From Sphingopyxis sp. (GTDB lineage: Bacteria; Pseudomonadota; Alphaproteobacteria; Sphingomonadales; Sphingomonadaceae), in contig PNNB01000001.1 in NCBI GenBank assembly GCA_013823985.1, forward strand, positions 128,739-192,738: a stretch of DNA of 64,000 nucleotides, given 5' to 3'. Both the position numbers and the translations under genes were made by a program. This document shows, piece by piece, positions 1-64,000 of this stretch; positions within the stretch are counted from its first letter, which is position 1; each line of letters opens with the position of its first letter. The notes beneath the pieces were generated by a model. That model saw only the letters and a program-made list of their open reading frames with translations. It ran no database searches and had not been told where the DNA came from.

Positions 1-1
1 T

Positions 2-1060
2 TTCCCCATATTCGATATGCTCGAAGTGACGGGAGCGGTTCGTCTGGACGATTATACCGGCTTCGGTTCAACGATTAACCCGAAGATTTCGGCCAAATTC
101 CGGCCCGTCGACTGGTTCATGATCCGTGGTTCGTACAACACCGGCTTCCGCGTTCCTGCATTCAACCAGATTTTCAACGGCGTGACCCAATCACCCAATC
201 CGGGGAACACACTGGTCGATCCGACGACATGTCCGACAGGCACGGTTAGCCTCCTTCCCGGATGTGCCGCGATTACGCCAGACACATTGACCGGCGGGAA
301 CCTGAATCTGGGACCGGAAACGTCAGAACAGTACAGCGTGGGTGTTGTACTTCAGCCATCCAGTCGTTTCAGCGCCTCAGTCGATTTCTGGTCGATTGCG
401 GTCGATGACACGATCGGCGCGCTGACCTTGCGCCAGTTGCTCGACAATATCGCCTTCTTCCCGGACCGGGTCATTCGGACCAATGGCATCATTACTCTCA
501 TCGACTTGCGCGCCGACAATATCGGTTCGCGCCGGACAGAGGGTCTCGAAGTCTCGCTACGCGGCGGTACCGATTTGGCGGGTGGTGTGCTCACTGCCGG
601 TCTTGATGGTACCTATTTGCTGAAAAAGCGGGAAAAGTTCCTGCCTTCGGCACCTTTTGGGCCAAGCTTGATTGGCGTATTTACCTTCGCCGGTGATTTG
701 GGACTGAAGTGGAAGCATAATGCCTTCCTGACCTACACCAAGGATGACCTGACGTTCAGCATCTCGCAAATCTATCGCGACGGATATAAAAATCAGGCTC
801 TGCCAGGGATTGCAAATGGGACAGTGACACGTCCTGATTTCAACCCGCGTGTGAGGCCCTATATCACCTACAACACCTCGGTCAGCCTTGATATCCAGGA
901 ACAGTTCCGTCTGACACTGGGCATCAAGAACCTGTTCGACAAAGATCCGCCATTCGCGATTACATACGACAGTAACACGGGTGCCGGTAGCAGCTGGGAG
1001 CCGCGCGTAGCCGACCCCCGTGGACGCTCGTTCACCTTGGCTGTTGAAACAAAGTTCTAA
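2..1060 (+). CDS. TonB-dependent outer-membrane receptor, C-terminal part (5' end lies upstream of the window)
   Basis: Frame is open from the window edge. Beta-barrel receptor motifs GSYNTGFRVP, L.PETS, LGIKNLFDKDPP and GRSFTLAVETKF, with the terminal Phe typical of OMPs. Confidence 0.9.
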   Translation, partial: FPIFDMLEVTGAVRLDDYTGFGSTINPKISAKFRPVDWFMIRGSYNTGFRVPAFNQIFNGVTQSPNPGNTLVDPTTCPTGTVSLLPGCAAITPDTLTGGNLNLGPETSEQYSVGVVLQPSSRFSASVDFWSIAVDDTIGALTLRQLLDNIAFFPDRVIRTNGIITLIDLRADNIGSRRTEGLEVSLRGGTDLAGGVLTAGLDGTYLLKKREKFLPSAPFGPSLIGVFTFAGDLGLKWKHNAFLTYTKDDLTFSISQIYRDGYKNQALPGIANGTVTRPDFNPRVRPYITYNTSVSLDIQEQFRLTLGIKNLFDKDPPFAITYDSNTGAGSSWEPRVADPRGRSFTLAVETKF

Positions 1061-1083
1061 ATCACAGGTCGCCGGAGGATAAT

Positions 1084-2133
1084 ATGGAAGCTTCACGGCG
1101 ACAGATCATGGCGGGGCTGGCGGCAATGTTGTCGGCCCCACCTGTTATGGCGATGCAGGCGAACGGGCGCGGCGCGCCTGTTCACCGCAAGCCGGCGCGC
1201 CTTAAAAAGGGCGATATAGTTGGGCTAATCGAACCGGCATCGGCAAGTGATGAACCATTCCAGATCCAGTTGGTCGAGGAAGCCATCACCGCCATGGGCC
1301 TCGTCCCGAAACGCGCTCCGCACATTCTGGATCGTTATGGTTATCTGGCGGGGCGGGATAAGGACCGGGCGTCCGACATCAATGCGATGTTCGCCGACAA
1401 GGATGTGAAAGCCATTTTTGCCGTGCGCGGCGGTTGGGGCAGTGCACGATTGCTGCCTTATCTGGACTGGGATGTCATTCGCGCAAATCCAAAACTTTTG
1501 ACCGGCTTTAGCGATATCACGGCCCTGCACATGGCCATTGCGGCAAAGGCAGGTTTCACGACCTTGCATGGCCCGAACGCAGGCAGTGCGTGGGGCAAGG
1601 CATCATGGGACGCCTTTTATCCCATCGCCTTCGACGCCGCGACCCCGACCTTGGTCAATCCGGAGGGTGGGGAAGACCGGCTAACGCAGCGGCGGTGGCG
1701 GACGCAGACCATAGCGGCCGGTAAAGCCAAGGGTCGTCTGTTGGGCGGAAACCTGACCGTGTTATCGGCCTTGTCCGGCAGCGGCTATCTGCCCGATTTC
1801 AATGGCGCGATCCTCTTCCTCGAAGATGTCGATGAAGCCGAATACCGGATCGATCGCATGCTGACCCAATTGGGGCTTGCCGGTATTCTTAAAAATCTGG
1901 CGGGTGCGGTGTTTGGTCAGTGCACCAGTTGTACCGGAAGCAGCAGCGGCGTCTATGGCGGTTTCACCTTGAATGATGTGTTGCGCCAGCATCTGGGTTC
2001 GCTTGGCGTCCCGGTGTATACCGGCGCATGGTTCGGCCACATCACCGACCAGTTTACGCTGGCGCAAGGGGTGATGACGGAGATTGACGCCGACGCAGGG
2101 ACGCTGCGAATGCTGGAGCCTGCCGTCGCTTAA
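1084..2133 (+). CDS. S66 family LD-carboxypeptidase (LdcA/MccF-like) with probable Tat signal
   Basis: Motifs RGGWGS, GFSDITALH (catalytic Ser), GGNL, LFLEDVDE (Glu) and FGH (His). N-terminus SRRQIMAG followed by a hydrophobic stretch. Confidence 0.88.
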   Translation: MEASRRQIMAGLAAMLSAPPVMAMQANGRGAPVHRKPARLKKGDIVGLIEPASASDEPFQIQLVEEAITAMGLVPKRAPHILDRYGYLAGRDKDRASDINAMFADKDVKAIFAVRGGWGSARLLPYLDWDVIRANPKLLTGFSDITALHMAIAAKAGFTTLHGPNAGSAWGKASWDAFYPIAFDAATPTLVNPEGGEDRLTQRRWRTQTIAAGKAKGRLLGGNLTVLSALSGSGYLPDFNGAILFLEDVDEAEYRIDRMLTQLGLAGILKNLAGAVFGQCTSCTGSSSGVYGGFTLNDVLRQHLGSLGVPVYTGAWFGHITDQFTLAQGVMTEIDADAGTLRMLEPAVA

Positions 2134-2903
2134 ACCATCGACTGTGTTAAGAGCAGCGCGGCCGCATTATTGAGCATATGCAATATTATGTTTGTCCGCA
2201 GCGAACCCGTACGGTGATACAGATAACCGAAGGCGATGCTGAGCGACATCAGGCCCGGTATGGCATAAGGTTGTCCGTGCACCGCAGCGAACACGAGCGA
2301 CGACAACAGGATCGCACCCCAGATGGGAATGAAGCGGGCGAGGGCATTTTGAAGCAAGCCCCGGAACAGAAGTTCTTCCACGACAGGTGCCGCTACGGCA
2401 ATGGCAAAAAATCCCAAGCCGATATTCAGCGGGGTTCGCGGAATTTCAGCCAGCATTTTTGCCATGTCTGCCTGCATGCCGATACCGGGGATGACGAAGG
2501 TGGCGTAAAGATAGTTGGCGATCATGGCCGTCAAGACCAGTGCGAACGCCAAACTTACGGTCCGGCCAAAGGACATGTTTCCGAAACTGTCGAGCCCGAT
2601 CCGGTGATAACGGTCGTGTTTTTTCAAGTAGAGGACAAGTAGCCCGATCTGGATGATTGCCGAAACCACCAAGCCCCAGAGAACGGCAACGCCTTTCGTG
2701 TCACCATTCGCGGCGCCTGATAAACTTCCTCCTCCTACACCTGCGGTTATAAGAACCGCCGTGCACAGAATCTGTAGGACGAAGTACAGCACGATCCAGC
2801 CAAGGCTCGGTAATATGCCGCGAATAAACTGCCAGGTTTTCGCGGCGAAGCCGGTTTTTGACAGGCGCTGTTCAAGCGGTGGTGCGACTTCGGCGTTGTC
2901 CAT
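2130..2903 (-). CDS. CPBP/Abi (CAAX protease-like) intramembrane metalloprotease
   Basis: EELLFRG, FAAVH and HMLNN motifs with multiple TM helices. Start set at ATG 2903, which follows a GGGGA SD-like site. Confidence 0.88.
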   Translation of the reverse strand: MDNAEVAPPLEQRLSKTGFAAKTWQFIRGILPSLGWIVLYFVLQILCTAVLITAGVGGGSLSGAANGDTKGVAVLWGLVVSAIIQIGLLVLYLKKHDRYHRIGLDSFGNMSFGRTVSLAFALVLTAMIANYLYATFVIPGIGMQADMAKMLAEIPRTPLNIGLGFFAIAVAAPVVEELLFRGLLQNALARFIPIWGAILLSSLVFAAVHGQPYAIPGLMSLSIAFGYLYHRTGSLRTNIILHMLNNAAALLLTQSMV

Positions 2904-2966
2904 TAATCCCCCAAAATGGATGAAGGCCCGCACAGCGCGAGCCTTCCCCAAATGACAGGCAAATCG

Positions 2967-3911
2967 TTAATAAGCTACTCTTACCGCGCTCAAGCCATAG
3001 GCAGGCAGAAGATTTTGCACACTTGTCGGGCCCGCAAGATGTCCGGCACCGACCGCCATGAAGGTCGTACCGGGCTTATCCATCTCGGTCTTGATCCATT
3101 TTGCCCAGTTAGCGTTACGGCGTGTCAGCAATGCATCATAGAGCGCGCGGCTGGTCAGGCCATCGTTCATTAACTGCCCAAGGCCATCGGGGTCAGGAGT
3201 TCCCCAAAGCTCGACCATTTTGTCCATCATATTGGAGGAGCTTTCGACGACCTTTGCGGTCTCGATAAGAAAGCGGATTTGCTCACTTTCCGGCATGCTG
3301 TCGAACACACCCAATTGGAACTCCATTGTTTCGACGCCACCGATAGGCTTTTTCGCTGCATTTGCGGCGGCTGTAAGCTGCTTTTCGACACCGCTATTTA
3401 TGTCAAAGCCCTGCTTCTGCATGGAAATCACGGATAGTGTGACGGCTGCTGCCCAGGGATCAAACGGATCGAGGGCTTCGGCCGGCAGGCCCGTTTTCGT
3501 CATTGCGGTTTCATAAATAGTCCTGTCCGCATCGCTCATTTTGGAGCGGAGCGTTTTACCGCTTTTGTCGATCGCGAGCTTGCCGAACAGCGCCTGGCTT
3601 TCCGCCGCAGAAGGCTCGACCATTTCGAGCACCAACCGGTCCGATCCCTCGAACGCCTGTTTCACACCTTCGTCAAACCAGCCGAGATTGGGTTTCAAGA
3701 TGTGGACTGTACCGAACAGATAAATCGTCGTGTCCTCGTCCTTTACGACCCAAAGTGCTGGGTCGACATCCTTGATAACGGCAGGCGCGGCTTTGACAGG
3801 GTCCAGCGCCTCGACGGCTGCCGGGGCTTCGGTCGGCGCATTTTGTGCAAGACATGCCGGGGAGAATGCCATGGCGGCAGAAATCAGCAGAGTTTTAATC
3901 GTGGGGGGCAT
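2967..3911 (-). CDS. TraB/GumN family exported protein
   Basis: Signal peptide; motifs YLFGTVH, GVET.EFQL, RRNANW and AVGAGHL. Confidence 0.88.
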   Translation of the reverse strand: MPPTIKTLLISAAMAFSPACLAQNAPTEAPAAVEALDPVKAAPAVIKDVDPALWVVKDEDTTIYLFGTVHILKPNLGWFDEGVKQAFEGSDRLVLEMVEPSAAESQALFGKLAIDKSGKTLRSKMSDADRTIYETAMTKTGLPAEALDPFDPWAAAVTLSVISMQKQGFDINSGVEKQLTAAANAAKKPIGGVETMEFQLGVFDSMPESEQIRFLIETAKVVESSSNMMDKMVELWGTPDPDGLGQLMNDGLTSRALYDALLTRRNANWAKWIKTEMDKPGTTFMAVGAGHLAGPTSVQNLLPAYGLSAVRVAY

Positions 3912-3959
3912 GCGTATCTCCTGTTTGGATAAGGTATGTGTACGTTAAATTTCGGAAAG

Positions 3960-4622
3960 TCAGCGGTATTTTTTCCAGTACCAGACTGCAGACCAGATGG
4001 TGGTGAAGAGCAAGAAAATCGCGACACCATTGGGTTCGGGCACTAATCCGCCGCGCCACAGCAACCACCAGGTCGGCGCACCAATCAGATAGGCATATGC
4101 CGCGTAATAGCCGCCGTCGCGGTAGGCGCTGGCTTCCTGCTCGTCGATAGCGCGCTTGTGCCAGACCCATGCGATCACCGGCATGATGATGCCCCAAAAG
4201 AACGCAAGTAATAAGGCCACCATCGGCGGGATCGAGGAACTGACAAAGAGATCAATCGGGTCCGAGGCTGGCGACGCGGTGAGCGCGCTGTTGAGAGCAA
4301 CCGTTACCCCAACAACGCCACCACCCAGACCGCAGCTAAACATGATGTTCCTGTTGAGTCTTTCCCGCTTTGTAAGAGGCTCATTATCCGCCCTCAATTT
4401 GCGGCTGTTCGTCCAGATGGCGTAGCTGAGGGCGCCGATGAGCGCTGCGAAAACGCTGAACGTTACGATACCGGCAGTTCCTAACGGACCACCGCCTTGT
4501 TCATTATGCTGTGCCATATAGCCGGCAATCGCGCCGGCCACCATGACGATACCCAGGCTCGCTAGGATAATCCACATTATGCGGCGGCCATTGGATTGGC
4601 TCATATCATCACTATCGGTCAT
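3960..4622 (-). CDS. Hypothetical multi-pass membrane protein
   Basis: About 6 hydrophobic segments and a DE.E motif before the last helices. GGAGG SD lies 5 nt before ATG 4622; overlaps the HTH gene stop by 11 nt. Confidence 0.7.
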   Translation of the reverse strand: MTDSDDMSQSNGRRIMWIILASLGIVMVAGAIAGYMAQHNEQGGGPLGTAGIVTFSVFAALIGALSYAIWTNSRKLRADNEPLTKRERLNRNIMFSCGLGGGVVGVTVALNSALTASPASDPIDLFVSSSIPPMVALLLAFFWGIIMPVIAWVWHKRAIDEQEASAYRDGGYYAAYAYLIGAPTWWLLWRGGLVPEPNGVAIFLLFTTIWSAVWYWKKYR

Positions 4623-4827
4623 CTGTGCCTCCGCCAAATTCGTCATCGAAAATCTCCTCAATGGGTCGCCCGAACAGGCGCGCAATTTTGAACGCCAGCG
4701 GAAGCGACGGGTCATATTTGCCTGTCTCAATCGCATTCACGGCCTGACGAGACACATCCAGATGTTCGCCCAATTCGGCCTGGCTCCAGTTGCGCGTGGC
4801 GCGCAGGATCTTAAGCTGATTTTTCAT
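4612..4827 (-). CDS. Small XRE/Cro family helix-turn-helix regulator
   Basis: KNQLKILR..RNWSQAELGEHLDVSRQAVNAIETGKYDPSLPLAFKIARLF is the canonical small XRE pattern. Confidence 0.93.
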   Translation of the reverse strand: MKNQLKILRATRNWSQAELGEHLDVSRQAVNAIETGKYDPSLPLAFKIARLFGRPIEEIFDDEFGGGTDDR

Positions 4828-4847
4828 GTCAGGTGAGGCTGTCGTTC

Positions 4848-4901
4848 TGTCATGTTTACCTTACTAACCCGATTCGCTTGCGATGTCAATAAGACCTTAC
4901 A
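4848..4901. promoter_or_regulatory. Two TGTCA-N6-CCTTAC boxes, putative operator of the XRE regulator
   Basis: tgtcatgtttaccttact (4848-4865) and tgtcaataagaccttaca (4884-4901), 36 bp apart, directly upstream of the HTH start. Confidence 0.5.
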
Positions 4902-4983
4902 TTATGCAATGCGAGGCTGACAAAATCGCTTCGCACCGTCCAGAACCTTGATTTAGCGCCTCATCTCGGCCAAGGGGCTGGCC

Positions 4984-5856
4984 ATGTCTGAGGTGGCACC
5001 ATTAAGTTTTCAGGACCTGATCCTGACTCTCCATGATTATTGGGGCAAGCAGGGCTGCATCATTTTGCAGCCTTATGACATGCGCGTTGGGGCAGGGACG
5101 TTCCATCCCGCCACCACTTTAAGAGCTCTTGGTCCTGATAGCTGGAACGCTGCCTATGTGCAGCCGAGCCGTCGTCCCACCGACGGCCGCTATGGCGAGA
5201 ACCCAAACCGGCTGCAGCATTATTACCAATATCAGGTCATCATGAAGCCCAGCCCTGCCAATCTGCAGGAGCTGTATCTGGGCTCGCTCGACGCCATAGG
5301 CATTGACCCGCTGAAGCATGACATCCGCTTTGTCGAAGATGACTGGGAAAGCCCGACATTGGGGGCATGGGGTCTTGGCTGGGAAGTCTGGTGCGACGGT
5401 ATGGAAGTCACACAGTTTACCTATTTCCAGCAAATGGGCGGATTTGATTGCAAGCCTGTTGCGGGCGAACTGACCTACGGTTTGGAACGGCTTGCGATGT
5501 ATATCCAGGGCGTCGACAGCGTATACGACCTCAAATTCAACAATCATGGCGTCACCTATGGCGATGTGTTCCACAAGAATGAGGTGGAATTTTCGACCTA
5601 TAATTTCGAGGTCGCCGACACCGCCGCGCTGTTCGACGGTTTTGCAAAGGCTGAGGCCGAGTGCCAGCGGTGCATCGCGGCGAACATCCCGCTTGCGGCT
5701 TATGACCAGGCAATCGAAGCCAGCCATTTGTTCAACCTTTTGCAGGCCCGTGGCGTAATCTCCGTGCAGGAACGCGCCTCTTACATGGGCCGCGTCCGCG
5801 ATCTGGCCAAGGGTAGCTGTCAGGCGTGGATGGAAAAGAATGGATGGGCGGAATAA
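4984..5856 (+). CDS. glyQ: Glycine-tRNA ligase alpha subunit
   Basis: [32 protein letters not shown] and [12 protein letters not shown]. Confidence 0.99.
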
Positions 5857-7961
5857 TGGCCGACTTCCTTCTCGAACTCCTTTCCGAAGAAATCCCTGCG
5901 CGGATGCAGGCCAAGGCCAAGGAAGACCTTGCGCGCTTGTTTAATGAGGCGCTGACCAAGGCCGGCCTTGCCGCGCAGTCGGTCGAAACATTTGCGACAC
6001 CCCGCCGTCTGGCCCTGATCGCCAAGGGTCTGCCGCTTGCGACCGAAGCGGTTTCCGAAGAAACCAAAGGGCCGAAAGTCGGCGCACCGCCGCAGGCTAT
6101 GGAAGGATTCTTGCGTAAAACCGGCCTGGCGCAAGACCAGTTGGTGGAGCGCGACGGTATCTATTTCGCGATTGTCGAAAAGCCCGGGCGCAACACAGCC
6201 GATGTGTTGGGCGAGGCGATACCCGCGATCATCCGCGCTTTCCCTTGGCCAAAGTCGCAACGCTGGGGCGCGGCCTCGATATCGACCGAAAGCCTGCGCT
6301 GGGTCCGGCCATTGCAAGGCATCATCGCCTTGTTGGGGAACGATATCGTCCCTTGCGCTATAGACGGCATTGAAAGCGGCCGTCACACCATGGGGCACCG
6401 TTTCCATTCGAGCGGCCCAATCGAAATCGCAAACGCCGACGCCTATATCGAAGCGTTGCGGGCCGCCCATGTCATCGTCCATTTCTCCGAACGCTGCACC
6501 CTCATCCGTGATGGGGCCAAGGCTGCCGCGACCGCGGCAGGGCTGGTTCTGGTCGATGATGAAGGTCTCGTCGCCGAAAATGCAGGGCTGACCGAATGGC
6601 CGGTGCCAATGCTCGGCCGTTTCGACCCCGCCTTTCTGGAGGTTCCGCAAGAGGTTATCCAGTTGACGGCGCGGGTGAACCAGAAATATTTTGTTTGCCA
6701 CGACCGCGACGGCAAGCTTGCCAATGCATTTGTCTGCACCGCGAACATCGTCGCTAACGACGGTGGTGCGGCAATTGTTGCTGGCAATGAAAAGGTTTTG
6801 GCCGCGCGGCTTTCGGATGCGAAGTTCTTCTGGGAACAGGACCTGAAGGTTCCGCTTGATGAACAAGCCAAGAAACTGGCGCAGATTACCTTCCATGAAA
6901 AGCTGGGGACCGTTGCCGACAAGGTCGAGCGCGTTGCCAAGCTGGCGCGCTGGCTGGTGGAGGAAGGCATCGTCAAGGGCGCAAATGCTGACGACGCCGA
7001 ACGCGCGGCTCGTCTGTGCAAGGCTGATCTTGTGACCGGCATGGTCGGCGAGTTTCCCGAACTGCAGGGCCTGATGGGCGGATATTACGCCCGTGCGCAG
7101 GGCGAGACAAACGCCGTAGCCGATGCTGTGCGCGACCATTACAAACCGGTCGGGCAGGGCGATGATGTCCCCACCGCGCCGGTGACGGTGGCGGTGAGTT
7201 TGGCGGACAAGCTGGATACGTTGGTCGGGTTCTTCCAGTTTGATGAAAAGCCCACAGGATCCAAAGATCCCTTTGCGTTGCGCCGTGCCGCTATCGGTAT
7301 ATTATCGCTCATTCTGGATAATAATCTCCGGGTGTCGATGCGTGATTTGATAACAGCGGCTGCCCATGCCGGAGGGTCGAATGCCGGAATCGATGTCGCC
7401 AATTTTCTAATCGACAGGTTGAAAGTCCAGCAAAGGGAAGCAGGCATCCGGCATGACATGATCGACGCCGTTGTCTCGGTCACCGATAGGGGCGACAACG
7501 TTCTTATGGTCAAGCGCGTGAAAGCGCTTCAAGGCTTCGTCACAACCGACGAAGGCACAAACCTTCTCGCCGGATACAAGCGCGCGGCTAATATCTTGAA
7601 ACAATCGGGTGATGACCAAAGCACCCGTCACCCTGAACTTGTTTCAGGGTTTTATTCTGAAGAAGGCGAAGCAACTAAGATGCTGAAACAAGTTCAGCAT
7701 GACGGTGCAAGTGATGTCGAGATTGCACTCAAATCCGCCCTCGACACCGCCGAGCCCAAAGCCGACGCCGCTATCGATGCGGAGGATTTTGAAGGCGCAA
7801 TGACTGCTCTCGCCAGCTTGCGTGCGCCAATCGACGCCTTTTTCGAGGGCGTTATGGTCAACGATCCCGATCCGGCTGTTCGGGCTTTCCGTCTTGGCCT
7901 GCTCGCACGTTTCCGTGACGCCGTGCACCGCGTGGCCGATTTCTCGAAAATCGAAGGCTAG
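5856..7961 (+). CDS. glyS: Glycine-tRNA ligase beta subunit (carries an in-frame palindromic element)
   Basis: FLLELLSEEIPARM, ATPRRLAL, RWVRPL, EFPELQG.MG and GSKDPFALRR. ATG 5856 overlaps the glyQ stop (TAATG). Confidence 0.98.
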   Translation: MADFLLELLSEEIPARMQAKAKEDLARLFNEALTKAGLAAQSVETFATPRRLALIAKGLPLATEAVSEETKGPKVGAPPQAMEGFLRKTGLAQDQLVERDGIYFAIVEKPGRNTADVLGEAIPAIIRAFPWPKSQRWGAASISTESLRWVRPLQGIIALLGNDIVPCAIDGIESGRHTMGHRFHSSGPIEIANADAYIEALRAAHVIVHFSERCTLIRDGAKAAATAAGLVLVDDEGLVAENAGLTEWPVPMLGRFDPAFLEVPQEVIQLTARVNQKYFVCHDRDGKLANAFVCTANIVANDGGAAIVAGNEKVLAARLSDAKFFWEQDLKVPLDEQAKKLAQITFHEKLGTVADKVERVAKLARWLVEEGIVKGANADDAERAARLCKADLVTGMVGEFPELQGLMGGYYARAQGETNAVADAVRDHYKPVGQGDDVPTAPVTVAVSLADKLDTLVGFFQFDEKPTGSKDPFALRRAAIGILSLILDNNLRVSMRDLITAAAHAGGSNAGIDVANFLIDRLKVQQREAGIRHDMIDAVVSVTDRGDNVLMVKRVKALQGFVTTDEGTNLLAGYKRAANILKQSGDDQSTRHPELVSGFYSEEGEATKMLKQVQHDGASDVEIALKSALDTAEPKADAAIDAEDFEGAMTALASLRAPIDAFFEGVMVNDPDPAVRAFRLGLLARFRDAVHRVADFSKIEG
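7625..7705. repeat. CGTC-ended palindromic (REP/RPE-like) element inside glyS, 81 bp = 27 codons
   Basis: Left arm cgtcaccctgaacttgtttcagggt (7626-7650) and right arm tgctgaaacaagttcagcatgacg (7681-7704) are inverted. The left arm is identical over 25 nt to 38554-38578. Confidence 0.9.
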
Positions 7962-8057
7962 TCTTCACAATATATATTTTTGGGCGTTGATCTTTATCAA
8001 TGCCCACATACCCGAATGCGCCTCTTGTAGGTTACCTCTCCAAAGGAAACCTCTCCC

Positions 8058-8594
8058 ATGGCTGTTTTAAATCGCATCCGCATCTTTCATGCATTCCTCG
8101 CGCTCACCGTTTTGGCGGCCTATTTCTCTGCCGAGATGGGGCTTATTCACGCTTGGCTTGGTTACGGCGTTGCGGCACTCATCCTTTTTCGCCTGATCTG
8201 GGCGTTAAGCGGCGCGCCCCAGTTGGGGCTTGAGCGCTTTTACCCCTCGTTCAAGGAGATGCATCTGAAAGGGTTCATGACCCATCCCGCGATCAGCCGG
8301 ACTTTATTAGCGGGTATAGCGCTCTCGGTAATTGGCGCGACAGGAACCGGCTTGCTGATGGACAATGGCCGCGCGCTGCAACCGACGTCTCTCAGTTCTT
8401 TTTCCTTTTCGGGGGAAAGCGAAGAACTGGAGGGCGCCGAACGCGAAGATGAGGCGGGGGAAGTTTATGAAGAAGCGCATGAACTCTTGGCCAATCTCGC
8501 GATTGCCTTTGTCATCATGCACGTCCTTTACCTGCTCAGCTTTAAACGTCCGCTCGCGCGTTTCATGCTCTTCGCAAATAAAACATCAAAATAA
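8058..8594 (+). CDS. Di-heme cytochrome b/b6-domain membrane protein
   Basis: Four TM His in cytochrome-b spacing (RIFHA, LIHAW, EAHELL, IMHV); RLIWAL and HPA motifs; acidic periplasmic loop. Confidence 0.8.
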   Translation: MAVLNRIRIFHAFLALTVLAAYFSAEMGLIHAWLGYGVAALILFRLIWALSGAPQLGLERFYPSFKEMHLKGFMTHPAISRTLLAGIALSVIGATGTGLLMDNGRALQPTSLSSFSFSGESEELEGAEREDEAGEVYEEAHELLANLAIAFVIMHVLYLLSFKRPLARFMLFANKTSK

Positions 8595-8904
8595 CCGCCT
8601 TCTGCACTTGACTCCATCCTGTTGCACTGCACTACGGCGCACGAATGTTTTAGTCGGAATAGAGGGATGGCCGCGGCATGCCCAAAATGTATAGCGTTTC
8701 GGTGGCGGAGTTTGGGAAGACGACCAAATATCCAGCCAGTTTGCGCACCCATTTCCGGGGCGCTGTCCACCCTGTGGCTTGTTTCCCGAAAATAGAAGGA
8801 TAGTCGGCCACTATCCTTTTGAAGAGATTTCCCCCCTTTATTGCCTTTGCCAAGACGCCGCGGTTTTGGCACGGGCAGCATAGAAGACAAGTTCTGGAGG
8901 CAGC

Positions 8905-11565
8905 ATGACTCAATATGTGTTTCGATTCGGCGGCGGTGTTTCTGACGGTGACGAAACGGTTCGTGGGAACAAGAACTTGTTGGGTGGCAAGGGCGCCAAC
9001 CTGGATGGTATGGCCTCTATCGGACTGCCGGTCCCGCCCGGCTTCACCATCACGACCGAAATGTGCACCGCCTATTATGCCAATGGGCAGACATTTCCGG
9101 AAAGCGTCCGCGCAGAAGTCGCGGGTGGTATCGCCCATATTGAACAGGTAACCGGCAAGGCCTTTGGCGATCCGGCTAATCCGTTGCTGGTGTCGGTCCG
9201 GTCCGGCGCGCGTGTGTCGATGCCGGGGATGATGGATACGGTGCTCAACCTCGGATTGAACGACGCCACGGTGGAGGGCCTTGCCGCTTCGTCCGGGGAT
9301 GCGCGTTTCGCGTGGGACAGCTATCGCCGTTTCATCCAGATGTATGCCGATGTCGTTCTCGAACTCGACCATGGTGCTTTTGAAGAGGCACTGGAGGTCG
9401 CGAAGGAAGACCAAGGCTATTATCTCGATACCGAGTTATCCGCCGATGATCTTAAGGCGCTGGTCGCCGCTTATAAAAAGCTGGTCGAGGCTGAATGGGG
9501 CAAGCCATTCCCGCAGGACGTGCATGACCAGCTTTGGGGTGCGGTCGGCGCGGTGTTCGGCTCGTGGGAATCGGACCGTGCGAAAGTCTACCGCCGTCTG
9601 AACAATATCCCCGGTGACTGGGGCACAGCCGTCAATGTGCAGGCCATGGTCTTCGGCAATATGGGTGATACCTCGGCGACCGGCGTCGCCTTCACCCGCG
9701 ATCCCGCGACGGGCGAAAATGCCTATTATGGCGAATATCTGATCAATGCGCAGGGCGAGGATGTCGTTGCCGGTATCCGCACGCCGCAATATCTTACCAA
9801 GGCCGCGCGCGAACGGGCAGGAGCCAAGCCGCTGTCGATGGAAGAGGCAATGCCCGGCGTATATGCCGAACTGGCGCGGGTGTTCGAAATCCTCGAAACC
9901 CATTATCGCGACATGCAGGATATCGAGTTCACCGTCGAGCGTGAAAAATTGTGGATGCTGCAAACCCGGTCGGGAAAGCGCACAGCTAAGGCCGCGCTCA
10001 AAATCGCGGTGGACATGGCCGAAGCCGGTTTGATTAGCACGGACGAGGCGGTGCTGCGGGTTGATCCGATGGCGCTCGACCAGTTGCTGCACCCCACACT
10101 CGACCCGAATGCGCCACGTGATGTTTTGACTTCCGGCTTGCCTGCCTCGCCCGGCGCGGCATCGGGCAAGATCGTGTTTGATGCGGACACGGCGGAGCGC
10201 TTCAACGATATGGGCGAGGCTGTCATATTGGTCCGCATCGAAACCAGCCCTGAAGATATTCACGGTATGCATGCTGCCAAGGGCATTTTGACCGCACGCG
10301 GCGGGATGACCAGCCATGCGGCGGTTGTGGCGCGCGGCATGGGGCGCCCATGTGTTTCCGGCGCGGGCAGCCTGCAAATTGACGCGTCAGCACGCGTGCT
10401 GCGCATCGCGGGCCGAACCTTGACCGAAGGTGATATCCTGACACTCGACGGATCGACTGGCGAAGTCATGGCGGGCGAAGTTCCGACCTTGCAGCCGGAA
10501 CTGGTCGGCGATTTCGGCACATTGATGGTTTGGGCCGATGCAGGCCGCCGGATGAAAGTGCGCGCCAATGCGGAAACGCCTTTGGACGCACAGACCGCGC
10601 GCGACTTCGGCGCAGAAGGCATTGGCCTGTGCCGTACCGAACATATGTTCTTCGACGCCAGCCGCATCACAGCCGTGCGCCAGATGATTTTGGCCGAGGA
10701 CGAAAAAGGCCGCCGCGCTGCGCTCGACAAGCTGCTGCCCGAACAGCGCAAGGACTTTACTGCGATTTTCGAGGTGATGGCCGGGCTGCCCGTGACCATC
10801 CGTCTGCTCGATCCGCCGCTGCACGAATTCCTGCCGCATCAGGAAAGCGAATTTGCCGAAGTCGCAGAGGCTGCCGGCGTAGGCATCGAAGTGCTCAAGC
10901 AACGCGCGGCCGAATTGCATGAATTCAATCCGATGCTTGGACATCGCGGCTGCCGTCTGGGCGTTACTTATCCTGAAATCTACGAAATGCAGGCGCGTGC
11001 GATATTCGAGGCAGCCTGCTCGCTGGAGGTTGCTCCGGTCCCTGAGATCATGATTCCGCTCGTCGGCACAAAGCGCGAGCTGGAGCTAATGAAGGATGTC
11101 GTCGACAAGGCCGCGGAAGAGGTTTTTGCCGAGCAAGGCAAGCGCATCGACTATCTGGTCGGCACAATGATCGAACTGCCGCGCGCGGCACTGATGGCCG
11201 ATGAAATTGCCGAAGTCGGCAGCTTCTTCAGCTTTGGCACCAACGACCTGACCCAGACAACATTGGGCGTCAGCCGCGATGACGCGGCACGCTTCCTGAC
11301 ACATTATGTCGACAAGGGCATTTATGCCCGCGATCCGTTTGTCAGCCTGGATGTCGAAGGCGTCGGGCAATTGATCGAAATTGCCGCCACCAAGGGCAAG
11401 GCAACCCGCCCCGACATCAAGCTTGGCATTTGCGGCGAACATGGCGGCGATCCCGCGTCCATCGCCTTCTGCGAAAAGGTAGGGCTCGACTATGTCAGCG
11501 CCTCGCCATACCGCGTGCCCATCGCGCGGCTGGCGGCGGCACAAGCGGCGCTTGCCAAGAAGTAG
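8905..11565 (+). CDS. ppdK: Pyruvate, phosphate dikinase
   Basis: LLGGKGANL, PLLVSVRSGA, GGMTSHAAVVARG (phospho-His), GLCRTEHMF, FSFGTNDLTQ and GICGEHGG. Confidence 0.99.
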   Translation: MTQYVFRFGGGVSDGDETVRGNKNLLGGKGANLDGMASIGLPVPPGFTITTEMCTAYYANGQTFPESVRAEVAGGIAHIEQVTGKAFGDPANPLLVSVRSGARVSMPGMMDTVLNLGLNDATVEGLAASSGDARFAWDSYRRFIQMYADVVLELDHGAFEEALEVAKEDQGYYLDTELSADDLKALVAAYKKLVEAEWGKPFPQDVHDQLWGAVGAVFGSWESDRAKVYRRLNNIPGDWGTAVNVQAMVFGNMGDTSATGVAFTRDPATGENAYYGEYLINAQGEDVVAGIRTPQYLTKAARERAGAKPLSMEEAMPGVYAELARVFEILETHYRDMQDIEFTVEREKLWMLQTRSGKRTAKAALKIAVDMAEAGLISTDEAVLRVDPMALDQLLHPTLDPNAPRDVLTSGLPASPGAASGKIVFDADTAERFNDMGEAVILVRIETSPEDIHGMHAAKGILTARGGMTSHAAVVARGMGRPCVSGAGSLQIDASARVLRIAGRTLTEGDILTLDGSTGEVMAGEVPTLQPELVGDFGTLMVWADAGRRMKVRANAETPLDAQTARDFGAEGIGLCRTEHMFFDASRITAVRQMILAEDEKGRRAALDKLLPEQRKDFTAIFEVMAGLPVTIRLLDPPLHEFLPHQESEFAEVAEAAGVGIEVLKQRAAELHEFNPMLGHRGCRLGVTYPEIYEMQARAIFEAACSLEVAPVPEIMIPLVGTKRELELMKDVVDKAAEEVFAEQGKRIDYLVGTMIELPRAALMADEIAEVGSFFSFGTNDLTQTTLGVSRDDAARFLTHYVDKGIYARDPFVSLDVEGVGQLIEIAATKGKATRPDIKLGICGEHGGDPASIAFCEKVGLDYVSASPYRVPIARLAAAQAALAKK

Positions 11566-11602
11566 GTGACATGCTTAGTCTCCTGTCAAAAGGGGGAGAG
11601 GC

Positions 11603-12178
11603 ATGAAAAGCTGGCATCGTTTTGCCATTTGTATCACGCTCGGCTTGATCGGTGGCGCGGCGTTCGCGGTGCATCAGGTGCGCGGCGGGCTTGCCGACGG
11701 AACAATTTCCAACGGCGCGTGGAGCACGGGCAAAAGCTTCGGCACGGTCGAGGCTTCTGTACGCACACGCGCGCAAGTTGCCCTGTCGGGTTTATTGGCA
11801 TTGCCCGCAAAAGAGGCGATGTATTTTACCGCAAAAAAGGACAGCGACGGTCAGCCGCTTGATGGCCGCTGCACCTATCTCGTCAGCGGCGGCGAACTTG
11901 CTGGCCGCTGGTGGAGTGTAACCCTGTATGAAGGTGAAGGCTGGCTGGTAAAGAACAGCGCCAACCGTTGGTCGATCCCGGCGCATGCCGCGACCAAAGG
12001 CGAAGGGGGCGTCTGGACATTTACAGTGTCGCCGGAAAGTCAGGCGGGTGCATGGCTGCCGACCGGCGGTGTCAAAGCCTTTGATTTGACGTTGCGCCTC
12101 TACCATCCCTCGGCCGCCGTCATAAACAATCCGGCGAAGGCATCGCTACCGGCGATCAAAAGATTGGGGTGCACGTGA
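11603..12178 (+). CDS. DUF1214-domain protein with N-terminal anchor
   Basis: EAMYF.A..DSDGQPLDG..TY, RWWSVTLY, NRWSI, WLPT and F.LTLRLY.P match the DUF1214 pattern. Confidence 0.8.
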   Translation: MKSWHRFAICITLGLIGGAAFAVHQVRGGLADGTISNGAWSTGKSFGTVEASVRTRAQVALSGLLALPAKEAMYFTAKKDSDGQPLDGRCTYLVSGGELAGRWWSVTLYEGEGWLVKNSANRWSIPAHAATKGEGGVWTFTVSPESQAGAWLPTGGVKAFDLTLRLYHPSAAVINNPAKASLPAIKRLGCT

Positions 12179-12696
12179 TGCGGCGGTGGTTAGTTCCTAT
12201 ATTGGCCGGTCTGGTCCTTTCGGCTGGCGCCTATCAGGCGACTTTGCTCGCCACTCCCTATGTCCTGATGAACGCGGCGATGAAAAAGATCGGTGCGCGA
12301 GGGCCTGAAAACCGATTCGCGTTCGGGCAAATGGCAACCGCCGACAATCAGCCAATTGTGCGGCCCAGTCCCGACCTGTCCTACTCCACTTGCGTGTTCA
12401 ACCTTGCGAAGGGACCCGTGCTGATCGACGTCGAACCCGTGCCCGACCATTATTGGTCGGTCAGCATCTTTGATGCCCGCACGGATGTCGCGGCGGTCCG
12501 CAGCGATCGGGATACCGGTGGAAAGCCGGCGCGGCTTGCTCTGGTTAAGGCGGGTCAAAAGGCGCCTGAAGGTTATGAAGCGGTCCGGTTGGAGCATGAT
12601 CGGGGTATAGCGCTGATCCGGATATTGCTTGCCGATGCAGAGGAATTCCCGGCCATTGACGCGATACGCAGGAAATCGACGTGCAGGGCGCTTTGA
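12178..12696 (+). CDS. DUF1254-domain protein with N-terminal anchor
   Basis: IVRPSPDLSYSTCVFNL..GPVLI and YWSVSIFDARTD match the DUF1254 pattern. Start overlaps the upstream stop (TGATG). Confidence 0.78.
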   Translation: MRRWLVPILAGLVLSAGAYQATLLATPYVLMNAAMKKIGARGPENRFAFGQMATADNQPIVRPSPDLSYSTCVFNLAKGPVLIDVEPVPDHYWSVSIFDARTDVAAVRSDRDTGGKPARLALVKAGQKAPEGYEAVRLEHDRGIALIRILLADAEEFPAIDAIRRKSTCRAL

Positions 12697-12750
12697 CACG
12701 AAATTAGGTGTTGCACATAGGCAGCGACCTCCCTAATAGCGGCGCTCCAC

Positions 12751-12827
12751 GCACCCGTAGCTCAGCTGGATAGAGCATCAGACTACGAATCTGAGGGTCG
12801 GGCGTTCGAATCGCTCCGGGTGCACCA
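12751..12827 (+). tRNA. tRNA-Arg, anticodon ACG
   Basis: GCACCCG acceptor stem pairs with CGGGTGC, followed by ACCA. D-loop AGCTGGATAG, anticodon arm TCAGA-CTACGAA-TCTGA, T-loop GTTCGAATC. 77 nt with encoded CCA. Confidence 0.98.
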
Positions 12828-12859
12828 TTTTCCTCTCTGTACTGAGAGATGCTTTCACA

Positions 12860-13543
12860 ATGACCGAGACCAGCAAATCCGCCATCGTCCTTTTGTCCGG
12901 TGGCCTCGACTCTATGGTTGTCGCAGGCCTGGCGCGCGAGGCGGGTTACGCATTGGTTGCGTTGACGATCGATTATAACCAGCGGCACCGTGTCGAGCTG
13001 GAATCGGCCACGCGGATCGCGGCGCATCTGGGTGCGATCGAGCATATCATCCTGCCACTGGATTTGACGCGTTTTGGCGGCTCCGCCTTAACCGCCGATA
13101 TCGACGTGCCCAAGGACGGAGTGGAGGAAAATGCCATTCCGGTCACCTATGTGCCGGCACGCAACACGATTTTCCTCTCTTTGTGTCTCGGGCTTGCCGA
13201 AGCGCGCGGCGCGCGGGATTTGTGGATTGGCGTCAATGCCCTGGATTATTCGGGTTATCCCGACTGCCGTCCGGAGTTTATCCGTTCGTTTGAGGCGATG
13301 GCCAATCTGGCAACCAAGGCAGGGGTCGAGGGAGACGCATTTACGGTGCACACGCCTTTGCTGCATATGAGCAAGGCGGATATCGCGACACAGGCCGCCC
13401 GTTTGGGCCTGGACGCGGGTATGAGCTGGTCCTGCTATGATCCGACGCCCGATAACAGGGCATGCGGAAAGTGCGATAGTTGCCGCCTGCGCGCCAAGGG
13501 CTTCGCGGATGCGGGGCTGGTCGATCCGACCGTGTACGCATGA
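12860..13543 (+). CDS. queC: 7-cyano-7-deazaguanine synthase
   Basis: LLSGGLDS PP-loop, YNQRH, TYVPARN, DYSGYPDCR and SCY...CGKCDSC Zn site. Confidence 0.97.
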   Translation: MTETSKSAIVLLSGGLDSMVVAGLAREAGYALVALTIDYNQRHRVELESATRIAAHLGAIEHIILPLDLTRFGGSALTADIDVPKDGVEENAIPVTYVPARNTIFLSLCLGLAEARGARDLWIGVNALDYSGYPDCRPEFIRSFEAMANLATKAGVEGDAFTVHTPLLHMSKADIATQAARLGLDAGMSWSCYDPTPDNRACGKCDSCRLRAKGFADAGLVDPTVYA

Positions 13544-14178
13544 GCTACGCCGTTAAAGAGATTTTCCTGACATTGCAGGGCGAAGGCGTGCACGCCGGAC
13601 GCCGCGCGGTGTTCTTACGCTTTGCGGGATGCAATTTGTGGACCGGCCGGGAAGAAGATCGGGCCAGCGCGATCTGCCAGTTTTGCGATACGGACTTCGT
13701 CGGCATGGATGGCGAAAATGGCGGGCGCTATTCGGCGGACGAATTGGCGGCCAAGGTCGCCATGCTGTGGGGCGAGGGGCAGTCGGATCGCTATGTCGTG
13801 CTCACAGGTGGGGAGCCGATGCTGCAAGTTGACGATGCGCTGGTCGATGGGCTGCATGCGCACGGGTTTACTATCGCCATTGAAAGCAACGGCACGATTG
13901 AAACCCATCCGCAGATTGATTGGGTCTGTATCAGCCCGAAAGCGGGGTCCGAAGTTGTCCAGCGCCGAGGTGACGAACTGAAACTGGTCTGGCCCCAAAG
14001 CGGCAGCGCTGTCGATGCCATGGCGAGCTGGAACTTCACCAATTTCCTGATCCAGCCCATGGACAGCGGCAGCATTTCTGCGAATCAGGGCAATGTCGAG
14101 GCGGCAACAGCCTTTGTGATGGCGCATCCCAAATGGCGTTTGTCTTTGCAAAACCACAAGATTTTGGGCCTGCCTTAA
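13540..14178 (+). CDS. queE: 7-carboxy-7-deazaguanine synthase (radical SAM)
   Basis: EIFLTLQGEG, FLRFAGCNL...CQFCDT, LTGGEP and SLQNHK. ATGA overlap with queC; true start is 13540. Confidence 0.95.
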   Translation: MSYAVKEIFLTLQGEGVHAGRRAVFLRFAGCNLWTGREEDRASAICQFCDTDFVGMDGENGGRYSADELAAKVAMLWGEGQSDRYVVLTGGEPMLQVDDALVDGLHAHGFTIAIESNGTIETHPQIDWVCISPKAGSEVVQRRGDELKLVWPQSGSAVDAMASWNFTNFLIQPMDSGSISANQGNVEAATAFVMAHPKWRLSLQNHKILGLP

Positions 14179-14253
14179 AAGTTGGTAAATAAGCTTGAAT
14201 TGCGGTCTGTAAGGTGACAGTCTCCTCCCCGGAGAGAACAGGGGAGAGCTGCC

Positions 14254-14613
14254 ATGGCAAGAGCCGAGCACGCAACTTTACGTATTCAAAAAAGCTATTC
14301 GAAGCGCATGTCCGACCACGTCGCTTTTGCTTTGGTTGTTTATACTTTGGCGCTGATATTTCTGGTGACGCCGCGTATGGAAAGCGACGGCACCTCGATT
14401 TTCCCGTATTTCCTGCTGGTCCTTTTGGTGGCCGCGGTCATTGCCCCGTGCCGTAATCTGGAACGCCGTTGGCAGGCGCTGCAAGCCACCGACAATGGTG
14501 ATGGCAGCCTTAACCGCCGTTTCAATGCCGATCGGGCCAAATTGTGGATTGCCGCCATTGCGTTGCCTGCGGTGTTTGCACTGCTTTGCCACACAATTGC
14601 GACCCTCGCCTGA
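14254..14613 (+). CDS. Hypothetical membrane protein (about 3 TM)
   Basis: GGAGAG SD before ATG, three hydrophobic segments, fills the intergenic space. Confidence 0.65.
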   Translation: MARAEHATLRIQKSYSKRMSDHVAFALVVYTLALIFLVTPRMESDGTSIFPYFLLVLLVAAVIAPCRNLERRWQALQATDNGDGSLNRRFNADRAKLWIAAIALPAVFALLCHTIATLA

Positions 14614-14648
14614 TTGACGCTCTTGCGCCCCGCGCCTAAGCGGGGACT

Positions 14649-15995
14649 ATGCTAAAGCCACATGAAGCGCTCGACCGCGCAGAGAATCTTGTTTCCCAAG
14701 CTATTAAAGCAGGCGCCGATGCTGCCGATGCCGTCTATGTCTGTGACGCGTCGACCGAAGTGCAGGTGCGTCTTGGCGCGCTCGAGGATGTCGCCCGTTC
14801 CGAAGGCGAAGAAATCGGGCTTCGGGTATTTGTCGGACAGCGTTCGGCCACCATTTCGTCGTCCAGTTTGAACCCCGCCATATTGGCCAATCTCGTGACC
14901 CGCGCCATCGACATGGCGAAGGAAGCGCCTGAAGACCAATATGCAGGGCTTGCCCCGCAGGATCGATTGCTCAAGGGCGATGTTCCGGACCTTGACGTCG
15001 ACGACGGGCAAGACCCCGATCCTGCGCTGCTCCGTGCGGCTGCTCTGGAATGCGAAGATGCGGCGCGTGCTGTTGCCGGGGTTACCAACAGCGAAGGTGC
15101 GGGCGCCAGCGCCGCACGCTCCATCTTTGCCTTGGCGACCAGCCATGGATTTGCGGGCGTCAAATCCTCGACCGGCTATGGTCTCTCCGCCAGCGTTCTG
15201 GCGGGCGAGGGCGATGCCAAGGAACGTGATTACGACTGGCGCTCGGCACGGTATCTGTCCGATCTCGACAGTGCCGTCGCCATCGGGACACGGGCGGGTG
15301 AACGTGCTGTAAAGCGGGTGAATCCGGGGTCGATTAAAAGCGGTGCCATGCCCGTTGTGTTCGATCCACGGGTCGGCAGTTCGCTGGTTGGCCATTTACT
15401 CGGCGCGATTTCCGGCTCGTCGATTGCGCGCAAGACAAGCTTCCTGCTCGACGCAAATGGCACGGCCCTGTTCGACAGCAGCATCTCGGTCATCGACGAT
15501 CCCTTGCGCCCTCGCGGCTTGTCCAGTCGTGGCTTTGACGGTGAGGGCTTGCCCACGGCACGGCGTGCTATCATCGAAAAAGGTGTGCTCACCGGATGGC
15601 TGATGGAAAGCGCCTCGGCGCGGCAATTGGGGCTGCAGCCCACCGGCCATGCCAGCCGCGGCGTAAGCGGCGCGCCCGGGGTCAGCACATCCAACCTGCA
15701 TTTGGAAGGCGGCTCTGTTAGCGTGTCGGACCTGATCCGTGATATCAAATATGGCGTTTATGTGCATGAACTGGTCGGACAAGGCGTCAATCTCGTCACC
15801 GGCGATTACAGCCGGGGTGCCGCCGGATTCCTGATTGTCGACGGCGAAATCGCAGGACCTGTCAGCGAATTCACCATTGCCGGGAATTTGAAAGACATGT
15901 TCGCCGCGATGGTCGCCGCCGATGATCTGCAATTCATCCGCAGCAGCAACGTACCGACGCTGCGTATTGACGGAATGATGATTGCGAGTGCCTGA
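14649..15995 (+). CDS. pmbA: TldD/PmbA family protein (PmbA/TldE-like)
   Basis: IGLRVFVG, DDP..PRGLSSRGFDGEG, TGHASRG, GVNLVTGDYSRG and TIAGNL. Lacks the TldD HExxGH motif. Confidence 0.88.
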   Translation: MLKPHEALDRAENLVSQAIKAGADAADAVYVCDASTEVQVRLGALEDVARSEGEEIGLRVFVGQRSATISSSSLNPAILANLVTRAIDMAKEAPEDQYAGLAPQDRLLKGDVPDLDVDDGQDPDPALLRAAALECEDAARAVAGVTNSEGAGASAARSIFALATSHGFAGVKSSTGYGLSASVLAGEGDAKERDYDWRSARYLSDLDSAVAIGTRAGERAVKRVNPGSIKSGAMPVVFDPRVGSSLVGHLLGAISGSSIARKTSFLLDANGTALFDSSISVIDDPLRPRGLSSRGFDGEGLPTARRAIIEKGVLTGWLMESASARQLGLQPTGHASRGVSGAPGVSTSNLHLEGGSVSVSDLIRDIKYGVYVHELVGQGVNLVTGDYSRGAAGFLIVDGEIAGPVSEFTIAGNLKDMFAAMVAADDLQFIRSSNVPTLRIDGMMIASA

Positions 15996-16782
15996 TCAAC
16001 TGGTCGACCGTGCGGCGGTGATTGCCGCTGTGGAGGAGGCCGGTGCGTTGGCGATGACCAGTTGGCGCGAGGGTGCCGCGCCCGATACGCGGGTCTGGGC
16101 AAAGAGCAACGATAGTCCGGTCAGCGATATCGATATGGAAGTTGACGCCCTTTTGAAGGAACGCCTTAGCCGCATCCTGCCCGAAGCTGCGTGGCTGTCG
16201 GAAGAAACCGCCGACGATGCCGCGCGGCTTGACGCGCGTCTTTTGTGGCTGGTCGATCCGATTGATGGCACGCGCGACTATGTGCGGGGTCGCAACGGGT
16301 GGTGCGTGTCCGTTGCGCTCGTAGAAGATGGGCAGCCTACCTTCGCGATCATGGCCGCGCCTGCGCAACAGAAATTGTGGGTCGCCGCCAATGGGGAGGG
16401 CGTGACCTGTAATGGCGACCGTCTTTTCGGCAGCCAACGGCAGGATTTCGCCGGCGCGCGTGTGCCTGCCGACGAATTGCCGAAAATCGATCATGATCTG
16501 GTGACGGTGACGAAGCCCAACAGCATTGCCATGCGGATGACGATGGTCGCGTGTGACCGGGCCGATCTTGTCGCGACATTGCGCTGGGGGCATGAATGGG
16601 ACGTCGCAGCGGCGCATCTGGTGGCGCAGGAAGCGGGGGCAATTGTCACAGATGCTCTGGGGCTTCCGCTATCCTATAATAAACCGGACCCGAGGGATTT
16701 CGGCCTTATCTGCTGCGCACCCGCCATCCACGCAGCCGCCGTTCAGCGGCTGGAAGATCGGGCGCGGAAATTTTTGGCCTAG
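15982..16782 (+). CDS. Inositol monophosphatase / CysQ-like phosphatase
   Basis: WLSEE, WLVDPIDGT and HEWDVAA are the FIG/IMPase motifs. Confidence 0.88.
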   Translation: MRVPDQLVDRAAVIAAVEEAGALAMTSWREGAAPDTRVWAKSNDSPVSDIDMEVDALLKERLSRILPEAAWLSEETADDAARLDARLLWLVDPIDGTRDYVRGRNGWCVSVALVEDGQPTFAIMAAPAQQKLWVAANGEGVTCNGDRLFGSQRQDFAGARVPADELPKIDHDLVTVTKPNSIAMRMTMVACDRADLVATLRWGHEWDVAAAHLVAQEAGAIVTDALGLPLSYNKPDPRDFGLICCAPAIHAAAVQRLEDRARKFLA

Positions 16783-17708
16783 CTTCGCGGCCGGGTCCAT
16801 AGCCCGTCGCGGTCCATCGGACGGGGGTTGTTGGCCACAGCATCGGCAAAAGCTGTTTTGACCCAGCGGAATTTCTCCGGACGGCTGGTATATATCCTCT
16901 GGTCCCAGGCATGCTCACCCGCGCTGCGCACCTGCCTTGCGATGTCACCGTAAATCCCGGCTGCAGATAGCACTGCCCAGCGCGCACGAAAGGGAAGTTC
17001 GACGGCGCCTATACGCGCGGACGCCTCATATTGCTCCGCCTCATCGGCAAGCCAGCGACCGATGAGTGCCAGTTTCTTGCGATTATGCGGACGCATATGT
17101 TCGCCGGGACCAATATCCAAAGTCGCCAGCCAGTCATCCGGCAGGTAGCAGCGACCCGCAGCGTCGTCCTCGGCAATATCCCGGGCGATGTTGGCTAGTT
17201 GAAAGGCAAGCCCGAGATCACAGGCGCGGTCGAGCGTTTCGTCTTCATCCGGAGACACGCCCATGACCACCGCGATCATAACGCCCACTGCACCTGCGAC
17301 ATGGTAGCAATAGCGGTAGAGGTCATTTTCCCGGCGGGGGTGCCAATCCGCCGCATCCAGCGCAAAGCCTTCGATGACATCTTCGGCCATCTTTGTGGTC
17401 AGACCGCATTCCCGTGCGACAATGCCAAGGCAATCAAAGGCGGGTTCGCCCGTGGCCTGTCCGGCCAGCGCCTTCGCGGTCAAATCACGAATGATCGCAA
17501 GCCGTTCCAAAGGATCATCGACCACCGCCATGGCCCCGCCATGGTCCTGCCCATCCGCCATGTCATCGCATTTGCGGCACCAGGCATATAGCAACCAGAC
17601 CCGTTCGCGCGTCGTCCGGTCAAACAGGCGGCTGGCAAAACGGAAGGACTTGGAGCCGCGCGCAATGCTTTCCCGCGCGAAAGCGACGAGCGCGGCGCGG
17701 TCTCTCAC
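16779..17708 (-). CDS. crtB: Phytoene synthase
   Basis: GSKSF, LYAWCRKCDDMAD (DDxxD), YCYHVAGAVG and GLAFQLANIARDI.ED..GRCYLP. GTG start overlaps the LOG stop. Confidence 0.95.
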   Translation of the reverse strand: MRDRAALVAFARESIARGSKSFRFASRLFDRTTRERVWLLYAWCRKCDDMADGQDHGGAMAVVDDPLERLAIIRDLTAKALAGQATGEPAFDCLGIVARECGLTTKMAEDVIEGFALDAADWHPRRENDLYRYCYHVAGAVGVMIAVVMGVSPDEDETLDRACDLGLAFQLANIARDIAEDDAAGRCYLPDDWLATLDIGPGEHMRPHNRKKLALIGRWLADEAEQYEASARIGAVELPFRARWAVLSAAGIYGDIARQVRSAGEHAWDQRIYTSRPEKFRWVKTAFADAVANNPRPMDRDGLWTRPRS

Positions 17709-18286
17709 AAATCGTCCGCTTTCATCTGGAAGATCGTTTTGTGCGGGACATAGGCCGTCATCTTGCCGAGCAGGCCGTCCAATGTGGTGTCGACAAGCAT
17801 GATCCCGGCATGTTGTGGGCGAATGAAACCGACGTCGATCATATTCTGGTTGAAGGCGATCAGCTGGTCATAGAAACCAGAGGCATTCAGAACGCCTACG
17901 GGCTTTTGATGATAGCCCAGTTGCGACCAGCTGATCGCCTCCCACAATTCGTCCATCGTCCCGACACCGCCGGGGATCGTGATGAACCCGTCCGACAAAT
18001 CGGTGAAGCGCGCTTTACGCTCATGCATACCGGATACGACATGCAATTCGGTGCAGCCCTTATGCGCAACTTCGGCGCCGACCAAAGCTTCCGGAATAAT
18101 GCCGATCACTTCGCCACCGGCTTCCAGCGCCGAATCGGCCACCGCGCCCATCAACCCCAGCCGGCCGCCGCCATATACGACCCCAATGCCACGTTCGGCG
18201 AGAGTGCGTCCGACGGTACGGGCCGTCTCGATATAGATGGGGTCTTCTGGTGTTGCCGAACCGCAATAAACCGCAAGTCGCTTCAC
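17705..18286 (-). CDS. LOG family nucleotide phosphoribohydrolase (TIGR00730-like)
   Basis: AVYCGS, VYGGG..GLMG, MHERK and the LOG signature PGGVGTMDE. Confidence 0.92.
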   Translation of the reverse strand: MKRLAVYCGSATPEDPIYIETARTVGRTLAERGIGVVYGGGRLGLMGAVADSALEAGGEVIGIIPEALVGAEVAHKGCTELHVVSGMHERKARFTDLSDGFITIPGGVGTMDELWEAISWSQLGYHQKPVGVLNASGFYDQLIAFNQNMIDVGFIRPQHAGIMLVDTTLDGLLGKMTAYVPHKTIFQMKADDL

Positions 18287-19767
18287 TACTTCAATTCCTC
18301 CAGCATGAGTTCAGCCGTCGCCTTCGCGCTGCCCACGACACCGGGAACCCCGGCGCCTGGATGCGTGCCTGCGCCTACAAAATACAGGTTCGAAATCGCA
18401 TCGTCGCGGTTATGCGCGCGCATATAGGCAGATTGCCACAGCACAGGCTCCAGACTGAATGCGCTCCCCAGATGCGCGGACAGGTCACGCCCGAAATCGG
18501 CGGGGGTGTAATGGAACTGCGTCATAATCCGCGACCGGATGTCGGGGATCAAGCGGCGCTCCAGCTCATCCAAAATCCGTTCCGTCATGGCTTCGCCAAC
18601 GTCGCCGTCCCAATCGAGCGGCGCTTTGCCCATATGGGCAACGGGGGCCAGAACATAGAAGGTGGAACAACCTTCTGGCGCAAGGCTCGGGTCCGTTACC
18701 GTTGGATGGTGCAGATAGAGCGAGAAGTCCTTGGGCAAGACGCCGTTTTTATAAATGTCGTCCAGCAGCCCTTTGTAGCGCGGGCCGAACAGGATCATAT
18801 GGTGCGGGATACCCGGCCATGTCCCCTTGATGCCGAGATGGAGCACGAAGAGAGAAGGCGACCAGCTTTTGCGGTTCAACGATTTCGCCGCCCGCTCGCC
18901 GCGTTTGTTGCTTGTCAGCAGATCCTTGTAGGTGTGCATCAGGTCGCCATTGGATGCGAGCATGTCGCACTCCATGCGCCAGCCTGATTTGGTCCGCACG
19001 CCCGTTACCTTGTCGCCACGCGTTTCGATTTCTTCCACGGGATCGGCCAGACGCAAGGTTCCGCCCAAACGCTCAAAATGCGTGACCATCGCGGCGACCA
19101 GCCTGTTGGTTCCGCCTTTGGCGAACCAGACGCCACCTACTTTTTCAATAGTGTGGATCAGGGCGTAAATCGCGCTTGTCGACATGGGGTTGCCGCCGAC
19201 CAACAGGGTATGGAAGGACAGCGCCTCGCGCAGCTTTTCGTCCTTCACATAGGAAGACACGATGGAATAGACCGACCGCCACGCCTGATATTTCATCAGG
19301 GCAGGGGCCGCCTTGATCATCGATGCGAAATCAAGAAAGGCAACGGTGCCCAGCTTTTGATAGCCTTCCTTATACACGCCCTTCGAATATTCGAGGAACT
19401 TGCGATACCCCTCGACATCGTCCGGGTTCAATTTCTCGATTTCGGCCTTCAATCCCGGGGCGTCGTTGGAATAGTCAAAATTGGTGCCGTCGGACCAGTT
19501 CAGCCGGTAAAAAGGGAAGACCGGCATCAACTCGATATCGTCGGCCATTTTATGGCCGGACAATGCCCATAATTCTTCAAGGCAGGGCGGGTCGGTGATG
19601 ACTGTCGGACCACCGTCAAACGTGAATCCGTCTTTTTCCCAATAATAGCCGCGGCCGCCGGGTTTATCCCGGGCTTCAATGATGGTGGTGGCTATGCCTG
19701 CCGACTGCAACCGGATGGCGAGCGCAAGCCCACCAAATCCGGCACCTATGATTGCTGCGGTTTTCAT
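18286..19767 (-). CDS. crtI: Phytoene desaturase
   Basis: IIGAGFGGLA FAD motif, FTFDGGPTVIT, HTLLVGGNP and LYFVGAGTHPGAGVPGV. Confidence 0.97.
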   Translation of the reverse strand: MKTAAIIGAGFGGLALAIRLQSAGIATTIIEARDKPGGRGYYWEKDGFTFDGGPTVITDPPCLEELWALSGHKMADDIELMPVFPFYRLNWSDGTNFDYSNDAPGLKAEIEKLNPDDVEGYRKFLEYSKGVYKEGYQKLGTVAFLDFASMIKAAPALMKYQAWRSVYSIVSSYVKDEKLREALSFHTLLVGGNPMSTSAIYALIHTIEKVGGVWFAKGGTNRLVAAMVTHFERLGGTLRLADPVEEIETRGDKVTGVRTKSGWRMECDMLASNGDLMHTYKDLLTSNKRGERAAKSLNRKSWSPSLFVLHLGIKGTWPGIPHHMILFGPRYKGLLDDIYKNGVLPKDFSLYLHHPTVTDPSLAPEGCSTFYVLAPVAHMGKAPLDWDGDVGEAMTERILDELERRLIPDIRSRIMTQFHYTPADFGRDLSAHLGSAFSLEPVLWQSAYMRAHNRDDAISNLYFVGAGTHPGAGVPGVVGSAKATAELMLEELK

Positions 19768-20930
19768 TTCTTTTTGCTCCGGATCGCGGTGATGGCTTTC
19801 CCGATAGGAATGGGCGGCTTGCCAGACAATATGCGCGCCTTGTCACCGGGGCTCGTCTTTCCCGCATAGAAGCGTTCGATCAATCCGGGCTTTAACCTGT
19901 AGAAGCGCTCCAGAATTTTATAGCGATCGGTAACATCAGCGCCACGGAACAACATGCGGTTCAACATGCGGTAGAATTTGCCATTCTGCCAATGTTCCTG
20001 CGCGCGCTGGCGCATCACCATGTTCAGCTTGTCGCCATCAAGGTCGGGCTGCTCGGCGATAAAGATGGCATTGCGCACCGCGTCCGGCAAGGAATAGCTG
20101 GTAACGGCCTGGAAAAAGGCCCCGCGCGCACCGGCTTTTGCCGTCCGCCCGCTGCCGCTTGCCCAGTAATTTTCGAGGTCGCCGCCCATTACGACGGGCA
20201 AGACGCCATTTTCTTCGCGCAACACCCGCTCCACCTTCCAGCCCTTGGTATCGGCATATTCCGCAATGCGCTGCCGGTAGCGGCGGGGATCGTGGTTGGG
20301 CGTATCGCTATAATAGGTGTCCTCGACAAATATCTTGTCCATGCCAAAGGGCAGGACATAGACGAAGCGATAGCCGTCATATTGTTCGACCGTCGCGTCC
20401 ATGACGATTGGCTTGGTCAGATTATGGGGTTCGGACAATTGCATCAACTGTCCGGTAAATTTCTGCCATCCGCAATCCAGATGGTTAAGGTCGCCTGCGC
20501 CGCGCACGTCGATCACGCCCCCGGCATTGATCCGCTGCGCCCCGTCAAGCACGACCAAACGGGGCGATACGGCCTTCACCTCACGGCCAAGCATCAGGGC
20601 AGAGGCGGGAAGGCTGTTCCGCAAAACCCAGTCGAGCCGTTCCGACTCAATGGTGTAATAAATATTGTCTAGCGACCGGCTATGCGCGGGGAAACGCACC
20701 TCATATCCGGACCAGCCATAGGTGACGAGCGGCGCCGTCAGCCAGCGGTGCTCGGGCAAAATGTCGCTCGCGAAATAGCTCCAGATATGGTTGCCACCAA
20801 AGCTGTCGCCTTGCTCGATCAGTACGATTTTGAGCTCGGGCCGCATCTTGGCCAGCGCAAGCGCGATCAGCCCACCGGCAAGCCCGCCGCCGACTATCGC
20901 GAAATCACATTTAATATTTTCTCGGTTCAC
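19764..20930 (-). CDS. crtY: Lycopene beta-cyclase
   Basis: IVGGGLAG, GGNHIWS, WQKF.G, MDATVEQ.DGYRFVYVLP, EDTYYSD and ERFY. GTG start. Confidence 0.96.
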   Translation of the reverse strand: MNRENIKCDFAIVGGGLAGGLIALALAKMRPELKIVLIEQGDSFGGNHIWSYFASDILPEHRWLTAPLVTYGWSGYEVRFPAHSRSLDNIYYTIESERLDWVLRNSLPASALMLGREVKAVSPRLVVLDGAQRINAGGVIDVRGAGDLNHLDCGWQKFTGQLMQLSEPHNLTKPIVMDATVEQYDGYRFVYVLPFGMDKIFVEDTYYSDTPNHDPRRYRQRIAEYADTKGWKVERVLREENGVLPVVMGGDLENYWASGSGRTAKAGARGAFFQAVTSYSLPDAVRNAIFIAEQPDLDGDKLNMVMRQRAQEHWQNGKFYRMLNRMLFRGADVTDRYKILERFYRLKPGLIERFYAGKTSPGDKARILSGKPPIPIGKAITAIRSKKK

Positions 20931-21036
20931 CCCCCGGCCCTAGCGCAGGCATTTTACAAGGGGAAGGGTTGTCCCAAGGAAATACACAGCTTTCTGCGCT
21001 GTTGACATTGCGGGTGGGGGGAGAGAGCAAGGAAAT

Positions 21037-21786
21037 ATGACGCATAAGGCAAAAGTGATTGCGATTTACAGCCTGAAAGGCGGTGTGGGCAAAACCACGC
21101 TTGCGGTCAACCTTGCGGCCGAAGCGGCGTTGCGGCGTGGCCGCAAAACCCTGTTGTGGGATCTGGACCCACAATCTGCCGCCAGCTTTCTTCTGCGGCA
21201 TGAGCCTGACCGCAAGGCGAAGGCGCGCTCGGTGTTTGAACGCGATATCGCGCCGGGGGAACTGATTGTGCCAACGCAGATCAAGGGCCTCGACCTCTTG
21301 CCCGCCGATATCTCGTTGCGGGGTCTCGACGGCTTTTTCCATGCGCTGGGCAAGAAAAAGCGGCTGGCCAAGATCGTCGAGGATATCCGCGACAAATATG
21401 ACCGCATCTTCCTCGATTGCCCGCCGGGCCTGACCGAAACCAGCGAACAGATGATGCGCGCCGCCGATATCATTCTGGTGCCCGTCATCCCGTCACCTTT
21501 ATCGCGCCGGGCCTTGGACGAGGTCGTGGAGCATTTGCGCACACATCATAAGGGCCACGCCCCTCTACTGCCGGTTTTCTCGATGGTCGACCGTCGCCGT
21601 AATTTGCATGGTGTGGCCTTGTCCGCCGACCCCGATTGGCCCCGCGTTCCCATGGCAAGCGCCGTCGAGCAAATGGCCCTCCATCGCTCGCCGGTGGGTC
21701 TTTTCGCGCACCGCTCCCTAGCGGGAGAAGCTTTCCATATGCTTTCCGGCGCAATTGAGCGTAAGCTGTCCAAAATGAAGGATTGA
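21037..21786 (+). CDS. Orphan ParA/Soj-family ATPase
   Basis: Deviant Walker A KGGVGKTT, DLDPQ and FLDCPP. No parB nearby. Confidence 0.9.
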   Translation: MTHKAKVIAIYSLKGGVGKTTLAVNLAAEAALRRGRKTLLWDLDPQSAASFLLRHEPDRKAKARSVFERDIAPGELIVPTQIKGLDLLPADISLRGLDGFFHALGKKKRLAKIVEDIRDKYDRIFLDCPPGLTETSEQMMRAADIILVPVIPSPLSRRALDEVVEHLRTHHKGHAPLLPVFSMVDRRRNLHGVALSADPDWPRVPMASAVEQMALHRSPVGLFAHRSLAGEAFHMLSGAIERKLSKMKD

Positions 21787-21808
21787 AGACAGCTGTTTAG
21801 GGGGGAAT

Positions 21809-22870
21809 ATGCGGAAAAAATGGCTTTGGGCGGTGCTGGCCGTCGCTCTGGTGGCAGGTGCGGGTGCTTATGCAAAGCGGGACGCCATTGCCATGAACCT
21901 GCTGAAACGCGGTGCAGACGCGGCGATGGCGCGCAACACGCTGGCCAGCTTGCCCAAAGATCAACTGCATGTCGCCTTCTGCGGGACGGGATCACCTTTG
22001 CCCAGCCGCGACCGCGCGGCAGCGTGCACCGCGGTCATTGCAGATGGCCGGGTATTTGTGTTCGACATGGGCGAAGGGTCCGGGGAAACGCTCTCGCTCA
22101 TGGGCTTCCCGCTCGACAAGATTCAAGGTGTCTGGCTGACCCATCTGCACAGCGACCATTTTGAAGGACTTGGCCCGTTCACGCTGCAACGCTGGGCGGG
22201 TAGCAGCGCCGAAAAGCCGCTTGCCATCTTCGGTCCGGAAGGCGTTACCGAAATCACCGAGGGCTATAACGCGGTCTATCGCATCGATTCCACCTACCGC
22301 ATCGCCCATCATGGCGCTGATGTAGTGAAGCCTTCGGGCTTCGGCATGGCGGGCACGGCGATCACGCCGGGACCGGTTTATGACGCGGGCGGGGTGCGGA
22401 TCACCGCGTTCGCCGTGGATCATGACCCTATCAAGCCTGCCTTCGGCTACCGTGTCGACTGGAAAGGCCGCAGCGTCACGATCAGCGGGGATACCGCCTT
22501 CACACCCGCCCTTGCCCAGGCGGCCAAGGGCACAGACCTGTATGTCAGCGAACTCCTTTCGCCGCGCATGGTCAAGATATTGGAAGATAGCGCACGCAGC
22601 GCGGGCAACGCCAACCGGGCCAAAATCTTCAGTGATATCCAGAACTACCACATTAGCCCCGAACAAGCCGCCGACGTCGCAAAAAGCGCCGGCGTGGGCA
22701 TGCTCGCCTTCACGCATATTGTCCCGTCCGTTCCCAAACCGCTCGAATTTGCGCTGACCGGCCGCGCGGTCAGTCGTTTCTCAGGGCCGATCAAAGTCAT
22801 GCACGACGGCGATGTCATCAGCATTGCGGGCAAGGATAAATTTGAAACTCAGAATTTGCTAAGTCGCTAG
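21809..22870 (+). CDS. RNase Z/arylsulfatase-like MBL-fold hydrolase with N-terminal anchor
   Basis: GTGSP, VFDMGEG, THLHSDH, VDH, ISGDT and FTH motifs; hydrophobic N-terminus. Confidence 0.85.
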   Translation: MRKKWLWAVLAVALVAGAGAYAKRDAIAMNLLKRGADAAMARNTLASLPKDQLHVAFCGTGSPLPSRDRAAACTAVIADGRVFVFDMGEGSGETLSLMGFPLDKIQGVWLTHLHSDHFEGLGPFTLQRWAGSSAEKPLAIFGPEGVTEITEGYNAVYRIDSTYRIAHHGADVVKPSGFGMAGTAITPGPVYDAGGVRITAFAVDHDPIKPAFGYRVDWKGRSVTISGDTAFTPALAQAAKGTDLYVSELLSPRMVKILEDSARSAGNANRAKIFSDIQNYHISPEQAADVAKSAGVGMLAFTHIVPSVPKPLEFALTGRAVSRFSGPIKVMHDGDVISIAGKDKFETQNLLSR

Positions 22871-22890
22871 ATGCCGGAGTAAGGGGGGCT

Positions 22891-23637
22891 ATGGAATATG
22901 GCCTCCCCGTCCTGCTCTCTGCGTTGGCGATGACATTGATCGTCGGCGTCCGCTATCTGGTGGTCAGCGGCGCCTTTGCTTGGGCAACGCGGGTCAGATA
23001 TCCGAAGCTTTACGCAGGGCTGGAACCCCAGATGCGCCGCGAAATCGGCTGGAGCCTTGCGAGTGCTGCCATCTATGGCATCCCGGCCGGGATCGTCGCC
23101 TGGGGTTGGGACAGTCAGGGGTGGACACTCATCTACCGGAACTGGGCGGACTATCCACTCTGGTACGTGCCGCTATCGATATTCCTCTACCTGTTCGCGC
23201 ACGACACATGGTTTTATTGGACGCACCGGCTGATGCACCGGCCCTGGTGGTTCAAAAAAGCGCATGCCGTACATCACGAAAGCCGCCCGCCAACCGCATG
23301 GGCGGCCATGTCCTTCCACCCGTGGGAGGCTCTGACCGGCGCGCTTGTTATCCCTATTCTGGCGTTCATCATTCCCATTCATGTTGGCGCAATCGGCATT
23401 GTGCTGACTGTAATGACCGTTATGGGTGTAACCAACCATATGGGGTGGGAGCTATTCCCGAGATTCATGGTTAACGGCAAATTAGGGAATTGGCTGATAA
23501 CAGCAACGCATCACCAGAAACATCACGATGCGTATCGGGGGAATTATGGGCTTTATTTCAGGTTTTGGGACAAAATTTGCGGCACCGATCTCGGTCTTGG
23601 GGATTGGGGGCGCACTTCTCGCGGGGACAGCGCTTAG
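22891..23637 (+). CDS. crtG: Sterol-desaturase-family di-iron hydroxylase, probable carotenoid 2,2'-beta-hydroxylase CrtG
   Basis: His boxes HDTWFYWTHRLMH, HAVHH, NH and HHQKHH, plus GNYGLYFRFWD. Resembles Brevundimonas CrtG as recalled; sits in the crt neighbourhood. Confidence 0.75.
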   Translation: MEYGLPVLLSALAMTLIVGVRYLVVSGAFAWATRVRYPKLYAGLEPQMRREIGWSLASAAIYGIPAGIVAWGWDSQGWTLIYRNWADYPLWYVPLSIFLYLFAHDTWFYWTHRLMHRPWWFKKAHAVHHESRPPTAWAAMSFHPWEALTGALVIPILAFIIPIHVGAIGIVLTVMTVMGVTNHMGWELFPRFMVNGKLGNWLITATHHQKHHDAYRGNYGLYFRFWDKICGTDLGLGDWGRTSRGDSA

Positions 23638-24022
23638 CGCTTCGGCGACGACCTCCACACTGGATGTCAGCGTGCACGGCCTGCGCAGCATGAAAGGCAA
23701 TGTCCTTGTGTGCGTGACCGCCAACCCGAAATTTTTCCCCGATTGCAGCAAGGACCCCAAAAGCTACCGCGCCAAGGTTCCGGCCCGGGATGCCGAAAAT
23801 GTGAGTTTCCAAGGATTAGCCAAAGGCACCTATGCCGTGGCGCTGATCCATGATGAAAATGCCAACAGCAAAATGGACATGGCGATTTTCCTGCCCAAGG
23901 AAGGCTTTGGCTTTTCGCGCAATCCGGCTGTCGTTACCGGCCCGCCCAAGTTCAAAGCCGCCGCTTTTGCCGTGGATGCGGACGAAGTCAGCCAACGGGT
24001 GAAAATGAAATATATGCTCTGA
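23597..24022 (+). CDS. DUF2141 family exported protein
   Basis: G.YAVALIHDEN.NSKMD and PKEGFGFSRNP...GPPKF are DUF2141 motifs. Start uncertain (TTG 23597, or ATG 23528/23549); overlaps the crtG 3' end. Confidence 0.82.
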   Translation: MGIGGALLAGTALSASATTSTLDVSVHGLRSMKGNVLVCVTANPKFFPDCSKDPKSYRAKVPARDAENVSFQGLAKGTYAVALIHDENANSKMDMAIFLPKEGFGFSRNPAVVTGPPKFKAAAFAVDADEVSQRVKMKYML

Positions 24023-24100
24023 TGCTGGTCCCATGCGATAAGCATGGAACCAATTGAGGAGACCGGGGGTTTGTCGCCTTGATAACCGCGGGAGCATTTC

Positions 24101-24979
24101 ATGAACATTTCGAAGATTCTGGCCACGACCTGTGCACTATTGGCCTTTGGCGCGAGCCAACCGGCGTTTGCGCAGGCGCAGGAGGCTGACAGTTCGAAGG
24201 CTGAGGTGCCCGATCGTGGCGTTTTTGCTGGCGATTGGCTGACAATCGGCATCGGTGGTGGATATGGTCCCAGCTATGACGGTTCCGACGACTATATTCT
24301 TTTCCCGGCTCCTTTGGCGCAAGGCAGCGTAGCTGGATTTGATTTCGGCGCACGCGGCCCGGGACTTTATGTCGATCTGGTGCGCGACAGCAATGCCGAG
24401 GGCAATGTAAAATTTCTCGCAGGACCGCTCGTCCGCGTGCGCACCGACCGCAACAATAATATCAAGGACACGGTCGTCCGGGCGCTCGGCAAAGAGGATG
24501 TAGCCATCGAACTCGGGGCGACGGCGGGTGTCTCTTTCTCCAAAGTGCTCAATCCCTATGACAGCCTGACACTGTCCACCGATATCCAGTGGGACGTCGC
24601 CAAAGCGCATCGCGGACGCCTGATCAGCCCGAACATCAGCTATTCGACGCCGCTGTCGACCGCGATCTTCACCAACCTCAGCTTTTCGGCGACCCATGTC
24701 GACGGCAACTATGCCGATACCTATTTCAGCATTGATGCAGCGGGAAGCGCCGCAAGCGGGCTTCCGACCTTCGATGCCAAAGGTGGCTGGAAAAGCTACG
24801 GCGCATCCTTGCTCGGCGGCGTTGACCTGTCGGGTGATGCACGTGATGGCGGCTGGGGTGTGTTCGGCCTTGTCAGCTATTCAAAACTGACCGGTGACGC
24901 AAAACGGTCCCCTGTAACCTCCATCCGGGGCGATGCAGACCAGTGGTTTCTCGCCGGTGGAATCAGCTACACATTCTGA
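24101..24979 (+). CDS. MipA/OmpV family outer-membrane protein
   Basis: Signal peptide; PSYDGSDDY...P, Y.DTYFSI and SP motifs; C-terminal ISYTF. Confidence 0.85.
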   Translation: MNISKILATTCALLAFGASQPAFAQAQEADSSKAEVPDRGVFAGDWLTIGIGGGYGPSYDGSDDYILFPAPLAQGSVAGFDFGARGPGLYVDLVRDSNAEGNVKFLAGPLVRVRTDRNNNIKDTVVRALGKEDVAIELGATAGVSFSKVLNPYDSLTLSTDIQWDVAKAHRGRLISPNISYSTPLSTAIFTNLSFSATHVDGNYADTYFSIDAAGSAASGLPTFDAKGGWKSYGASLLGGVDLSGDARDGGWGVFGLVSYSKLTGDAKRSPVTSIRGDADQWFLAGGISYTF

Positions 24980-25045
24980 AACCGGCTTTAACCAGTTGGA
25001 AATGGTGATTGGGGCATGGTGCAGCCAAATAATAGGGGCTCGCAC

Positions 25046-25444
25046 ATGATCCACGAACGCCAAGAAAACCTGCGGAACGACGCCAAAAGCGTTGGCTACA
25101 GCCGCGAAAGCCGCGCCAGCTGGATTGGCTCCAAGCTCGCCCAGACCACGGGAATCGGTATCGACCAGCTCGATGCGGTCCACAATTATATGTGGCTGCG
25201 CATCCTGCAAAACAACGCTGCGACGCCCATTGCTACCAATGAGGCAGACCATCTGGCGATGCACATCGTCAAGCTGGCCCTCCTAGCCGAAACCGCAGCG
25301 GCCGATGGCGGTCCCAAGGCAGCCATGGCAGCGGTCATGGAAGCAAGCGGAACCGAGGTTGACCCCTTGCTGGCCCAGAATTTTCTGCGGCTGGCCAGTT
25401 CCTCTATATTCTGGATGGCACTGGATTCCGCAGGAAGTGCCTAA
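25046..25444 (+). CDS. Hypothetical protein resembling a degenerate, internally deleted HD-GYP domain
   Basis: By-eye alignment of both ends to the HD-GYP consensus ([16 protein letters not shown] vs AGTQFDPEVVEAFLEL). AGGGG SD before ATG 25046. Confidence 0.6.
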   Translation: [132 protein letters not shown]

Positions 25445-25460
25445 GCGGCCGAAAGCCGGC

Positions 25461-27224
25461 CTAGCCTAGATCTTCCAGATCTTCGTCTAGCTCGTCTGCC
25501 TCCACAACTTTTGGTTTAGCAGGCCGCCGGCCTTTCGCCTTCGGTGGTTCTGCTTCGTCTTCCATCGCAGCTTCATGCGCTGCACTTTGTGCCGCCTGAT
25601 AACCGGTTCCACCCGAAACAAGCTTATCGAGCGATGAGCCGTCAAGCCCAAGCTCCTTCATCAAGCCGTCGATAACAGGGGCCTGTGCCCGATAGGACAG
25701 GGCAGCAGCGACGGCATCGGTTGCGAGATTACCGCTGCTGCCATTTCCGGACGCGCCGGAGCGGCCACCGCCATTTTGCGTGATACCATCCACCTGCACG
25801 ATTTTGATCGAATCGATCGCTTCCAGCGGTTTGGCGGATTCGCGAACAACTTCGGGTAGAACCTTCAGAAGAGCCATTTTTGTTTGAAGCGAAATCTGGT
25901 TGGACGACAGGATATTTGCGGCCTCATTGATCGCGCGTTGACCTGCGGCTTCCACTTCAAAGCGGATCCGCGCAGCTTCAGCGCGCAACTTTTCAGCTTC
26001 AGCTTCGCCTTCGGCCGCCATCCGCACAGCTTCGGCGCGGTTCGCAGCGGCTTCTCTTTCTGCTTCTGCCTCGACCTTTACGCTGATTGCCTGACGTTCG
26101 GCCTCTTTTGATGCTTCAATCAGTTCGATCCGCTTACCGCGTTCGGCGATCTCCGTTTCACGGGCCGTAGTCACCTGTTCTTCAGCAGCCACAGCCTTCG
26201 CGCGGGCATCGTCGGCGTCCGCGCGGGCCTGACTTTCCTCACGTGACTTGTTCTGGACGGCAATTTGCTGCTCTTGACGGGCGATTTCCAAGGCCTGTTC
26301 CTGCGCAATCTGCGCCTCCTGCACGGCCCGGTCCGCCTCGATCTGGGCGGAATCAATCTGCTGTTTGGATTTGATTTGTGCGTCCTGCGCCTCTTGGTCG
26401 CGCAATGCTTTTTCACGGGCCACTTCGGATGCCTGCATGGCACGGCGGACTTCGACTTCGCGTTCCTGCTCCAACCGGGCAAATTCATTGTCGCGGCTGA
26501 TTTCAAAGGAGCGCTTATCGGCCTCCAGATTTTTGGTTTCGATCTGGACGCGGGTGTCTTGCTCAATGTCGTTGCGTGCCTTTTTACGCAACTCGATTTG
26601 CTCGGTCAGCTTGGTCAGACCTTCGGCGTCAAAGGCATTGTTGGCATTGAAATGTTCAATGCTCGTCTGGTCCAGGCCGGTCAGCGACACCGATTCAAGC
26701 TCAAGGCCGTTCATGGCCAGATCGCTGGATGAGGCCTGTTGCACCTTTTGTACGAAGTCCGCGCGTTGTTCATGCAATTCATTCATGGTCATGCCGGCCG
26801 CGACCGAGCGCAGCGCGTCGACAAATTTGCCTTCGACCAGATCCTTCAGCAATTCGGGTTGCATGGTGCGCAGGCCGAGCGTTTGTGCCGCCATCGCCAG
26901 CGACTGCGCATCGGGAGCGACACGCACATAGAACTCCGCTTTTACATCAATACGCAACCGGTCGAGTGTGATGAGCGCATCGACATTGTTGCGTTCGACA
27001 GCGAGCCGGACGGTGTTCATATTCACGGGCATGGTTTCATGGAGAACGGGAAGCACCAGAGCGCCGCCATTCATCACCACTTTCTCGCCACCCAACCCTG
27101 TCCGGATAAAGGCAATTTCCTTGGTCGCCCGCTTGTACAGGCGCGTAATGACCAGTCCGAAAACGATCAGCGTCACCAGAACCATGCCGGCATAAATCAG
27201 GGTCGAAATCAAACTCTCGGTCAT
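25461..27224 (-). CDS. Flotillin/SPFH family protein, YqiK-like
   Basis: N-terminal TM, GEKVV.NGGALVLP, LVEGKFVDALRSVAA and NNAFDAEG; long AEA-rich coiled coil. Confidence 0.92.
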   Translation of the reverse strand: MTESLISTLIYAGMVLVTLIVFGLVITRLYKRATKEIAFIRTGLGGEKVVMNGGALVLPVLHETMPVNMNTVRLAVERNNVDALITLDRLRIDVKAEFYVRVAPDAQSLAMAAQTLGLRTMQPELLKDLVEGKFVDALRSVAAGMTMNELHEQRADFVQKVQQASSSDLAMNGLELESVSLTGLDQTSIEHFNANNAFDAEGLTKLTEQIELRKKARNDIEQDTRVQIETKNLEADKRSFEISRDNEFARLEQEREVEVRRAMQASEVAREKALRDQEAQDAQIKSKQQIDSAQIEADRAVQEAQIAQEQALEIARQEQQIAVQNKSREESQARADADDARAKAVAAEEQVTTARETEIAERGKRIELIEASKEAERQAISVKVEAEAEREAAANRAEAVRMAAEGEAEAEKLRAEAARIRFEVEAAGQRAINEAANILSSNQISLQTKMALLKVLPEVVRESAKPLEAIDSIKIVQVDGITQNGGGRSGASGNGSSGNLATDAVAAALSYRAQAPVIDGLMKELGLDGSSLDKLVSGGTGYQAAQSAAHEAAMEDEAEPPKAKGRRPAKPKVVEADELDEDLEDLG

Positions 27225-27230
27225 TATCTT

Positions 27231-27872
27231 TTATCCTTCCAATCGGGGCACATGCTGCCCGCCCTGTGAAATTGCCTTGAATAAATCGCCCTCGCGCCGA
27301 ACAAGCAGCAGCTTTTCACCCGATGTGAATTGCTGGCCTTCATTGTCGGGTTCGACCATCACAAAATGCGGGTGGCCATGAATATCAAGCACCTTGGCCC
27401 GGGCAGGGGAGCCGTTTTTCGCCGTTCCCAGATCCAGAACCGCAAAGCGGCCAACGAGACTATCGATGGAAACAGCCGTCGTTTCGTCCTTGGGCATAAT
27501 CCGCCCCAAAAGCCGCGCGAGAATGGCTGTTGCAGGTAACGCTGCAAGCGCAGCAAGTGGCGTTGCCAGCCACGGCGTCAGCAACATCCCGGTCAGGCTC
27601 TGGACAATTTGCTGCCCGGCGAATCCGATCAGCATGAACATCAACAGAAGCAGCGCGAGCCATATCATCAGGGGCAAGCGCCCCAGTCCCAGAAAACTGA
27701 GAAGACCGTCGGCAACGCCCGCACCATCGACATCGCCATCCATGTCGCTGTCAAGATCGGGCGCAAAATCGGTAAGCCCGCTAAACTGCAAGATCATGAG
27801 GCCGACCAACAGGAAGCCCGCCCCGACAAAGGGGAGGTTTTCACTAGCGAACCAGAAATCAAGCACTTGCAA
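27231..27872 (-). CDS. YqiJ-like (DUF1449 + NfeD-type OB fold) flotillin partner
   Basis: N.PF, WL.LGRLPLMIWL, LVGRFA and PARAKV.D.HG..HFVMVEP. Lies 6 bp upstream of the flotillin gene. Confidence 0.88.
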   Translation of the reverse strand: MQVLDFWFASENLPFVGAGFLLVGLMILQFSGLTDFAPDLDSDMDGDVDGAGVADGLLSFLGLGRLPLMIWLALLLLMFMLIGFAGQQIVQSLTGMLLTPWLATPLAALAALPATAILARLLGRIMPKDETTAVSIDSLVGRFAVLDLGTAKNGSPARAKVLDIHGHPHFVMVEPDNEGQQFTSGEKLLLVRREGDLFKAISQGGQHVPRLEG

Positions 27873-27969
27873 CCCCTGTTGCCGCGTGATGCGACCACCG
27901 GATATTGATGGCGGGTCCAGATTCGGTCAATCGGAATCGGAAAGCCGATGTCCGATTTTCGGAAGGCTG

Positions 27970-28830
27970 CTAAATCACGTTCACCGGTATTTGCAGATAC
28001 ACATGACCGCCGGGTGATGCGGGTGGAAGCTCGCCGGCGCGGATGTTGACTTGCAAGGATGGCAGGATCAGCAACGGGGCCTCCAATGTCTTGTCGCGCG
28101 CCGTGCGCATGGTGACAAAGTCATCTTCGGAAATGCCGTCATGCACATGTATGTTTCCGGCGCGTTGCTGCGCGACGCTGGTTTCCCACTGATAGGCGGC
28201 ACGCCCGGTCGGCAGGTAATCATGCCCCACAAATATCCGGGTTTCCGGGGGAAGGGCGAGGATTTTGCGGATCGAACCGTAAAGGGTATGGGCGCTGCCG
28301 CCCGGAAAGTCGGTCCGCGCAGTTCCGTAGTCGGGCATGAACAAAGTATCGCCGACAAAGGCTGCGTCGCCAATCAGATAAGTCAGGCAGGCCGGTGTAT
28401 GCCCCGGTGTATGGAGAATTTCGATGGTCAGCGAGCCAAGGGGCAGGCTGTCACCCTGTTTAACGAGTCGGTCGAATTGACTGCCGTCTGCGGTGACATC
28501 GTCGGCTTCGAAAATGGCTGCGAAGATCGATTGGACCTCTGTAATATGGCTGCCAATCACGACCGGTGCACCGGTGATATCGCGCAAATGGTGCGCAGCC
28601 GAGAGATGGTCGGCATGGGCATGCGTTTCGAGCAGATAGATAATATCCAGTCCCTGCACCTTGGCCGCCGCGAGTAATGCGTCGGCCGACGATGTTGAAA
28701 TGCGACCGTTACGCGGCGTGAAATCCAGCACGGGGTCAATGATCGCCGCCTTCTTTGTCTCGGGGTCGTGGACAATATAACTGACCGTGTTTGTGGCGTC
28801 GTCGAAAAAGGCCTGAACAGCAGGTTGCAT
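27970..28830 (-). CDS. Persulfide dioxygenase (ETHE1/Blh-like MBL fold)
   Basis: T.TVSY, ETHAHADHLS, TPGHTPAC, DTLFMPDYGTARTDFPGG, GHDY and PSLQVN. Confidence 0.88.
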   Translation of the reverse strand: MQPAVQAFFDDATNTVSYIVHDPETKKAAIIDPVLDFTPRNGRISTSSADALLAAAKVQGLDIIYLLETHAHADHLSAAHHLRDITGAPVVIGSHITEVQSIFAAIFEADDVTADGSQFDRLVKQGDSLPLGSLTIEILHTPGHTPACLTYLIGDAAFVGDTLFMPDYGTARTDFPGGSAHTLYGSIRKILALPPETRIFVGHDYLPTGRAAYQWETSVAQQRAGNIHVHDGISEDDFVTMRTARDKTLEAPLLILPSLQVNIRAGELPPASPGGHVYLQIPVNVI

Positions 28831-28850
28831 GAGTCGTCTCCTTATTCCAT

Positions 28851-28872
28851 TATATTAGCACTTGCTAAATTA
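28851..28872. promoter_or_regulatory. Inverted-repeat operator for the ArsR (SqrR/BigR/NolR-type) regulator
   Basis: tatattagca-ct-tgctaaatta (arms match 8/10) in the AT-rich 65-bp divergent intergenic region. Confidence 0.55.
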
Positions 28873-28895
28873 GAATCAATGAATATAATTGGAGC

Positions 28896-29228
28896 ATGTT
28901 TGATACATCCCGTTTTGATCTCTCGCTGTTCGAAGAAAGCGCCGGTCGCGCTGCAAGCCTGTTGCGGTTGCTGAGCAACGAACGGCGGCTCATGATCTTG
29001 TGCCAATTGGCGGAGGGTGAATTGTCCGTCGGTGCAATCCAGTCGCGCGTCGGGCTTTCGCAATCCGCCCTGTCGCAACACCTTGCTTTGCTGCGCGAGG
29101 ATGGCGTGGTCGCAACCCGCCGTGAACGTCAGACTATCTATTACAAGATCGTCGACCATGCGTCCTTGCGCATTATCGAAACCCTCGCCGAACTATTCTG
29201 CCCCCCAGATATGAGGAAGAAGCCATGA
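28896..29228 (+). CDS. ArsR/SmtB family repressor, SqrR/BigR type
   Basis: L..LSNERRLMILCQL, SQSALSQHLA.LR and LAELFC. Both Cys sit at the SqrR/BigR positions (helix 2 and C-terminal helix). Confidence 0.9.
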   Translation: MFDTSRFDLSLFEESAGRAASLLRLLSNERRLMILCQLAEGELSVGAIQSRVGLSQSALSQHLALLREDGVVATRRERQTIYYKIVDHASLRIIETLAELFCPPDMRKKP

Positions 29229-29758
29229 CTGCTGTATTGAACAAATTGTCGCCGCTTAAGGTGAAGGAAAGACTGGACGCCGGTTATGCGGTGCTCGTGG
29301 ACATCCGTGAAGCGGACGAGTTCGCACGTCGCCACATAATGGGGGCGCAATCGCAGCCACTTTCGGCTTGGGAAAAAGCCCATCTCAACCTTGATCCCGA
29401 CACAGATGTCATTTTCACCTGCCGGTCGGGTATGCGCACCGCCGGAGCCTGCGACCGTCTCGCGGCCCGGGTCAAAGGGGAAGCCTTTGTTCTGGATGGT
29501 GGTCTGGATGCTTGGGCGGGGGCTGGCTTGCCCATTGTGACCGACGCCGACGCGCCGATGGAAATTATGCGGCAGGTGCAAATTGCAGCCGGATCGCTGG
29601 TGTTGCTGGGTGCGCTACTTGGCTTTCTGGTCGCTCCGGTGTGGTTTGCTTTGTCCGCATTTGTGGGTGGCGGGCTGGTCTTCGCAGGGGTCAGCGGCTT
29701 TTGCGGTATGGCCCGCTTGCTGATGCTTGCACCCTGGAACCGGGTAAAGACCATCTGA
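29225..29758 (+). CDS. Rhodanese + DUF2892 membrane sulfurtransferase (YgaP-like)
   Basis: DIREADEF, active-site loop CRSGMR, LDGGL.AW, RQVQI.AG and FAGVSGFCG. Confidence 0.9.
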   Translation: MTAVLNKLSPLKVKERLDAGYAVLVDIREADEFARRHIMGAQSQPLSAWEKAHLNLDPDTDVIFTCRSGMRTAGACDRLAARVKGEAFVLDGGLDAWAGAGLPIVTDADAPMEIMRQVQIAAGSLVLLGALLGFLVAPVWFALSAFVGGGLVFAGVSGFCGMARLLMLAPWNRVKTI

Positions 29759-29759
29759 C

Positions 29760-30521
29760 ATGGCTTTGGAGCCATTCTTGCTGGCGGGGTTGGGCGGAGC
29801 GATGATTGGCCTTTTGCTCACCTTGTTCGGCGGGGGAGGTTCGGTCCTTGCGACGCCTTGGTTGATCTATGTCGTGGGTGTGGCTGATACCCACGCGGCG
29901 ATCGGAACATCCGCGGCCGCCGTTGCAGTGAATGCCGTAACCGGCTTGGCGGCACAGGCCCGGGCCGGGCGGGTCAAATGGCCATGTGCCATCACCTTTG
30001 GAATCGCTGGCCTTGCAGGCTCCTTGATCGGCGCGCATTTCGCCAAACAGGTGGACGGAAAGGCGCTGCTCACATGGTTCGCCTTTGCGATGATTGCAAT
30101 TGCCGTGTCGATGCTTGTGCCCAGAAAAAATGAAGGCGATCCATCCGTCCGCCTGACGCCTCCGATGGTATTGAAACTTGCACCCATTGGCTTTCTTGCC
30201 GGGTTGGCCGCGGGATTTTTCGGTATTGGCGGCGGATTTCTGATTGCACCGGGGCTTATGGCCTCGACAGGGATGACACTCGCCAATGCCAGCGCCTCTT
30301 CTCTGGTTTCGGTCAGCCTGTTCGGCGGCGCGACCAGTCTGTCCTATGCCGCGTCTGGCCAACTTGTCTGGTCCTTATTCGGCGCGCTCGTCGTGGGCGG
30401 CGCTGGTGGAACATTATTGGCCTTACCGCTCGCCAAAATGCTTGAAAGTCGTGTTGCGATCGCGCGGACGGTCTTTGCGCTGATGGTTATCGGCGTCGCG
30501 ATCATCATTTTGTTGAACTAA
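29760..30521 (+). CDS. TauE/SafE family sulfite exporter
   Basis: GGGGSVLATP, H.AIGTS and GFFGIGGGFLI; about 8 TM. Confidence 0.9.
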   Translation: MALEPFLLAGLGGAMIGLLLTLFGGGGSVLATPWLIYVVGVADTHAAIGTSAAAVAVNAVTGLAAQARAGRVKWPCAITFGIAGLAGSLIGAHFAKQVDGKALLTWFAFAMIAIAVSMLVPRKNEGDPSVRLTPPMVLKLAPIGFLAGLAAGFFGIGGGFLIAPGLMASTGMTLANASASSLVSVSLFGGATSLSYAASGQLVWSLFGALVVGGAGGTLLALPLAKMLESRVAIARTVFALMVIGVAIIILLN

Positions 30522-30533
30522 GGCCCTGGGGGT

Positions 30534-31223
30534 TTAAGCCCCGATCAGGAACATATTGATCGTCAGGCGCCCGCTGCGCGGGTCGGGGGATAGGGCTGCT
30601 GGATCGGGGATGATGCCGGAATGCAGCTGCCGCCCACGGTAGAGGACCAGACGGTCGGGCGCAGCCTCGACCTCGTCAATCAGCTCAAACCAATCGGTGT
30701 CGCCATAGCAATAGCGCGCAGGTGGCATGCCGTACGCCCGCTCGTCCTGTGCAAGGGCTGCGTTATAGCGGTCTTCGCGCTCCGGCGTAACGGTTTCAAA
30801 TCCGGTCCGGCGGTGGCGGTAAAAGGCGGTGCCGCCGCTTTCGGGGCCCATCAGATAGTGCATGATGGCGATAACGTCGCCGCCCGCATGGTCATAATGC
30901 GGGATGCGCTGCAGCGGCGATAACTCCGCCTCGGTCTGTGTCACCAGCGAAAAGGTCGATGCGTCGAGCCGCACCCCTTGGGTAAAGCCGAACACGCGCT
31001 GCATTATCTGCATCATCAGGTCGCGTCGCCGGTCAAGATAGCTGGGGTCTGCCCAGGATCTTATGCCGGGGTAGGACGCGCCTGCATGCTGGTAGGTCGC
31101 GTTATAGCCCGCCTCCAGCAGCTCACCAGCCATGCCGCTGAACCCGTCGATCATGACGAGAGGTTCGCCTTCGCGTCCCATGGGACGGACGCTGATTTTG
31201 GGCTCAGGCAGCTGCATGCCCAT
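30534..31223 (-). CDS. DUF6445-like putative Fe(II)/2-oxoglutarate oxygenase
   Basis: YPGIR, LSPLQRIPHYD (HxD), SGGTAFYRHRRTG, RLVLYRG..LHSG and GRLTIN. Start set at ATG 31223 so the gene does not overlap the riboswitch. Confidence 0.7.
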   Translation of the reverse strand: MGMQLPEPKISVRPMGREGEPLVMIDGFSGMAGELLEAGYNATYQHAGASYPGIRSWADPSYLDRRRDLMMQIMQRVFGFTQGVRLDASTFSLVTQTEAELSPLQRIPHYDHAGGDVIAIMHYLMGPESGGTAFYRHRRTGFETVTPEREDRYNAALAQDERAYGMPPARYCYGDTDWFELIDEVEAAPDRLVLYRGRQLHSGIIPDPAALSPDPRSGRLTINMFLIGA

Positions 31224-31297
31224 GACACATGGGCGAGGGGCAGGGCGCGAGTCAACAGGCACCTCTCGACAGCGCATGGGAGAAGGCCTATCACGCA

Positions 31298-33297
<2,000 letters not shown>

Positions 33298-33358
33298 AAG
33301 TGCACGCGATAAACGCTAGCTAGCTAACATCATACGTCTTTTGGGGGAGGCCGTTATA

Positions 33359-34357
33359 ATGTTCGCACGCACTCGTTTCGCAACCGTCTGCATTGCTGGC
33401 GTGGCGCTTGCTGCCACGCCGGTTCAGGCGCAGTATATGATGCATCTCGACCCCAATTTATACATGCTCACGGTCATGAACATGACGGGCGGGCCGAACA
33501 CTTGCATGACGGGGCTCGCTTTGCCGGAAAATGAAGTGGATGAAGCACGGTTGCCTGCGCCCGCCACCATGCAGGCTTATTTCACCGCAGCGCAGAGCGG
33601 CGGTCGCAAAAGCGCCCATTTCCGCACATCGAAGAAGGCGCAATGGACGCATGGCGGCACGACCGTGCAACTGGCCCAGATCGATGCGCAGACCGATCCG
33701 CTGGCCGTCGCGGGTAACCAGCTTGACCCCGATACACTACGCTTTTTCCGCTCGGGAAATTATCAGACGGCGCAGGGTCAGTGGCTGGTCAAGGGTTCAG
33801 ACGGGGCAGTGGCCGGTCTCTATGATGCGGTGTTCCAGCGTGAGAAGGGCCTGTGGAAACTCGACCGGCTCACGGTGCATGGCGCGGCGGACAAGGTCGT
33901 CCCTGCAACGCAATATTGCCTGACACCGGGCGACGTGACCGAAGGCAAGATAAAGACCTCCACCGACCAGATCAGCTATTTGGAAAAGGATATCGCCAAT
34001 TCCGAGGTGAAGCTGGAAAAGGCGAAGGCAAAGCTTGCCGCCGACGAAGCCGCGCTTGCCGCTAAACCCGGTGCAACGGCGAAGCGCGAGCTGGTTCGCA
34101 CGGCAAAGAAGGATGTGGAAAACCGGGAAAAGAAGCTGGCGGGCCTGAAAGAAAATCTGACCAATGCGCGCGAATATCGCGACAAATCCATCCGCGACAA
34201 GGACGAGATCGCCGCGTTGACGCTTCCAGCGGCAGAGGCATCCCGTTTCCGCGGCTTCGAAACGACGACCGCGAAGGAAGACGCCGCGAAGAAAGCCGAA
34301 GAGGACGCGAAGAAAAAAGCCGAGAAAGAAGCCAAGCAAGCCGCAAAAGGCGGCTGA
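33359..34357 (+). CDS. Hypothetical exported protein with long coiled coil and K/A/E-rich tail
   Basis: GGAGG SD, signal peptide ending VQA, heptad-rich segment and AAKKAEEDAKKKAEKEAK tail. Confidence 0.7.
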   Translation: MFARTRFATVCIAGVALAATPVQAQYMMHLDPNLYMLTVMNMTGGPNTCMTGLALPENEVDEARLPAPATMQAYFTAAQSGGRKSAHFRTSKKAQWTHGGTTVQLAQIDAQTDPLAVAGNQLDPDTLRFFRSGNYQTAQGQWLVKGSDGAVAGLYDAVFQREKGLWKLDRLTVHGAADKVVPATQYCLTPGDVTEGKIKTSTDQISYLEKDIANSEVKLEKAKAKLAADEAALAAKPGATAKRELVRTAKKDVENREKKLAGLKENLTNAREYRDKSIRDKDEIAALTLPAAEASRFRGFETTTAKEDAAKKAEEDAKKKAEKEAKQAAKGG

Positions 34358-34359
34358 CT

Positions 34360-35103
34360 TTATACCGCCATGTGCAGCCGGTTTCGCCCCGCATTTTTCG
34401 CGGCATAAAGCGCCATGTCGGCGCGGCTGAGCAGGGTGTCGAGCGTTTCGTCCGGGCGGCTGATGGCAAGGCCGAAGCTGGCCGTCACATAGATCAGCCC
34501 CTGCGGCGTGATGAGCGGCATCGCCTCCAGCTGCAGGCGCATCGTCTCGATATGCGCCTCTGCCGCGGTTGCCGCCGCGCCGCGTTCATCGCGGGGGAGC
34601 GCGAAGAGAAGCCCGAACTCCTCCCCGCCCAAGCGGGCGAGCAGGGCATCTTTGGGCGCGGCACTGCGCAACACTTCGGCCGCATGCTTCAACGCATTGT
34701 CGCCACCGGCATGGCCGATCCGGTCGTTGATTTTCTTGAAATGGTCGATGTCGATCATGGCGAGCATCTGGCTGCTGTCCTTGCCCAACCGTGCGGTGGC
34801 GGCATCGACGAAGGAGCGGCGGTTATTGAGCGCCGTCAGCGGGTCAATATGCGCCAGCTTGTCGAGCCGCTCATTCGCCTTTTTCAGCTTCCAGCTTAAA
34901 AAAGCGACAAAGCCATAGGAGGGCGGGGCCACCAGCATGGGGATGATGAACGCCACCATCATGGTCGTGCGATAGTCGGCCTTACCGCTGATCTGGAAAC
35001 TGATATGCGTGGCGAGCAGCGAGGCAACGACAGAAAAGCCGACAACGGCAATGCCCATCAGCACCAGTTTCAACTTGGTCGCAGCGATATTCATCTCATC
35101 CAT
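34360..35103 (-). CDS. Membrane-anchored diguanylate cyclase (GGEEF)
   Basis: Two N-terminal TM; DPLT.LNNRR, DIDHFK.IND..GH..GD, RLGGEEF and RAD.ALY.AK.AGRN. Confidence 0.95.
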   Translation of the reverse strand: MDEMNIAATKLKLVLMGIAVVGFSVVASLLATHISFQISGKADYRTTMMVAFIIPMLVAPPSYGFVAFLSWKLKKANERLDKLAHIDPLTALNNRRSFVDAATARLGKDSSQMLAMIDIDHFKKINDRIGHAGGDNALKHAAEVLRSAAPKDALLARLGGEEFGLLFALPRDERGAAATAAEAHIETMRLQLEAMPLITPQGLIYVTASFGLAISRPDETLDTLLSRADMALYAAKNAGRNRLHMAV

Positions 35104-35317
35104 AGCACCTATAAACGACCGCCCGTTCCTATCTTTGATAGGGGAGGCGGAAGTTTATGATGCAGGGGGATGGGTTAAGATTTTGGGTGGTCGGGGGCAG
35201 ATAGCCGCCGCCGTGCCTTGGTGGTAGCCGAATCTTTAGGCCAAGTTAGATAATTCACAATCATATGGATGCATCCCAATTTATCTTGTGATATCGCCCA
35301 CAAGCTATGGGGGGTAT

Positions 35318-36319
35318 ATGGTACGTATTTTGATCGCATGTCTGGCGCTGCTCTTTGTTTCGGATGCGTATTCTGCCGTTCTTGCAAATGCCTATGATGA
35401 TGTGCCGTTTGTTCCTGTGCAGCCCAAGCCGGGCGAATACCGTCATCCCGATCAAATGGAAAAGAACCGCAAGCTCTGCGAAAAAAGTGACGGTGAGGCG
35501 TGCGCTTTCTATGGCGATGCCATTTACGTGACCGCGCTGGAAGGTGGCTTGACCAACAAAATGTCCGCGCAGGAGGTCGCATCGATGACCGCCAAGGGGT
35601 ACCAGTTCAAGGAACAGGGATGTCTGCTTGGCCATGCCTATACCTGCTCGGCATTGGGTTATGCCTATCAATATGGCCACGGGGTGGGGATCGATAGCAG
35701 TCGAGCCTATGGCTTTTTCGCAATCGCCTGCGTTGAATTACCGGAATATTGCAAAAATCGTGACGAGCTAGCTGCGTTCGCATCGCCGGCCGTTATCCGC
35801 ATGGCAAAGCTACGGTCCGAAGCAAAAAAATACGATTCGAAGCCCGCGCCGCAAGTGGCCGAAGCCCAACCATTACCGGCTAAAGCTATGCCAAGAACCG
35901 CCGAAAAACTTAACCAGCCGGCAACTCCGAAAGTTCAAGGCGCAGAATCAAAAGCTGAAAACGAGGCAAAATTGAAAGACCCGGAATATCTTCACACACT
36001 AGGCGGCAACGCCTATTCGAAGCGCGATTTCAAAGCAGCGCGGGATTATTATAATCAAGCCTGTCTCGCCGGAAGGGCCGCTTCCTGCGGATATGTTGGG
36101 CTTTTGTACCATGATGCCATGGGCGGTACTAAGGATTTCAAGAAATCGTTCCCGTTGTTCAAAAAGGCGTGCGACGCCAATGATGGGTTCTTCTGCAAAT
36201 ACGTGGGGGATGCCTATGCAAAGGGAGAAGGCACAAAAGTAAACGTCAAAACCGCACGGAAATTCTATCAAAAGGCCTGCGGATTGAACGATCAAATGGG
36301 CTGTGCGCTGGCGAAATAG
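35318..36319 (+). CDS. Exported Sel1-like repeat protein with paired cysteines
   Basis: Signal peptide; repeats such as KACDANDGFFC.YVG..Y..G.G, QACLAGRAASC and KACGLNDQMGC. Confidence 0.85.
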   Translation: MVRILIACLALLFVSDAYSAVLANAYDDVPFVPVQPKPGEYRHPDQMEKNRKLCEKSDGEACAFYGDAIYVTALEGGLTNKMSAQEVASMTAKGYQFKEQGCLLGHAYTCSALGYAYQYGHGVGIDSSRAYGFFAIACVELPEYCKNRDELAAFASPAVIRMAKLRSEAKKYDSKPAPQVAEAQPLPAKAMPRTAEKLNQPATPKVQGAESKAENEAKLKDPEYLHTLGGNAYSKRDFKAARDYYNQACLAGRAASCGYVGLLYHDAMGGTKDFKKSFPLFKKACDANDGFFCKYVGDAYAKGEGTKVNVKTARKFYQKACGLNDQMGCALAK

Positions 36320-36461
36320 CGTAATGTCACTCCCGAATTTCAGGTCACAATATTAATTAGACTAAAGCACTAACTTCTCCGCCAACCTCGTCAATTCCCC
36401 CAGCAGTGCATGCCTTTCACCGCGTCCCCTGTATTCTGGGGAAATCAGACTAAATAGACAC

Positions 36462-36962
36462 TCACCCCAACCTTACCAACGCCTCATCCAGCGCCTGTAA
36501 AAATCGTGACCGGTCGGCTTTGGCAAAGGGTGCGGGACCTCCGGTGATGCCGTCCATTCCGGCGCGCAGGTCGGCCATGATGGCGCGGGTGGCGATGGCG
36601 CTGCCGATGGAGGCGCTGGTGAACGGCTTGCCATTATTGCCGATGACGATGGCCCCTGCCTTCAGGCAGCGGTCCGCCAGCAATATGTCGGCGGTGATCA
36701 CGATGCTCCGCCCGTCCGCCTGCTCCGCAATCCAGTCATCCGCTGCGTCGAAACTGTCCGATACGATATGCCTCTTGATCAGCGGATGGTCGGGCATGCG
36801 AAAGCGCGCGTTGCTGACCAGCACGACGGGCACATTGCGGCGCCAGGCGACCTTGTAAATCTCCTCCTTTACCGGACAGGCGTCGGCATCGACCAAAATG
36901 CGGGGCGATAAGGGAGGCGAGCTATGGGGCAGGGGCTTGGGGCTATCGGCAGTCATTTTCAA
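36462..36962 (-). CDS. YaiI/YqxD (UPF0178) family protein
   Basis: ILVDADACPVK, DAADDWI, ITADILLA and F...DR.RF..ALD. Exact start uncertain. Confidence 0.92.
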   Translation of the reverse strand: MKMTADSPKPLPHSSPPLSPRILVDADACPVKEEIYKVAWRRNVPVVLVSNARFRMPDHPLIKRHIVSDSFDAADDWIAEQADGRSIVITADILLADRCLKAGAIVIGNNGKPFTSASIGSAIATRAIMADLRAGMDGITGGPAPFAKADRSRFLQALDEALVRLG

Positions 36963-37186
36963 TTCGGGGCTTTATACCAATTGACCCACCGGCATCAACT
37001 TATCCACCAACCGTTGCCGTTCTCGCGCTGAGTTGTGTCCCGCGCGACCTATTGATAGCCTATCCCCGACTGGCGCAGTGGTTCCTTCTTGACCGCGTCC
37101 CTGGCCGCTGCCCTGATATTCCATAGCGTGGATCGCGCGCTTGGGCGTCCATCAGCATGAAGTCGATGCGATACACTAACGCTGCG

Positions 37187-37942
37187 TTACAACTCCATCC
37201 CGTTTGCGGTTATGCGCAGGGCAGACGGGTCGGTGCCGAACCACTGGGCTAGGTTCGCGCGGCCTGCTGCTTTCATTTTTGTTACCATGGTCGGGTCGTT
37301 CGTTGCGCGCAGCGCCATTTGTGTGGTGGCCATGAACATGCCGTGGATGACCATTTGCTCGTAAATTTCCTGTTTCTGCACGTTCGACAGGCTTGTGAAC
37401 CGGGGGCTGGAGGACAGTATGGAACGCATTTGCGTAATGATCGGCGCGAACTTGGCATCCGGCAGATCGCTATTGTTCATGGCCATCCAGTTGCCGCCCA
37501 GAAAAAAGGCGACCGCCGCGCCCAGATCCCCGTGGGGAACGCCATTCATGTGCTCAAGTTCGCTATATTTGGACAATAGTTCGTTGAAAAGCGCCTCGGC
37601 TTTCGCCTGTGATCCGGCGGGGTAGGCGGCTGCCATCTTACGCGCTGTCGATTGTGCGACAGGGACCCGCACCGGCGTGAACAGGATAGGACCGGCGGTA
37701 ATCGTCGCGGGCTTGACCGGGCGGGTGGGCGTTGGCGTACGGGTTGCTTCGGCGGCTTTTGCCCTGCGCATCCGCTGCACGGTCGGATCGACCAGATCGT
37801 TCTGAAAATTGCTGATGAAGTTGTCGAGCTGCCGCGAGGCGTAATTATACTCGTTCGTCGCCCAGCTACAATCATCCGCAGATGCAGGGTTTGCAAAAAG
37901 CAGGACGCAGGCGGCAAGTGCAGTGGTCAGCAACGTCTTCAT
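37187..37942 (-). CDS. Hypothetical exported protein (DUF6683-like C-terminal helical domain)
   Basis: Signal peptide ending ASA, P/T-rich linker, GDLGAAVAFF...W and KQEIYE. Family call is from memory. Confidence 0.55.
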   Translation of the reverse strand: MKTLLTTALAACVLLFANPASADDCSWATNEYNYASRQLDNFISNFQNDLVDPTVQRMRRAKAAEATRTPTPTRPVKPATITAGPILFTPVRVPVAQSTARKMAAAYPAGSQAKAEALFNELLSKYSELEHMNGVPHGDLGAAVAFFLGGNWMAMNNSDLPDAKFAPIITQMRSILSSSPRFTSLSNVQKQEIYEQMVIHGMFMATTQMALRATNDPTMVTKMKAAGRANLAQWFGTDPSALRITANGMEL

Positions 37943-38134
37943 GATGATTTTCCCTTGGCTGTCGGGCGTATGTGGCACCTGTTTATGACGAACATGTAGA
38001 AAATTGTCAGCATATATTGGCCGCGTTTTGTTACGGGAAGTGGACCAGCATCAGCCGCGCAAAAATCCTTCCCAAACCGCTTTTCCTGTCGCTATGTTTT
38101 GCACGAAATTTGGCAATGCAATGGGGGTTGCAGG

Positions 38135-38506
38135 ATGAAGGGGTATGTTTGGGCGGCGGTTTTGGCGTTGGGCGTTTTGAGCTCCACGCCGCCTGCGGTG
38201 GCGCAGGGGCGCAGTTTCTATCTGATGCAATATAATTCCACCGTCACCGAAATGAAAAAGGTGGTCGACCAGATCAATGAGCTGAAAACCGACATCAAGA
38301 CGGAGAAGGATTTTACCCGCGGATGTTCGATGCTGGACAGCCTGATTTCCTACATGAAAGACGCACAGATACTGACCGAAAGACTGGCAAACTATGCCTA
38401 TCAGATCGACGATATGGACGGCCACCGGCAAGCGGTGGACCGCCATAATGCCTATCTGGAAGAGCGGCAATATTGGCAAGAGCAGCGTGCGCGGATGTGT
38501 AAATGA
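38135..38506 (+). CDS. Hypothetical small exported helical protein with two Cys
   Basis: Signal peptide ending AVA; amphipathic helices; coding-like codon pattern. Confidence 0.65.
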   Translation: MKGYVWAAVLALGVLSSTPPAVAQGRSFYLMQYNSTVTEMKKVVDQINELKTDIKTEKDFTRGCSMLDSLISYMKDAQILTERLANYAYQIDDMDGHRQAVDRHNAYLEERQYWQEQRARMCK

Positions 38507-38553
38507 GGGGTGAGGGCGTGTACGCGTTATTGCAAGAAATCCGCCAATAACAT

Positions 38554-38698
38554 CGTCACCCTGAACTTGTTTCAGGGTCTATCTGTCAGCCCATTCCAAA
38601 CCGGTGAGTGACAAGTCTAGCCGTGACGCACGGTTGGGTTTTGATTCACGCCGTCGGGGCGGCTGTACGATGGACCCTGAAACAAGTTCAGGGTGACG
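38554..38698. repeat. Intergenic CGTC-ended palindromic element (perfect 26-bp terminal inverted repeats, 93-bp spacer)
   Basis: cgtcaccctgaacttgtttcagggtc (38554-38579) is the exact reverse complement of gaccctgaaacaagttcagggtgacg (38673-38698). Each arm is itself a hairpin. Confidence 0.95.
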
Positions 38699-38859
38699 GG
38701 GATGTTCACGATGGCGGAGTTGGAGAGGGGTTCGGCGGTGACGGGACGCACTACCTCCCCCGCCCAAACTCCAGTCCATTTTGGTTTCATCTCCGCTTGC
38801 CAACTATATCTATGCCGATACTTTCGACCCAGCCACTACGTCTGGGGGAAGGTCGTTAG

Positions 38860-39612
38860 ATGGAAAATCGCATTGTCGAGATTGCGCGCAAAAAGGCGCA
38901 GAAAAATACGGGCAAAAGTCGGCAGGCCGACTGGAAAAGCCGAGACACCAATCCCGCTTTCTTCGTCCGCGCCGATGCCATTTGTCCTCCCACTTTTCCA
39001 CCTGATATCAAGCTCGAACGGCGCACTCTTCCGACCGATTCCGGAACCGCGCTGATCATTCCGCTGCCGCTGCGCGCGGTTACGCCGTCGGCTATTGCGC
39101 TGAAACCCGCAAAGCCTGCGGCCAAGCCCAAAAAGGCGCGCGCCGCCGCCAAGTCCAAATCTGTCTCCGCAAAGCCCAGGGTCGCAAAACCTGCGGTACA
39201 AAAGAAGACGGTCAAAAAGGCTGCCCCCCGAAAACCCCGCGCGAAGAAAACGGATGAACTTCGCGCGGGGGCAGAGCCCCTTGTGATGGCGATCACGCCG
39301 CCCGCCACCGCGATGGCGGCGCCTGTTGTTGCCGAAATTGCAAGTCCGGTTGCCAGTGCGGTTGCACAGCCGGTGTCGGTGTCTATGCCGGATGACCGGA
39401 CCCCGCTGCCCCGCGCACGGGCGGTCGCGGTGTACCGGAAGAACAATTTGCTGGATGTCGTCGGCTATTGGATGCGGACGCGTATGTCGGACATCACCAA
39501 ATTGTTCGCGCCCCGTCCGAAGGCACGCAAGCCTGTGCCCAAGATGGCGGACCTGATCGCGGAAAACACCGCGCTGCGTCAGGAAATCGCCCGCCTGCGT
39601 GCGTTGCAATAG
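38860..39612 (+). CDS. Hypothetical basic protein with histone-H1-like K/A/P-rich core and C-terminal short coiled coil
   Basis: KPAKPAAKPKKARAAAKSK...KKAAPRKPRAKK core; ends LIAENTALRQEIARLRAL. Start uncertain. Confidence 0.7.
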   Translation: MENRIVEIARKKAQKNTGKSRQADWKSRDTNPAFFVRADAICPPTFPPDIKLERRTLPTDSGTALIIPLPLRAVTPSAIALKPAKPAAKPKKARAAAKSKSVSAKPRVAKPAVQKKTVKKAAPRKPRAKKTDELRAGAEPLVMAITPPATAMAAPVVAEIASPVASAVAQPVSVSMPDDRTPLPRARAVAVYRKNNLLDVVGYWMRTRMSDITKLFAPRPKARKPVPKMADLIAENTALRQEIARLRALQ

Positions 39613-39627
39613 CGCTCCGTTAAGGCG

Positions 39628-40248
39628 TTACCAGCCCCATGGCGTGGGCGGCGTTTCGACCGTTTGCATCAGGTCGAATTCCACCCGGAACAAACGCGCC
39701 GTTGGCCCTGCGGGACGGCGCAGTTCATAGACGAACACGGGCTTTGGATCGCGAGAGTCGCTGACCTCCACGCTCCACAAATTGGTTACCGACCGGTCCA
39801 GGCCGTTGGCGCGGAAACTGGCGATGCTTTCGGCGTCGACGGGAAAATCCTGCCGCCCCGCCGTCCCGCTTGCCGCCGTGTCGCCGCCATATAGGGTGAC
39901 CTTGTCGGCGCTGCCATCCTCATGCCGGTGGTCGTGTTTCAGGCGCAGGCCCTGACCGGTGCGGGTGAAGACCCATGTCCGGCTGCGGTCGGTGCCGACG
40001 TGGAAGGGGATTTCGATGCGGTCCGCGGCGCAGCTGCGCACGTGCATGACGAGCGGCTTGCCCGCCATATCGACATCCGCCCCTACCGGCTCGCTTCCCA
40101 CAATCCGCCCTGCAAAAGCCTTGCCGCACAAAGCCGACAGGCGCGCCATGAAGGCGGCCTGCGGATCGGGTGCAGCGGCAGGGGTGGAGGCGCAGCCGGC
40201 GAGCAAGGCGGCGCTGGCGATGAGGGGGGCGAGGATTTTGTGAAGCAT
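39628..40248 (-). CDS. Hypothetical lipoprotein
   Basis: Lipobox LLAGC; LCGKAF.G, IPFHVG.DRSRTW and LKHDHRHEDG motifs. Confidence 0.75.
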   Translation of the reverse strand: MLHKILAPLIASAALLAGCASTPAAAPDPQAAFMARLSALCGKAFAGRIVGSEPVGADVDMAGKPLVMHVRSCAADRIEIPFHVGTDRSRTWVFTRTGQGLRLKHDHRHEDGSADKVTLYGGDTAASGTAGRQDFPVDAESIASFRANGLDRSVTNLWSVEVSDSRDPKPVFVYELRRPAGPTARLFRVEFDLMQTVETPPTPWGW

Positions 40249-40293
40249 GGCGCATCCTAACGCCGCACCGATGGTGTGCAAGCGGCGATGGCG

Positions 40294-40719
40294 CTATCCG
40301 TCCGCGATTTGCCCATGCCCAGCCAGATCAGGCGAACGCCCCATGACGTGCCAGCCATAGAGGCTCAGCGCGAGCATGAAGGCGTTGGACACAAAATCGA
40401 TTGCCAGCCAGCGGTTGAAAATGGGTACAACGAAAACGAACCAGTAGTTGAATGCGAAAAAGGGCAGAAGCGCCACGGCGTAGACCGCAAAGGTCCGTCG
40501 TTCCCATCGGCTGAACCAGATGAACAGGCCACCCAGCACCGCCTGCGCCCCGAAACAACCGATCAGCAATGCGCTGGTGTCGCTCAGATGCTGAAACGCA
40601 GGCGTGATCGTCAACCGCTCGACATGATGCGGGGCCAGCAGGCACCACGCGCCCAGAAACAGATAGGGCAGCGCGATCAGGCGCTGCAGAATATGGGGCA
40701 GGTTCGACGACCGCGACAT
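40294..40719 (-). CDS. Hypothetical 4-TM membrane protein
   Basis: Four hydrophobic segments and a CFGAQAVL motif. Confidence 0.65.
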   Translation of the reverse strand: MSRSSNLPHILQRLIALPYLFLGAWCLLAPHHVERLTITPAFQHLSDTSALLIGCFGAQAVLGGLFIWFSRWERRTFAVYAVALLPFFAFNYWFVFVVPIFNRWLAIDFVSNAFMLALSLYGWHVMGRSPDLAGHGQIADG

Positions 40720-40869
40720 GAGGCGATGTTAAAGGAATTTATGGGGGGAGCAAGCGGGCAAGATGGGGCGGCTTGTGCGTCTCTTTTGTATCTTTAGGTA
40801 AAGCTTCTTGCTCCCCACGCCCATGCTGGTCATAAAGGCGAACAATCTTTGGAAAGTTCGAAAAGCACC

Positions 40870-41160
40870 ATGCGAAAGAAAAATAATCCCAACTGGTTCT
40901 CGATTGGAATGGATGCATGGGCACTGGCGGCGGAATCGAACATGGTGATCGCCATGCGCATGGGTGCGCTGGCCTTTGGCGGTCCTTCGGCGGTCAAAGA
41001 GGCGGAGCGGATGGTGGCCGAAAAGGTATCGGCCAATATGGCTCTTGGCGCGGATCTGATGACCGGAAAGCTGGGCACCAGCCCGGAACAGATCGTCAGC
41101 GGCAGCATCGCCCATTATTCGCGGCGGGTGACCGCGAACCGGCGGCGTCTGGGCTGGTAA
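40870..41160 (+). CDS. Small hypothetical helical protein of a recognisable proteobacterial family
   Basis: VIAMRM...GG....EAERMV.EK..A and YSRRVTANRRRL resemble conserved hypothetical proteins. Function unknown. Confidence 0.65.
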   Translation: MRKKNNPNWFSIGMDAWALAAESNMVIAMRMGALAFGGPSAVKEAERMVAEKVSANMALGADLMTGKLGTSPEQIVSGSIAHYSRRVTANRRRLGW

Positions 41161-41228
41161 AGGCCTTAAGCAAGCTTTCAATTTTTGGCGCTATTCTGAT
41201 GTGGTGAATATCATATCGGGAGCGTTCA

Positions 41229-41588
41229 GTGGGCAAAGTTGGCGGAATCATCCTTACGGTCATCATCGTTTACGTTGGGTGCCAACTCACGATCGGTGAC
41301 ATGATGAAAGCCCGAGTTGACGATTTTTCCGCCCAACTGGAGGCAGCGAAGCCTCTAGCAGATGGTACAAGGGGACCAATTGCATTGCGCAGCAGCGACA
41401 TATGCACTATGCTGACCCAGACGGGCGGTATCTCGGGCACATTGTCCCGTCTCGCCTTTCCGGCACCAGGCTCGGCAGCGGACAGGTTGACCGCCCGCTA
41501 CCGTTTCGTCAGTCAAAATGGATGCAGCAAATACAACCGGCGCAACCTGATCCTAGCTAAACCGCTAGACGGCTCTTCGGCTTCCTGA
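41229..41588 (+). CDS. Hypothetical membrane-anchored protein
   Basis: GGGAG SD, GTG start, N-terminal TM, paired Cys. Confidence 0.5.
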   Translation: MGKVGGIILTVIIVYVGCQLTIGDMMKARVDDFSAQLEAAKPLADGTRGPIALRSSDICTMLTQTGGISGTLSRLAFPAPGSAADRLTARYRFVSQNGCSKYNRRNLILAKPLDGSSAS

Positions 41589-41628
41589 GCTTCCGATAAT
41601 GCCACAATCCAGCGCGCCAACAAGTGGA

Positions 41629-42312
41629 CTAGGCCAATTTGGCGAGCAGGCGCTCTGCCGCTTCTTCCGATGAAGCGGGGTTCTGGCCGGTGATCAGCAG
41701 GCCGTCTTCGACGACATGGACTGCCCAGTCATCGCCCCGGCTATAGGCGCCGCCTTGTTCTTTCAGCGTATCTTCCAGCATGAAAGGGACAATGTCGCTG
41801 AGGCCGACGGCGTCTTCCTCGCTATTGGAAAAGCCGGTGACCGACTTGCCCTGGACAAGCGCGGTGCCATCGGCGTTTTTGACATTCTTCAACGCTGCGG
41901 GGGCATGGCAAACGGCGGCGACAGGTTTGTTGGCGGCGAGGGCGTTCTGGATTAGGGCGATCGAGTTGCTGTCGTTCGCCAGATCCCACATCGGGCCGTG
42001 GCCGCCGGGGTAGAAGACGGCGTCATAATCGGCGATGTCGATGTCCGACAGGGGGTGCGTCGCGGCAAGCTGAGCGTTCGCTTCGAGATCGGCCTTGAAG
42101 CGTTCGGTCGCCGGCGTCTGCGCATCGGGCGCATCGCTTTTAGGGTCCAGCGGCGGCTGTCCGCCTTTGGGGGAGGCAAGGGTGATCGTCGCACCGGCGT
42201 CGCGGAAGACATAATAGGGTGCGGCAAATTCTTCCAGCCAGAAGCCGGTCTTCTTGCCCGTGTCGCCCAGCTGGTCGTGGGAGGTCAGTACCATCAGGAT
42301 ATTCATAAGCAT
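41629..42312 (-). CDS. DJ-1/PfpI family type 1 glutamine amidotransferase-like protein
   Basis: LTSHD.LG.TG..TGFWLEE, YPGGHGPMWDL, AVCHAP (nucleophile Cys) and TGQNPAS. Confidence 0.93.
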   Translation of the reverse strand: MLMNILMVLTSHDQLGDTGKKTGFWLEEFAAPYYVFRDAGATITLASPKGGQPPLDPKSDAPDAQTPATERFKADLEANAQLAATHPLSDIDIADYDAVFYPGGHGPMWDLANDSNSIALIQNALAANKPVAAVCHAPAALKNVKNADGTALVQGKSVTGFSNSEEDAVGLSDIVPFMLEDTLKEQGGAYSRGDDWAVHVVEDGLLITGQNPASSEEAAERLLAKLA

Positions 42313-42363
42313 GTGTCTTTCATCCAAGGGGGAAGGATGCGCGGATTAGCCGGCTTCAGGGGC

Positions 42364-42388
42364 AACCGGCGACGGTTGGATTGGTTCC
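42364..42388 (-). promoter_or_regulatory. EcfG/sigmaT-type general stress promoter for the DJ-1/PfpI gene
   Basis: Minus strand reads GGAAC-caatccaaccgtcgcc(16)-GGTT, about 50 nt upstream of the start. Confidence 0.65.
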
Positions 42389-42417
42389 TTTCCAGCCCTA
42401 CCGCGGATGTCGTTCGA

Positions 42418-43002
42418 TCAATGCTTCGTTATGCGCACCAATGACCAGTCATAGCCCAGCTCCTCCACCCGCGCCTTCAACAGGGCGGCGGTGCGGGCGT
42501 CGGTCTTTGCGGTCCGGGTCAGCATCCACAGATAACGGCCGCTCGGCTCGCCGACGATCGACCAGCTATAATCATCGGCATGGTCAAGCACCCAATAGTC
42601 GCCGTAAAACGGGCCGAAGAACGAAACCTTCAATTTCGCGCCACGGCTGTTTTCAACGATCTTGGCCTTGCCCTCTGCAGTCGAAAGCTTTCCATCGACC
42701 GCGCCTTTGTGGCAGCTATTCAACACGCTGACGGCTCCGTCCGGGCGCAGGGCATATTCCGCTGTCACGGCTTCGCAGCCTTTCTGGAAACCGGCTTCAT
42801 AGCGGCCATGTTCGTACCAACGGCCAAGATAGCGGTCCAGTTCGACCGCTTTGGCGGGTTCGGGAACGGCCCGGTTGCCCACCGGCCCCCGCTGCATCGC
42901 CGCGCAGCCTGCCAAGAGCAGTGCTCCGCCGACTAGAGCGAGGCTGACAGGGATCAACCGTGATGCGGTTGCAGGCTTGGTGGACGACTTTTTCTTGGTC
43001 AC
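42418..43002 (-). CDS. blc: Bacterial lipocalin (Blc-like lipoprotein)
   Basis: Lipobox LLAGC, RYLGRWYE, AKLKVSFFGPFYGDYWVL and YLWMLTR. Probable GTG start at 43002. Confidence 0.9.
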   Translation of the reverse strand: MTKKKSSTKPATASRLIPVSLALVGGALLLAGCAAMQRGPVGNRAVPEPAKAVELDRYLGRWYEHGRYEAGFQKGCEAVTAEYALRPDGAVSVLNSCHKGAVDGKLSTAEGKAKIVENSRGAKLKVSFFGPFYGDYWVLDHADDYSWSIVGEPSGRYLWMLTRTAKTDARTAALLKARVEELGYDWSLVRITKH

Positions 43003-43051
43003 AGTGGATCTCCGGTGAAGGATGGGAGTGTTCGACTTTTGCGGCGCTTTA

Positions 43052-43186
43052 TCAAGGCCGCGGGCTCTGTCCGGCATCGCGGCGGAGTTTGGCAGCCCGC
43101 TTTCTTTGCAGCATCACTAAGCCGAAAATAGCTAAGGACGCCATCAGCGCAATGAGCGCATAGGCAATTATCAAGCGGGTTTCCAT
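43052..43186 (-). CDS. Small single-TM membrane protein (44 aa)
   Basis: METRLIIAYALIALMASLAIFGLVMLQRKRAAKLRR; AGGA SD-like site before ATG 43186. Confidence 0.55.
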   Translation of the reverse strand: METRLIIAYALIALMASLAIFGLVMLQRKRAAKLRRDAGQSPRP

Positions 43187-43258
43187 TGGATGTTTCCTGA
43201 CGCGACTTACCCCAAGGCGAAGGGGAGCGCAGTGTAATGAACTCTTGTTTCCAGCATC

Positions 43259-43284
43259 AACTCTGCCGTCGGTGCAATAGTTCC
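43259..43284 (-). promoter_or_regulatory. Possible EcfG-type promoter for the small protein and lipocalin
   Basis: Minus strand reads GGAAC-N17-AGTT, one mismatch to consensus. Confidence 0.4.
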
Positions 43285-43386
43285 ACTTTGCCCGCTCAAA
43301 TCCCGCAATCACCCATTTAGGCGATAGACCTGAAAGCCAATCCGAGGCAGTTTAACGCCTGTTATTGTTTTGGAGGGAGTTTGGAT

Positions 43387-43767
43387 ATGGCACGTATATT
43401 GGGTCTAGGGGGTCTCTTTTTCAAATCGGCCGATCCGGCCGCAACGCGCGAATGGTATTCCCGGGTTCTTGGAATGCCGGTCGACGAATGGGGTGCTTTT
43501 TTCACGCCGGATGCCGCGGCGGCGCATCCCGGAGCCGGGACGGTTTTTTCGCCTTTTGGCGCAGATACGGACTATTTCGCGCCATCGGAAAAGGAGTTCA
43601 TGTTCAACCTGATGGTCGACGACCTGGATGGCGTTCTGGCCCGTTGCGCCGAGCATGGCGTCACACCTGTTAAAACCTTTCCGGAGGAAGCCAACGGGCG
43701 TTTCGCGCACATTATGGACCCGGAAGGCCGGAAGGTCGAACTGTGGGAACCAAAGCCCATGGAGTGA
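43387..43767 (+). CDS. VOC/glyoxalase family protein
   Basis: ILGLGG.FF, WY..VLG, MFNLMVDDLD and GRFAHIMDPEGRKVELWEP. Confidence 0.9.
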   Translation: MARILGLGGLFFKSADPAATREWYSRVLGMPVDEWGAFFTPDAAAAHPGAGTVFSPFGADTDYFAPSEKEFMFNLMVDDLDGVLARCAEHGVTPVKTFPEEANGRFAHIMDPEGRKVELWEPKPME

Positions 43768-43777
43768 ATGGCATTTG

Positions 43778-43802
43778 GGAACCTGAGGGCGATTTCGGCG
43801 TT
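43778..43802 (+). promoter_or_regulatory. EcfG/sigmaT-type general stress promoter for the hemerythrin gene
   Basis: GGAAC-ctgagggcgatttcgg(16)-CGTT is an exact consensus match, 27 nt before ATG 43830. Confidence 0.75.
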
Positions 43803-43829
43803 AAGTCGGAAATCCAACGGGAGGCCCTT

Positions 43830-44306
43830 ATGACCGACATTTTTTCCATATTAAAATCCGATCACGATCTGCATCGTGCCATGCTTGCGAAAATCGCGGA
43901 AACCAGCGGCGATACGGCGGAGCGGCGTGACCTTTTTGAAGCCTTCCGGATCGAGGTAACCGCGCATGCTGCGGCAGAAGAGCAGTCGTTATACGCCACG
44001 ATGCTGGGTGACCCTGACCTTCAGGAGGATGGCCGCCATTCGGTGGCTGAGCATAAGGAGATCGATGATCTTCTAGGCGAATTGCAGGACACCGACATGG
44101 CGACCGGAGCATGGCTGTCCAAGTTCAAAGAAATGCGCCACCGGTATGAGCATCATATCGAGGAGGAGGAAGAGGAGATGTTTCCTGCGGCGCAGGAGCA
44201 ATTCAGCAAGGCAAAGGCGAAAGAGCTGGGCGCCAAATTTGATCGCCGTAAACCCGCCGAACTGGAAGTGGCCGAAGCCAGCAATAATGGCGATGACAAG
44301 GATTAG
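43830..44306 (+). CDS. Hemerythrin-like (HHE cation-binding) domain protein
   Basis: DH..HR, HAAAEE..LY, EH.EID and HHIEEEEEEMFP; GGAGG SD. Confidence 0.9.
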   Translation: MTDIFSILKSDHDLHRAMLAKIAETSGDTAERRDLFEAFRIEVTAHAAAEEQSLYATMLGDPDLQEDGRHSVAEHKEIDDLLGELQDTDMATGAWLSKFKEMRHRYEHHIEEEEEEMFPAAQEQFSKAKAKELGAKFDRRKPAELEVAEASNNGDDKD

Positions 44307-44505
44307 TTTGGGTTTTGGACGGTTCCGGTTTGCTAAATAGCGGAAAAGGGCGTATGCGAGGCTTTGCTATCGTCGACCGCGACGGAATTTGAGGCGCGTG
44401 TCTGGCGATTTAGTTGGCTTCGCGCAAACGCTTTCCTACCACGACTTGGCTTCCCATGTTGCGCTGTTGCGACATGGTCACCTGTTTCGTGAAAGGAACA
44501 TCAAT

Positions 44506-44715
44506 ATGCCTACTGGCACCGTAAAATTCTTCAATGCCGACAAAGGCTATGGCTTTATCGCACCCGATGGTGGCGGCGATGACAGCTTTGTGCACATCTC
44601 GGCCGTCCAGGCTGCCGGCATGCACTCGCTCGATAAAGAGCAGCGCGTAAATTACGAAGTCGAAGTCGGCCGCAATGGCAAGGCATCGGCTGTGAACCTG
44701 TCGCAAGCCGATTGA
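44506..44715 (+). CDS. Cold-shock protein (CspA family)
   Basis: GTVKFFNADKGYGFI (RNP1) and FVHISAV (RNP2); GAAAGGA SD; 69 aa. Confidence 0.97.
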   Translation: MPTGTVKFFNADKGYGFIAPDGGGDDSFVHISAVQAAGMHSLDKEQRVNYEVEVGRNGKASAVNLSQAD

Positions 44716-44734
44716 TTTCACACAAGATCTAACG

Positions 44735-44766
44735 AAAAAGGGCCGCTTCAAAGCGGCCCTTTTTTT
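44735..44766. terminator. Bidirectional Rho-independent terminator
   Basis: aaaaagggccgct-tcaa-agcggccc followed by a T run, between the convergent csp and 50-aa ORF. Confidence 0.9.
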
Positions 44767-44770
44767 GTCA

Positions 44771-44923
44771 TCAGTTCAAGATCGCGCCGGTCATCCACAT
44801 GAACGACAGGGCAATTATCGCCAAAAACAAGGATATGGCCAGGACATAGCGAACCCCTTGGTTCTTGATTCCGCCGCTGGCTTCTTCTGCGGTCACGTCG
44901 ATTTTATCGCCATCTTTGTGCAT
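44771..44923 (-). CDS. Small single-TM protein (50 aa), absent from the ORF track
   Basis: Hand translation MHKDGDKIDVTAEEASGGIKNQGVRYVLAISLFLAIIALSFMWMTGAILN. AGGAG SD 7 nt upstream; stop abuts the terminator. Confidence 0.75.
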   Translation of the reverse strand: MHKDGDKIDVTAEEASGGIKNQGVRYVLAISLFLAIIALSFMWMTGAILN

Positions 44924-44993
44924 GATTATAACTCCTGCTCTGGCTAGTCAGCATCATCGCTGCTGTCCAAGAAGGGTATAACACAAAAACGGG

Positions 44994-45401
44994 TCAGCTT
45001 GTTTCACGAAATGGCCAATTAATGACCCCACCCACCCACAGCGCGAGCCAGATGAACACCGGTTGGAATGCAAGCCGTGGTCCATGATAGGCCCAACTCA
45101 TATGGGTCCCGCCGATGGCGATATCGTTCAGGGCATGGTTGAAATTGGCTGGCCAGACGCACAGCGCATAAAGCGCCAGACCAATTCCGGCTGCCTTTCG
45201 AAACCGGGGAATTAAAAGCCCCAATGCACCTGCAATCTCTGCCACACCGGTCAGGAATACGACCTGTGCGGGGAAGGGCACCCAAGCGGGCGTTATGGCC
45301 ATAAATCCGTTCGGGGATCGCAGGTGCGCCACGCCAGCTGCAAAGTAAAACAGCGCCAGAATAATGCGAAGCGCCGTCCGGATTTTGGCCTTGCGGCTCA
45401 T
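44994..45401 (-). CDS. DoxX-like membrane protein
   Basis: F..AG.AH, TGVAEIAGA.GLLIP, PAN.NH and RLAFQP. Confidence 0.85.
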   Translation of the reverse strand: MSRKAKIRTALRIILALFYFAAGVAHLRSPNGFMAITPAWVPFPAQVVFLTGVAEIAGALGLLIPRFRKAAGIGLALYALCVWPANFNHALNDIAIGGTHMSWAYHGPRLAFQPVFIWLALWVGGVINWPFRETS

Positions 45402-45703
45402 CTTTTGCGGACAAACTCGGCACGCAGGACCAAGCCCTTAATACCCTCAAACTTGCAATCAATTTCCTGCGGGTCGCCTGTCAGCCGGATCGACTTGATT
45501 AACGTCCCGCGCTTCAGCGTTTGTCCGGCGCCTTTGACCGTCAGATCTTTTATCAACGTAACCTGATCGCCATCGGCCAATATATTCCCGACGGCATCAC
45601 GAACTTGCACTGCGCCGCTGCTGGCGGCGCGTTCACGTGCGTCAGCCGCGCTTATCCATTCGCCCGATGCTTCGTCATAAACATAATCTTCGTCGTCGCT
45701 CAT
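45398..45703 (-). CDS. PhnA/YjdM-like protein (C-terminal domain, no Zn-ribbon Cys)
   Basis: VRDA.GN.LADGD.VTLIKDL.VKG, IRL, IDCK and L..EFV.K. Start at ATG 45703. Confidence 0.85.
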   Translation of the reverse strand: MSDDEDYVYDEASGEWISAADARERAASSGAVQVRDAVGNILADGDQVTLIKDLTVKGAGQTLKRGTLIKSIRLTGDPQEIDCKFEGIKGLVLRAEFVRKR

Positions 45704-45815
45704 GTGCCTATCCCGCCCTTGGTGCGCTGCCATACAATTTCGACGGAGCGCATTAATGTCCGTTGCAATTTGCAACCATGTAAGTAAGATTTTCTACAAG
45801 AGCGGAGAGATGAGG

Positions 45816-47330
45816 ATGGCGCAAGTGGAAACAACCGTAGATGTATTGATCGTAGGCGCAGGCTTGTCCGGTATCGGAGCTGCCGCACATTTGACGATGC
45901 AATGCCCGAACAAGAGCTATGCGATTGTGGAGCAGCGGCAGGATATGGGCGGAACATGGGATTTGTTCCGTTATCCCGGCATCCGTTCCGACTCCGACAT
46001 GCACACGCTGGGTTATCGGTTCAAGCCATGGCTGCATGAAAAGACGATTGCCGACGGCCCGTCCATCCACGAATATATCCATGAAACCGCCGCCGAATTC
46101 GGGATCACGCCCCATATCCATTTCGGTCATCGGGTCCTTTCTGCCAACTGGTTGAGCGCTGACGGACGCTGGCATGTAACTGCCAAAGCTGTCGACGGAA
46201 GTGCCGAGCGCCATTTTGCAGCGCGCTTCTTATTCATGTGCGCCGGCTATTATGATTATGACGAGGGATACCGTCCCGAATTTCCCGGCGAGAAAAATTT
46301 CAAGGGCCAGATCATCCACCCGCAGCATTGGCCTGAAGGGCTGGAATATGCCGGCAAGAAGGTCGTTGTCATTGGCTCTGGAGCAACGGCGGTCACCATT
46401 GTTCCGGTGATGGCGGAAGAAGGCGCCGATGTGACGATGTTGCAACGCTCGCCCACCTATATGGTATCGCGTCCGGCCCGGGATCCATTTGCCAATAAAC
46501 TACGGAAATTCCTGCCCGAAAAGATCGCCTACGCGATCACCCGCTGGAAGAATATCAACCACCAGCGGTTCACCTATTGGTATGCCCGTCGCAATCCGGC
46601 CAAGCTGGGTGAAAGACTTGTGGATATGGCACGGCAAGAGCTGCCGGACACGGTCGACGTCGACAAGCACTTCGTGCCGAAATACGGCCCCTGGGAACAG
46701 CGTCTATGCCTGGTGCCGGACAGCGACATGTTCAAAGCCATATCATCCGGTAAGGCGAAGGTTGTCACCGACCATATCGACCAGTTCACCAAGACCGGTA
46801 TCCAGTTGAAGTCGGGCGAACATCTCGACGCCGACATTATTGTTACGGCTACGGGCCTCAATCTTGTGACGATGGGCAAGACAGCAATCAGCATTGATGG
46901 CGCGCCCGTCAACTTTGGCGAGCATTTCAATTATAAGGGCGTGATGTTCAACGACATCCCCAATCTCGCCAGCGTGTTCGGCTATATCAACGCGTCCTGG
47001 ACATTGAAGACCGATATTGTCGCGGATTATGTCTGCCGTCTTTTGTGGAAAATGGACGACAAGAACACGACGGTGGCGACTCCGCATCTGGACGATGCAA
47101 ATATGCCGCGCCTCCCGTTTGTGTCGGATTTTAGCTCGGGCTATTTTGCCCGTTCGTTCGACAAACTGCCGAAAAATGGGGATCGCCATCCGTGGCGGGT
47201 GCTGCAGGATTATAAGGCGGAGAAAAAGATACTTTCCGAAGACCCTGTCGACGATGGTGTCATGGTGTTTTCGAACCCCGTCGCAGCCGCCCGCAAAGAG
47301 GAAGCAGAAACACTACTCGCTGCGGAGTGA
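45816..47330 (+). CDS. Flavin-containing (Baeyer-Villiger/EthA-like) monooxygenase
   Basis: IVGAGLSG, GGTWDLFRYPGIRSDSD, FKGQIIHPQHWP (BVMO fingerprint), IGSGATA and ATG. Confidence 0.92.
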   Translation: MAQVETTVDVLIVGAGLSGIGAAAHLTMQCPNKSYAIVEQRQDMGGTWDLFRYPGIRSDSDMHTLGYRFKPWLHEKTIADGPSIHEYIHETAAEFGITPHIHFGHRVLSANWLSADGRWHVTAKAVDGSAERHFAARFLFMCAGYYDYDEGYRPEFPGEKNFKGQIIHPQHWPEGLEYAGKKVVVIGSGATAVTIVPVMAEEGADVTMLQRSPTYMVSRPARDPFANKLRKFLPEKIAYAITRWKNINHQRFTYWYARRNPAKLGERLVDMARQELPDTVDVDKHFVPKYGPWEQRLCLVPDSDMFKAISSGKAKVVTDHIDQFTKTGIQLKSGEHLDADIIVTATGLNLVTMGKTAISIDGAPVNFGEHFNYKGVMFNDIPNLASVFGYINASWTLKTDIVADYVCRLLWKMDDKNTTVATPHLDDANMPRLPFVSDFSSGYFARSFDKLPKNGDRHPWRVLQDYKAEKKILSEDPVDDGVMVFSNPVAAARKEEAETLLAAE

Positions 47331-47333
47331 CCC

Positions 47334-47945
47334 TTAGTCCGCGTCGCGGACCGTTGAAGCGACACGGCGGGTTTCCTGTACCGGATCCGGTGCAATCAGA
47401 TGCGTGCGCCGCTTCACGATCCAGATCAGCAGCGCGAGGCCGAGCAATGCGGTTATGGTAATGGCGACCATCAGCCAGTTGGTAAATGTCCGCATTTCCC
47501 GTGCATGCGCCAGTAACGGCGGGGGATCCTTGGCTTCCTTTACATCCCAATATTCAATTTCGAATGCCCCGCGCTCTGGCCGGTACATGCGGATTTCGGC
47601 GCTGACCCATTTTTTGCCATCCTGCGCAACATAGGTCACGCTCACTTCATCCTCATTCGGGCCAAGGAATTCCTGCTTGGGGACATAAAGGGCCGGGGTC
47701 AGCGGCGGCGCCTTTTTCAAAAGTGCCGACATCTCGGCAAATTGCACACGGCTGTCGTCGACAAAGGAGGGTGCGACATGCTGTTCGGCCATCTTCTGGT
47801 CGCCACGTTTTACGGCGGCGATGAGGGGATCGGAAATCGCCGCCACGTCGGCAGGAAGATCTACCTTGTCGACAGAATTGGACGTGCATGACGCTAGTCC
47901 GAAAGAAGACGCTACCAGCGCGACGGCAAGAAAAATGCGAGCCAT
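47334..47945 (-). CDS. Hypothetical lipoprotein with C-terminal TM helix
   Basis: Lipobox-like LASC and a hydrophobic C-terminal helix followed by KRR. Confidence 0.6.
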   Translation of the reverse strand: MARIFLAVALVASSFGLASCTSNSVDKVDLPADVAAISDPLIAAVKRGDQKMAEQHVAPSFVDDSRVQFAEMSALLKKAPPLTPALYVPKQEFLGPNEDEVSVTYVAQDGKKWVSAEIRMYRPERGAFEIEYWDVKEAKDPPPLLAHAREMRTFTNWLMVAITITALLGLALLIWIVKRRTHLIAPDPVQETRRVASTVRDAD

Positions 47946-47993
47946 TTCTGAAAATTCTCCCCTTCATACCCCTTTGCCGCTAACGGGGATGTC

Positions 47994-49382
47994 ATGCGTT
48001 ATGACGATTTGATCCAGCCTGACAACGGCCAACCTGCCATCCCCATCCAATTAATCGAAAAGACCGGCTTCGAGACCTGGCTTGCCGCGCAACCCGATGC
48101 TGTCCGCACGGCAACCAAAGCCCAGAAATTCGATGGTAGCACAGGCGATATCGCCATTTTGCCGGGCGAGAAACCCGGGGAATGGTCTGTAGTCGCTGGC
48201 GTGGCAGACACCCAGAAAATGGCGCTATGGTCGCTGGCCAAACTTGCGGACAGCCTGCCTGAGGGGGCGTACCGTTTGACCGATGTGGATGCGGGCGACG
48301 CCATGGTGGGCTGGATGCTCGGCCATTACCGGTTTCAGGAATATCTGAGCGAGCCGAAAGTCACAGGTGCGCGGGTTTTGCTGGTGAAAGAACCGGGGCG
48401 CATTGCCGGCGCCGCCTTGCAGGCGACGGCCACGGCCTTGGTCCGCGACCTTGTCAACCGGCCGGCTGCAGATATGGGGCCCAACGCGCTCGAAGCCGAG
48501 GCCAGACGGGTCGGCAAAACCTACAAGGCCGAAGTTACCGTGACGTCTGGGGATTCGCTGGAATCCGGCTATCCGCTTATTCATGCCGTCGGCAAGGCGG
48601 CGATGCGGGAACATGCGCCGCGTCTGATCGAGTTGAACTGGGGGGATGACCGGCATCCCCGTATCGCGATTGTTGGTAAAGGGATCACGTTCGATAGCGG
48701 TGGGCTGGATATAAAGCCTGCCAGCGGTATGCGGATCATGAAGAAGGACATGGGCGGCGCCGCGCATGCCTTGGCGCTTGCCGAAATGGTTATGGCGGCG
48801 CATCTGCCGGTCCGGTTGCACATGCTGATTGCTGCTGCGGAAAACAGCATTTCGGGTAACGCCTTTCGCCCAGGCGATGTGATCAAAAGCCGTAAGGGTA
48901 TTACCGTAGAGATTGATAATACGGATGCCGAAGGCCGGCTGGTGCTCGCCGATGCCTTGGCCAGGGCGATCGAGGACAAACCGGCGTTTATCGTCGATTT
49001 CGCGACGCTGACCGGAGCCGCGCGGACGGCCCTGGGGCCTGATTTGCCCGCCATGTTCAGCAATCAGGATGATGTTGCGGACAATCTGCTTTCGGCATCC
49101 AAGGCGGTCCATGATCCGTTGTGGCGGATGCCGTTATGGGCACCCTATTCGGAAATGCTCGACAGCGACATTGCCGACACCGCCAACAGCGGCGGCAGCT
49201 TTGCAGGGGCAGTGACGGCGGCGTTGTTTATGCAGAAGTTCATTCCCGATGATACGCCTTGGGTGCATCTGGATACCTTCGCCTGGCGTCCAACCAGCAA
49301 GCCGGGGCGGCCGAAAGGCGGCGAAGCCTTGGGTTTACGAGCGGTGTTTCGTTATTTGACGGACACTTATCCCGTCCGCTAA
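47994..49382 (+). CDS. M17 leucyl aminopeptidase family (PepB-like)
   Basis: GKGITFDSGG, MKKDMGGAA, NTDAEGRL.LAD, ATLTGA and WVHLD. Confidence 0.95.
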   Translation: MRYDDLIQPDNGQPAIPIQLIEKTGFETWLAAQPDAVRTATKAQKFDGSTGDIAILPGEKPGEWSVVAGVADTQKMALWSLAKLADSLPEGAYRLTDVDAGDAMVGWMLGHYRFQEYLSEPKVTGARVLLVKEPGRIAGAALQATATALVRDLVNRPAADMGPNALEAEARRVGKTYKAEVTVTSGDSLESGYPLIHAVGKAAMREHAPRLIELNWGDDRHPRIAIVGKGITFDSGGLDIKPASGMRIMKKDMGGAAHALALAEMVMAAHLPVRLHMLIAAAENSISGNAFRPGDVIKSRKGITVEIDNTDAEGRLVLADALARAIEDKPAFIVDFATLTGAARTALGPDLPAMFSNQDDVADNLLSASKAVHDPLWRMPLWAPYSEMLDSDIADTANSGGSFAGAVTAALFMQKFIPDDTPWVHLDTFAWRPTSKPGRPKGGEALGLRAVFRYLTDTYPVR

Positions 49383-49505
49383 GAGCAGGGCTGCAATAAC
49401 ATTGTCGCGTTGGCACATGCCAGCGCCCGTTTCGTTGACCGAAATGTATCGGGAAACGCAATAGACCCAGCTCAGGCTGGTGTGACGCAGTCGGGGAAAT
49501 GATCA

Positions 49506-50402
49506 TTGGTAACCAATTCGACAGGTGATCGGCGAATTTACAAGCTGACGGGGCACAGTCTGGTGGGCGACAAGCGGACGACGCCGATCCGGGGTGATCT
49601 CGCGGATATCAGCTTGGCAGGCAAGCTGTTCGCCCCGCATTATGCGGTGCCCATGCTGCGCACCGGAATTGCGCCCGTGACCGAAATTCATGCTGAACCG
49701 CATGCTACCGCGATGCCGGTAAGCGCGTTGATGCATGGCGAGGAATTTGCCGTGCTGGACGTCGCAGGCGACTGGGCATGGGGCTATTGTCTGCACGACA
49801 ATTATCTCGGCTATTTGCGCTTCGCCGAACTTGGCGCCGATTTTGACGCGACCCATATTGTCAGCGCGCCTGCGACCCTTGTGCTGGCATCGCCTTCGAC
49901 CAAGGCCCCGGTCGTGGCACGCTATCCCATGGGGGCGCAATTGGCCTGCGGCGAAGCAAGCGAATGCGGCACCTATCTGGCCTGTGAAAATGGCTTTGTA
50001 CCCGCAGCTCATGTGTCGGAAATCGGCGAAGTTGCGGCATCGCCCGCGGATCTGGCGGAACGGCTGATCGGAACGCCCTATAGCTGGGGTGGACGCAGCG
50101 GTGATGCTATAGATTGTTCGGGGCTGGTGCAGCTTGTCTTTGGCCTCAAAGGCGTGCTGGCGCCGCGCGATGCGGATATGCAGCAGGCCGAATTTGGCGA
50201 CGAGCTGCCCGACGATGCACCGCTGGTTCGCGGCGATCTGGTGTTTTTCCCCGGGCATGTCGGCATTATGGCCGATGCGGAAAATATTATTCATGCTAAT
50301 GGCACCGCCATGGCCGTCAGCATCGAGTCTCTGGCCGATGCGGCCGCGCGATTTGCGGAACATGATCAACCCATTGTCGCACGTAAAAGAGTAGCGATGT
50401 GA
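49506..50402 (+). CDS. NlpC/P60 (C40) peptidase with N-terminal SH3-like domains, no signal peptide
   Basis: GTPYSWGG, DCSGLV (Cys), GHVG (His) and IHA. TTG start uncertain. Confidence 0.9.
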   Translation: MVTNSTGDRRIYKLTGHSLVGDKRTTPIRGDLADISLAGKLFAPHYAVPMLRTGIAPVTEIHAEPHATAMPVSALMHGEEFAVLDVAGDWAWGYCLHDNYLGYLRFAELGADFDATHIVSAPATLVLASPSTKAPVVARYPMGAQLACGEASECGTYLACENGFVPAAHVSEIGEVAASPADLAERLIGTPYSWGGRSGDAIDCSGLVQLVFGLKGVLAPRDADMQQAEFGDELPDDAPLVRGDLVFFPGHVGIMADAENIIHANGTAMAVSIESLADAAARFAEHDQPIVARKRVAM

Positions 50403-50444
50403 TCAGCCGGAAGGTGGGGATCACCTTTTTGAAGGCTTGAAGTT

Positions 50445-51383
50445 ATGACGCATAGTGTTTTCATCGATGGCGCCGCCGGAACCACCGGTCTGGAAATTGC
50501 CGACCGGCTTGCAGGGCGGAGCGAATTTACGTTGATCACGCTTGATGATGACAAGCGCAAGGATTTTGAAGCCCGTCGTCAGGCGCTGAACGATGCGGAT
50601 TTCGTTGTCCTGTGCCTGCCGGATGACGCCGCGAAGGAAGCGGTAGCGATGACGAGTTCTGCCAAGACGCGGATCATTGATGCGTCGACCGCGCACCGTG
50701 TGGATCAAAACTGGGCCTATGGCTTTCCCGAATACCGCAAGGGCCAGCATGACCGCATTGCGGCGGCACGGCTGGTCAGCAATCCCGGATGCTATCCGAC
50801 CGGCTTTCTGGGGCTGGTCGCGCCGCTGGTTGCGGCCGATCTGATACCGGAAGACTGGCCCTACACCGTCAACGCCGTGTCCGGCTATTCGGGCGGCGGG
50901 AAAGCGTTGATCGAGCGCTTTGAAAGCACCGACGGCGCAGACATCGGGTTTCGCACCTATGGCTTGGACTTGAGCCATAAGCATGTCCCCGAAATGCAGA
51001 CACATGCCGGACTTGGCTTGGCGCCCATATTTTCACCGGCTGTCGTGCGCGCTTTTCGCGGGATGATGGTCGAGGTGCCCTTGCCGATTTCGGTCATGCC
51101 AGGCAGCGACAGCCCCGAGGAAATGCGTGCCTGCCTTGCGCAGCACTATGCAGGTTCGCCCGTTGTCACGGTCCATGAGCAACTGGCGCCATCGGAGCTG
51201 CTGATCCTGAATACGCAGGAGCCTTCGGACCGGCTTGATCTTTATGTGCTGGGGTCACCCGATAACACGCAAGTCCGGCTACTGGCCATGCTCGACAATC
51301 TGGGCAAGGGCGCCAGCGGGGCCGCGGTGCAGAATTTGAATATCATGGCGGGACTGGACGAAACGGCTGGCCTGCGGCTTTGA
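50445..51383 (+). CDS. argC: N-acetyl-gamma-glutamyl-phosphate reductase
   Basis: VFIDG..GTTGL, IDASTAHR, NPGCYPTG, SGYSGGG and DNLGKGASGAAVQN. Confidence 0.96.
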   Translation: MTHSVFIDGAAGTTGLEIADRLAGRSEFTLITLDDDKRKDFEARRQALNDADFVVLCLPDDAAKEAVAMTSSAKTRIIDASTAHRVDQNWAYGFPEYRKGQHDRIAAARLVSNPGCYPTGFLGLVAPLVAADLIPEDWPYTVNAVSGYSGGGKALIERFESTDGADIGFRTYGLDLSHKHVPEMQTHAGLGLAPIFSPAVVRAFRGMMVEVPLPISVMPGSDSPEEMRACLAQHYAGSPVVTVHEQLAPSELLILNTQEPSDRLDLYVLGSPDNTQVRLLAMLDNLGKGASGAAVQNLNIMAGLDETAGLRL

Positions 51384-51414
51384 TGGTGATCGCTGTGAAA
51401 ACGGGTGCCTGAGG

Positions 51415-51470
51415 TTGACATCGCTGTGTTGTCCAATTATATGACCCATATTAGGTCAAAATACTGGACA
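51415..51470 (+). promoter_or_regulatory. Sigma70-like promoter overlapped by a 17-bp inverted-repeat operator (TA autoregulation)
   Basis: TTGACA (51415) N17 TATATG. Inverted repeat tgtccaattatatgacc / ggtcaaaatactggaca (13/17 match) spans 51430-51470. Confidence 0.6.
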
Positions 51471-51474
51471 TAAT

Positions 51475-51912
51475 ATGGTTGCATCGTCCTCAAATAAATT
51501 ACAGGAAATGCCCGCGGCCTTTCGCGGATTGCCGAATTTCCTCCCCATTGATGGCAATGGGTATCTGGGGGCCTATTTCACCAAGGCGGGGGATGTGGAT
51601 ATCGGGCAATTGGCCGATATGTTTCGTATGTCCAAGGCGCAACTGGCTGAAACGGTCGGGCTTCCGCTGGCGACCGTAACCAAATCGGACCGCATGAAAG
51701 CGCCTAAGGCGCAAGGTAGGATGACCGAAATGCTCGAAATCATCGCACGCATCAAAGATTGGGCAGGCAGCGAAGCGCAGGCCATGGCGTGGTATCGGTC
51801 GCAACCGATTCCGGCATTGGATGGCCGCACCGCGGAATCGCTGGTGAAATCGGGCGATGCGGGGGCCGTGCGCGACTATCTCGACCATATGGCATTGGGC
51901 GGTTTTGCTTGA
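51475..51912 (+). CDS. Xre/MbcA/ParS-type antitoxin (DUF2384)
   Basis: N-terminal HTH; A.AWYRSQPIPALDGRTAESLV..G....VRDYL....GGFA. Start is 51475 or 51508. Confidence 0.9.
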   Translation: MVASSSNKLQEMPAAFRGLPNFLPIDGNGYLGAYFTKAGDVDIGQLADMFRMSKAQLAETVGLPLATVTKSDRMKAPKAQGRMTEMLEIIARIKDWAGSEAQAMAWYRSQPIPALDGRTAESLVKSGDAGAVRDYLDHMALGGFA

Positions 51913-52427
51913 ACTTTACAGGCCGCGCCTATCGCGCGCATGATCCACGATGGTCTTTCGATCCCATCTCCGGACAAGGTGCCGCCATTTCCGGAGGGCG
52001 GTTCAACATCAGGGGGCAGGCCGCACTTTACCTGTCGCTCGAACCTATCACCGCGCTTGCCGAATGCACACAGGGGTTTGCGCACCGGATGCTGCCGCTG
52101 ACCTTGTGCGAATATGACATTGCATGCGCCGATGTGGCGGATCTGACCGATGCCGATACGCGGCAGGCCCTTGGAATAAAGGAAAAGGACATGGCCTGCC
52201 CGTGGCTGGTCTTTCAGCGCAGTGGCAAAATCGCGCCGTCCCAAAAACTGACGCAGCAGCTTGTGGCCAAGGGGTTCAACGGTGCGCTGGTGCCCAGCTA
52301 CGTCCCGGCAATTCACCAAGGCGCCACCAATCTGGTTTTGTGGAACTGGAGCGACACGCACCCGTGCAAGGTGACGGTTTACGATCCCGAGGGTCGGCTG
52401 CCGTCGGGATCACGCGTGCCTCAATAA
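51909..52427 (+). CDS. RES-domain toxin
   Basis: YRAHDPRW, SG.GA...GGRFN, LYLS, ALAE, VPS and NLVLW. TTG start overlaps the antitoxin stop (TTGA). Confidence 0.9.
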   Translation: MNFTGRAYRAHDPRWSFDPISGQGAAISGGRFNIRGQAALYLSLEPITALAECTQGFAHRMLPLTLCEYDIACADVADLTDADTRQALGIKEKDMACPWLVFQRSGKIAPSQKLTQQLVAKGFNGALVPSYVPAIHQGATNLVLWNWSDTHPCKVTVYDPEGRLPSGSRVPQ

Positions 52428-53248
52428 GGCGGCTTGTCGAAACCCTTGGGGCTTGCGGTAAAAATCTCGCACCCTGTTTCGGTGATGCCGATGCTATGTT
52501 CGAATTGCGCCGACAGGCTGCGGTCACGGGTCACCGCCGTCCAGCCATCTTCGAGCACTTTCCCCGCAGCTTTACCGATATTGATCATCGGCTCGATCGT
52601 GAAGATCATGCCGGGGCGCAGTTCGGGGCCGGTTCCGGGACGTCCGACATGGACAATCTCGGGTGCGTCGTGAAACAGTTGGCCGAGGCCATGACCGCAA
52701 AAGTCGCGAACGACGCCATAGCGGTGCTTTTCGGCGTGGGTCTGAATGGCATAGCCAATGTCGCCGACATGGTTGCCGGGCTTCGCCTGCTCAATGCCCA
52801 GCATCAGACATTCATAGGTCACATCGACCAGCCGCTTAGCCTTGACCGGAACATCGCCGACCAGAAACATACGGCTGGTGTCGCCATGCCAACCATCCAG
52901 CATGGGTGTAACGTCGATATTGACGATATCGCCGTCCTTCAGCCGCTTATCGGATGGGATACCATGACAGATGACATGGTTGATGCTGGTGCAGCAGCTA
53001 TGCGTATAGCCGCGATAGCCGAGCGTTGCGGGAACCGCGCCGCCGCGCAGCGTCATTTGGCGGACGATGTCGTCCAGTTCTTCGGTCGTCACGCCGGGCA
53101 CAACATGCGGCACCAGCGCGTCGAGGATTTCGGCCGCGAGCCGACCGGCCTTGCGCATGCCTTCAAAGCCCTCGGCTCCGTGTAACTTGATGACCCCGTC
53201 GCGGGTCAGACCGGCCTCGGCGGGCGTGACTTCTACATAATGATCCAT
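52421..53248 (-). CDS. map: Methionine aminopeptidase type I
   Basis: CTSINHVICHGIP, DIVNIDVT, HGDTSRMF, GHGLG..FH, FTIEPMIN and SAQFEHS. Confidence 0.98.
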   Translation of the reverse strand: MDHYVEVTPAEAGLTRDGVIKLHGAEGFEGMRKAGRLAAEILDALVPHVVPGVTTEELDDIVRQMTLRGGAVPATLGYRGYTHSCCTSINHVICHGIPSDKRLKDGDIVNIDVTPMLDGWHGDTSRMFLVGDVPVKAKRLVDVTYECLMLGIEQAKPGNHVGDIGYAIQTHAEKHRYGVVRDFCGHGLGQLFHDAPEIVHVGRPGTGPELRPGMIFTIEPMINIGKAAGKVLEDGWTAVTRDRSLSAQFEHSIGITETGCEIFTASPKGFDKPPY

Positions 53249-53310
53249 CCCGACGATATAGAGCGTTATTCCCCACTTTGCGAGAGGGGTATTTATGCTA
53301 TCGCAGGCGA

Positions 53311-54069
53311 ATGACAGAATCCCGCATCTACACCGCCGCGCTTGTAATCATCGGCGACGAAATCCTTTCCGGCCGGACACAGGACAAAAATGTCAGCCAA
53401 ATTGCGCTTTGGCTGAATATTCAGGGGATCCGCCTGAAAGAAGTGCGCGTGGTCGCGGACGATATGGATGCGATAATCGAGGCGGTGAACCTTTTGCGGG
53501 CGCGCAACGATTATCTGTTCACGACAGGCGGGATCGGGCCGACGCATGACGACATCACGGTCGATGCCATCGCGGCTGCTTTGGGGGTCGAGGTGGTCAT
53601 CCATCCCGAGGCGAGCGCCGTATTGCATAAATATTATGAGACCCGAGGCGGGATCAACCCTGGACGGTTGCGGATGGCGCGCGTGCCCGATGGTGCGGAA
53701 CTCATCCCCAACAAAATGTCGGGTGCGCCGGGAATCAAGCATGGAAATATCTTCATCATGGCTGGCGTGCCGCACATCACCGCCGGCATGCTTGACGCGT
53801 TGACGGGCACGCTCGAAGGCGGTGCACCGCTGCTGTCGCATCAGGTTGGGTGCTGGGTCGCGGAAAGCGAAGTGGCCAAATTGCTCGGCGACACGGAAAA
53901 GCATCATGAAGGATGCCAGATCGGCAGCTACCCATTTTTCCGTGAGGGCAAGGTCGGCGCCAATTTTGTGGTCCGCACGACCGACGCGCATATGCTGAAT
54001 GAATGTGTGGAGGCCCTGAAACTCGGTCTGCGCGGTCTGGGCTATGACTGCGTCGATGGTGGAATTTAA
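53311..54069 (+). CDS. Molybdopterin-binding-domain / CinA N-terminal-like protein
   Basis: IIGDEILSGRT.D.N, TTGGIGPTHDDIT, N..SGAPG and AGVP. Confidence 0.88.
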   Translation: MTESRIYTAALVIIGDEILSGRTQDKNVSQIALWLNIQGIRLKEVRVVADDMDAIIEAVNLLRARNDYLFTTGGIGPTHDDITVDAIAAALGVEVVIHPEASAVLHKYYETRGGINPGRLRMARVPDGAELIPNKMSGAPGIKHGNIFIMAGVPHITAGMLDALTGTLEGGAPLLSHQVGCWVAESEVAKLLGDTEKHHEGCQIGSYPFFREGKVGANFVVRTTDAHMLNECVEALKLGLRGLGYDCVDGGI

Positions 54070-54129
54070 GCGTCATTTCGTCGGTTCGTTCATCTGCCGT
54101 CAACCGTCACCTAGGATAGTGAGGCCGTA

Positions 54130-57006
54130 ATGCGTAAATTCTCCCAAGCTCTCGCCCTCGCAGCCTTGCTGCTATCCTCCACTGCCTATGCCGAAACCGC
54201 TGCTCCGGTCGCGTCGGCTGCGGCCAAGCCGGTCAAACAACCCTGGTTGTACGAAGGCAGCGACGTTCCGGTCGATGAAAGCTGGACTTTCGGCGTGCTG
54301 CCCAACGGTTTGCGCTATGCGGTCAAGAAAAATGATGTCCCGGCTGGCCAAGTCTCCATCCGCGTGCGGATCGACGCCGGTGCCTTGCACGAAAATAACG
54401 AAGAGCAGGGCTTTGCGCATCTGATCGAGCATCTGTCTTTCCGGGGGTCAACTTTCGTACCCGATGGTGAGGCAAAGCGGATTTGGCAACGTTTCGGTGT
54501 GACATTCGGCAGCGACAGCAACGCGCAAACGACGCCCACGCAGACCGTCTATAAACTCGACCTCCCGAACGCGACGCCTGAAAAACTGGACGAGTCGGTC
54601 AAGATTATCTCTGGTATGATCCGCAATCCCCGTATTTCGGAAACCGCGCTGAATGCCGAACGATCGATCGTACTGGCCGAATTACGTGAAAACAGCGGTG
54701 CGCAACTGATCTACAGCGACGCCTTGCGGCAGCATGCCTTTCAGGGCCAGCGGCTTGCCAACCGGTCGACGATCGGCACGCCCGAAACCCTGCATGCGGC
54801 AAGTGCACAGGCGTTGAACGCGTTTCACGACCGCTGGTATCGCCCGGAAAATGCCGTAATTGTGATGGCAGGGGATATGGAACCTGCCCAACTGGCCAAT
54901 CTGGTCCAGAAATATTTCTACGACTGGAAAGGCACAGGGCCTCGTGCGCCCGAACCCGATTTTGGCGATCCTACCCCGACGGGTACACCCACCCGCGTGC
55001 TAGTGGAGGCTACGCTTCCGACAACCGTCAGCATCGCCTATCTGCGCCCGTGGCGCAAAGTGGACGATACAATCGCTTATAACCAGCAATTGCTGGTGGA
55101 CGCGCTTGCCCTGCAAATCATCAACCGCCGCCTGGAAGTGCAGGCCCGTGGTGGCGGCAATTTCCTGTTCGCCGAAGTCGCGCAGGAAGATATCTCGCGG
55201 ACCGCAGATGCCACGCTTGTTTCGGTAACGCCGGTAGGTGACCGCTGGGAAGCCGCAACCAAAGATGTGCGCGCGGTCATCGCCGATGCCGTCGCAACGG
55301 CGCCATCCAAAGCCGACATTGACCGTGAGCTGGTTCTGTTCGGGAACGCATTGCGCACCATGCTCGACAGCTATCCATTCGAAGCGGCGGCAAAGCAGGC
55401 CGATGACATTGTGAATGCAGTCGACATTCGCGAAACGGTTGCCGCGCCCAAGACGGTTGTTGAAGTCTTTGAAGGCATGAAAGAAAAGTTCACGCCCGAA
55501 CGACTGCTGGCTTCCACTCAGGCGCTGTTCAAGGCCGATGCCACGCGGCTCATGCTCTCGTCTCCCGCACCAGTTGCCAATGCCGATAACCGGGCACTGG
55601 CCGCGTTGCAGGGTCCTGTCGCGGCCAATACCGGCGCGCGTCTGGCCAGCAATTCACTTGGTTTTGATGCGTTGCCAAAGCTCGGCGCGCCCGGAAAACT
55701 GGTAAGCGAGGACATGGTTTCGCGATTGGAAATGACCAGACTGGAGCTTTCCAACGGTGTCCGCGCCTTGCTTTATCCGAACAAGGCCGAGAGCGGACAG
55801 ATCCGAGTCCTGGTCCGTTTCGGTAAAGGATATCAGTCAGTCACACCGGCGAACGGGCGGCTTCTATGGGCAGGGCCCTATGTGTTGCCCGAAAACGGCA
55901 TTGGAAAGCTGAAGCGCACCGATATCGACCAGATGGTCAACGGTCGCCGTATCGAACTGAACTTCGCCATCGATGACGACGCCTTCGAATTTGCGGCCAA
56001 TACGCGGCCCGATGATCTGGCCGATCAATTGACCCTGATCGCGACAAAGCTTGAGCATCCCGGTTGGGACGCCGCACCTGTGGAACGTGCAAAAGCGCTG
56101 GCAACATCGGGCTATGACAGTTTTGAAATGTCCGCGACCTCGGTTTTGCAGCGTGACCTTGAATATCTTCTGCGGAGCAAAGACCCACGTTGGAAGGCCG
56201 CCGCACCTGCTGAAATCGCAAAGATCGATGCGGCATCCTTTCAGGCCTATTGGGCACCATTGCTCTCGCAAGGACCGATCGAAGTGATGCTTTTCGGCGA
56301 TTTTGACAAGGCGGCGGCTGTCGCGGCGCTGGAAAAGAGCTTCGGCGCATTGCGTCCACGCGCACTGGCTGCGGTTGCACCGGCTGCAAAAACCCTCAGT
56401 TTCCCGGCACCGGTTGCCGCGCCGCTTCGCCTGACCCATAAGGGTTCATCGGATCAGGCTGCTGCCGTCATGGCATGGCCAACCGGCGGCGGTATTGCGG
56501 GGATCACGGAAGGGCGGCAGCTTGAAATATTGGCCGCGGTATTCCGCGACCGTTTGTTCGAGAAATTCCGCGCCGAACAGGCTGCCAGCTACAGCCCCGA
56601 TATGGCCGCAAGCTGGCCGAAGGATTTCAACAGCGGTGGCTATTTGATGGCGTATACGACCGTGAAGCCTGCGGATGTCGAGCGCTTCTTCGATTTTGCC
56701 AACGAGGTTGCGGCTGATCTGTCCGCCAATCCGGTCAGCGCCGATGAATTGCAACGGGCGGTTGAGCCTATGAAGCAGGCTGTCGAGCGCGCCGCATCGG
56801 GCAATACATTCTGGCTGAACCAGCTCAAGGGGGCGACCTACGATCAAACCCGTTTTGCAGCCTTGGGCCGACTTTACAGCGACTATACCGAGGTGACGCC
56901 AGGGCAGTTGCAGGCCTTGGCCCAACGCTATTTTGTCAAAGACAAGGCGTGGAAGCTGGTGGTCGGACCTCAAGCAGGCGGAGCCGCTCAGGCGGTGTCG
57001 CGATAG
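54130..57006 (+). CDS. Exported M16 family zinc protease (PqqL-like)
   Basis: Signal peptide, L.NGLRY, inverted zincin HLIEH, NAQT...TVY and ER.IVLAE; second half contains L.NGVR. Confidence 0.93.
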   Translation: MRKFSQALALAALLLSSTAYAETAAPVASAAAKPVKQPWLYEGSDVPVDESWTFGVLPNGLRYAVKKNDVPAGQVSIRVRIDAGALHENNEEQGFAHLIEHLSFRGSTFVPDGEAKRIWQRFGVTFGSDSNAQTTPTQTVYKLDLPNATPEKLDESVKIISGMIRNPRISETALNAERSIVLAELRENSGAQLIYSDALRQHAFQGQRLANRSTIGTPETLHAASAQALNAFHDRWYRPENAVIVMAGDMEPAQLANLVQKYFYDWKGTGPRAPEPDFGDPTPTGTPTRVLVEATLPTTVSIAYLRPWRKVDDTIAYNQQLLVDALALQIINRRLEVQARGGGNFLFAEVAQEDISRTADATLVSVTPVGDRWEAATKDVRAVIADAVATAPSKADIDRELVLFGNALRTMLDSYPFEAAAKQADDIVNAVDIRETVAAPKTVVEVFEGMKEKFTPERLLASTQALFKADATRLMLSSPAPVANADNRALAALQGPVAANTGARLASNSLGFDALPKLGAPGKLVSEDMVSRLEMTRLELSNGVRALLYPNKAESGQIRVLVRFGKGYQSVTPANGRLLWAGPYVLPENGIGKLKRTDIDQMVNGRRIELNFAIDDDAFEFAANTRPDDLADQLTLIATKLEHPGWDAAPVERAKALATSGYDSFEMSATSVLQRDLEYLLRSKDPRWKAAAPAEIAKIDAASFQAYWAPLLSQGPIEVMLFGDFDKAAAVAALEKSFGALRPRALAAVAPAAKTLSFPAPVAAPLRLTHKGSSDQAAAVMAWPTGGGIAGITEGRQLEILAAVFRDRLFEKFRAEQAASYSPDMAASWPKDFNSGGYLMAYTTVKPADVERFFDFANEVAADLSANPVSADELQRAVEPMKQAVERAASGNTFWLNQLKGATYDQTRFAALGRLYSDYTEVTPGQLQALAQRYFVKDKAWKLVVGPQAGGAAQAVSR

Positions 57007-57046
57007 AGGTCACGAAATGGCCTTGCTGCGCGCAAGGCCAGACCGG

Positions 57047-57442
57047 CTAACCCGGGAAACGGTCGAACTTCGGCAGATCTTCCAGCCCCAATGTCCATCC
57101 CAATTGTTCGGCCGCTTGGACGTGCAATTGGGGTGCTAGTGCCTCGGGATTGTCCAAGGTGCAGGTTTGAATATCGACCAGGCCGGGCAAAGCCTCTTCA
57201 TTCACATAATAGAGTCCCGTCCCGCATCGGGCGCAAAAATGGCGGACGGCATGGGTTGAGGACGCATAGGCCTTTATGTCGCCACTGGATTCAAAATCAG
57301 TGGACGAAAATGCAGCCCAACTGACAAAAGGCGCGCCGGAACAGCGGCGGCAGTCGTCGCAATGGCATACCGAAACATGCTGCGGCGTGCCGCGCGCTTT
57401 ATATCGTGAAACGCCGCAATGGCAGCCGCCTTCAACCTGCAT
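57047..57442 (-). CDS. GFA/CENP-V family Zn protein
   Basis: GGCHCG, CHCDDCRR, R.FC..CGT and H......W. Confidence 0.92.
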   Translation of the reverse strand: MQVEGGCHCGVSRYKARGTPQHVSVCHCDDCRRCSGAPFVSWAAFSSTDFESSGDIKAYASSTHAVRHFCARCGTGLYYVNEEALPGLVDIQTCTLDNPEALAPQLHVQAAEQLGWTLGLEDLPKFDRFPG

Positions 57443-57491
57443 CTTCCGCCTCCTTCAGATTGCTAGTTTCATAGCAAATCCGAAGGAACAT

Positions 57492-58793
57492 TTAAAGAAC
57501 ATATTTGGAAAGGTCGGTGTCCTTGGCAATGCCTGACAGCTGTTTGGAAACATATGCGGCATCGATGGTCAGCGTTTCACCCTTGCGATCTTCCGCCTCA
57601 AAGCTGATTTCCTCGAGCAACTTTTCCATCACGGTCTGCAAGCGGCGGGCGCCGATATTTTCGACCGTGGCGTTCACATCGACAGCAATGCGCGCAATCG
57701 CGTCGATGGCGTCGTCGGTGAATTCAAGGGACACTTCTTCCGTCGCCATCAGGGCCTTATACTGCTGCGGCAGATTTGCCCGGGTTTCGGACAAGATGCG
57801 GACGAAATCGGCATGCTCCAGCGCGCGCAACTCGACGCGGATGGGCAGGCGGCCCTGCAGTTCGGGAAGCATGTCGCTCGGCTTCGACACGTGGAACGCG
57901 CCGGACGCGATGAAGAGAACATGGTCGGTTTTCATCGGACCATATTTGGTCGCGACGGTGGTGCCTTCAATGAGCGGCAGCAAATCGCGCTGCACACCCT
58001 CACGGCTCACCGATCCGCCACGCACGTCGGACACGGCGATCTTGTCGATCTCGTCGAGAAAGACGATGCCATTTGCCTCTGCATCGGCCAGCGCAACGCG
58101 GTTTACATCGTCCTGATCCAGCCGCTTTTCGGATTCCTCTTCAACCAGCTTTGCCCATGCATCGGGCACCTTCATCTTGCGGCGCTTCAGATTGTTCTGA
58201 CCAAAGGCCTTGCCCATCATTTCGCTCAGGTTGATCATGCCGACATTGCCACCCATGCCGGGTATTTCCATGGGTACAGACGGGCTATCGGCCACCTCGA
58301 TCTCGATTTCCACATCGTCCATATGCCGGTCGCGAATGCGCTGGCGAAATGCTTCGCGTGTCGCCTCGCTGGCGGTATCTCCAGCGAGGGGTTTCAGGAT
58401 ACGCTCCATAGCCGCAGCTTCCGCCGCTTCGCGTACATTTCCGCGGCGACGGTCTTTCTCGAGCCGGACGGCCTCTTCAGCCAGATCGCGGGCAATCTGC
58501 TCGACGTCGCGGCCGACATAGCCAACCTCGGTAAATTTCGTCGCTTCAACCTTGATGAAGGGCGCATCGGCAAGCTTTGCAAGGCGGCGGCTGATTTCGG
58601 TTTTGCCGCAGCCTGTGGGGCCGATCATCAGGATGTTTTTCGGCGTAACCTCGTCGCGCAGGTCAGCACCCAGCCGCTGGCGCCGCCAACGGTTACGCAA
58701 GGCGACGGCGACGGCCTTTTTGGCATCGGCCTGACCGATGATATGCTCGTCTAGGGCAGCCACAATGGCTTTAGGGGTAAGGTTCTGGCTCAT
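57492..58793 (-). CDS. hslU: ATP-dependent protease ATPase subunit HslU
   Basis: [42 protein letters not shown] and ENIGARRL. Confidence 0.99.
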
Positions 58794-58818
58794 TTTAGAT
58801 GGTTCCAAAGGAAAAGGT

Positions 58819-59385
58819 TCAGGCGATCGAGTCCATGACTTCGACCGTCAGTTGGTCATTAGTGTAGACGCAAATTTCAGCGGCGATTTTCATGGCGTGA
58901 CGCGCCAGTTTTTCGGCATCCGCCTCATAGTCCACCAGTGCGCGGGCGGCAGACAGCGCGAAGTTCCCGCCGGAGCCAATCGCGGCGATGCCGTCATTGG
59001 GTTCCAGCACATCACCATTCCCGGTCAGGATCAGCGTCACGTCCTTGTCGGCGACGATCATCATCGCTTCGAGGTTGCGGAGATATTTGTCCGTGCGCCA
59101 GTCCTTGGCAAGGTCGACCGCCGCGCGCATCAACTGGCCGCGATGCTGTTCCAGCTTGCGCTCCAGCCGTTCGAACAGGGTGAAGGCATCTGCCGTCGCG
59201 CCGGCAAAGCCGCCGATGACCGAGCCATCGTGCAGTTGGCGCACCTTGCGCGCATTGGGTTTCATGACGGTTTGACCCATCGACACCTGACCGTCGCCAG
59301 CGATGACGACCTTGCCATTTTTACGGACCGACAAGATTGTCGTGCCATACCATGTCGTGGGGTTGTTATGTGCGTGATTATCCAT
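58819..59385 (-). CDS. hslV: ATP-dependent protease subunit HslV
   Basis: GTTILSVRK (catalytic Thr after a short propeptide), [16 protein letters not shown] and IGSGG. Confidence 0.98.
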
Positions 59386-59432
59386 GGGCCGGATATGGTG
59401 TTGCCCAAGGCGGTGTTCAAGCGGAGATTGGT

Positions 59433-60437
59433 TTAGCCCCTGCGCTCATCCAATTGACGTTCCCACGCCAGCGCGTGCTGCACGATGGTATCCAGATCGT
59501 CATATTTGGGCTGCCAGCCAAAGCGGCTGATGATGCCGCGGTTGTCCGAGATAAGCGAATCGGGGTCGCCTGCGCGGCGCCCTTCCAGATTGCGCACCAA
59601 TTTGATGTTGGTCACCCGGTCGACGGCATCGAGAACCTGCAGCACCGAATAGCCATGGCCATAGCCGCAATTCAGCGTGTGGCTTGTCTTGGGGTCCGCA
59701 AGCAGCGCCTCCAGCGCGATGACATGCGCTGCGGCAAGGTCGGCGACGTGGATATAATCGCGCACGCCCGTGCCGTCTTCCGTGTCATAGTCGGTGCCAT
59801 AGACGCCGACGCTGGCGCGTTTGCCAAGCGCGGCTTCGACCGCGATCTTGATCAGATGGGTCGCGCCAACCGTAGATTGGCCGCTGCGCCCTTTGGGATC
59901 TGCACCTGCGACATTGAAGTAACGTAGCGCGCAATAGTTGAAATCATGGACGGCCGCGACATCGCGCAGCATAAATTCGGTCATGAGCTTGGACGTGCCA
60001 TAGGGATTGATGGGCAGCGTCGGCATATCCTCGCGCACCGGGCTTTCCTTGGGAATGCCATATGTCGCAGCTGTCGACGAGAAGATCATGTGCCGGATCC
60101 CGGCGTTGATCACCGATTCGATCAGCGACCGGGTTTTGGCGGTATTGTTGTGGTAATATTTGAGCGGATTTTCGACTGATTCCGGAACCACGATCGATCC
60201 GGCAAAATGCATGACGGCCTGAATACCTTCTTTTTCGAAGATTTCCGCGACCAGATCCTGGTCGGATATGTCGCCTTCGTAAAAGGGCGTGCCTTCGGCA
60301 ACGGCCCAGCGGAAGCCGGTGACGAGATTGTCGATCACGACAGGGCGATGACCTGCGTCCAACAGTGCAAGAACCGCATGGCTGCCAATATATCCCGCGC
60401 CGCCTGTCACCAGTACGTTCAGCTTCTCGCTCATCAA
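59433..60437 (-). CDS. galE: UDP-glucose 4-epimerase
   Basis: [15 protein letters not shown]...[26 protein letters not shown] and RDYIHV.DLA. Confidence 0.96.
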
Positions 60438-60502
60438 CCATTACTCCTAGTGCGGGGGCGTATCCAATGCGCAGGCATTAGCTAAATTGTTTAAACGGCA
60501 GG

Positions 60503-60534
60503 TAAAAAAAAGGCGACCCGAAGGCCGCCTTTTC
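60503..60534 (-). terminator. Rho-independent terminator of the small exported protein gene
   Basis: Minus strand reads aaaaggcggcc-ttcg-ggtcgcc followed by a long T run. Confidence 0.85.
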
Positions 60535-60555
60535 TAATTCCAAAACCTGAAGAAC

Positions 60556-60813
60556 TCAGGGGCTGGTGGGTGCGTCGTCGTCGTTGCCAGCAGCAATTAC
60601 GATGCCGCCTACAACAGCAACAGCAGCCAGAACAGCGACGATAACGCCACTGCCACCGCCGAGCTTGCTTTCTTCCTTGGTTGCGGCGCCAGCGCGCTTT
60701 ACCTTGGAAGCTGCAACCGCCTTAACGGAAGGCGAAAGTGATTCAGCCATTACGGGGGCGCTTGCAAGTGCAGCGGCCGCAACAGCAGCGAGGGAAATCT
60801 TACCGAAACGCAT
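60556..60813 (-). CDS. Small protein (85 aa): signal peptide, basic linker, C-terminal TM and acidic tail
   Basis: AGGAG SD. MRFGKISLAAVAAAALASAPVMA...GGGSGVIVAVLAAVAVVGGIVIAAGNDDDAPTSP; has its own terminator. Confidence 0.8.
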   Translation of the reverse strand: MRFGKISLAAVAAAALASAPVMAESLSPSVKAVAASKVKRAGAATKEESKLGGGSGVIVAVLAAVAVVGGIVIAAGNDDDAPTSP

Positions 60814-61025
60814 TATTGTGCTCCTTTTTTTGCGAAGTGCAGTGCACTCGGCAGTGTCATTTGCACAATGCACCTTTAAATTCAAGCATAGAATTGGAAA
60901 GCACCGCAAAAATGTCTCAATTTATCGGAGTGTTGCATATTTCATACAATATAGCGGACAAGTCTAATGGGCATGTTATTAACTATCTTTGACCGGAGTT
61001 TAAGTTGTCGAGCGGAGGAAAACCC

Positions 61026-61856
61026 ATGAAAGTCGCTGTTCACCAGATGTGCAGTGGGATCGATCCGCTGCTCAACGCCACAAAAATGGCCGAGGGTATT
61101 TACCAAGCCTCGGAAGAAGGGGCATCCTTTTACTTTGCTCCGGAAATGGCGATTCTTCTGGACCGTGATCGGGCACGGGCAACTCCAAATATCGTATCCG
61201 AATCAGAAAATGGGGCACTTCAGCGCGTCATGGCGGCGGCCAAAGCTTGTGGGCTTTGGGTGCACGCCGGCTCCTTGCCGGTATTGAGCGAAGGCGGGAC
61301 GAAATATGCCAATAGATCCGTTGTTATCGATCCTGAAGGTCAGGTGCGTGCCCGGTATGATAAAATGCATCTGTTCGATGTGGACCTATCTACCGGCGAA
61401 AGCTGGCGTGAATCCTCTGCATATGCGGGTGGATCGGGGCCCGTTGCCGTCCAAACACCTTTGGGCTTGTTGGGCCTGACTATTTGTTACGATTTACGAT
61501 TCCCCGATTTATACAGCGCCTATTCAAAGGCTGGCGTCGACATTCTGGCGATACCCGCCGCCTTTACCGTGCCGACCGGTCAGGCGCACTGGCATGCCAT
61601 GCTGCGTGCGCGAGCCATCGAAACGCAGACGTTCGTCATCGCTGCGGCACAAGCCGGGTCCCATGAGGATGGCCGCGCAACCTATGGCCATTCGCTGGTG
61701 GTCGATCCGTGGGGCGTAACCTTGCTGGATATGGGGGAGGGCGAGGAGCTCGGCTTTGCGACCCTGGATTTGAACCGTATCGCAGAAGTACGTGCGCAAA
61801 TCCCCGTTCATGCAAACCGGCGCACCATCGATATGCCGGTGGATGTGCATAGCTGA
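61026..61856 (+). CDS. Carbon-nitrogen hydrolase (Nit1/deaminated glutathione amidase-like)
   Basis: Catalytic triad FAPE, YDKMHLFDV and ICYDLRFP; also AFT..TG.AHW and RAIE. Confidence 0.92.
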   Translation: MKVAVHQMCSGIDPLLNATKMAEGIYQASEEGASFYFAPEMAILLDRDRARATPNIVSESENGALQRVMAAAKACGLWVHAGSLPVLSEGGTKYANRSVVIDPEGQVRARYDKMHLFDVDLSTGESWRESSAYAGGSGPVAVQTPLGLLGLTICYDLRFPDLYSAYSKAGVDILAIPAAFTVPTGQAHWHAMLRARAIETQTFVIAAAQAGSHEDGRATYGHSLVVDPWGVTLLDMGEGEELGFATLDLNRIAEVRAQIPVHANRRTIDMPVDVHS

Positions 61857-61884
61857 CCTTGACCATCCGCCATCTGCGCACCAC

Positions 61885-62109
61885 ATGCCGCGCATGGCAT
61901 GGTTTGCATCCACATTTGAGGGGCTTCAATTCTGGACATGGGCGTCCATCTTTTCCGCGTTGGTCGTAGTGATCAGTAGCTTTGCGGACTGGAAGCGGAC
62001 GCGACGTCATGACATCAACGCGGTCGGCTTTATGCCATGGACCGCGATAACGCTCTTCGCCGTGTTGGCGTCCGTGATTTCAGCCGCCTTGGCCCTTAAG
62101 GGGCTTTAG
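61885..62109 (+). CDS. Small 2-TM hypothetical protein
   Basis: Two hydrophobic helices flanking DWKRTRR.D..AVGFMPW. Start uncertain. Confidence 0.55.
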   Translation: MPRMAWFASTFEGLQFWTWASIFSALVVVISSFADWKRTRRHDINAVGFMPWTAITLFAVLASVISAALALKGL

Positions 62110-63659
62110 CCGAGGCAAGCCTCAAGGAAGGGCTGGTCAAAGCCGAACTGGCGCGCCTTTTCCAGGGTATAGGGGCGTACGCCGCCTGGGACCCATTCGC
62201 CGTGGATTTTACCATCGGCATCTTCGTCGCGATATTCGAACTTGAACAAGTCCTGCGTCACGATGACGTCGCCTTCCATACCGATTACCTCGGTAATCTG
62301 AGTCGTGCGGCGTGAACCATCGCGCAGACGCTTGACCTGTACGATCATGTCGACCGATTCGGCGATCTGGCGTGAAATGGCTTCTTTGGGGATTTTGATG
62401 TCGCCCATCAGAATCATGTTTTCCATACGGCCAAGGCATTCGCGCGGGTTGTTAGCGTGCAGCGTACACATGGAACCGTCGTGACCCGTGTTCATGGCAG
62501 CGAGAAGGTCGAAACACTCCGCGCCACGAATTTCGCCGAGGATGATGCGGTCTGGACGCATACGCAGGGCGTTCTTAACAAGGTCACCAATGGTGATCGC
62601 GCCTTCGCCCTCCAGGTTTGGCGGGCGGGTTTCAAGCGGCAGCCAATGTGGCTGCTGCAAGCGCAATTCGGCGGCGTCTTCAATCGTCAGCACGCGCTCA
62701 CCCGGGTCGATCATTTTCGACAGGGCGTTGAGCATGGTCGTTTTACCCGAACCCGTACCGCCGGAAATAACGATGTTCATCCGCGATGCACCCGCGATTT
62801 TCAACGCGGTGGCCATCGGTTCCGACATGGAGCCGAAGCCTTTGAGCATGTCGATGGTGATGGGCTTTTCGGAAAACTTACGAATCGAGATGGCCGTTCC
62901 GCGTAGCGAAAGCGGCGGCACAATGACGTTCACACGCGAACCGTCTTTCAAACGGGCGTCGGCAAGCGGCGTTGTCTGGTCGACACGGCGGCCGACCTGG
63001 TTCACGATGCGCTGGGCAATCTGGAACAAATGCTCTTCATCGCGGAACTGGATGGGCGCGATTTGCAGCTTGCCCTTCTTTTCGATGTAGGTCTGCAGCG
63101 GGCCGTTCACCATGATATCGGAGATATCGGGATCGCCGAGCAATTCTTCGAGCGGACCGAAACCGAGAAGTTCGTCCACCAGCACCTTTTCAAGTGCAAA
63201 TTGTTCACGCCGGTTCAGCGTCAGCTTCAGCTCAGCCAACACTTCAAGGATGATCGGACGGAATTCTTCGGTCAGCTCTTCCTTGTTGAGCGAAGCTGCA
63301 GCCTCAGGATCAACGCGTTCCAGCAGACGGGGAAGCACCTGTTCCTTGATCTTGTGAACCGAGGCTTCAAATCCTTGGGGGCCTTCATCGACGGGTGCAA
63401 CCGAGGTCGCACGTTCCGACAAGCGGGACATGGCGTCCTGCATGGGCGTTTGCGGTACAGGGGTGGCACCCGGTAAATCTACGGAATGCAGAGGTGGAAA
63501 CTGTTCGCCGCCCTCAGGGACCTGAGGTTCAGGTATAGGCGTCGGCGCGGGTTGCGGCGTTTGATTCGTAGAAGACGAACCGCCGCCCGTCATGGGCCGC
63601 GCAACGCCGAATGAAGGGCGTCCCGGTGTTAGGCCTGGTTTCTTGCCAAATGCACTCAC
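62106..63659 (-). CDS. cpaF: Tad/Cpa pilus assembly ATPase (CpaF/TadA family)
   Basis: GFGPLE.LL.D..ISDIMVNG, DARL.DGSRVN, Walker A GGTGSGKTT, RMRPDRII.GEIRG and His box GHDGS..TLH. GTG start 63659 inferred. Confidence 0.93.
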   Translation of the reverse strand: MSAFGKKPGLTPGRPSFGVARPMTGGGSSSTNQTPQPAPTPIPEPQVPEGGEQFPPLHSVDLPGATPVPQTPMQDAMSRLSERATSVAPVDEGPQGFEASVHKIKEQVLPRLLERVDPEAAASLNKEELTEEFRPIILEVLAELKLTLNRREQFALEKVLVDELLGFGPLEELLGDPDISDIMVNGPLQTYIEKKGKLQIAPIQFRDEEHLFQIAQRIVNQVGRRVDQTTPLADARLKDGSRVNVIVPPLSLRGTAISIRKFSEKPITIDMLKGFGSMSEPMATALKIAGASRMNIVISGGTGSGKTTMLNALSKMIDPGERVLTIEDAAELRLQQPHWLPLETRPPNLEGEGAITIGDLVKNALRMRPDRIILGEIRGAECFDLLAAMNTGHDGSMCTLHANNPRECLGRMENMILMGDIKIPKEAISRQIAESVDMIVQVKRLRDGSRRTTQITEVIGMEGDVIVTQDLFKFEYRDEDADGKIHGEWVPGGVRPYTLEKARQFGFDQPFLEACLG

Positions 63660-63827
63660 AGCTTTTCCGCTCCGATTTAATCCAGTTGCAACGTAAATGG
63701 TTGCTACCTGCAAATGGTGAATAAATTGGTAATGCTATCGATCAGCCATGTCGTTTCGGCATGTTGCATTGTCCTTTCCATGACCACGACGTCGCATTAA
63801 GGCGGCTGCAGGTTTAGGGAAATTTAC

Positions 63828-64000
63828 GTGCACACTCATTCGGCCCGTTCGGGCCTGCTTTTTGCCTTATGTGGCTTTGCTTTGCTGTCATGCGGCGATG
63901 CCGTGATCAAATCGATCGCCGGTGCGTGGCCGGGAACAGCCGTCGCCGCACTGCGCTATTCGGTCGGCGCGACGGGGCTTGGCCTATTCCTGCTGATCAA
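63828..64000 (+). CDS. DMT/EamA family transporter, N-terminal part (runs off the window)
   Basis: Hand translation from GTG 63828: [47 protein letters not shown]..., typical of the first DMT helices. Confidence 0.75.

Follow-up and report, generated by a model that had tools for sequence, protein, structure and literature searches.

How does a palindromic DNA repeat come to be read in frame within an essential gene, and what kind of element is it? These questions are raised by glyS, the gene for the beta subunit of glycine--tRNA ligase, in the window analyzed here, a 64,000-nucleotide stretch of Sphingopyxis DNA. The open reading frame list begins this gene at a GTG codon (position 5826); we take the ATG at position 5856 as its start. 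The resulting protein is 100% identical to protein P0001, and relatives are annotated as glycine--tRNA ligase subunit beta. It carries PF02092 at residues 4-540 (E=2e-190) and the DALR_1 domain (PF05746) at residues 572-689, and E. coli GlyS (7yse_C) matches it with E=1.5e-113. Because glyQ abuts glyS, the locus is an ordinary glyQS operon, and PF02091 is found on the upstream glyQ neighbor in orthologous loci. The two genes, and the parts of the element within glyS, are arranged as follows.

4984-5856, plus strand: glyQ (alpha subunit), a 290-aa open reading frame directly upstream of glyS
5856-7961, plus strand: glyS, 701 aa from the ATG at 5856, host of the insert
7626-7653, plus strand: left CGTC-2 unit, translated as RHPELVSGF
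7626-7629, plus strand: tag of the left unit, CGTC
7630-7637, plus strand: stem of the left unit, 5' half, ACCCTGAA
7638-7642, plus strand: loop of the left unit, CTTGT
7643-7650, plus strand: stem of the left unit, 3' half, TTCAGGGT
7651-7653, plus strand: tail of the left unit, TTT
7654-7676, plus strand: spacer between the units, translated as YSEEGEAT and variable among orthologues
7677-7704, minus strand: right CGTC-2 unit, for which the plus strand reads K MLKQVQHD
7704-7701, minus strand: tag of the right unit
7700-7693, minus strand: stem of the right unit, ATGCTGAA
7692-7688, minus strand: loop of the right unit
7687-7680, minus strand: stem of the right unit, second half
7679-7677, minus strand: tail of the right unit, CTT

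An initial annotation of this DNA had described a palindromic element inside glyS that is read in frame, and the open reading frame and its translation across 7626-7703 bear this out. The gene holds an inverted pair of 28-nt hairpin units, each composed of a CGTC tag, an 8-bp stem, a 5-nt loop and a 3-nt tail, and the translation runs through the pair as ...YKRAANILKQSGDDQST RHPELVSGFYSEEGEATKMLKQVQHD GASDVEIALKSALDTAEP..., in which RHPELVSGFYSEEGEATKMLKQVQHD represents residues 591-616. A repeat search of the window reports the pair as an inverted repeat (7625-7654 / 7676-7705) with 83% complementarity. The length of 81 bp originally given includes one paired base on each side, and the CGTC...GACG sequence itself spans 79 bp (7626-7704). 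The right arm, ATGCTGAAACAAGTTCAGCATGACG (7680-7704), differs from the left arm, CGTCACCCTGAACTTGTTTCAGGGT (7626-7650), by the compensatory changes CC to TG and GG to CA that had been pointed out at the outset, and each unit keeps a perfect 8-bp stem (ACCCTGAA/CTTGT/TTCAGGGT on the left and ATGCTGAA/CTTGT/TTCAGCAT on the right). Two of the three reading frames of the left unit, and one of the three of the right unit, are free of stop codons.

The glyS element is an inverted dimer of two hairpins of the CGTC-2 class of REP repeats, and the earlier assignment to a described class of CGTC-tagged repeats is therefore correct. This class, defined by Di Nocera, De Gregorio and Rocco (2013, BMC Genomics 14:522; PMC3733652), has an unpaired CGTC or TGTC tag on the 5' side of the hairpin, an 8-bp stem and a 5-nt loop, with a 4-nt loop in family 1 and 9-bp stems in families 3 and 4, followed by an unpaired 3-nt tail with the consensus CCA (PMC3733652). 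The glyS units share the CGTC tag, an 8-bp stem that starts with an A-T pair and the 5-nt loop. They also have 3-nt tails, which in the window's glyS copy read TTT (left) and CTT (right) and not the consensus CCA; the left-unit tail of the orthologues is CTT or CCA, and orthologue L124 carries CCA on both units.

The window contains a second copy of the repeat, as follows.

38554-38698, no strand assigned: intergenic sister copy between unidirectional open reading frames, a homodimer in which a 95-nt spacer separates two ACCCTGAA units in inverted orientation

The arms of this copy are 38 nt long and 89% complementary, and its two units together with the two in glyS make up the four units of the window, all of which are tagged CGTC. 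The identity over 25 nt that had been claimed between the glyS left arm and the copy at 38554 holds, on the same strand, and the left arm is also identical over 27 nt to the reverse complement of the intergenic copy's right arm. Three exact copies of the 24-mer GTCACCCTGAACTTGTTTCAGGGT are present in the window (at 7627, at 38555 and, on the minus strand, at 38674), and dinucleotide shuffles yield 0 matches to it. An Rfam search of the intergenic copy at permissive thresholds returned no match at gathering score and only sub-threshold microRNA noise. The spacer of this copy resembles that of S. profundilacus L048:659-802; a conserved spacer for the ~140-bp long-spacer dimers in general was considered and rejected, as the spacers are alike only between the window and S. 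profundilacus and not across genera.

Nor is the arm confined to glyS when searched for elsewhere: an exact match is present in more than 119 genome stretches, including those of unrelated genomes, and metagenome assembler word depth at the arms is 100-200x that of their flanks. Our family statistics cover the units in the fetched arm-bearing loci (264 units and 95 dimers). The tag is CGTC in 203 of these units and TGTC in 53, and the tail is CCA in 135 of the 264. The suggestion of two repeat subfamilies is likewise upheld, in that there are two stem types and a mixed pair is the usual arrangement. Specifically, among dimers in the arrangement that we name tags outward, the commonest form is the ACCCTGAA/ATGCTGAA heterodimer (62 of 95), and the modal length is 91 bp. 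In published CGTC repeats, too, units pair as inverted dimers separated by 20-100 bp, and heterodimers are the prevailing type in CGTC-2 (PMC3733652); the repeat family examined here thus shares with that class multi-copy dispersal, inverted dimers and a predominance of mixed pairs. Three of the 95 dimers lie in long open reading frames, one of them probably spurious. A literature search with the exact sequence of the loop core gave no match.

Comparison with orthologues reveals GlyS proteins of 677-680 aa that carry no insert. At the glyS site, close relatives vary: some have this dimer, some one unit and some a remnant. Other lineages have a CGTC-1 dimer at the same place, and many lineages have no insert of any kind. 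The dimer is present in several Sphingorhabdus lineages and deletion remnants are present in others; the same in-frame dimer lies on a 1.65-Mb contig of the sequenced isolate S. profundilacus IMCC26285 and recurs in independent metagenomes. The closest relatives (92-94% GlyS identity; P0002, P0003, P0004, P0006 and P0009) are missing one of the units or the greater part of both through loss. The insert is thus real, but the addition of 27 codons proposed earlier corresponds to a net gain of 21 aa (701 versus 680) over insert-free orthologues, because the original linker was partly replaced at the site. Two 'skips 31' joints in metagenomic runs were rejected as candidates for excision from glyS, as they come from other, shorter dimers.

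Where does the insert fall in the protein? It falls between two helices in the anticodon-binding (DALR) domain, and the DALR_1 match spans residues 572-689 in P0001 versus 572-670 in insert-free P0010. A full-length AlphaFold2 model built from 23 close orthologues is poor overall (mean pLDDT 44.7), and we use only its local C-terminal pattern, which consists of a helix at 565-583, a coil at 584-619 (pLDDT <50) and a helix at 620-641 (pLDDT ~80). Because the whole-protein model is poor, the surface loop that had been anticipated draws on this local confidence and on a HMMER alignment in which E. coli GlyS has a loop at the insert site. The insert is probably a disordered loop of ~26 residues that is tolerated by the enzyme, and it would be neutral for GlyS function. 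Given the open frame, the peptide is expected to be translated, and the tryptic peptide predicted across the insert is HPELVSGFYSEEGEATK for the GlyS of the window and HPELVSGSYSADGENTK for that of S. profundilacus IMCC26285. That a repeat family adds peptide sequence to a core enzyme, as first proposed, agrees with the in-frame position of the insert in an intact, essential gene and with the dispersal of its arms.

All-against-all clustering of the open reading frames from 119 arm-bearing loci identified one cluster, a GIY-YIG gene, as the only one with a fixed geometry relative to the repeat. This gene is bracketed by hairpin units in 7 of the 119 loci and matches PF01541 (E=7e-17). A recurrent transposase near the repeat was also sought and rejected: the two largest clusters consist of paralogues, SDR in one case and response regulators in the other, whose position relative to the repeat is not fixed. 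Among 80 metagenomic homologues of the GIY-YIG gene, a unit lies within 200 nt on the 5' side in 72, on the 3' side in 72 and on both sides in 68, the background density being 0.07 units per 230 bp. The stem types shift with divergence of these homologues, and close homologues are listed under Sphingomonas and Sphingomicrobium. A tblastn search found no ssn-like gene in the 64-kb window.

The link between hairpin and nuclease gene is not new, since the hairpin-ssn-hairpin architecture was published by Chenal et al. (2025, Nat Commun 16:2388; PMC11893778) in their study of Ssn nucleases and NTS/SRM hairpins. Their criterion for Ssn is a repeat on both sides of a ~100-aa single-domain GIY-YIG (cd10448-type) gene (PMC11893778), and hairpins of the design seen here are what they call Ssn-related motifs. 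The Ssn system is further marked by a cognate ssn gene in the same genome and by a nuclease that cuts one strand of single-stranded DNA immediately 5' of the hairpin, both of which would be putative for the organism of the window. The published SRM string, HGTCWYN(0-2)YYVSBRHN(0-5)WNVSBRGN(0-2)RNCYNB, matches a Neisseria-type NTS and none of the four units of the window, and a unit matching it lies on at least one side of the gene in 9 of the 80 GIY-YIG loci. We regard this string as a search aid and not as a definition.

Taken together, these observations make it likely that a gene-less CGTC-2 hairpin dimer inserted into the GlyS DALR domain, in the linker that joins two helices, and is co-translated as a tolerated loop. 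The complete unit would be composed of a hairpin, a ~300-bp GIY-YIG (ssn-like) nuclease gene and an inverted hairpin, and the glyS copy would represent its gene-less, MITE-like form. Such copies may spread via single-stranded DNA hairpin intermediates, with the cognate Ssn-type nuclease acting in trans; what Chenal et al. report is single-stranded DNA cleavage and an effect on transformation, not transposition by Ssn (PMC11893778). The insert would have survived in glyS because its length and frame keep the reading frame open, and it would consequently be co-translated as a loop of ~26 residues.

It is barely conceivable that the palindrome instead belongs to GlyS ancestrally, or was produced by misassembly where contigs break at repeats, with no insertion of a mobile repeat. 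Assemblies of the metagenomic runs do break at the hairpin arms, and no perfectly clean empty site can be drawn because the linker varies in all orthologues. However, both versions are refuted by the identity of the arm to the intergenic copy and to sequences in unrelated genomes, by the existence of insert-free GlyS, by the same dimer in the IMCC26285 isolate and in independent metagenomes, and by a contig of run X1 that spans 7408-7702. A more serious proposal, though one we consider somewhat unlikely, is that the Sphingorhabdus dimers reflect repeated insertion or repeat-for-repeat replacement at a hot spot rather than one old insertion, the arms being young or overwritten by gene conversion. 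On a tree of the GlyS core, sequences with the dimer do not group together but are interspersed with insert-free, CGTC-1-bearing and other forms. Moreover, L122 and L127 carry CGTC-1 dimers within a few nucleotides of the same position and with similar flanks (GATGAYAAAAAC), the 41-nt spacer of L124 (the common 91-bp type) is unrelated to the 29-nt spacer shared by the window, L120 and L125, and the 3' part of glyS looks mosaic, in that P0018 has a core that belongs with the clade of the window and the insert-free linker of a distant clade. Against this proposal, the three 29-nt spacers are clearly homologous yet have diverged at ~20-30% of positions, which argues for common descent and age of these copies rather than recent arrival. 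In addition, the left junction is identical in all four orthologues, and no empty-site or excision joint was found in four metagenomic runs, for which contigs are weak evidence of absence.

The less expected result is the invariance of the arms at the nucleotide level. In a 2103-column glyS alignment of the four orthologues, the arms form the two longest invariant runs (26 and 25 nt), synonymous sites included; across the whole gene, 27% of third positions are invariant and four-fold sites differ by 0.44-0.52. In a close relative from run X9, the spacer has five substitutions and three small deletions, and the arms are intact. Either DNA-level selection or gene conversion from sister copies could produce this pattern.

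This invariance raises the prospect that the hairpin pair is kept in glyS for a useful role at the DNA or RNA level, beyond mere tolerance. For instance, Ssn might bind or cut there and thereby limit the replacement of this gene segment by DNA from outside, the pair might serve as a signal for DNA topology or replication, or, as an mRNA hairpin, it might tune how glyS is translated or how stable its message is. The freely evolving spacer between the arms is consistent with this prospect, as is the 101-nt region's folding far better than shuffled sequences do (RNA: -42.3 kcal/mol, z = -6.4; DNA: -23.5 kcal/mol, z = -5.7), and gene-flanking NTS hairpins of Neisseria act through SsnA to modulate transformation (PMC11893778). 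Nevertheless, we judge it quite improbable: the closest relatives have lost units and evidently live without them, many lineages are insert-free, in others the site holds a repeat of another class, and gene conversion from the many sister copies explains the invariance equally well. Furthermore, the left unit of the window has T rather than C directly after the palindrome, which is the most binding-critical position of the Neisseria NTS (PMC11893778), and for this reason the unit may no longer be recognized. We also regard as unlikely a bolder reading in which the arms are actively kept at the family consensus, either by Ssn-triggered, homing-like gene conversion or by selection acting on a function of the DNA itself (for example, as an Ssn cut site controlling how this segment recombines), and in which the loop is a hot spot of recombination and turnover that swaps hairpin classes. 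If true, this would account for the mosaic appearance of the glyS 3' end in the clade and would make the glyS arms a tractable natural case for the maintenance of CGTC/Ssn repeats.

If, as we favor, a gene-less dimer was inserted and tolerated, the case documents a selfish hairpin repeat absorbed by an essential protein as an extra loop. The glyS copy bears on the upkeep of CGTC/Ssn hairpins and on their movement or homogenization by Ssn (PMC3733652; PMC11893778). It constitutes a natural experiment in which an orthologous copy can be traced across lineages near synonymous saturation. The arms remain identical as the spacer diverges, and in relatives deletion proceeds stepwise; orthologous intragenic copies of this kind make age and constraint measurable. 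The case is informative, too, about how well the GlyS anticodon-binding domain tolerates insertions. For annotation, the motifs RHPELVSG and MLKQVQHD flag translated repeats and not domains.

Several known systems invite comparison. Rickettsia palindromic elements (RPE), reportedly described by Ogata et al. in 2000, are palindromic repeats that lie in frame in housekeeping genes and add tolerated peptide segments; RPE-1 is longer, at about 100-150 bp. The likeness that the initial annotation drew to these elements is apt in function, namely in-frame insertion. In contrast, the sequence family and host are different, and the glyS element, as a pair of 28-nt CGTC-2 units, belongs to none of RPE-1 to RPE-8. 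Only RPE-4 and RPE-6 have been equated with CGTC classes (CGTC-4 and CGTC-1, respectively; PMC3733652), and hence the glyS element is a relative of RPE but not an RPE.

Dispersed inverted pairs of REP hairpins, together with a hairpin-flanked small gene as the presumed source of activity, are also features of the REPIN/RAYT systems of GTAG REPs (Bertels and Rainey, 2011; Nunvar et al., 2010; cited in PMC11893778 and PMC6006769). Those systems have a GTAG tag and a Y1 (HUH) transposase, whereas CGTC and GIY-YIG occupy these places here, and the glyS element accordingly falls outside REPIN/RAYT. It also falls outside classical MITEs, since inverted ends are present but a direct target-site duplication beside the element is absent in all four orthologues compared. 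With the Ssn/NTS system, the repeats share the hairpin design (CGTCA, stem, loop, stem, C-rich tail) and the bracketing of a ~100-aa single-domain GIY-YIG gene on both sides by the same units in inverted orientation. Common to both are stem types that differ among divergent homologues and gene-less copies that are scattered through the genome and rarely intragenic (~2% of hairpin copies in N. meningitidis; PMC11893778). The differences are that the published SRM string misses CTGAA-type units and that the window is without an ssn gene; action of the sphingomonad and Bacteroidota enzymes on the CTGAA-type hairpin is putative.

Finally, CGTC repeats are mostly intergenic, with a minority in frame within genes (PMC3733652). 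Additional file 3 of that study lists 'RHSELVSGS' of Sulfurovum SUN_0512 as CGTC-2, and a CGTC-1 dimer in glyS of Erythrobacter litoralis (ELI_05865, residues 398-423). The dimer described here is instead of the CGTC-2 class, is located at residues 591-616 in the DALR domain, and occurs in another genus. CGTC dimers within genes were already on record, one of them in the glyS of a sphingomonad, and the glyS insert is a further example of them rather than a new phenomenon.

The initial annotation had proposed that a palindromic repeat is translated in frame inside glyS, and this is borne out with only cosmetic corrections to the boundaries; both the observation and its interpretation are supported by our analysis. 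We conclude that the glyS element is a CGTC-2 REP heterodimer or, equivalently, a pair of the hairpins associated with Ssn nucleases that lacks the nuclease gene, and that it contributes an in-frame loop to the GlyS anticodon-binding domain.

Features of the glyS locus in the window
5826/5856-7961, + strand: glyS, an open reading frame whose product is 100% identical to database cluster P0001
7626-7653, + strand: left CGTC-2 unit
7677-7704, - strand: right CGTC-2 unit

The nearest relatives of this GlyS are 92% identical in protein comparison, and several, from Sphingorhabdus and other Sphingomonadales, carry the name glycine--tRNA ligase subunit beta. The glyQ gene abuts glyS on its upstream side. 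Positions 7626-7704 read CGTCACCCTGAACTTGTTTCAGGGT, a spacer and then ATGCTGAAACAAGTTCAGCATGACG, and are translated as RHPELVSGFYSEEGEATKMLKQVQHD (residues 591-616, numbered from the ATG at 5856). The window contains exactly three copies of the left-arm 24-mer, the one in glyS and those at both ends of a 145-bp intergenic element (38554-38698), and dinucleotide shuffles give 0 matches. Folded as a single strand, the 101-nt region gives one long hairpin as its best structure, with two 2-nt bubbles where the stems differ (-42.3 kcal/mol, z = -6.4, for RNA; -23.5 kcal/mol, z = -5.7, for DNA).

Each arm is self-contained: a CGTC tag leads into an 8-bp stem around the 5-nt loop CTTGT, and a tail of 3 nt follows the complementary stem strand. 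Such tag, stem, loop and tail features define the CGTC-tagged REPs (Di Nocera, De Gregorio and Rocco, PMC3733652), and a stem of 8 bp with a loop of 5 nt distinguishes their family 2. Tails of these REPs approximate CCA, TGTC is a frequent tag, inverted dimers with spacers of 20-100 bp are usual, heterodimers with unlike partner stems predominate in CGTC-2, and no dedicated transposase is known (PMC3733652). When the exact 24-mer was scanned against one genome per species, at least 119 stretches were recovered. The matches listed are mostly from Sphingomonadales, and other hosts among them include Bacteroidota, Melainabacteria/Gastranaerophilales, Nitrospirota/Thermodesulfovibrionales, Elusimicrobiota, Spirochaetota, a Magasanikbacteria MAG and more. 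The 264 units in these listed loci carry CGTC (203) or TGTC (53) tags and in 135 cases a CCA tail; their commonest stems are ACCCTGAA (n = 151), which was the bait of the scan, and ATGCTGAA (n = 73). These two stems are paired in 62 of the 95 tags-outward dimers in the listed loci (modal length 91 bp). The compensatory stem changes described in the initial annotation are therefore real, and represent two stem subfamilies that normally travel together. The copy in glyS is a typical heterodimer whose spacer is shortened.

Among the matches listed, genomes labelled as very distant phyla have the exact 24-nt arm in common (Bacteroidota, Melainabacteria, Nitrospirota, Dadabacteria, Elusimicrobiota, Spirochaetota, Caldiserica and a CPR MAG), and their loci include L002, L008, L010, L012, L014, L021, L023, L027, L040, L070, L074 and L075. 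This distribution implies horizontal spread or extreme constraint, and some of the MAG labels may be binning errors. A head-to-tail array of four 74-bp dimers with an 86-bp period in Pedobacter rhizosphaerae (L095:6831-7162) contrasts with the dispersed single dimers of other loci. Homodimers of ACCCTGAA form a class of approximately 139-145 bp in the window (38554-38698, with no match in Rfam), Sphingorhabdus, Novosphingobium and relatives. S. profundilacus carries two of them back to back (L048:410-553 and 659-802), and the spacer is alike only between the window and this species. In metagenomic runs X1, X3, X6 and X9, the arms within 7612-7707 reach 100-200 times the assembler word depth of their flanks, and numerous contigs end there. 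This repeat is abundant in drinking-water, groundwater and freshwater metagenomes and breaks up their assemblies.

The Pfam DALR anticodon-binding domain spans residues 572-689 of the window's GlyS (23.6 bits) and 572-670 of an insert-free orthologue (35.9 bits), which places the insert inside this domain, past its first helix. A HMMER alignment to Escherichia coli GlyS (7yse_C) sets the insert opposite SDEVLSDRVNASTLKEP, flanked by conserved blocks. As a whole the AlphaFold2 model is unreliable (mean pLDDT 44.7); its local pattern comprises helices at 565-583 and 620-641 (pLDDT ~70-85) and an unstructured stretch at 584-619 (pLDDT <50). The reading with the best support, of moderate strength, is that of a tolerated loop between helices. 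The unit sequences directly reveal why few insertions survive in genes: the left unit has two stop-free frames and the right unit only one. Hence only 3 of the 95 dimers in the listed loci lie inside long ORFs, and one of these is probably spurious, as it overlaps an opposite-strand GIY-YIG gene.

The states of the site were read from an alignment of 23 GlyS orthologues and from the DNA of eight of them.

States of the insert site in GlyS orthologues
No insert: forms of 677-680 aa, linker GVDPNAAAPADLGSEE
Same dimer, identical left junction: the window; S. profundilacus IMCC26285 (L120); metagenomic lineages L124 and L125
Right unit alone: L126, with the lowest four-fold divergence from the window (0.29)
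Half of the right unit (GTTCAGCATGACG): L121, one of the window's closest relatives
CGTC-1 dimer within a few nucleotides of the CGTC-2 site: L122 and L127, peptide VAPAQAGAH...GSSLRWSDG

An assembly artefact is ruled out by the presence of the arrangement on a 1.65-Mb contig of an isolate genome (L120) and on independent metagenomic contigs that span it. Insert-free forms exist among the orthologues, but the element has taken the place of part of the linker instead of splitting it cleanly, and so neither a precise empty site nor a target duplication can be drawn. Three of the dimer carriers share a homologous 29-nt spacer, and that of L124 is unrelated (41 nt). In a neighbour-joining tree built on the GlyS core, dimer carriers are scattered, and singles and remnants group with the window. 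The simplest reading is that an old dimer in the window's clade is eroding by deletion; dimers farther away in the tree would be due to recombination or repeated colonisation. The CGTC-1 heterodimers (L122:3211-3405 and L127:2644-2838; CGTCGCCCCAGCGCAGGCTGGGGCCCA ... GGCTCCAGCCTACGCTGGAGCGACG) have left flanks similar to those of the CGTC-2 site, and represent either a hot spot or replacement of one repeat by another.

Another GlyS, P0018, groups by its core with the window's clade, yet its linker at the insert site is insert-free and of the type usual in a distant clade, a pattern that suggests recombination within the 3' part of glyS. GlyS length in the Sphingorhabdus-like clade ranges from 677 to 830 aa, with lineage-specific inserts at three or more further sites (alignment columns 303-328 in P0005; 424-475 in P0022, P0028, P0030, P0033 and P0119; 598-735 in many). 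Several resemble translated GC-rich palindromes, such as TPHPLAGGAGDG...PSPNPSRKREG and GGGGEADGGG...PPPRAGE. The window's GlyS has a single insert.

The four dimer-bearing orthologues differ at 0.44-0.52 of four-fold degenerate sites, and 27% of third positions are invariant. The two longest invariant runs in their 2103-column glyS alignment are the arms (26 nt, 7625-7650; 25 nt, 7680-7704), compared with 20 nt at most in the conserved enzyme core. The spacer diverges at roughly the gene-wide rate, and a close relative from run X9 has intact arms around a spacer with substitutions and small deletions. Because orthologues were picked by recognisable peptide motifs, the sample is biased toward intact arms, but this bias fails to explain approximately 17 invariant third positions capable of synonymous change (0.27^17 ~2e-10). 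Therefore, the arms are kept constant at the nucleotide level. This constancy would derive either from selection on the hairpin or from repeated conversion by sister copies. A function specific to glyS is disfavored by the loss of units in close relatives, and also by the window's left unit, which has T rather than C directly 3' of the stem (7651). The three other orthologous copies and the family consensus have C, and in the Neisseria NTS, SsnA binding depended more on this cytosine than on any other base (PMC11893778).

When all ORFs of the 119 listed 24-mer loci were clustered, the single recurrent neighbor with fixed geometry was a ~100-aa GIY-YIG protein (PF01541, E = 7e-17). CGTC-2 units are near this gene in all seven listed loci that carry it, two of them from Flavobacteriaceae, on both sides in six and only upstream in L092. 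In the reverse test, metagenome contigs were scanned with an alignment of these proteins. Among the best 80 of 574 relatives, 72 have a CGTC-type hairpin no more than 200 nt away on the 5' side, 72 have one at such a distance on the 3' side and 68 have both, against a background of 0.07 per 230 bp. Usually, a plus-strand unit ends ~30-35 nt upstream of the start codon and a minus-strand unit starts ~15-21 nt past the stop. Around proteins of greater divergence the stems are of other types, Neisseria-like ATCCCCGC/GAAA units among them. Genes bracketed by CGTC-2 hairpins in Alphaproteobacteria and Flavobacteriaceae include L034:2409-2811, L044:2576-3042, L086:179-584 and L128-L207. No ssn-like gene was found in the 64-kb window.

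According to Chenal et al. (PMC11893778), Ssn nucleases consist of a single GIY-YIG domain, bind hairpins of this kind in single-stranded DNA and cleave immediately upstream, and their genes are flanked by their own hairpin variants. Those authors list Sphingomonas among the genera rich in the repeats and note a likeness to insertion sequences. The link between hairpins and GIY-YIG genes is thus known in kind, as the NTS-ssnA-NTS architecture is already published. The degenerate SRM search string of that study does not match CTGAA-type units and catches the flanking hairpins in only 9 of the 80 best GIY-YIG loci, and surveys using it would therefore under-count this subfamily; this mismatch is a small addition of the present analysis. 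The sole match to the string in the window (14219-14252, AGTCTCCTCCCCGGAGAGAACAGGGGAGAGCTGC) is unlike CGTC-2 units and is probably due to chance. Intragenic CGTC dimers are likewise already in the literature: Additional file 3 of PMC3733652 contains a Sulfurovum CGTC-2 unit translated as RHSELVSGS, a CGTC-1 dimer within glyS of the sphingomonad Erythrobacter litoralis (residues 398-423) and a GTAG unit within Xanthomonas oryzae glyS. Only two features go slightly beyond these descriptions: the arms are invariant at the nucleotide level, and different hairpin classes turn over at one loop.

Follow-up and report, generated by a model that had tools for sequence, protein, structure and literature searches.

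The 132-residue protein encoded at positions 25046–25444 of the window, by which we mean the whole 64,000-nucleotide stretch of DNA that was analysed, is almost certainly descended from the N-terminal pseudo-HD-GYP domain of a tandem phosphodiesterase of the V-cGAP3 type, and its missing ligands make it very probable that it is non-catalytic. The account that we favor, with a probability of about 0.6 for the whole, is that this mini protein is a stand-alone, non-catalytic, miniaturised descendant of that N-domain, working as a putative binding module. An earlier note, made from the sequence without database searches, had described the protein as built from the HD-GYP helical core. The HD-GYP origin stood, but the parent is the N-terminal pseudo-HD-GYP of a V-cGAP3-type tandem enzyme rather than a catalytic HD-GYP domain. 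The gene and its parts are as follows:

25046..25444, + strand: mini pseudo-HD-GYP gene, 132 aa, stop codon included (ORF listing and homologue alignment)
25013..25020, + strand: conserved GGCATGGT box, about 25–30 nt upstream of the ATG
25034..25038, + strand: Shine-Dalgarno-like AGGGG, 7 nt before the ATG, assigned from sequence only
25100..25216, + strand: segment A, residues 19–57 (HMMER, profile positions 21–57 on P0098 41–77)
25211..25240, + strand: deletion scar, a variable loop at about residues 56–65 (alignment, HMMER gap and pLDDT)
25229..25429, + strand: segment B, residues 62–128 (HMMER, profile positions 70–133 on P0098 191–254)

The longest reading of the frame in the ORF list runs from 25016 to 25444, and the start was set at ATG 25046 by homologue alignment. 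We discarded the 142-aa reading, which would begin at ATG 25016, because that ATG lies inside the conserved "−10-like" box and orthologues have no ATG there. There is also an overlapping antisense ORF (24881–25264), but codon-level selection and the homologues favor the + frame. As the earlier note had claimed, the ORF is intact and is preceded by a Shine-Dalgarno-like motif (AAGGG or AGGGG, 7–10 nt before the ATG), which was conserved in the window and at 16 orthologous loci. When upstream sequences were compared, the box read GGCATAAT or GGCATAGT in orthologues and GGCATGGT in the window. It is possible that the box is the −10 element of the gene's own promoter; a consensus promoter scan of positions 24700–25700 found no promoter, and we therefore put this reading forward weakly. 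Near the mini gene, an Rfam scan detected neither a riboswitch nor any other known RNA. Metatranscriptome contigs span the mini ORF, with the proviso that assembled contigs may include DNA carry-over.

The mini family comprises 94 homologues of 129–145 aa, without a Pfam domain. An exhaustive hmmsearch with the family profile over 1.84 billion representatives returned a 145-aa form (E 4e-20), a 469-aa V-cGAP3-type tandem HD-GYP (E 3e-18), a 163-aa form retaining "HWDGKGTP" (E 7e-15) and eleven further tandem or fragmentary HD-GYP proteins. Outside the family, the matches were HD-GYP-related proteins except for one chimera, P0101. HMMER mapped the profile in two segments onto the tandem HD-GYP protein P0098, with positions 21–57 on residues 41–77 (independent E 2e-6) and positions 70–133 on residues 191–254 (independent E 8e-20), both collinear with the N-terminal, already degenerate HD-GYP domain of the tandem enzymes. 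In a plain tblastn search, P0098 matched the window with 56% identity over 36 aa (E 2e-7), within segment B.

By hhalign, the family aligned with the tandem N-domains at a probability of 98.6% (E 1.3e-15), this being the profile match to HD domains that the earlier note had named as a check, and the tandem N-domains aligned with HD-GYPs in the PDB at 99.0% (E 6.6e-18). Direct alignment of the family with four PDB HD-GYP domains placed residues 62–117 on the HD-GYP C-terminal third (P 4e-4, probability 35%). Because this direct match to canonical HD-GYP is weak and covers the C-terminal half only, the fold assignment rests on the transitive links, and it is through this chain, from family to tandem N-domain to PDB HD-GYPs, that common ancestry with the HD-GYP fold was established. 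The bridging profile matched the 5z7c N-domain (1.6e-29), 4r8z (6e-7), 9rbz (5e-4) and 4mcw (1e-3), and P0098 aligned end to end with V-cGAP3 5z7c (E 1.2e-134). N-domain fragments passed the Pfam HD_5 gathering score (32–56 bits), and P0099, a 163-aa protein from the same locus, scored 33.8 bits against a cut-off of 27.2; the mini protein itself fell below the curated thresholds of HD_5 (PF13487) and HD (PF01966). HMMER and MAFFT put its N-terminal helices on the "GHSxR...LLKD" helices, at about 40% identity. A local placement by hhalign on the helix before the GYP loop, which avoided a gap of about 110 columns, was rejected. The two alignments that had been made by hand were reproduced independently, hhalign giving the same register and HMMER the two segments.

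Segment A is homologous to core helices one and two of the HD-GYP fold, which bear "GHSxR" and "HD". Here the first His is R20, a position variable in the family, the conserved Arg is kept as the invariant R23, and HD has become R52-I53. Segment B is homologous to the last three pseudo-HD-GYP helices ("RIAxLAQxADxF...GG..AA..EV.RRSG.W.DP.L...F..LA..P.FW..L"); the position of the Asp ligand is L79, and DP (106–107), F113 and F122-W123 are common to the mini protein and the parents. The substitutions read by hand in the earlier note (first His to R20, HD to R52-I53, Asp to L79) were thus in the correct register, and the alignment confirmed that the HHExxDGxGYP region is missing. The metal-ligand set H...HD...H...HHE...D is not present in the mini protein, the H and HHE falling in the deletion. 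At the scar, roughly 100–113 parental residues are gone (the HMMER gap corresponds to P0098 residues 78–190), and with them the "LGCSxNAAR" motif, the nucleotide-pocket helices and the "DEHWDGxGxP" (HHE/GYP-equivalent) loop. Relative to the profile, the insertion is about 100 residues in 5z7c and about 63 in 4r8z. The scar also has the lowest pLDDT inside the predicted fold (76, in block 51–60). Beyond this central deletion, neither the first helix nor any part of the catalytic C-terminal domain is present in the mini protein; its C-terminus, aligned against FWTALESETIAQ..., corresponds to the tandem inter-domain boundary, and there is a single domain where the tandem enzymes have two.

The parental N-domain was itself already degenerate, with KD for HD, LDE for HHE, GxP for GYP and Q for Asp, and most of the ligand loss therefore predates miniaturisation. 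Only the first His, which is 100% conserved in the parents, was a ligand lost with miniaturisation. The N-domain signature is retained in part (the R of GHSxR, DP and FW), while H, KD, GCSxNAAR, DEHWDG..P, Q, F and W104 have been lost. By residue, the parental invariants that have gone are H20, Q79, F84, E96, R100 and W104, and the mini family has invariants of its own, mostly polar and absent from the parents: S29, K30, D43, H46, R52, Q111, R115 and S119.

The N-domain of V-cGAP3 (VCA0931 of Vibrio cholerae, PDB 5z7c), which is reportedly regulatory, showed collinear homology over both retained segments. Full-length homologues of V-cGAP3 in Sphingorhabdus/Parasphingorhabdus include P0098 and a protein of Sphingorhabdus sp. 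M41; in Sphingorhabdus relatives enzymes of this type occupy the same genomic slot as the mini gene. Mini protein and V-cGAP3-type N-domain share a core of R23, G28, G36, L42, I74, G89, A93, G102, D106-P107, F113 and F122-W123, and both are without a complete metal site. The mini protein differs from the V-cGAP3 type in having no first helix, no central portion of about 110 residues and no attached catalytic HD-GYP domain, the KDxGCSxNAAR motif and DEHWDGxGxP loop being gone. With the catalytic HD-GYP phosphodiesterases (PmGH, 4mcw; PA4781, 4r8z; HD_5 PF13487) there is distant homology over the first two and last three helices, and the mini protein keeps the Arg of "GHSxR" and the DP of "FDP". 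However, all metal ligands and the HHE/GYP region of these enzymes are missing from the mini protein, and no activity is expected.

Like the mini protein, DvhD (a c-di-GMP receptor, PDB 9rbz/9rc0), HnoD, RpfG-type proteins and ECA3548 are derived from HD-GYP with substituted metal ligands, and non-catalytic HD-GYP proteins function by binding, not hydrolysis (PMC13090378; Galperin & Chou, preprint 10.1101/2021.11.05.467447). DvhD-like proteins nevertheless keep a full-length HD-GYP domain of about 160–200 residues with its GYP loop, as the C-terminal module of a multidomain protein, whereas the mini protein is a stand-alone half-domain; even stand-alone HD-GYP domains are rare (Galperin & Chou, preprint 10.1101/2021.11.05.467447). 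The likeness to DvhD bears on an alternative in which the bundle acts, like degenerate HD-GYP domains such as DvhD, as a small-ligand receptor or sponge. Its ligand would be a dinucleotide, cyclic or linear (c-di-GMP, 3'3'-cGAMP, pGpG/pApG), or some other small molecule, bound at a new site formed by mini-specific invariant polar residues. A degenerate HD-GYP domain can indeed be a c-di-GMP receptor, the DvhD structure binding it without hydrolysis (PMC13090378). DvhD chains were the top Foldseek matches, and the mini family alone has a cluster of invariant residues that are polar or charged (K30, D43, H46, R52, Q111 and R115). However, the region that holds the nucleotide in DvhD and PmGH, i.e., the HD/HHE helices and the GYP loop (site according to PMC13090378), is not intact but deleted in the mini protein, and none of the profile libraries picked out a nucleotide-binding motif. 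We regard such a receptor as unlikely.

Upstream of the mini gene lie four genes in the same orientation:

21809–22870, + strand: exported MBL-fold hydrolase (Pfam)
22891–23637, + strand: FA_hydroxylase-family membrane protein (Pfam)
23528–24022, + strand: DUF2141 gene (Pfam)
24101–24979, + strand: mipA, encoding MipA (Pfam)
21809..24979, + strand: conserved co-directional upstream cluster as a whole (Pfam, synteny across 35 genomes)

NCBIfam gave no specific names for these neighbours. DUF2141 was conserved in 34, FA_hydroxylase in 33, MBL in 27 and MipA in 23 of the 35 genomes. The cluster is closed by the HD-GYP-derived gene (X), whose order relative to mipA varies, and it also flanks the tandem and intermediate forms, so that one and the same slot, FA-hydroxylase–DUF2141–(MipA)–X, holds the mini, 163-aa, 145-aa or full-length (459–471 aa) form in related genomes. 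The mini gene was found there in 34 of the 35 genomes, and tandem genes at loci L045, L046 (Sphingorhabdus sp. M41), L047 and L048. From this shared slot we conclude that the mini gene arose by reduction and is a positional orthologue. More than one such reduction may have taken place, as the separate 163-aa and 145-aa versions found at this locus hint. Beside the tandem genes no mini copy was found; a 135-aa ORF after mipA in Sphingorhabdus sp. M41, considered as such a copy, was rejected as an unrelated membrane protein. The downstream neighbour is convergent, its ORF ending 16 nt past the mini stop. Within the 64-kb window there was no partner HD-GYP, GGDEF, EAL or CD-NTase gene, no HDxGK and no trace of a catalytic domain.

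This arrangement could also mean that X is an accessory factor of the upstream envelope/lipid cluster, FA_hydroxylase-DUF2141-(MipA), acting for example in the assembly or regulation of a membrane-lipid or outer-membrane process in which cyclic dinucleotides are no longer involved. Across the mini, intermediate and full-length forms, the co-directional cluster is the one context that never varies, the intergenic distances are short, at 66 nt in the window, and the mipA-X junction is spanned by one contig from a possible RNA run. However, X is cytoplasmic as judged by its sequence, with neither a signal peptide nor a hydrophobic segment, unlike its neighbours, which are exported or membrane proteins. 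In addition, MipA is missing at 12 of the 35 loci and X may stand before or after mipA, the conserved −10-like box suggests that X has its own promoter, and conserved synteny inside a single genus-level group says little about functional coupling. On balance, a role of this kind seems improbable.

The family was confined to Sphingorhabdus-like freshwater bacteria, a narrow range within one Sphingomonadales clade. The ORF was intact, with an ATG start, in all 35 species-level reference genomes (all Sphingorhabdus or Sphingomonadales; 46–95% identity), and the median dN/dS was 0.19 (range 0.05–0.38, 147 unsaturated pairs). The mini gene is under purifying selection; the comparison of dN/dS among orthologues that the earlier note had proposed gave neither neutrality nor loss of intact orthologues. 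Its non-synonymous rate was 2–3 times that of the neighbouring mipA, and constraint is therefore moderate. The idea that the gene is a functionless remnant of a decayed phosphodiesterase gene, still open by chance, draws on this faster evolution, on the loss of >70% of the parent gene, on P0100, an apparently decaying protein with a similar central deletion and a truncated catalytic domain, and on P0103, P0106 and P0107, which look frameshifted or are fragments. It is already largely refuted, and we consider it very improbable, given the intact frames and the dN/dS values, the 14 invariant and 26 nearly invariant positions of the family alignment, the confident predicted fold and the conserved Shine-Dalgarno-like motif.

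The AlphaFold (AF2) model was a confident five-helix bundle (pLDDT 84.7, pTM 0.78), with a disordered tail (1–16) and helices at 20–34, 39–54, 66–100, 107–117 and 120–131. Foldseek of the predicted structure against the PDB, another check named earlier, gave HD-GYP structures as its best matches, weak as they were (all E >0.5): chains of 9rbz took ranks 1–3 and 6, 5z7c rank 5 (probability 0.98, TMq 0.67) and 9rc0 rank 14, with the HD phosphohydrolase 6zpa at rank 11. Spidroin, aequorin and globin helical proteins were interleaved among them, and Foldseek alone is not decisive. Neither the family profile nor the single sequence gave a useful direct match in Pfam, NCBIfam or the PDB. The sole Pfam hmmscan match at E<=10 was Tail_tube, judged spurious, HD and HD_5 being absent altogether; the sole PDB sequence match, a de novo helical repeat (E 5), was rejected as a composition effect; and the NCBIfam search with the mini protein returned nothing. 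The protein itself therefore belongs to no named family, as had been stated before. The family is at present annotated "hypothetical protein". That the bundle is unrelated, its HD-GYP likeness being chance between alanine- and leucine-rich helices, might be argued from the absence of direct profile matches to HD/HD_5 or PDB HD-GYPs, the non-significant Foldseek E-values and the alanine-rich composition, but this has a negligible chance of being right and is already refuted by library-wide matches (E 3e-18 to 1e-3), nearly all of them to HD-GYP proteins and collinear over two segments, by the same-locus intermediates and by the plain tblastn match to the tandem protein (E 2e-7). Transitive profile homology, Foldseek ranking, positional orthology and purifying selection together bear out the earlier view of an HD-GYP helical core that is not decaying.

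Under the descent from a V-cGAP3-type N-domain that we favor, an ancestor of a Sphingorhabdus clade would have carried a full-length gene at this locus, from which the catalytic C-terminal HD-GYP domain was lost. Also lost would be the N-domain's first helix and about 110 central residues, which form the nucleotide pocket and GYP-type loop. What remained would be a compact five-helix bundle of the two N-terminal core helices and the last three helices, among them the invariant F-W helix, through which the parental chain enters the catalytic domain. Lacking both metal site and pocket, the mini protein could not, we infer, hydrolyze cyclic dinucleotides. The mini-specific invariants give about an even chance that it acts by binding a putative partner. 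This partner would most likely be a protein, either a component of cyclic-dinucleotide signaling or a product of the upstream envelope/lipid cluster, and with it the regulatory function of the ancestral N-domain might be kept without the enzyme. That the partner belongs to c-di-GMP/cGAMP signaling is doubtful. The nearest solved structure to the full-length relatives, 5z7c, was deposited as a 3'3'-cGAMP-specific phosphodiesterase, and by this analogy a link to cGAMP would be at least as plausible as one to c-di-GMP. More tentatively, the mini protein may be a small trans-acting regulator made from a pseudoenzyme domain, its core kept for binding and controlling another protein. Its target could be an enzyme, encoded elsewhere, that makes or hydrolyzes cyclic dinucleotides, or else an envelope-biogenesis factor, and S29, K30, D43, H46, R52, Q111, R115 and S119 would form the new putative binding surface.

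The known non-catalytic HD-GYP domains are full-length and embedded in larger proteins. Here, what is left of an already degenerate HD-GYP domain, about half of it, forms an independent, selectively maintained protein of 132 aa, encoded at the site that in related genomes holds a full-length cGAMP/c-di-GMP phosphodiesterase. Taxonomically the finding is narrow, covering one Sphingomonadales clade, which limits its impact; the family now labelled "hypothetical protein" gains a handle for annotation. Through the mini protein it becomes testable what the non-catalytic N-domain of the V-cGAP3 type does alone, what the minimum useful size of an HD-fold remnant is, and how a signaling enzyme is converted to a pseudoenzyme-derived mini-protein, the 163-aa and 145-aa forms at the same locus being available for comparison. 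If the mini protein is a trans-acting regulator, the enigmatic N-domain of V-cGAP3-type enzymes would have an autonomous, separable function, for which the mini protein would be a minimal system.

The mini gene lies on the + strand of the window and ends at 25444. Homologues of its 132-residue product (n = 94, 129-145 aa, 49-98% identity at E ≤ 1e-3) form an alignment that begins at ATG 25046 and contains 14 invariant and 26 nearly invariant positions, and a conserved AAGGG/AGGGG motif is found 7-10 nt 5' of this ATG. The coordinates, intact ORF and Shine-Dalgarno sequence described in the earlier note were thus confirmed. A longer reading from ATG 25016 was rejected as an artefact, as the triplet falls inside a conserved GGCATAAT-like box where orthologues have no ATG. 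No Pfam domain was detected in any of the 94 homologues, nor did the mini protein itself match Pfam or NCBIfam. Proteins of this type are named hypothetical in databases, and the only organism name among the homologues was Sphingorhabdus sp. IMCC26285.

Neither the mini protein nor its 49-sequence profile matched any PDB sequence. AlphaFold2, given the alignment of the family, predicted with confidence (pLDDT 84.7, pTM 0.78) a five-helix bundle (helices 20-34, 39-54, 66-100, 107-117 and 120-131) preceded by a disordered tail (residues 1-16). When this model was compared with the PDB using Foldseek, no E-value was significant. Despite this, the ranking was telling: chains of DvhD (9rbz) took ranks 1-3 and 6, V-cGAP3 (5z7c) was fifth (probability 0.98, query-normalised TM-score 0.67), an HD phosphohydrolase (6zpa) eleventh and the PAS/HD-GYP protein DvhD (9rc0) fourteenth. 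The alignments spanned 150-195 columns for a query of 132 residues, implying a large insertion in the target. HD-GYP domain sequences were also retrieved from the PDB with a bait consensus, and four were aligned. Using hhalign, residues 62-117 of the family profile were placed on HD-GYP positions 101-160, reproducing the register of the C-terminal alignment previously made by hand, with a pairwise P value of 4e-4 but a probability of only 35%. This direct evidence is therefore suggestive, but short of conclusive.

An exhaustive HMMER search of 1.84 billion representative proteins with the mini-family profile yielded 17 matches in total. Those outside the family were P0097 (145 aa, 4e-20), P0098 (469 aa, 3e-18), P0099 (163 aa, 7e-15), an apparent chimera (P0101) and ten more proteins of 237-537 aa. 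Ten of the matches were scanned against Pfam. A complete catalytic HD_5/HD domain was present in the C-terminal half of P0098, P0102 and P0105, and a nearly complete one in P0108, with an additional LuxR-type HTH in P0102 and P0108. The N-terminal region of P0099, P0103, P0104 and P0106 matched HD_5 above the gathering score, the match in P0100 was confined to the beginning of the catalytic domain, and P0097 gave no match.

The mini-family profile did not match the catalytic domain of these tandem, V-cGAP3-type enzymes, matching instead two collinear stretches of their N-terminal pseudo-HD-GYP domain: in P0098, profile positions 21-57 fell on residues 41-77 (iE 2e-6) and positions 70-133 on residues 191-254 (iE 8e-20). 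In a multiple alignment, segment A of the mini protein (residues 19-57) aligned with GHSIRACWMGTKLAQAIGL...VYYAVLLKDLGC of the tandem N-domain, and segment B (residues 62-128) with IHIGGRIAQLAQIADIFYMTGGANAALAEIMRRSGTWLDPKLAASFMQLASSPVFWTALES. The mini protein has no counterpart of the first helix (LSEILSAFSYALDLTEGQP), of some 110 residues in the centre, LDEHWDGSGLP among them, or of anything past the inter-domain boundary; the HHE/GYP region is indeed absent, as the earlier note had stated. Profile-profile comparison linked the mini family to nine tandem N-domains (probability 98.6%, E = 1.3e-15), and these in turn to PDB HD-GYP proteins across the whole domain (probability 99.0%, E = 6.6e-18), a chain that bears out the HD-GYP ancestry first proposed from the sequence alone. 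P0098 aligned end-to-end with Vibrio cholerae V-cGAP3 (5z7c; residues 13-453 on 17-456, E = 1.2e-134). A bridging profile of mini, intermediate and N-domain sequences matched the 5z7c N-domain (residues 30-261, 1.6e-29), PA4781 (5.9e-7), DvhD (5e-4) and PmGH (1.2e-3), all four with the two-segment layout and an insertion of 60-100 residues in the target. The link was visible even to an ordinary tblastn search of the window with P0098 as query (56% identity across 36 residues, E = 2e-7). The mini protein is demonstrably homologous to the HD-GYP family, yet by all operational measures, namely the profile threshold, the ligands and the GYP loop, it falls outside that family. Its nearest relative is the V-cGAP3-type N-terminal pseudo-domain, from which it differs in that it stands alone and lacks half of that domain.

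Two of the HMMER matches were unusual. In P0101 (145 aa, from an ENA metagenome contig of 1353 bp), an unrelated N-terminal part with a signal-peptide-like start and a DPVAYF... region precedes the 29 C-terminal residues of the mini family, a fusion probably due to a deletion or an assembly artefact. P0100 (237 aa, on a 175-kb contig) is of tandem type; its N-domain has also lost a central stretch, similar but with other boundaries, and keeps the first helix, and its catalytic domain ends shortly past the HD motif. The gene is probably decaying, and its sequence suggests that the central region of the pseudo-domain has been deleted more than once.

At the level of individual residues, the ligand substitutions in the earlier note (first His to R, HD to RI, Asp to L) were exact: the position of the canonical first His is taken by R20 (variable across the mini family), that of HD by R52-I53, and that of the Asp in ADxFD by L79. 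The parent N-domains, where the equivalent sites read H, KD, LDE, G-x-P and Q, are already degenerate, so that most ligand loss predates miniaturisation. Residues common to the mini family and 118 tandem N-domains (R23, G28, G36, L42, I74, G89, A93, G102, D106, P107, F113, F122 and W123) plausibly form the structural core. Parental invariants gone from the mini family are H20, K52-D53, LGCSxNAAR, Q79, F84, E96, R100 and W104, while S25, S29, K30, D43, H46, R52, A71, V75, A96, M98, A110, Q111, R115, A117, S119, I121 and M124 are invariant or nearly so in the mini family and absent in the parents. This pattern fits better with a protein under new functional constraint than with a passively retained fragment.

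Among genomes surveyed at one per GTDB species, 35 carried the mini gene. The hosts were Sphingorhabdus or unclassified Sphingomonadales/Sphingomonadaceae, save for a handful of MAGs labelled more broadly or otherwise, and the closest was S. contaminans KCTC 32445 (95% identity). All 35 copies were open with an ATG start, one reaching the contig end. The median dN/dS was 0.19 (range 0.05-0.38; Nei-Gojobori, 147 pairs with dS 0.05-1), and comparisons of four genomes gave 0.09-0.28 for the mini gene versus 0.05-0.14 for mipA. Purifying selection acts on the gene, if somewhat less strongly than on mipA; the orthologues are conserved rather than decaying, as had been anticipated. There are weak indications that it is transcribed: contigs of a freshwater metatranscriptome cover 25047-25400, and the junction between mipA and the mini gene is crossed by a single contig, whose run is of uncertain type.

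The neighbouring features in the window were:

12751-12824, + strand: tRNA gene (Rfam RF00005, 66 bits)
16779-20930, - strand: four ORFs of 309, 193, 493 and 388 aa (size and order only)
21037-21786, + strand: ORF of 249 aa (size and order only)
21809-22870, + strand: exported MBL-fold hydrolase, head of the conserved cluster (sub-threshold similarities)
25461-27872, - strand: flotillin (Band_7 + Flot) and YqiJ/NfeD-like membrane protein pair, convergent on the mini gene
31296-31401, + strand: TPP riboswitch (Rfam RF00059, 65.7 bits, E = 1e-10)

Upstream of the mini gene and on the same strand were DUF2141 (34 of 35 loci), an FA_hydroxylase-family gene (33), the exported MBL-fold hydrolase (27) and, between DUF2141 and the mini gene, mipA (23); the 3' flank was variable. 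The flotillin/YqiJ-NfeD pair, whose flotillin ORF ends 16 nt past the mini-gene stop codon, was found 3' of the mini gene in just three of the 35 loci and in one further locus (L005), and is therefore outside the conserved context. A short GC-rich inverted repeat (GGCCG-aaagc-CGGCC, 25445-25463) in the 16-nt gap could be a bidirectional terminator between these convergent genes; it has no T-run and was not called by a terminator scan. Below threshold, the MBL-fold hydrolase resembled RNase Z, anti-Pycsar Apyc1 (PF23023, E = 3e-4) and the NCBIfam "cyclic nucleotide-degrading phosphodiesterase" (E = 2e-17, well short of the cut-off), a curious pairing with an HD-GYP-derived gene, but its signal-peptide-like N-terminus argues for a periplasmic role. 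By comparison with genes 5' of the cluster in related loci L001, L003, L042 and L048, the ORFs at 16779-20930 match in size and order putative crtB, lysine-decarboxylase-like, crtI and crtY (lycopene cyclase) genes, and that at 21037-21786 a putative ParA-like gene. In related loci L001 and L046-L048, thiC lies a few kb 3' of the HD-GYP-derived gene, so that the riboswitch probably controls thiC in the window too.

Full-length tandem enzymes (459-471 aa) occur widely among Sphingorhabdus and Parasphingorhabdus, and occupied the same slot in the genomes described here. The P0098 gene is directly 3' of a mipA gene encoding a protein 88% identical to MipA of the window; the order is FA_hydroxylase-DUF2141-tandem-mipA in Sphingorhabdus sp. 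M41 and ...DUF2141-mipA-tandem-thiC in a Sphingorhabdus MAG, and a third genome also has a tandem gene in the FA_hydroxylase/DUF2141/mipA slot. There was no mini copy beside the tandem genes at the loci examined. The mini gene is a positional orthologue of the tandem gene. In quick neighbour-joining trees of MipA and DUF2141 (short sequences, no support values), three tandem-bearing loci were at or near the base and most mini-bearing loci fell in one large clade, with L045 (tandem) and L010 (mini) placed inconsistently. This is consistent with the tandem form being ancestral and the mini form derived, through one or several reductions. A 163-aa form (L042, 6001-6492), in a Sphingorhabdus MAG and named "HD domain-containing phosphohydrolase" by NCBI, lies between DUF2141 and mipA, and a 145-aa form (L044, 3778-4215) comes after DUF2141. 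They share the parental MFQS N-terminus and form their own branch away from the main mini clade in the neighbour-gene trees, and may have arisen in a reduction series of their own instead of being direct intermediates.

The mini protein is an HD-GYP-fold derivative with no metal site, no HHE/GYP region and no catalytic domain in cis. From its sequence we infer that it cannot be a phosphodiesterase, and that the canonical pocket in which PmGH and DvhD hold the nucleotide (PMC13090378) could not form in it. The polar residues invariant only in the mini family, and retention of the F-W helix that leads into the catalytic domain in the parents, point to a binding function. HD-GYP proteins known to be inactive work via protein-protein contacts or as receptors (10.1101/2021.11.05.467447; PMC13090378). 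Taken with this precedent, these features would make the mini protein a non-catalytic binding or regulatory module, whose partner is most probably a protein. One candidate arena is cyclic-dinucleotide signalling, because 5z7c, the nearest solved relative of the parent, was deposited as a 3'3'-cGAMP-specific phosphodiesterase; the other is the conserved upstream envelope/lipid cluster. There was no further HD-GYP gene within the 64-kb window.

We rate the mini protein as belonging with the degenerate, non-catalytic HD-GYP derivatives, a kind already known, and its miniature form as new; no description of that form was found in the HD-GYP survey preprint (10.1101/2021.11.05.467447) or in full-text literature searches. 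Its significance is limited by its narrow distribution. The family represents a clean natural experiment in the reduction of an enzyme to a mini protein, and could help to show what the N-domain of the tandem enzymes does.
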